22,513 nucleotides of DNA from Neoechinorhynchus agilis (taxonomy: Eukaryota > Animalia > Acanthocephala). The position numbers and the translations under genes were made by a program. Of the stretch, positions 1 through 22,513 are shown piece after piece. The stretch is from positions 1 to 22,513 of the forward strand of contig JBMGUZ010000045.1 of assembly GCA_051530055.1 (NCBI GenBank). Reading direction: 5' to 3'. Position 1 is the stretch's first letter, and each line of letters starts with the position of its first letter. The notes under the pieces are model-generated. The model was not told where the DNA came from. It searched no databases and saw only the letters and a list, made by a program, of their open reading frames with translations.

Positions 1-288
1 TTGACGAAAATTAACAGCAAGAATATTGCATAAAACGCTTTTTTACCCTTGAGTTCGAAAACTAAAAATGTCGGTTTTTGCGATTCTTTTTTCTCCGATT
101 TTTAAATTGTTGAAAAATGCACGACTCGCTATCTACATTTTCAATACGATTGAAATTATTGATTTTTTAAATCGCTTATAGAGTTAGATGAAATAGTGAA
201 GGATCACTTAGGCTTATTGTTAGTCATCGACTAATTTGATCGATATCGATCTTTATGATTGCCTTCAAAGTCTTCAAACGAATGGTAA

Positions 289-294
289 TTTATT
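289..294 (-). promoter_or_regulatory. AATAAA polyadenylation signal of gene copy A
   Basis: TTTATT on the + strand at 289-294, about 40 nt downstream of the predicted TAA stop (337-335). Confidence 0.55.
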
Positions 295-334
295 CACTCA
301 CAATAACTTCAAACTCTCATCCACTTATGAAGAC

Positions 335-2411
335 TTAAAGTGGAGTCAGAGCGTTCCAGTCCGCTGGCGTTACATAGAGTCCACTGCCTATAATTTTTTA
401 ACGTTTGAAGAATTGTGCTATAATAGTAAAAATTACCTGGGCTACTGCCTACTGGAGTATTCCCCATTGTTGCATTTAAATTAGTAATCCTTATGAGTTG
501 ATTTTTAAAAACTGCCTGTAATGCATCTTGTCTTTCCTTAAACGAAGTGAGAGAAGTATTATAATAGACGTTCATTGTGATGTCCGTCGTTAGTCTAAAA
601 TCACAATGGGTAAAGTCTTTTCCCGGTTCCCTTACCCTGCATCTGGTTTATTATATACGACGTTTCCGACTGCGTAAGGTACGGTTTGAGTGTTATTTTT
701 ATTCATTCCTCTTAGAATTTCCACAATCTGTTAAGTTGATTAATTTCGTGATGATGTTGAATTAAAATAAATGCTTACTCTATTTTGGACATCCACTTGT
801 GCTGGGGCGGTGTTGCCGGTTTCTGCTGGACATTTAACATCGCAAGTTATTTTCAACGTCAACGGTATTTCTAAATCAACATTAATGTATTGCCCGAAAC
901 ATTTTTTCATTACGTGTTCGTACTAATAACGATTTTGCTTCTAGCATGGTTTGAGCTTCCTGTACAGTCAATTCCGTAGCTAAAAACCAACGCGGATTCT
1001 TATTTGGTCTCGACACCTAATCTTACTGTTTTCTAAGACGAAATTCATGCCCGCAACGTTCATTAGAGGTTTGGGTTGATAATTCGCAGCGGCCTGAACG
1101 AATTGAGATGCGAACCGTCCATTCAGCGAAGTTCGTATGACATCGACTCTCTATAACACGAGATCCTTAAAATTGAGAGTAGGTGTCTTAAGGCAGCAAG
1201 CAATGTTGAATTGCAATCCAAACATCCACGATGGTGAAGGGTTCTTAATTTGATTGTTAATGCTGTACCAGCTGCATTGATTGTCGGCGCAGTGCCAATA
1301 TAGTTTATGAAGATTACAGATTGATTGGAAATTGTCTCACCACTCACATAAGCATTCAGCTATTCGTCGAATTTTGAATTTCCATTAAACTTTTCAAAAA
1401 TAACTTACATCGTGAATGATTTGATTCACTTGGTTTCCCACCACCGCCGGAGTTAAAGAACCGGCAGGGCCATCCAGAGTTATTGTAGCCTGTTTCCAGT
1501 CAGCCACTATTTTTAGATGATTTTCCTGAACATTAAACAGTCAATGACTTACCCAACGGTAGAAGACTGGTTGACAGTGGTAGCTGATTTCTCTCCGCAG
1601 TGATATTTGCCAAAGTTCCAGCGCTTGATTCGGTTTCTGTTTAGCTCGATAATACAGAATTTGATTATCCATTCGAGTTACTTACCAGTACCGAGATTAA
1701 CGGTTGCATTATCCACTACAACAATACCCGTGCCAATACTGATGGTCAGATTTTTAAAGGCATTCGCTAAAAGCGTTTGTCGCCCTATTGTGCAATTATC
1801 CGAACATCTTCTTTGAAAATAGACTATAAAGCTCATGGTGACTCTGAAAAGAATATGATAAGGTTATTGAGTTTTAAACTACCGAATACAAACTTCAACA
1901 TTCTACCGCTTATACTTTGAATTGGTGGTACTTCTAACACACGTAGAAAAAACGGAAATCTTCCCAATTGGCGTAAACCTCTTATTAATCTCGCGTTAAT
2001 CTAAAAATTAACATTTTCGTTGATTACAAGAAAAAGACTAACGTCGTCTTGCAGGATCCTTCTATTAATAGTGTCCCCCACTCTTGCATCTCCTGAAAGT
2101 ATCCTCGCATTAAGAACTGCATCTCCTCTCGTTTCTGCACTTTTTCGTAAAACATCACCAAATAAAAAAATACGAACCGAAAAGTGTCGGAGCTACGAAT
2201 CCATTGTTAGTACTATTTCCCCGATTTCTAAATGCCAATCCAATACCGACACCCGCTATGATTACTACCAGAGCGAGTGATATCAATCCAATGATTGTAA
2301 CCAACACTGGCGTGACTCTGTAAGGTGATTGGTTGCAGTGAAAAAAAGATTTTTTGGAGATACAAACATTGCCGAAGACTTTTTACGTTTGCTTTCCATC
2401 GGGTTCTCCAT
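335..2411 (-). CDS. 13-exon gene, copy A: predicted ~504-aa type II single-pass membrane glycoprotein with three SEA-like repeats. One 2-nt frameshift in exon 8, so it is either a pseudogene or has a sequence error.
   Basis: Manually spliced exons (minus strand): 2411-2368, 2317-2178, 2134-2043, 2000-1894, 1843-1686, 1636-1553, 1506-1409, 1359-1027, 979-914, 870-779, 727-636, 594-437, 387-335. All 12 introns are GT-AG and 41-51 nt. Phases are consistent throughout except for an extra AC at 1146-1147 relative to copy B. Protein starts MENPMESKRKKSSAIVTPVLVTIIGLISLALVVIIAGVGIGLAF (basic cluster then TM) and ends GLYVTPADWNALTPL*. Many N-x-S/T sequons. The start codon is uncertain because an upstream ATG exon near 2544 is possible. 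The SEA assignment is inferred from the sequence pattern only. Confidence 0.85.
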
Positions 2412-2897
2412 CTTAAGATTTGAAAAATTTATTTCTTAAGTTTAAACCTTTACCATTTTTATACCATTAGTGATTCACATTAATGAAGAATGATACATCC
2501 TTTAAGAAGTTCTTGGAGTGCATTTGCGTTGGAAAAGCACTCATCTATACAAGGGCTTAAGACTTTTTTTTGCTTAACGAATGAGATCACCTTTTCTTAG
2601 GGAATTGTCATCCCCTTGTAAAAGTGTGCCCATGATCTGAATCAGAATTTTGTGTATGATGAATATCTCGGTTTAGAAGTCATATAGAAAGAAAGTTTGA
2701 AGCCTTGGAAAGTTATGGATTTCATGAGGAATCAGTAATCGACAGTTAAACCAAAAATGAGACAAGACATTCGTCGTTATTATGAAAATATCTGGACACA
2801 CACATGAAAAAATGAAAGCAAAATAAAACTTCACATAAGATAAAAATATCGAGATAGCATTTATGTTTAAAATATTACACATTCCAGTCTTATAACT
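954..2897. repeat. Segmental duplication, copy A (direct repeat of 11610-13499)
   Basis: Colinear match including introns and ~0.5 kb of upstream DNA. Homology stops abruptly at AGCTTCC (954 vs 11610) and at TTATAACT (2897 vs 13499). Confidence 0.95.
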
Positions 2898-3079
2898 ATG
2901 CATTTAATTGTTCTAAGTTCTAAAAATAAACGACTTTTTTGCATGATCGTGGTGGAGAGGATATATTTGGTGGACAAATAAAACTATTAAGGAAAAACGA
3001 CGCCGTCATAAACTAAACTTCGCTTAAGATAAAAATATCGACAAGATTCTCGTACTTCTTGAAAAGCATGATCGTGCTT

Positions 3080-5190
3080 CGGATACCACTCCCAGAATTT
3101 TCCTCCCAACTCCAAATTTTCTTCCCCATTTTCAAAATTCTCTTCCAAACCATAATCTACTAGATTACTCGTGGCCTCCTTCCTAAACTAGATGAAATTT
3201 CACTCATTTTATCTACCTCAAAAGCTGCCGTAGTCATTTTCGCAGAAATGGCCATCCTTCCCAGGTACTCTTCCTACCATGCATACCGGGAGGATCGTCC
3301 AGGAGGGGGTCTCAATTTACGTACGGCAATCGCTACCATACTTTTTATCTCTCATAGGATCTCTACAAAACTCCGATCTAGAATTCATCGCAGTCCATTT
3401 CATAGCTCCTCTGAAAAACGGCCTTAGAGAATTCACCATTGTTGGCGTCCATCGTGCAGGAGACTTCAATAATCTATTTCCGCTTCTGCCCTTCTCCGAG
3501 TTGCGTCAACTTATTGATTTCCCAACTCGTCTTGACGCTCACTTCGGAAAGGTGTTCATAAATATCGACGCCTACTCATCCGCCTCTAAACTTCCTCCCC
3601 CCGCCAACTCTGACCACTCTTCTGCTCTTTGCACACCCTCCACCCCACCTCAGCGTATAAATCAACCCGTTTAACCGTCTGGGATAAACGTGATCATTAC
3701 ATCAAAAATTTTATAAAATTGTTCAACTCTAATATTCGCTCCCTAACTTCGACTATTCCCAAGAAATTCATTGAGATCTTCAACTCGGATTCACCATGGA
3801 TAACCCCCATTTGAAACTTCTTACAAGGCAAGCTTCTAAAGCCCATCGCAATAACTCTCCAGACCTTACCCGTTTACAAAAAGCACTAACTAACAAAATA
3901 CTTATCGCCCGCAAAAACTTTTCCTCTAAAATCCATTCGGGTGGCAATTCAACATGGTGGCGGGCCGTCAATTACTCCCTTGGTCTACGCAACGCGGATC
4001 CCTTCCCTAATTTGACCTACGCTGCATTAAAACAGATTTTGGATTCCATTAATCAGAACCTCTACCTTGACTCAATTTACAGTCACTGGTCCACATCAGA
4101 CACCACACAATCTATCACGTCCACACCTGAAACTTTTGTCAACTCGCCGATACTCCCATTAGTTTCATCATATGAAGTATTACAGCATCTCAAGAAATTA
4201 CCTCTAAATTCGTCCTCTCAATCCGAAATCCCAAACTGGGCTCTTCGCTACATCATCCCCGAACTCATCTACCCTCTTACCCACATTATAAACCTCAGCT
4301 TTTTATATGGTATCTACCCTCACGCCTGAAAACTGCTGAAGTTATCCTTCTTCCAAAAAAGACACCCTATTTCCGCCAAATTATTTCGTCCAATATCCAT
4401 TCTACCCGCTCTTTCAAAATTGATCGAAAAATGTTTTAAATCTCGCTTTCTTTGCCTTCTCAACCAAAAGTTATCGCCCCTACAATTTGGCTTCCGGCCC
4501 AGATTTTCTGCAACCGATGCCCTACTTTGCATTTATGACACGTTTCTACGTAACCCCGATAATAATCCCTACCAAATCACCCGTCTCATTCAACTGGATT
4601 TATCGAAAGCATTCGACTCCGTAGACCATTCACTCCTTCTCCGGACCTGTGGCATATCCGCTGGCTCAAATCTTATCTTCACAATCGCAAACAATACATT
4701 CATTGCCTTTCTACATCTACTATCAGCTTATCCCTCACCAAAGGCGTACCTCAAGGTGCTGTGCTGTCACCACTTCTCTTTAATATTTTCCTAAACGACA
4801 TCAAAACTCTCTCCTCTCACTCTAAACTCTTTTTAAATGTCGACGAGCTCACCCTCATCACTCAATAACCACCCCACCTCTATCTCTCCTTAACATCTAA
4901 CGAAATCAACAACATGAAAGATTTCTGCACCAATCACAAACTCCACCTGAATTCCTCTAAATGCTTCGAAATGAACCCTTCATTCTCCAGCAACCCCGCA
5001 TCCTCGCCCGATCTTCTAACTGACATCGTACGAGTAACCTAACTAAGAATTCTAGGCCTCCAATTTCAATCAAACTTGAAATGGGACTCGTACATCACTC
5101 TCCCTAAAGCACAACACCTTTAAAATTTATCTCCTCGAACACCTCCGACATTTAGGAATCCCTTCACCCGATCTCTAGAAATTTTATTTG
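3080..5190 (+). mobile_element. Degenerate non-LTR retrotransposon (L2/CR1-group-like) ORF2: APE endonuclease plus RT, 3'-truncated
   Basis: APE-like ITRGLLPKLDE, GVSIYVRQSL, GDFNN, SDHS. RT motifs RPISILPALSK-IEK, QFGFRPRFSATDAL, LDLSKAFDSVDH, frameshifted GVPQGAVLSPLL, and NVDELT for YADD. Multiple stops and frameshifts. C/T-rich sense strand. Confidence 0.9.
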
Positions 5191-6620
5191 GTGTTCCATT
5201 GAAGGCGATTGTTAAGGATATTTCTGTATTCTTAACCGAAGCGGTCGAACAGTCAAAAATCGAATTATGTTTAGTTAACAACTGTTCGATTGTGGAAACA
5301 GCGGATTCTCTTTCTGTTTCAACCTGCTGGTAGAGTAAGCTACGGCATACATAATTCGGCCAATGAATTTCAAAAGCGTTGATTCAAGGGCGTCCGAATA
5401 AACTGTACCTGCCGTTTCGTACGACCATAACTTCTAATCGTTCTTGTCTTGTTCTAGAAAATCACATTGATCTCGCATTTTCCCAGCGTATGCAAACGAT
5501 TGTCACCATACGACCGCAAGGGTTTAACAGAAGTCGGCTGCCCTATTCTACGCCAATCGATCATTTCAATACGAATACACTGCGCGCCGGTATCATATTC
5601 CTCTGTGATTGTGATTCCATCTTTTTTGGATATCTATTTTGGGAATATGATCCTGTCCTTCCGCTGTGTCGTGCACATCAGTTATCGCATTCAGCTCTTC
5701 CAGTTGATCTGTAGAATTCCGCCATTGACAGCATGATCAAAAATGGCCCAGACGCTGACAATTGAAACACTTTTTATCTCTAGCTGGACAGTTCTGTTGG
5801 TTGTGTTCGAGTCCTTTCTTCCACGACGTCCTTTCCCATATTTTACCTTCCGATGGGGTTCATTCCGTCGCTGTGGCATCTCATCAAGTTCGAGATGCTC
5901 ACTCTTAAGTATATCTTGCTGCACTCCGGCTGAGTTTATCAGGGGTCCTCGACCCACATTCCTTTCCTTCCATGACGTATCTTTCAACGTTTCGAAAGTC
6001 TCACATATTTCGATCACATCGTTCAAGGAAGGTGCTGCCATTTCGAGAATTTGATTCCTAAATACTTCATGTGGCGTTCTAATAACTATTTGATCCTTGA
6101 TGCGGTCATCGATTGCTTTGCCCATTTGAGCTTTTCATCGTAAATTTGCGATCCAGGAAGCATACGCTTGACCACTTTTCATTTTGCACTGATGCAAAAT
6201 GTTCCGCAACGAACTGAATTGGTCGCGTATAGTGAGCGTCCAGGAGCTCTATTAGCTCTTTGTATGTGTACTCATTTAACTCTTCGCCAGCGCAGAGACT
6301 CGCTATCAAGTGATACGTTGTCGGACCAACCCAAGAGAGAAACGTGTCCCTCATCATCACTTAACCGCAGACAGCTTGTGCCGCAGAATGAAAAAAAACT
6401 GTTGTTTGTAGCTTCGCCAATTTCCTTTTTCCTCGTGAAAAAAGACGAAAAACCGCTTCTCGAATATTATCCTTCTCGACAACTCCTCTAGGATCGTCCC
6501 GCGTTAGCAACTGCTACAATAGTTGCTGCTGCTTTAGAATATCGGATCGATATTTGGCGCGAATCATACAGTTCATAATCAAGACGGTTGACAACCACAA
6601 TGTTTTCGCAACCTAGCGTT
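5190..6620 (-). mobile_element. Degenerate Ty3/Gypsy (Mag-like) gag plus aspartic protease, truncated before RT
   Basis: Gag FLSWVGPTTYHLIASLC...YKELIELLDAHY...DDRIKDQIVI. On the minus strand near 5600-5360: protease EYDTGA, LRSYG and SLFGRP*. Several frameshifts. Confidence 0.8.
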
Positions 6621-6719
6621 GTAGCGGAGGGTGGCAAACGGCCGCCCAATTCTCTGAGAATTCCTGCGCCTCCGGTGGTCCGGAGTAGTATTCTCGAAGA
6701 CAAATAACCCAAACCCAAC

Positions 6720-7030
6720 TGCCATGCATTCCATGACGATTCTTCTATTTTGGAAGTACCAACTAAGAGATGGCCACATACTGTGGCTATACAATCCAAC
6801 CCGCTACTCCCGAGGGAGGAGCTGTATCGAAGATTCTTGGCTCCATGCCTTAAAACGTTCAAGGACGACGTGGATAGAATTTCCTCGACTACCTATTTCG
6901 GTGGGAGGTTGAGAGTTTTGTTTATGGGCCAACGTTTCGTCGAAGGATTTATGGAATTCACGAGAAAAAATTGCGATCTCTCCAGTGTTGTAATTACCGA
7001 CTCCAACTACCAGTCAACCTTTATGGTCTG
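6720..7030 (+). mobile_element. Possible RTE-like LINE ORF2 C-terminal remnant
   Basis: Across shifting frames: KYQLRDGHIL, LLPREELY, KTFKDDVDR and WEVESFVYGPTFRRRIYG. These resemble the RTE C-terminal pattern QLRW.GH..R / LPK..LY / K.FKD / WE...DR..WR. Highly decayed. Confidence 0.4.
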
Positions 7031-7032
7031 GT

Positions 7033-7146
7033 TGTAGTGATATCTAACAATTCTACCGCGCCTTCATATCCACCGTTTGATTCGCACTTCGCGACCTTGC
7101 ACTTTTGCACAATAAAACCTCTAAGGTTTCTATATTATTCTCAACA
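7033..7146 (+). repeat. Putative 5' LTR remnant of the following Gypsy element
   Basis: Starts TGTAGTGA, ends ...CAACA, contains AATAAA (7111-7116), and lies 35 nt before the gag ATG (7181). No second copy and no clear PBS found. Confidence 0.35.
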
Positions 7147-7180
7147 ATTTAATGTGCAAAAAAGCCACCTTTGGTCAATA

Positions 7181-10100
7181 ATGGCAGAAAACTCTCCAAC
7201 GTCATACACCTCGTCGAGAACAGATGATTCCTCGAGGATCTTCAAGGAAACGTTTCGACCGGAACGGTTTGACATCTTGCCACATGAATCCGGATCAGAA
7301 AAACATTACAGGTTGTGGAAACGAAACTTCCAGTTCGTCTCTAATCAACCTTCTAATAAACATATTGACAAACTGGAACTACGCTTCCTGTCTGTTGGCA
7401 GTAGCGTCTATGAACTACTTGAAGATAGCAAGTCGAATGATGAAGCTATGAACACTCTGGGAAAGTTGTATGTGCGAAAGCCAAACAAAATCCTGGCTCG
7501 ACATCTATTGACGATGCGTAAGCAAAACGACGACGAGGATATCAGCTGATTCATACAAGCCTTGTGCTTGTTGGCCCGAGATTGCGTATTGGAAAATGTA
7601 TCAGCTGAACAATATCGCAACGATGCGATAAGGGATGCTTTTATATCCTTATTAGAATCCGACTCGATCCGTCAACGTTTGTTAGAAAATGAAAATCTGG
7701 ATTTGGATAGAGCTCTTCAACTCGCAAAATCCCTACAAATCTCTTACGAAGGACAAGAACAATACAACCGTCGTTCCGAAGTGTCGATCAATGCGGTGCC
7801 TTCCGAAACTGATTGCTATGTCAGAAATATTGAGGAGGCAGAGATGAGCGCTGCTCTCAATCGCCGGGCAAGTTCTCCCCAAAGAAAATGTTTCTTCGGT
7901 GGGAATAAAAACCACTATAGAAATCAATGTCCTGCGAGAAACGCTTCACCAAAGTTTGCAGATCCTCCAGAAATCGCGCTAAATCCATCAATGAACTTTC
8001 CGCTGTATGTCCGAGCACCGCAATTCACGCAGGAGCTTCTCTCATGAAGGTGATGATAAGCATAGGTTCGATACAGCTATCGGCTCTCATCGATACCGGA
8101 AGTTTTCTAAACTTTATTAACAAACGACTAGCCGATAGACTCGGAATACCTTACTCCCAGGTGAATCTGACTGTTAACTTGGCTGCTGGAAGTTCGACTC
8201 GAAAAATTTCTGGTGAAAGCTGAATCGATTTCAAATGCGGGCAGATCGACTACTCGGACATCTCCATCTTCGTCATCAGCGAACTCTGCATCGACGTAAT
8301 ATTAGGACTGCCCTTTCTGCTCCTTCACGAACGCTTAACAATCACCTCAAACGGCAAATTGTCCGAATTCAAGGTTCCAGTGGCCGCCACTTGTCTAATT
8401 ATTCCAGCTCCCCTCGACTATTCTCAAACTTGAAAGAGAAGTGCCACCCGATTGCGACTAAGAGCAGATCTTATAGCTTATCCGATCAGGCGTTTATTCG
8501 TTCCGAGATCGCCAGGATGCTGGAAGGAAATATTATTGAGGAATCTTCCTCCCCTTGGAGAGCTCAGATTGTCGTCATCAAAAGGGATAATGGAAAACGA
8601 AGACTTGTCGTTGACTCATAAACAAGTTTACTTACTTGGACGCATATCCCCTCGCTAAAATTTCGGACCTCGCAAACGCGATCGCTCAGTACAAAGTTTT
8701 TAGCCAACTAGATCTTAAGAATGCATATTATCAGATCGATATTCTATCGGAGGAACGAAGATACAGCGCTTTTGAAGCCAATCGAAAGCTTTATCAGTTC
8801 AAGAGAATACCCATGGGTGTAACTAATGGTGTTGCAGCTTTCCAAAGGTACATGAATTCAATTATTGAGGCCTCGGGGCTCGTGGGAACGTTCTCTTATC
8901 TTGACGATATAATTGTATGTGGAATGAACAAAGTCGAGCACGACGCGAATCTACATCGTTTCCGCCCTAATATGGCTTCCTTAGGATTAATGGTGAATGA
9001 AACAAAGTCGAAGTTTGGTCTTGATGTGATAAATGTACTCGGATACGAAATTGGCCATAACGTTTTAAAACCAGATCCAATGAGACTGAAAGCCCTATTA
9101 AGCATAGTAGTGCCTCGAGACTAAGTTAGTTTACAGCGTCTCATTGGATTTTTTTGCCTACTACAGTAGGTGGATATCTAAGTATTCAGAAAAGCTCAGA
9201 CCGCTTTTAAGGCCGGACATCTCCTTCCCGCTCGATAAAGACTCCATCGCCGCAATCGAAGAGCTGAAAACCGACATCAAACGGTCTGCGGTAGCGGCCA
9301 TTAACGAAGACAAAGACTTCATATTAGAAGTAGACGCCTCAGAAAATTCGATAGGAAATACGTTGTTCCAAGACGACAGACCAGTTGCCTTCTTTTCGCG
9401 AAGTCTAACTAAACACGAGAAGCGGTACCAGATCGTTGAAAAGGATGCCTTATCCTTAGTAAACGCTGTCAAACACTGGAGGAACTACTTAGTCCCTCGT
9501 CATTTCCGAGTTATCACTGATCAGCGATTGATGTCCTTCGTAAAGAAACAGTCGCATGGGGAAAAATACGGAACGAGCGGATATTGAGATGGAAACTCGA
9601 ACTCTCGAACTATTCTTACGACGTTTCTTAGCGCCCTAGCGCTCAAAATATCTCAGCCGATTTAATGTCGAGAGAAGTCTGCGCTGTCAGTCGATCTCGA
9701 ACGTCTTAACCGAATTCACCGCCATCTAGGCCTTCCCTGTCAAACACGGATGTTACACTATATCAGAACTGACCATCCCGCTTACACTATCGATGACATT
9801 CGTCGAATCACCACAAAATGTCCCACATGTTGCCGCATCAAACCTCGATTCTTTGAACCTGATTCAAAGTTCCAATTAGTCAGAGCAACGACGCCTTTTG
9901 AGAGGTTATCTATGGACTTTAAAGGTCCGCTACCAGTGGCTAAAGGAGGTTATCGTTACTTGTTCGTCGCTATAGATGAATACTCACGATACCCCTTTGC
10001 TTTACCGATACCGTCATGCATTGTCTCGATCAAATATTTTCACTGTTCGGAAATCCTGCGTATGCTCACTCGGATCGAAAAACAAGTTTTATGTCAAAGG

Positions 10101-10610
10101 AATTACGTCGATGGCTGGAGACAAGACGGATATGCACGAGTCACTCAACACCTTTCCACCCACAAGGGAATTCTCAATGCGAAAGACTTAATGGAACCTT
10201 ATGGAGAACTATTCGATTATTGCTCGACGACAAAGGTCTACAAATATCGTATTGGCCCATGGCACTAGGAGAATCACTATCTGCCATCCGTTCTTTGTTA
10301 TGCACCTCCACTTGGACCACGCCACGCTGCAGAATGTTTTCCCATGAAAGAAGATCCACGGTCCCGTTGCAGCTACCTGCTTGGTTGACGAATGGAGAGC
10401 ATGCTATATTGAAAAGCATGACACGAGAGAGTAAATTCGAAAGTGAGGTAGTATTCAATCGTCGAATTGCCTAACGGAAAACGTTCCACTGTTAACAGTC
10501 ATCAGATGGCACCCCGCGAGGAGGACGAAAGTTCAGAAAGTCAAAATAACGGAGACTCGGAAAGCAAAAGGACTTTGATTCAGCGTTCAAGGTCGTCTAC
10601 TAAATTTCAC
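7181..10610 (+). mobile_element. Near-full internal region of a degenerate Ty3/Gypsy LTR retrotransposon (gag-PR-RT-RH-INT)
   Basis: Gag FRPERFD...W and a mutated knuckle CFFGGNKNHYRNQC. Protease LIDTGS (8092). RT SSSPWRAQIVV, RIPMGVTNGVAAFQR, YLDD (8897-8908). RNase H EVDASE, FFSRSL. Integrase H-H-C-C, MDFKGP, HSDR, NSQCER. Gypsy domain order. Many stops and frameshifts; no 3' LTR. Confidence 0.95.
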
Positions 10611-11039
10611 GGCTGTCAAACGATGCAATTCGCGTTTGCACTTCGACCAATGGGGAGCCATCCACGGATAGGCCTCCTTAGTCAACTCGAGAGGACCTCT
10701 TGGAGAAGAAGCTGAAGGAATTTTCGGACAAGGTGCTTCACATGGTCGACCTCCGTATTTTTACCGCAATACAGGGATTGGAGCGCAGAATATCTGCCCC
10801 GACTGAATGTGGTTTCTCTTGGATCTGTCGTTGAAAAGTCACCCTGTAAGCGTGGTCGTTTTCGGTCACCTGAATGTCAGCAGAATGCCGCCGTCAACAT
10901 GGACAACTCTGAGGAACTCGTTCGGGACATTATTGAAAAACAGACGCAAGTTTGTGCAGAGGGGTTCATAATCTTATTGAAGGGCTGGGATGGAACTGAG
11001 AATCGTGCAGTGGAACTCTGGCTTGCTTCTAGGTATTAC

Positions 11040-11350
11040 GCGCCTGTTATCGGAGGGGCTTCCAGAAAAGGAACTGTTGCACGACCTGTGGGCAAGATGC
11101 CTCGGACCGAATTATATTGCCCGTGAACTGCAGTCGTCTGTGGCGCAAAGATTCACTGGGCGGTTGGACTCCGGCTCTCTTATGCAGTGCTTTGTTGGTC
11201 ACTTTATCTGACCATCTGACCTTGAACGCCGCACGTAAGAGAGAATAATGATTTTGATCCAAGTGCCTCGTCGCCGTTGGTGACAGTGTCCAGGTCTCTA
11301 CATTGTAGTAGAGAATGCTCTCCCCCACTTCAACAATTGTAGGTATGTTA
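11040..11350 (-). mobile_element. RTE-like LINE RT C-terminal fragment
   Basis: ESILYYNVETWTLS...LLRAAFKVRWSDKVTNKAL...LRHRRLQFTGNIIR matches the typical RTE ORF2 tail (LLYGSETW...W.D.VTN...RRL.F.GH). Confidence 0.8.
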
Positions 11351-11459
11351 AGGTGGGATCTTCTGTATTTAGCTTCATTTACTCCAAAGAAGACAAAGAC
11401 AACTACTTAATATAACAAAGGATTAAAAGGCTCTCAAGTGATGAAACAATTCTCTTCAA

Positions 11460-13048
11460 TCAATTAACAAATAAATTGTCAATGCACGACTTCAGAAAAT
11501 TTATTTTACAAAGTTGCGGTGGTGACGACTTCGAGCGAGGGATATGGATCAACCCGACACTCGATCGAATATTGTGTCCATTGTGTAAGGCTGAATAAAT
11601 CAATAAATCAGCTTCCGGTACAGTCAATTCCGTAGCTAAAACCCAACGAGCATTGATATCTGGTCTCAACACCAAATCTTACTGTTTTCTAAGACGAAAT
11701 TCATGCCCTCAACGTTCGTTAGAGGTCTGGGTTGATAATTCGCAGGGACCTGGTTCTTGGCCGCAGCGAATTGAGATGCGAACCGTAAATTCAGCAAAGT
11801 TCTTATGACATCGTCTCTATAACACGAGATCCTTGAAATTGAGAGTAGCTGTCTTAAGGCAGCAAGCAATGTTGAATTGCAATTCAAACATCCACGATAG
11901 TGAAGGGTTCTTAATTTGATTGTTAATGTTATTACTCCATTAGCTGTATTAATTGTCGGCGCAGTGCCAATAAAGTTTATGAAGATTACAGATTGATTGG
12001 AAATTGTCTCACCAATCACATAAGCGTTCAGCTATTCATCGAATTTTGAATTTCCATTAAACTTTTCAAAAATAACTTACATCGTGAATGATTTGATTCA
12101 CTTGGTTTCCCACCACCGCCGGGGATAAAGAACCGACATTGTTACCCAGCGTTATTGTAGCCTGTTTCCAGTCAGCCGCTATTTTTAGATGATTTTCCTG
12201 AACATTAAACAGTCAACGACTTACCCAACGGTAGAAGACTTGTTGACAGTGGTAGCTGATTTCTCGCCGCAGTGATATTTGCCAAAGTTCCAGCGCTTGA
12301 TTCGGTTTCTGTTTAACTCGATAATACACAACTTCATTCTACGTTCGAGTAACTTACCAGCACCGAGATTAACGATTGCATTCTCCGCTACAGCAATACC
12401 CGTGCCAATATTGATGGTCAGATTTTTAAAAGCATTCGCTAAAAGCGTTTGTCGCCCTATTGTGCAATTATCCGAACATCTTCTTTGAAAATAGACTATA
12501 AAGTTCATGGTGACGCTGAAAAGAATATGATAAGGTTATTGAGTTTTAAACTACCGAATACAAACTTCAACATTCTATCTCTTATACTTTGAAGTGGTGG
12601 TACTTCTAACACACGTAGAAAAAATGGAAATCTTCCCACTAAAAATTTATATTTTTGTTGATTACAAGAAAAAGACTAACGTCGTCTTGGCGGATCCTTC
12701 TATTAATAGCGTTCCCCACTCTTGCACCTCCTGAAAGTATCCTCGCATTAAGAACTGCACCTCCTCTCGTTTCTGCACTTTTTCGTAAAACATCACCAAA
12801 TAAAAAATACGAACCGAAAAGTGTCGGAGCTACGAATCCATCGTTAGTACTATTTCCCCGATTTCTAAATGCCAATCCAATACCGACACCCGCAATGATT
12901 ACTACCAGAGCAAGTGATATCAATCCAATGATTGTAACCAACACCGGCGTGACTCTGTAAGGTGATTGGTTGCAGTGAAAATAGGATTTTTTGGAGATAC
13001 AAACATTGCCGAGGACTTTTTACGTTTGGTTTCCATTGGGTTCTCCAT
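11460..13048 (-). pseudogene. Paralog copy B of the SEA-like membrane protein gene: frameshifted and 3'-truncated
   Basis: Same exon/intron structure as copy A through exon 9. A 34-nt deletion at the start of exon 4 (junction 12638/12639; equals A 1967-2000) gives WEDFHFFYVC*. Exon 8 (12031-11683) is in frame. Homology ends in exon 9 at 11610 and the frame runs into unrelated DNA to a stop at 11460. Confidence 0.85.
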
Positions 13049-13499
13049 CTTAAGATTTAAAAAATTTACTTCGTTGGTTTAAGCGTTTGCCATTTTTATA
13101 CCATTGGTGATTCACATTAATGAAAAATGATGCATCCTTTAAGAAGTTTTTGCTGTGCATTTGCGTTGGAAAAGCACTCATCTATACAAGGGCTTAACAC
13201 TTTTTTTGCTTAACGAACGAGATCAGATTTTTTTCTAGGGAACTGTCATCCCCTTGTAAAATTGTGTCTATGATCCGAATCAGAATTTTTGTGTATGATG
13301 AATACCTGGAAAGTTATGAATTTTATGAGGAATTTGTAATCGACAGTTAAACAAAAAATGAAACAAGACATTCGTCGTTATTATGAAAATATCTGGAAAC
13401 ATGAAAAAATGAAAGCAAAAAAATAAAACTTCATTTAGGATAAAAATATCGAGATAGGACATTTATGTTTAAAATATTACGCTTTCCAGTTTTATAACT
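11610..13499. repeat. Segmental duplication, copy B (direct repeat of 954-2897)
   Basis: Direct colinear alignment by eye, with small indels. Confidence 0.95.
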
Positions 13500-14289
13500 C
13501 AACATATGGAAGGCAACGAGGCGAGCATCAGCTTGAAATTACCAATGAGGAAATAGTGGTGCTCTTTTTCAGAGGTTACAGTGAACAAAGAGTCCAGAAA
13601 CTTGGTTTTCTAAATCATGACGCATGTTAATAACTAATCTACAGGATAACACTTGTGTGTTAGTATTTTAGATGATAAACAATTGATAATGTCGGAATTA
13701 TCCGACGTGAAATTTCGGCAATAAATCTATGCATTTAAATCCTGGTGGGGATAACTATAAAAAGAAAAGATGTTGAGATTTTTGTCCCACCAGAAGATTG
13801 TCCAAGGATCTCTGGAACAGGGAGTGCCTCGTTGAGGGCTTGTACTATGGCGTGTTTGGCTCTCTCCGTGCCTCGAATTGTAAAAAGTGTGAAAAGAGAC
13901 TAGCTCGCGCTGATGATGAGAGCTATTAAAAACCAAATCCATCGCAATGAGCTTTAAAAAATCCTCATTTCTGCTGGATTCAAAAGTGTAAATGTTCCTC
14001 GGCCGACTTCGTGCCATGGAAGAGGTGTTGCTCTGAAGTGAGTGAGTGTGGATTAGACGATTTTTGAGGTGCCGAGCTAGATATTAAAAGGATTTTTTAT
14101 TGCTCGGAAATTAACCCGTTCCATTCATCCTACAATAATCCCACTTTACTAGGGCGTCTGCACTTCCTTTGCGCCTATAGTTCAGTTGCTCACACGTCTT
14201 CACTCACGGGTGTTTGAAGCGAGTATCGGATATAACTCACCCTCCCCGACGGAGGTGCTCCTATAAATGATTACATTTATATCCGTGCC

Positions 14290-14560
14290 CTTACATTTTT
14301 CGCATCCATGGCTGGGCAAAGGTGCTCAATAACGGACGGCTCTTCATCTAAAATATGGACGATCGCCAAACAAGCTGGTTGATTCAGTGCCTTTCGGGAT
14401 CGAAACGTTAGGGGCCCTCGGAGAATCCGCACTTCAGCTTGTATCCGATTTAGCAAGGAGGTTGATGGCGATGACAAGGGACTTGCGTGCGACAGCATTC
14501 CTTAAAAATATATCTCCCTCGCAGTACAATGAGGGAATGCTGCCAGCGTGAGGAAAACCG
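14290..14560 (+). mobile_element. 3' fragment of a CRE-like non-LTR element (restriction-like endonuclease tail)
   Basis: VPFGIETLGALGESALQLVSDLARRL...AFL (frameshift) ISLAVQ*GNAASV matches the CRE-type C-terminus FVPFAVETLG...F..Q.IS.AVQRGNAASV. Confidence 0.8.
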
Positions 14561-14644
14561 CGGCTCCACAGAACATTATCTTCCAAAATTTGTAAATTTT
14601 AGTAAATTTAAATCACATTTAAGCGATTGACTTTCGGTATAAGC

Positions 14645-15710
14645 TCGGCACCGGCTACTACCGCGTTCCAAGCGTGCGGGAAACTATCGTTTCACCCGTA
14701 TTCCAATGGGAGTGACGGGGTCGCTGCCTTCCAGAGGTTTATGGATAACCTGATAGACGGGCCCGATTTGAAGTTTACATTTTCTTACCTGGGCGATATT
14801 ATAGTTTGCGACTCGACCAAAGACGAACATGATCAAAATTTGAAGCGTTTCAAAACCGTTACGATGGAAAAAGGACTAAAGTTAAATATGGAGATAAGCA
14901 CATTCTGTCAAGAGACCATCAGGATACTCGGTTACGAAATCGGTCATGGTCACCTGAAACCGGATCCTTCTCGCAACTTTAGATCCGTACCACAAATCAC
15001 CTCCGATTGCAACGTATTTTGTAAATTGAAGCCGCATTTTTTCAAGCTTCAAGACGACCTAGAGCTGACTAAAGCAAAAGCACCTATGGAGAGGATCTCG
15101 ATGGATTTTAAAGGTCCCTTACCAACGTCTACTCAGAGACACAAATACTTGTTTGTCACTATCGACGAATTTTCACGTTTCCCAGTAGCGTTCGCATGTC
15201 GGGATACGTCCACCGAAACCGTCAAATCCTGCCTGCAGCAAATATTTGCCTTGTTTGGCTGTCCGACTTATATTCGCTCTAATCGAGGCGCTTGTTTCAC
15301 GTCCCATGTTCTTCGCGACTGGCTAAAATCTCTCAAGATAACGTCCTATCGACCACAAGCAAACGTGCAATGCAAGAGACTTAACGCCACCTTGTGAAAA
15401 ACTATTTTGATTGTTTGTGCGTTGGCGAATCCTGTCCCCGGTGTTTTCGTTACTCATTTATTTTAGTAATATTTCGCAAGGTTTTCCTTGCCTCTTCAGT
15501 CTATTGCCTGTAAGTTTTCTACAATTGGACAGGATTCGCCAACGTACAATCAAATTCACCCCGAGGACAATGATATATGACATATTTTGATTGTATTAAG
15601 AGACGGTGGAAAATCAATAACGACCTGGCACGACGTGCTTTTTCCGGCACTCTCCTGTATAAGATCATTATTATGCACCAGCACCGATAAGACGCCTCAT
15701 GAAAGTTTTT
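14645..15710 (+). mobile_element. Second, internally deleted copy of the same Gypsy family (RT end fused to integrase)
   Basis: GVAAFQRFMD...TFSYLGDIIV...LGYEIGHGHLKPDPS jumps (~14975) to integrase C..FCKLKP...MDFKGPLP...NVQCKRLNATL*KTIL. It resumes after an insert as IVLRDGGKSITTWHDVLFPALSCIRSLLCTSTDKTPHESF. Closely parallels 8800-10340. Confidence 0.9.
15403..15594. mobile_element. 168-bp non-coding insertion with 12-bp target-site duplication and a 23-bp inverted repeat
   Basis: TATTTTGATTGT at 15403-15414 and 15583-15594. Removing 15415-15594 restores the integrase frame. 15415-15437 (TTGTGCGTTGGCGAATCCTGTCC) is the reverse complement of 15527-15549 at 22/23 positions. Confidence 0.8.
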
Positions 15711-18700
15711 ATTTTTTTATATAACGGCGTGTACAAAATGTTTCTCGATATATCCTAATTTTTATCCGAATTTCGGTTGCAAATGTTTTAGTTAGTTGTT
15801 TTTGTTCTTTTCACTCTCCATCAGCTTCATGATCGATCTCAAGATCCAGCCACATGTTAGAGAGTAAAGAACTAAAAACCTTTTCAGATACGGACTCCAT
15901 TTTTGTCGATTGATTTGGAACGTGTCAGGTTTTTATGAATAAACTTTTTCTATCCTTCTTTTTCATGTCTTTCATCCATTCTTTTAACCAATTTGTTTCT
16001 TCAATCTTTAGACGTGACATTCCGTGTGTGTATTCAAAGTAGTAATTTCCTTGCTCTATTTGTATTCGTGCTTTTTTCTCAGCAATTGAGTACTTCCATA
16101 TGTTTTGTGTAAAAATACGTTTGAGGAATGAGTTTATTTCCGTGGCTGTCTTCTCATTCACTAATCACAGAATGCAGTGATCCGTTTAATCAAGTTGGTT
16201 GCAAAGTGAAGTTTCATATGCTGTGGCCTTCCTCTGCCGAAAAAACAGAAAGATGATGCAGCCATAGTTTTCAAAATTTGAATTGGAAAACATTTCTCGA
16301 TCCCGAGATGCTTCATTCTTTTACAGACCATCTTTATCTTTTTGTATGTAGATCCAAGTGCTGAGTTTGTAATCGTACTTTTGTTTAAAGCGGGAAAGTT
16401 TATCCCCAGAATTCGAGTCCTTGTCATGATTTTCAACCCTTCAAAATTTTTGTCCTCACGCATCGTTTTTTGAAGTTTTAGTCTCGCAGCGCTTGAGTCC
16501 GTTATTGGGATGGGGTTTGTCTTTGCTCTGTTGATCGCGAGATTCGCCATTTTCATTGCTTCATTAATTTTACAAATTCCGTACTCAATCATTCTACATA
16601 CGCGCTCTTTGATTTTATGAAAAATAAAAATAAAGATATCGTCTGCATATACCAAAAATTGAAACATTTCAGCTCCCTTTTGAGATCCTTCATGGCTTCA
16701 AGTTGCGACATGCTTCATATATAAAACTTCTATCTATAGCATCAAACGCTCTGCTAATATCTAATTGAACTACTGCTTTGTGCACCTTTGAGTGAGTACT
16801 GTTCAATCTATGAAGCTCTGTCAATAAAGTGTTCACGCTTTTGCCCTTTATAAAACCATGAAAGATATTTGGGATCTTTTTTCTTTTCGATAATAAATCC
16901 ATAAGGGTATTATTCAAGCACTTTTCCATAATAAAAATAACTGGGTTTTGAATGTCGATAAAACGCACCTCCGTTGGCGACATTATTCTGTTCTTATTTT
17001 TTGGAATTATCACCTTCTTCACTATGTTAAATTTCATTAGTTCAAAAAAGGACAAGTTCTTATCCATTTTGGTCCAAAATAAAACTTTATTTCGTCCATC
17101 TAGCATGTCCATTACCTTGGGAGAGACATCTTTTCCATTCATGGCCAAAGAGGAGTTGCCCTTCCAACATTTAAGTACCTGTTCTATATTTCTATTCCCA
17201 AAGGAACATTTTTCCTTCTCAGGCCATATGTATGGGGTTTTTTGACCCCCAAGATATGGTGGAATAAAATTATTTCTATTACATTAGTGTATGAAATTTC
17301 CGCTATCCAACAGGCTGCTTTCATTTTCTAGTCAGTTCTCTTTTTCTTTAAAATTATGTCTCAGAATTTTTTCTTCAGAAGGCTTCAAATTGATAGATTT
17401 AATCTATTTTTTTCTATACTCTCCCAATATAAATTTTTATAAAATTTCCCCATCCAGTACTGAGAACCCAGAGAATCTCCTTTGGTTTCGCAAATTCGTG
17501 CCATGCGGTAGTTCGCTGCATTTGGTCCAAAAGCACGATTACTCCTAACTGGCCTAGCAGTAATTTGTGATTTTTTGCAGCAATCGATACCATGCTATTA
17601 AATGCCCCCATAGAAACCATACCTTTATCATTTATCAGAGATGATAAGGTTTCATTAAAAGGCTTAATGGCCGCAGGACTATAAAAATCGACTTTTGTTC
17701 TCAGTCCATAGGAACCTAGACTGTATATTAGCATGTCATGGCCCATTTTTTTGTTATCAAAAAATTGTCCGGTAACATTTGCCACCAAGTTTAATTCCTT
17801 CCTGGAGAACATAAGGTCTAAATAAGAGTGGGAGTTTCTCGAGTGGAAGGTGGATGAGCTCGACATTTGAACGTTATAGTTCGAAGACCAGTGATTCAGT
17901 GCCACCGCTCTATTTGAGTTAAAGTCCCCCAGTATCAAGTCCGGTTTCCATTCTAGCAACCATTTCTCTACGTTTTTTTGAAGAAAGATATTTTTAGGGA
18001 GCTATATATAAGTTGCCTAGAATGAGTCTAGCCTGATTAGATCCTTCGTCCTTTAAAAAATTACTTATCGAAATTATTTGTATTGCATAGTTTACGGTTT
18101 TGGATTGCACTAATAATTTCGGACAGAGGGACTTATGAACCGTTGTTTGTAATCCTCCCGAGAAACCCATATTATTATTAGGGGCATTACCATTGTTTAT
18201 AGGGGCTAATACTACAGTAATGTAATCCACGTTTTCAATCAGGGGTTGTTCTCCTGTCTCCTGCATACAAAAATTTTTCGTAGAGTCCCAATTTATCGCC
18301 TGTTTCAAGAAATTAGATAATGTTGAAATTTTCGAAACATTATATGTTATAATATTAAAATTATGATTTAGGTAATTTATGGGCCTTATCATATTAAATT
18401 TTGTTTGATCATGAGGTTTTCCCCCTCTTACCTCCCGTGATTCCATTTCTATTTGATATTATGTTTCCTCCTCTGCTCTTTTTTGTAATTTGCTTTTCTG
18501 GTTGCGCCACCTTTCCACTGTTACCAGATGTAATTACTATTTCCTCTATGTCTGAACTTGATTCTGATGAAGCTTCATTGCCTCCTAGCTTTCTTAGTTC
18601 CGCCTTTAAACTCCAGTTTTCCTTCTGCAGTTCGTCTATTTTTTTATCTTTTTTGTCCATTTCACCCATTAATACTACCATTTTTCCGTTCAATTCTTTT

Positions 18701-19320
18701 ATCTTACTTGCTAGGGACTGCACCTTTCTCTCTAAATACCTATCTTCATTGATTTCGGGCTAGGAAGTCTGGTTGTGCTTAAATCCTACCCACTCATTCC
18801 CTGAAGATGTGTCCTTGTTGACACTTTTCCAATATCTTATAGCGACAGGACATACTCTCTTGAAACCGGTATGTCCTCCTTCGCAGTCGGGGCAACACAG
18901 TCTATTATTGCTACTACATTGTTCCTTAACATGGTTTTCTGAGCAAAACATACATTTGATTTCGTTATTGCACTCCCTGGTTATGTGCCCCCATTGACAA
19001 CACTTTTGGCATCGGGTTAGAATGAAATCATGTATTGATGTTTTATCTTGACTTGAAAATTCTATACAGTAAGCTAAAAACGGAAAATTGCGTCCTTTAA
19101 TTTTATTAATCGTATCTTGGGTTCCCGCAACTAAAATCGCATATGGATCCATAGTTGGATTTTTTCTTAAATATTTAATTGGATCAACGCCAAACACCTA
19201 TCTTATCTCCTTTAACTCTTCCTTACTAAGATCTGGGGGTGGATTAATGAACAAATAAACACGTTTTATTGATTTAGAAAAACGATCCATACACTTGCCA
19301 GCATCTATCTTTGCTGAAGT
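15710..19320 (-). mobile_element. Divergent degenerate LINE (I/Jockey-group-like architecture): ORF1 with three Cys/His knuckles, ORF2 APE-RT
   Basis: ORF1 CQKCCQWGHITREC, CMFCSENHVKEQC, CPDCEGGH, with in-frame TAG stops at either side. ORF2 IITYNV, MQETG, GNLYIAP, LILGDFNS, YLDLMFS, GHD; RT FHGFIKGKS, LDISRAFDAIDR, VYADD. A-rich 3' end near 15711-15725. Confidence 0.9.
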
Positions 19321-19329
19321 TGTCTGGAT

Positions 19330-20870
19330 GTCGGATGTTGAGGCAGGGAGGTGGGATTTGTCTTTGGAGTTATACAGGAGAATGACAGATTGGAGTCTTT
19401 CCTTGTTCTCCGGTTATTAAGGAAAGATTGGGCTTGGGGGAAGAAAGATTTTTGGTAGAGGATGGTACGAGCGAGGGGGGATGAAAAAGGTTGGGGTTCC
19501 GGGTGTTTACGAGGGAAGAGTATTTAGAGATGAGGGAAGAAAATTGTGGAGGGGGTTGAAGAAGACGGAGGGCGTTTTTGGAGAAAATGGAGTGGAGGTG
19601 GGCGTCGAGGGGAGGGAGTGAAGTCCCGCATATTCTCGCTGCTCTCTTGTGGAAGGTTTCGAGGGAATGGAGAGCATTGGCGGAAAGGGCGAGGAAAGTG
19701 GGGAAGGCGTATGTAAGGATAGGGAGGATGGCAGAGAGATAAAAGTGGGCAAGGTGTTTAGGGGATACGTTGAGACGCCGGAGGAGTTTGAGGAGGTAAA
19801 GACGAGGGTTTGCTTTAGAGAGTGCAAACGAAATGTTCGCATCCCATTTAAGGTTTTCTTCGAAAGTCAGGCCAAGCATTCGGAGAGGAGAGGAACGTTG
19901 GATGGGGAGAGCGAGAGGCGCGGGGATAAGATTGCGTTTGGAAATATGCGGGACAAGCTCAAAAGATTTGGATAAATTTAGGGAGAGGTTTAGGGTGGAG
20001 AGCGAGGAAATGAGATGGTTGAGCTCGTCCATGGTTGTGGAGAGGGAGAGAGGGAGATTCGATGGTAATGACTGTGAGGTCATCTGCATAGAGAAAATAT
20101 TTGGTAGAGGGAGCGAGGGGATGGAGGTCATTTAGAAAAATGTCAAAGAGGAGAGGGGAAAGTACGGCGCCTTGGGGGACCACTTTAAATATTGGTAGAG
20201 AAGAGGAGCAAGAAGTTCCACATTGGATATATTGTTTGCGGTTGGAGAGGAAAGAGGAAATCCAAGCGAGTTGCCAGGTTGGGAGGCCAAAGGAAGCACA
20301 TGATTGGAGGAGAAGGGAGTGATCTACCGACTCAAACGCCATGGAAATATCCAGTTGCACGAGACGGACGGTTGATTCTGGATTGGAATCTAAGCTGCGC
20401 ACAAGCGTATCGTAGATGCAGAGGAGGGCATCAGAACAAGAGTAATTGGGACGGAAAGCGAATTGGGAAGGGGAGATGTTTTTGAGGAAGAAGGGAAGTA
20501 GGCGGGTTTTAGAAAGGAGAAAGGATAGAGATGGGACGAAAGGATGTGGGAGAAATCCGCTTATCGTTTTTGGGTAGGGGGACTACACGGGCTTCCTCAA
20601 GACACGATGGGAAAGTGCCCAATAGAAAGCTAAGCTTCGTTATGTGCGTTAGAGGATCGATAAGTTCCAGGATGATGAAACGAATGACCCAGTTTGGGAT
20701 AGTCGAATTAGGGGAAGAATGGCGGGGCAGGCGTTTAACGATCTCTAGGATTTCGAGAGGGGAAACTAAGGAAGGGCATGTATGAATGGGCAGGTCCGAA
20801 AGTGAAAAGGGAGGTTGGGACAATGGAGTGATGGAGGACCCAAGACGATCGGATGAAGTTTGACTTTTGA
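19330..20870 (-). mobile_element. Degenerate L2/CR1-like LINE RT (5'-truncated), related to 3080-5190
   Basis: IPNWVIRFII.ELIDPLTHI, FRPISILSP, QLDISMAFESVDH, VPQGAVLSPLLF, YADDL, LRMLGLTFEENLKW, RLYLLKLLRRL. Distinctive stretches are shared with the + strand copy (IPNWALRYIIPELIYPLTHI). Confidence 0.92.
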
Positions 20871-21004
20871 GGACAAGCTGGCAAAGCGACCTCTAGTGTG
20901 AGAGAAAGCTATAAGAAGTGTGTGTGACTATTATATTCATTATAACATTACAACGTCTGTGCAAGTGTTTAGTTTTTGTCAGTGTTTTTTCTATTCAATA
21001 AAAC

Positions 21005-21400
21005 CTCGGGCACGAAGCAGGAGGAAGCTTTCCAAGAAGTCAGGGAATCGTTGATGAACGCTCAAGTCCGTAAGACTGGATCTAAAAAGTGAAACTCGAT
21101 TGTGCTGTGACGCAAGTGAAAAATGCCTTGGAGCTGTCCTCATGTAGGTCCTCGGTACGAAGGCAAAAAATATACAATCCGCTCCAAAGTCGCTCGATTC
21201 ATCGGAAAAAAAACAGAGCGATGCGAGGAACAAGAATGCAGCAATAGAAAACGGATGGCGATTTGGAAGGTACCCAAAAACGGCCGAATTCTAATCCGTT
21301 TATTTATTTTGCACGCATTTAAATATTCGTCGTCATTTTTTAATAGAGGAATCTTCCTATCACTCACGCATTTTTCTCTCGCCTGAGAAGGGTTGCGGTT
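21005..21400 (+). mobile_element. Gypsy RT-connection/RNase H fragment of another family
   Basis: GTKQEEAFQEVRESLMNAQV (frameshift) ETRLCCDASEKCLGAVLM*...KSLDSSEK matches AF..LK..L...P.L / L.CDAS..GLGAVL.Q / S.SL...E. Confidence 0.8.
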
Positions 21401-21564
21401 CCCTCGACAACCAATTTGTCCTGTTTGCTGCAATCCACTCATCGTTTCCTCGGCCTTTCTCGTCAGCGATTTCCCCTTATTTCCAGGTTCTCCGCGCTGC
21501 GCAGTATGTGATGTGCTTCGCACTTCGAAACTTTATCGCGCCAGCGCAACCCCATAGGAGCCGC

Positions 21565-22220
21565 CAATTTCAATAGCATTCGGCTTTAGCCTTGCATTTG
21601 TATAAAAGGAAATGTGATTACAAAATCTGAAACAAGGCAATCAGGCTCTTTTAGAAGTACGTGCGAGTGAGTTTAAAGTATTTAATGTTTGCCGACAAAG
21701 TCTTCCTTTTAATCCTGCCTGCAGTATGAATTCAAATGAACGGATTAAACAAAAGTTTCGTCTATTTGACTTTAAATAACAAAACGCACAACGGAATCTC
21801 AGACTTTGATCGGAGTTTGTAAGACGAATACGATACTTCTTTTATTCTAAACAATTTGTGGAAATTAAGACGCCTATTCTTACATCGATTTCAGAGACCG
21901 GAGCCAATGAATTCGTAATTAGACGGTCGTCAAACACTGAAATGGAATATGCCCTCGCTCAAAATTCCCAGATGATTTGCGGAATTGATCGTTATTTCGA
22001 AATAGCTAAGTGTTTCCGAGATGAGCTCATCAATTCCGTTAGACAACCCGAATTCACTCAAGTCGACTATGAGATGGCATTCTGTGATCAAAATGACATT
22101 ATGATGATTGCTGAAGAATGCCTCCAATCGTCCATACTTTTTGTATGCTCTAAGAAAATCCAATTCCAATCAATGACTTACGATGACGCTATTCGAAGAT
22201 TCAGAACGGATAATCTGATC
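21565..22220 (+). pseudogene. DARS2: Aspartyl-tRNA synthetase, mitochondrial/bacterial type (DARS2/aspS-like), disabled
   Basis: CIKGNV...LEVRASEFKVFN...LPF...KFRLFDFK*...QRNLRL*S...FVEIKTPILT...GANEF...YALAQNSQMICGIDRYFEIAKCFRDE...RQPEFTQVDYEMAF...MTYDDAIRRFRTD covers the OB-fold end plus class II motifs 1 and 2. Stops at 21587 (TAG), 21777 (TAA) and 21807 (TGA); frameshift near 21632; the FKQLL-type segment is missing near 21970. The 3' extent beyond 22220 is unclear. Confidence 0.88.
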
Positions 22221-22513
22221 ATTATTCTTATTATGAGTGCAGATAATGAGAATATGGATAGAGGAAACCCGATTGTCGATATCAAAAGTCATTCTCAACT
22301 CAAAAAGTTAAAATGCACTTGTATGGATATACAACGAATAATGTAATCAATCCGAAAAACAATGTAAAGCGTAAAGATGATGCGTTCAGGACTGAACTCT
22401 GCGAAAAAAATAGTCGAATCCACAGTTTCGATGATAGTAATGGTGAGCTCCAATTTACGTGGATAACTAATATGGACGTGCTTTTGCATATTTCGCAGAG
22501 GGGATTTCTTTAA

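Follow-up and report, generated by a model that had tools for sequence, protein, structure and literature searches.

The minus strand of the window (the whole 22.5-kb contig analysed here, from the acanthocephalan Neoechinorhynchus agilis) carries between positions 2411 and 335 what is probably a disabled copy of a gene family seen only in this species. The 14-exon members of this family would encode a type II membrane glycoprotein, a candidate component of a surface or host-interface coat. To this reading, which is built on sequence comparison, we assign a probability of roughly 0.7. N. agilis is a thorny-headed worm that parasitizes the gut of fish. The gene at 335-2411 is referred to below as copy A, and its paralogs as B to F.

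Structure of the gene

An ORF scan returned only short fragments in 335-2411, as a preliminary description of this DNA had stated, and the twelve GT-AG introns of 41-51 nt proposed there do link 13 ORF pieces from the ATG at 2411 to the TAA at 337-335. These introns measure 50, 43, 42, 50, 49, 46, 49, 47, 43, 51, 41 and 49 nt. The splice product is not phase-consistent as described, since the joined exons total 1517 nt, which leaves a remainder of 2 on division by three. In the 333-nt "exon 8" of that model (1359-1027), the frame shifts near 1149-1148 and then meets a TGA at 1125-1123, and the described protein of about 504 aa is obtained only if 2 nt are deleted. This correction of the frame was needed because an 89-nt intron (intron 8, 1159-1071) had been read as coding, fusing exons 8a and 8b. 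According to the paralogs these 89 nt are a 13th intron, and the family gene thus has 14 exons instead of 13, with a product of about 475 aa (Table 1). Nor was the gene hidden, GenBank already holding it as ACOME3_010677 (hypothetical protein), in a partial and mis-framed form.

Two other constructs were set aside. A 513-aa chimera, produced by an automatic longest-ORF splice path, ran through wrong frames and was eliminated by hand curation and paralog comparison. A frame-corrected exon 8 read through the break, with an X at that point, served as a search query; the paralogs rule it out as a gene model.

Table 1. Features of copy A and of paralog B in the window.
Feature	Position	Strand	Length (nt)	Phase	Description
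Exon 1	2368..2411	-	44	ends in phase 2	ATG at 2411; MENPMESKRKKSSA; same architecture in paralogs B-E
Exon 2	2178..2317	-	140		Predicted signal-anchor/TM helix (about 2230-2317), then RNRGNSTNNGF
Exon 3	2043..2134	-	92	1 to 0	Start of module 1; intron position and phase common to F
Exon 4	1894..2000	-	107	0 to 2	Module 1
Exon 5	1686..1843	-	158	2 to 1	End of module 1; Cys pair C141/C145; ...RQTLLANAFKN
Exon 6	1553..1636	-	84		Linker 1; exon also 84 nt in F
Exon 7	1409..1506	-	98		Start of module 2; exon also 98 nt in F
Exon 8a	1160..1359	-	200	0 to 2	Module 2; Cys pair CLDC; helix-like ...STLLAALRHLLSILRIS
Intron 8 (predicted)	1071..1159	-	89		Donor GTGTTA at 1159; 3' end AA (1072-1071)
Exon 8b	1027..1070	-	44	2 to 1	End of module 2 (PLMNVAGMNFVLEN); also 44 nt in F
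Exon 9	914..979	-	66		Linker 2 (TTELTVQEAQTMLEAKSLLVRT); also 66 nt in F
Exon 10	779..870	-	92		Start of module 3; Cys pair; hypervariable patch (about 800-845)
Exon 11	636..727	-	92		Module 3
Exon 12	437..594	-	158		End of module 3 (...RQDALQAVFKN...); 3' part variable
Exon 13	335..387	-	53		Conserved tail GSGLYVTPADWNALTPL and TAA (337-335)
AATAAA	289..294	-			Polyadenylation-signal-like hexamer about 40 nt past the stop; conserved in C, D and E
Paralog B (GenBank ACOME3_010679)	11610..13499	-			88% identical to 954-2897

Paralogous loci in N. agilis

At least six paralogous loci (A to F) are present in N. agilis. Copy D, at about 882.6-884.7 kb of chromosome CM121341.1, is an intact close paralog of 475 aa with an uninterrupted 1428-nt CDS and 13 GT-AG introns; copy A is 95.7% identical to it, and the D segment is colinear with window positions 1-6539. 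Copy F, at about 3.575-3.577 Mb of the same chromosome, is an intact divergent paralog of 472 aa, also with an uninterrupted CDS, at 36% identity. Between D and F, introns 2 to 13 (12 of 13) fall in identical alignment columns and phases, and the sites of the twelve GT-AG introns of copy A are kept in copies B to E. Exon lengths are 44/140/92/107/158/84/98/200/44/66/92/92/158/53 nt in the A clade and 14/155/98/113/161/84/98/173/44/66/101/95/164/53 nt in F.

Only D and F are intact. The other four of the six loci (A, B, C and E) bear lesions, which indicates that part of the family is decaying; B, missing 34 nt of exon 4 and truncated beyond the start of exon 9, is a pseudogene. The divergence between A and D is mosaic, the 3' 750 nt being about 99% identical and the 5' part about 95%, and the family copies may swap sequence by gene conversion. 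LINE and LTR elements surround the copies, together with a 193-nt satellite. A search for tandem repeats and tRNAs found none, and no LTR-type long direct repeats were found in 5-12 kb.

The GenBank models ACOME3_010677, _010679, _006373 and _000137, with their neighbours (assembly GCA_051530055.1, annotated with BRAKER), correspond to the same loci. All of the family models are partial, split in two or wrong-framed through exons 8b-9, exon 9 being read out of frame, and the 14-exon, 475-aa architecture is found in none of them. The comparative 14-exon model therefore corrects the mis-built entries of this family.

Features of the predicted protein

The family protein consists of a 14-residue basic N-terminus, a single hydrophobic anchor of about 30 residues and about 430 C-terminal residues. 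The short basic N-terminus, MENPMESKRKKSSA, with the flank SKRKK, precedes one hydrophobic stretch, in line with what had been described. The Kyte-Doolittle 19-residue average peaks at 2.94 (residues 20-38), and only one region, residues ~11-47, exceeds 1.6, its length being more than a cleaved signal peptide would have. In F, the anchor is conserved after a 9-residue N-terminus, together with the GVGxGF-RN motif of exon 2. Hydropathy and flanking charges suggest that the anchor is a signal anchor and the protein of type II with its N-terminus inside, the charges that follow the helix (RNR) being positive too; the glycosylated modules would then face outward. When the 475-aa product is spliced like the intact paralogs, its ectodomain contains 11 N-x-S/T sequons, and shuffled sequences contain 6.0 +/- 2.1 (P = 0.02), which agrees with the sequon-rich ectodomain of the preliminary description. 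The analysis supports its view that the gene is spliced and encodes a membrane protein rich in sequons, with a single pass and probably of type II.

The C-terminal part is organized as three modules of about 115 aa and two short, strongly conserved linkers. In the alignment of D, A, C and F, six cysteines are invariant (C141, C145, C287, C290, C354 and C358), one pair per module, and the tail GLYV..A.WN.L.P, also present in copy A, is conserved. The CxxC...RH stretch of exon 8a is likewise conserved in F. The motif shared by the first and third units (VTMSFIVYF...RQTLLANAFKN and ITMNVYY...RQDALQAVFKN) is indeed present. The two exons that bear it, 5 and 12, agree in length (158 nt) and phase, and TTTAAAAATC lies at offset 86 in both. 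A blastn comparison of exons 5, 8 and 12 gave no significant match apart from one 10-mer, at equal offset in 5 and 12.

The proposed repeat of three ~110-aa units is supported only in part, through modules 1 and 3, which share exon lengths (92/107/158 and 92/92/158 nt) and phases (1-0-2-1 in both). Comparison of their profiles with hhalign gave P values of 0.015-0.025 (about 0.02) over 79-106 colinear columns. Module 2 shows no significant similarity to module 1 or module 3; its comparisons (1 with 2, 2 with 3) yielded only short non-colinear matches (P 0.04-0.6), and it has in common with the others only the phase of its first exon and its overall size. Single-sequence Smith-Waterman alignments of module pairs gave z-scores of 0-1.9. 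The preliminary description had suggested a SEA/ferredoxin-like fold, a beta-alpha-beta-beta-alpha-beta sandwich in SEA domains. Two AlphaFold2 runs on GenBank models reached mean pLDDT values of 30.4 and 30.9, too poor for Foldseek; at this low confidence (pLDDT ~30), the DSSP strings contain alpha-beta-beta(-alpha) runs, with a strand ahead in modules 2 and 3.

No named family was recognised, in agreement with the preliminary description. An hmmscan of A, C, D and F against Pfam-A returned 0 families at E <= 10, and a profile search against PDB sequences returned 0 matches at the same threshold. With GenBank models of the family proteins as queries (as in structure prediction), no relatives outside N. 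agilis were found among 1.84 billion cluster representatives. A search seeded with F alone gave no match at E <= 1, and the matches of a D+A+C+F profile were N. agilis proteins only. This restricted set of homologs supports a lineage-specific family, as had been proposed.

Substitution rates and probable selection

The rate of amino-acid change is uneven along the protein. For module 3, dN/dS was 2.83 between A and C (p = 0.009) and 2.36 between D and C (p = 0.03), and for the TM region with the N-terminus it was 0.16-0.32. The linkers show 0 non-synonymous changes, the exon 6 linker having none in any pair of A, C, D and E. The dS of about 0.07 is in line with the intron divergence of about 0.054. 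These values suggest that the C-terminal module, the farthest from the anchor, is under diversifying selection and that the anchor and linkers are conserved. Inside module 3, the hypervariable patch of exon 10, with in-frame indels between copies, is hard to align, and relaxed constraint and patchy gene conversion could inflate the dN/dS of this module.

The proposal that copy A represents a host-interface protein family gains from this signal, which fits such a role; the surface location is a prediction. It is unlikely, in our judgement, that the family is instead an internal (Golgi/ER-type) type II protein or simply a decaying family, in which relaxed constraint, together with mosaic gene conversion between copies that are mostly dead, produced the amino-acid excess of module 3. 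Many Golgi residents are type II proteins with short basic N-termini, and the disabling lesions at four of six loci, the A-D mosaic and the setting among LINE and LTR elements and satellite would suit this alternative. However, the dN/dS of module 3 is significantly greater than 1 and not just close to it, and the anchor and linkers give 0-0.3 in the same pairs. Moreover, the exonic indels among A, C and D in modules 2 and 3 are multiples of 3, and D and F retain ORFs of ~1.4 kb and all splice sites at 36% identity.

Intron 8 and the fate of copy A

Comparison of the copies suggests that intron 8 is a real 13th intron of the family gene. It measures 99, 89 and 102 nt in B, D and E, and the flanking exons stay in frame in each. 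The indels between copies in "exon 8" that are not multiples of 3 all lie inside it. In copy C, donor and acceptor are each moved by +1, and F has an intron at the position and phase of the A-clade intron 8. BRAKER, run with RNA-seq hints, recovered intron 8 in no copy.

The intron 8 acceptor is AG in B, D, E and F and AA in copy A, in which 12 of the 13 introns are therefore canonical. A sequencing error is not the cause at this site, because the AGAGAGTCGATG configuration recurs on independent chromosome-scale contigs. Intron 8 retained in copy A would lead to a premature stop directly after RISCYRESMSYELR. The loss of the AG makes copy A probably a recently disabled duplicate, or one reliant on cryptic splicing. 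The rest of its reading frame is fully open; just 40 coding substitutions separate it from the intact D, and it bears no other lesion. We considered that A might be an alternative haplotype of the D locus; the flanks further upstream are only 81-87% identical, which makes a segmental duplicate likelier. The most probable reading is that copy A arose by a young segmental duplication and was disabled recently.

That copy A still functions through cryptic splicing around the lost acceptor is rather improbable. One possibility is the removal of 77 nt between GT 1223 and AG 1147; this would restore the frame and give a 479-aa protein without the CLDC...LRIS segment and with DVIRTSLNGRFASQFVQAAANYQPKPL retained. 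In favour of this GT..AG pair, the frame is preserved in copies A to D, the donor GTTTGG is close to GTTTGT, the donor of introns 1 and 4, and copy A is otherwise open and lesion-free. Against it, the splice would require the third AG of TTATAGAGAG, whose two upstream AGs lead to an in-frame TAG. It also fails in copy E, exceeds the 41-51 nt of the twelve confirmed introns of copy A, and removes the CxxC...RH segment, which the A clade and F share without change. Variants of 77-83 nt (GT 1223 or 1229 to AG 1147) were demoted for the failure in E, the loss of the F-invariant segment and the poor acceptor. GC-AG introns of 44-47 nt ending in TTATAG at 1151 keep the frame and were rejected for their non-consensus donors and for receiving no support from F.

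Finally, the original model of 13 exons, with a 331-nt coding exon 8, a protein of ~504 aa and two extra bases introduced by assembly error, is hardly credible: the protein-like look of the read-through peptide (DVIRTSLNGRFASQF...), the similarity of its RFASQF to RFSTQF of F and the open frame of the truncated copy B across the region are outweighed by the recurrence of the "frameshifted" sequence on chromosome-scale contigs, in C, D and E alike, by the 1-, 2-, 7- and 13-nt indels that separate the copies there, by the stops that read-through meets in A, C and E and the wrong frame it leaves downstream in D, by the TGA that in the intact F directly follows the RFSTQF-like stretch at the start of intron 8, and by the fact that B is itself a pseudogene. 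A short intron can masquerade as coding sequence when a single copy is read.

Comparison with known surface proteins

Three kinds of known proteins come closest to the predicted type II glycoproteins of this family. SEA modules (PF01390; mucins, agrin, enteropeptidase) likewise measure ~110-120 aa; they lie outside the cell in single-pass proteins with heavy glycosylation, as predicted here, and the apparent beta-alpha-beta-beta-alpha(-beta) order of the N. agilis modules, as read from sequence patterns and low-confidence AlphaFold DSSP only, would be similar. Unlike SEA domains, these modules show no Pfam or PDB profile similarity at E <= 10, and each has a conserved Cys pair, which is not a SEA hallmark. 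The G/SVVV autoproteolysis motif, situated between strands 2 and 3, occurs in many, but not all, SEA domains. As had been noted, it is absent here, neither GSVVV nor GS[VI]V[VI] being found in any module of A, D or F.

The type II transmembrane serine proteases (enteropeptidase, HAT, matriptase), which have SEA stems next to the membrane, also combine a cytoplasmic N-terminus of short length with a signal anchor that is not cleaved and an outward glycosylated alpha/beta stem, as predicted here. In contrast to them, the N. agilis protein has no protease or catalytic domain, ends 16 residues past module 3 and gives no match to Pfam Trypsin; no homology to that family was found.

Tegument and surface-coat antigen families evolve through duplication, gene conversion and diversifying selection. 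The multigene families of helminth and protozoan surface proteins resemble the present one in being confined to one lineage, with copies in repeat-rich DNA, many pseudogenes and mosaic similarity, and in having dN/dS > 1 confined to the exposed part (a prediction here), with anchor and linkers conserved. They differ in that there is no sequence relationship and that the N. agilis family is small (six loci seen). A conserved anchor and linkers, a diversifying outer module and gene conversion are what one would expect of a protein that coats the parasite at its surface or host interface, plausibly on the absorptive tegument.

Acanthocephalans are gutless and depend on their body surface, and to our knowledge almost nothing is known of the molecules that this surface displays to the host. 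The family protein, a predicted modular glycoprotein with a membrane anchor, combines a rapidly evolving C-terminal module with a conserved anchor and linkers, which makes it a tangible candidate for a component of that surface. A bolder proposal, possible though doubtful, is that it represents a new acanthocephalan surface-coat glycoprotein, a type II protein of the absorptive tegument whose three alpha/beta modules in tandem have a fold that the sequence does not reveal, the outermost one diversified by positive selection and gene conversion. If this were true, the small array of live and dead copies would form a system for the host interface or for immune evasion that is peculiar to thorny-headed worms. 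Acanthocephalans are an emerging pest in aquaculture (PMC12690905), and the family may serve as a marker or as a vaccine or diagnostic antigen.

Gene structure and paralogs

In the region 335-2411 the ORF list contains only fragments of 25-90 codons. The preliminary description had read here a hidden 13-exon gene for a ~504-aa protein. The gene is real (copy A, on the minus strand): an ATG at 2411 opening MENPMESKRKKSSA, 13 open pieces joined by twelve GT-AG introns of 41-51 nt each, and a TAA at 337-335, with an AATAAA ~40 nt beyond it. The gene was not hidden, since GenBank already carries it, though badly annotated, as ACOME3_010677 (partial, 398 aa). This model was one of three matches among 5.8 billion proteins, all from N. 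agilis (GCA_051530055.1); the others were ACOME3_010679, a second family copy within the window (paralog B), and ACOME3_006373, on a 16.4-Mb scaffold. When 1.84 billion cluster representatives were scanned exhaustively with HMMER, the additional matches were N. agilis fragments only, and these led to paralogs D, E and F.

Paralogs of copy A and other features of the window
Feature	Location	Strand	Remarks
Paralog B	11610-13499	-	ACOME3_010679; 88% identical to copy A; exon 4 lacks 34 nt; truncated within exon 9
Paralog C	L001		90% identity to copy A over whole gene
Paralog D	L003/L005		95.7% identity to window 1-3039
Paralog E	L004		N. agilis fragment found by HMMER
Paralog F	L002		Divergent copy
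Non-LTR (LINE-like) reverse-transcriptase element	3279-4794	+	ORFs broken into several frames
LTR-retrotransposon-like gag/protease (ALIDTGS)/RT/RNase H/integrase	6971-10474	+	Several frames; RVT_1 8636-9121, rve 9750-10265
Fused RT/integrase fragment	14627-15394	+	
LINE-like element	16161-18446	-	RT match 16693-17148; upstream ORFs without Pfam match
Non-LTR (LINE-like) reverse-transcriptase element	19370-20823	-	ORFs broken into several frames
Class II aminoacyl-tRNA synthetase ORF (PF00152, Asp/Asn/Lys type)	21858-22343	+	E = 1e-29; very end of contig

A predicted 13th intron

The phase consistency claimed for the 13 exons does not hold: joined, they sum to 1517 nt (mod 3 = 2). Within "exon 8" (333 nt, 1359-1027) the entering frame hits a TGA at 1125-1123, and the exit frame is open only past a TAG at 1153-1151. 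Given this break and the total length, the ~504-aa protein therefore requires the deletion of 2 nt. The apparent frameshift is no error, C, D and E having the same AGAGAGTCGATG as A; the 2 nt are missing in pseudogene B only.

Indels of 1, 2, 7 and 13 nt separate the copies within this stretch. When all frame-keeping GT..AG pairs were enumerated across copies, the donor ctc/GTGTTA (1159 in copy A) and the acceptor CAACCCAG/A (1072-1071 in copy A) gave an intron of 99 nt in B, 89 nt in D and 102 nt in E. Removal of this intron 8 restores the frame in each of the three, because every non-3n indel falls inside it. In paralog C the donor is displaced by +1 (an inserted G) and the acceptor likewise. 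Under the resulting 14-exon model, paralog D has a clean 1428-nt CDS of 475 aa with every splice site canonical.

Comparison with the divergent paralog F settles the question in favour of a predicted 13th intron within "exon 8". F has an uninterrupted 472-aa CDS with 13 GT-AG introns, and its exons 6, 7, 8b, 9 and 13 equal those of the A clade in length (84, 98, 44, 66 and 53 nt). In the D/F protein alignment (36% identity), introns 2-13, intron 8 included, occupy identical columns and phases. The 13-exon, 504-aa model had thus taken one intron for exon. Intron 8 of F (L002 6697-7023) is 327 nt long, 6-8 times its other introns, and the resemblance of its first bases, GTTCTCGACTCAATTC, to GTTCGCATCTCAATTC inside the A-clade intron 8 suggests a 27-nt displacement of the donor as the family evolved.

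A MaSuRCA hybrid of Illumina and ONT data from pooled worms, the assembly carries BRAKER annotation (PMC12690905). Its deposited models of the family (at L001, L003/L005, L004 and L002; ACOME3_006373, ACOME3_000137 and neighbours) are each partial, split in two genes, or misframed through exons 8b-9. ACOME3_010677 departs from the correct frame after APTINAAG and regains it only at IPLTLKITC, and another deposited model, P0007, has HYGIDGTGSSNHARSKIVIK in place of the conserved linker TTELTVQEAQTMLEAKSLLVRTQ.

State of the copies

Under the 14-exon model copy A retains a 475-codon open frame, but its intron 8 is GT..AA, minus-strand base 1071 being A in this copy against G in B, D and E. No other canonical acceptor among the enumerated GT..AG pairs rescues the family splice pattern, and retention of the intron would end the protein prematurely at ...RISCYRESMSYELR*. 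Copy A is thus regarded as probably a recently disabled duplicate. Rescue by cryptic splicing is a minority possibility: a 77-nt intron from GT 1223 to AG 1147 would preserve the frame, but it depends on the third AG of TTATAGAGAG and would delete a segment that the A clade and F share unchanged.

Besides this probable disablement of copy A, lesions were found in paralog C (5-nt deletion in the anchor exon) and paralog E (+1 shift within exon 10). Paralog B is truncated, unrelated sequence taking over at ~11610, and D and F are intact. A LINE-like ORF at 11047-11328 adjoins B.

Genomic context

The colinearity of window positions 1-6539 with the D locus (81-96% identity) suggests a segmental duplication. 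A 193-nt unit, a promoter-proximal satellite, is single-copy upstream of copy A (2826-3039), occurs in about two copies upstream of D, and forms 14.3 tandem repeats with 96% matches directly upstream of C (L001 6903-9622).

Transposable elements abound in the window. ORF translations of the two LINE-like elements in opposite orientation at 3279-4794 and 19370-20823 are similar by eye (e.g. IPNWALRYIIPELIYPLTHI and IPNWVIRFIILELIDPLTHI), and the strongest GC skew of the window coincides with these elements (at 3-5 kb, -0.35 to -0.5; at 19-21 kb, +0.44). For the LTR-retrotransposon-like series, the stretch from 5 to 12 kb showed no long direct repeats (LTRs). The aminoacyl-tRNA synthetase ORF probably represents a single exon of a housekeeping gene that the contig end interrupts.

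Predicted protein

The type II topology proposed earlier agrees with hydropathy: one hydrophobic segment of ~30 residues (KD19 maximum 2.94) follows a short basic N-terminus, and the scan of the family protein gave no second one. This anchor and the GVGxGF-RN motif are kept in F. The ectodomain of the 475-aa product has 11 sequons in A and 13 in D (expected 6.0 +/- 2.1, P = 0.02), and six invariant cysteines form one pair in each module.

Exon phases delimit three phase-1/phase-1 modules, encoded by exons 3-5 (119 residues), 7-8b (114 residues) and 10-12 (114 residues), with two linkers (exons 6 and 9) between them and a conserved 16-residue tail on the C-terminal side. As to the proposed triple repeat, modules 1 and 3 match in exon lengths and phases (92/107/158 and 92/92/158), and their profile-profile alignment is colinear, though with P of only 0.015-0.025. 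Module 2 showed no significant similarity to either in sequence or profile-profile comparison, so a triple repeat is plausible, though unproven.

Selection and gene conversion

Between A and C, divergence is slightly higher in exons (7.3%) than in introns (5.4%), though very uneven. Nei-Gojobori estimates under the 14-exon model gave dN/dS of 0.16-0.32 for the anchor plus N-terminus and 0.4-0.9 for modules 1 and 2 in pairs with C, while the linkers had zero non-synonymous changes in all pairs. Module 3 reached 2.83 for A-C (7.3 synonymous, 59.7 non-synonymous; p = 0.009) and 2.36 for D-C (p = 0.03), values to be read with the dead copies, mosaicism and uncertain alignment of the exon-10 patch in mind. 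Exonic indels in modules 2 and 3 among A, C and D are multiples of three. A and D are ~99% identical across the 3' 750 nt versus ~95% in the 5' part, which indicates gene conversion between copies. Taken together, these patterns argue that the family is translated in the 14-exon frames now or was until very recently, and point to diversifying selection acting on module 3, which is C-terminal and the most distant from the anchor helix.

Comparison with known proteins

The orphan status first proposed was borne out. Searched with A at E <= 1, and with A, C, D and F at E <= 10, Pfam-A gave zero matches, and a profile run against the full set of PDB sequences was likewise empty at E <= 10. Neither the 5.8 billion proteins nor the 1.84 billion cluster representatives contained a match outside N. 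agilis, likewise with the family profile, and a search seeded with F alone returned no match. Two AlphaFold2 predictions on deposited GenBank models, from 3-4 near-identical alignment rows, had mean pLDDT of 30-31; runs of alpha-beta-beta(-alpha) occur in their secondary-structure strings, with a leading strand in modules 2 and 3. Such low-confidence strings agree with the pattern first described, yet are no evidence for a SEA fold. SEA membership is not supported, the sequence test having failed, and the certainty of the fold had been overstated.

Copy A is one damaged member of a small multigene family, so far of the N. agilis lineage only. The best-supported reading of the sequences is a predicted type II surface protein that is glycosylated and whose C-terminal module is diversifying. 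Its architecture is similar to that of type II membrane proteins whose stems are of SEA type, but lacks any catalytic domain; its evolutionary behaviour is similar to that of parasite surface-antigen families. For acanthocephalan biology the family is a lead of moderate interest, not a surprise of broad importance.
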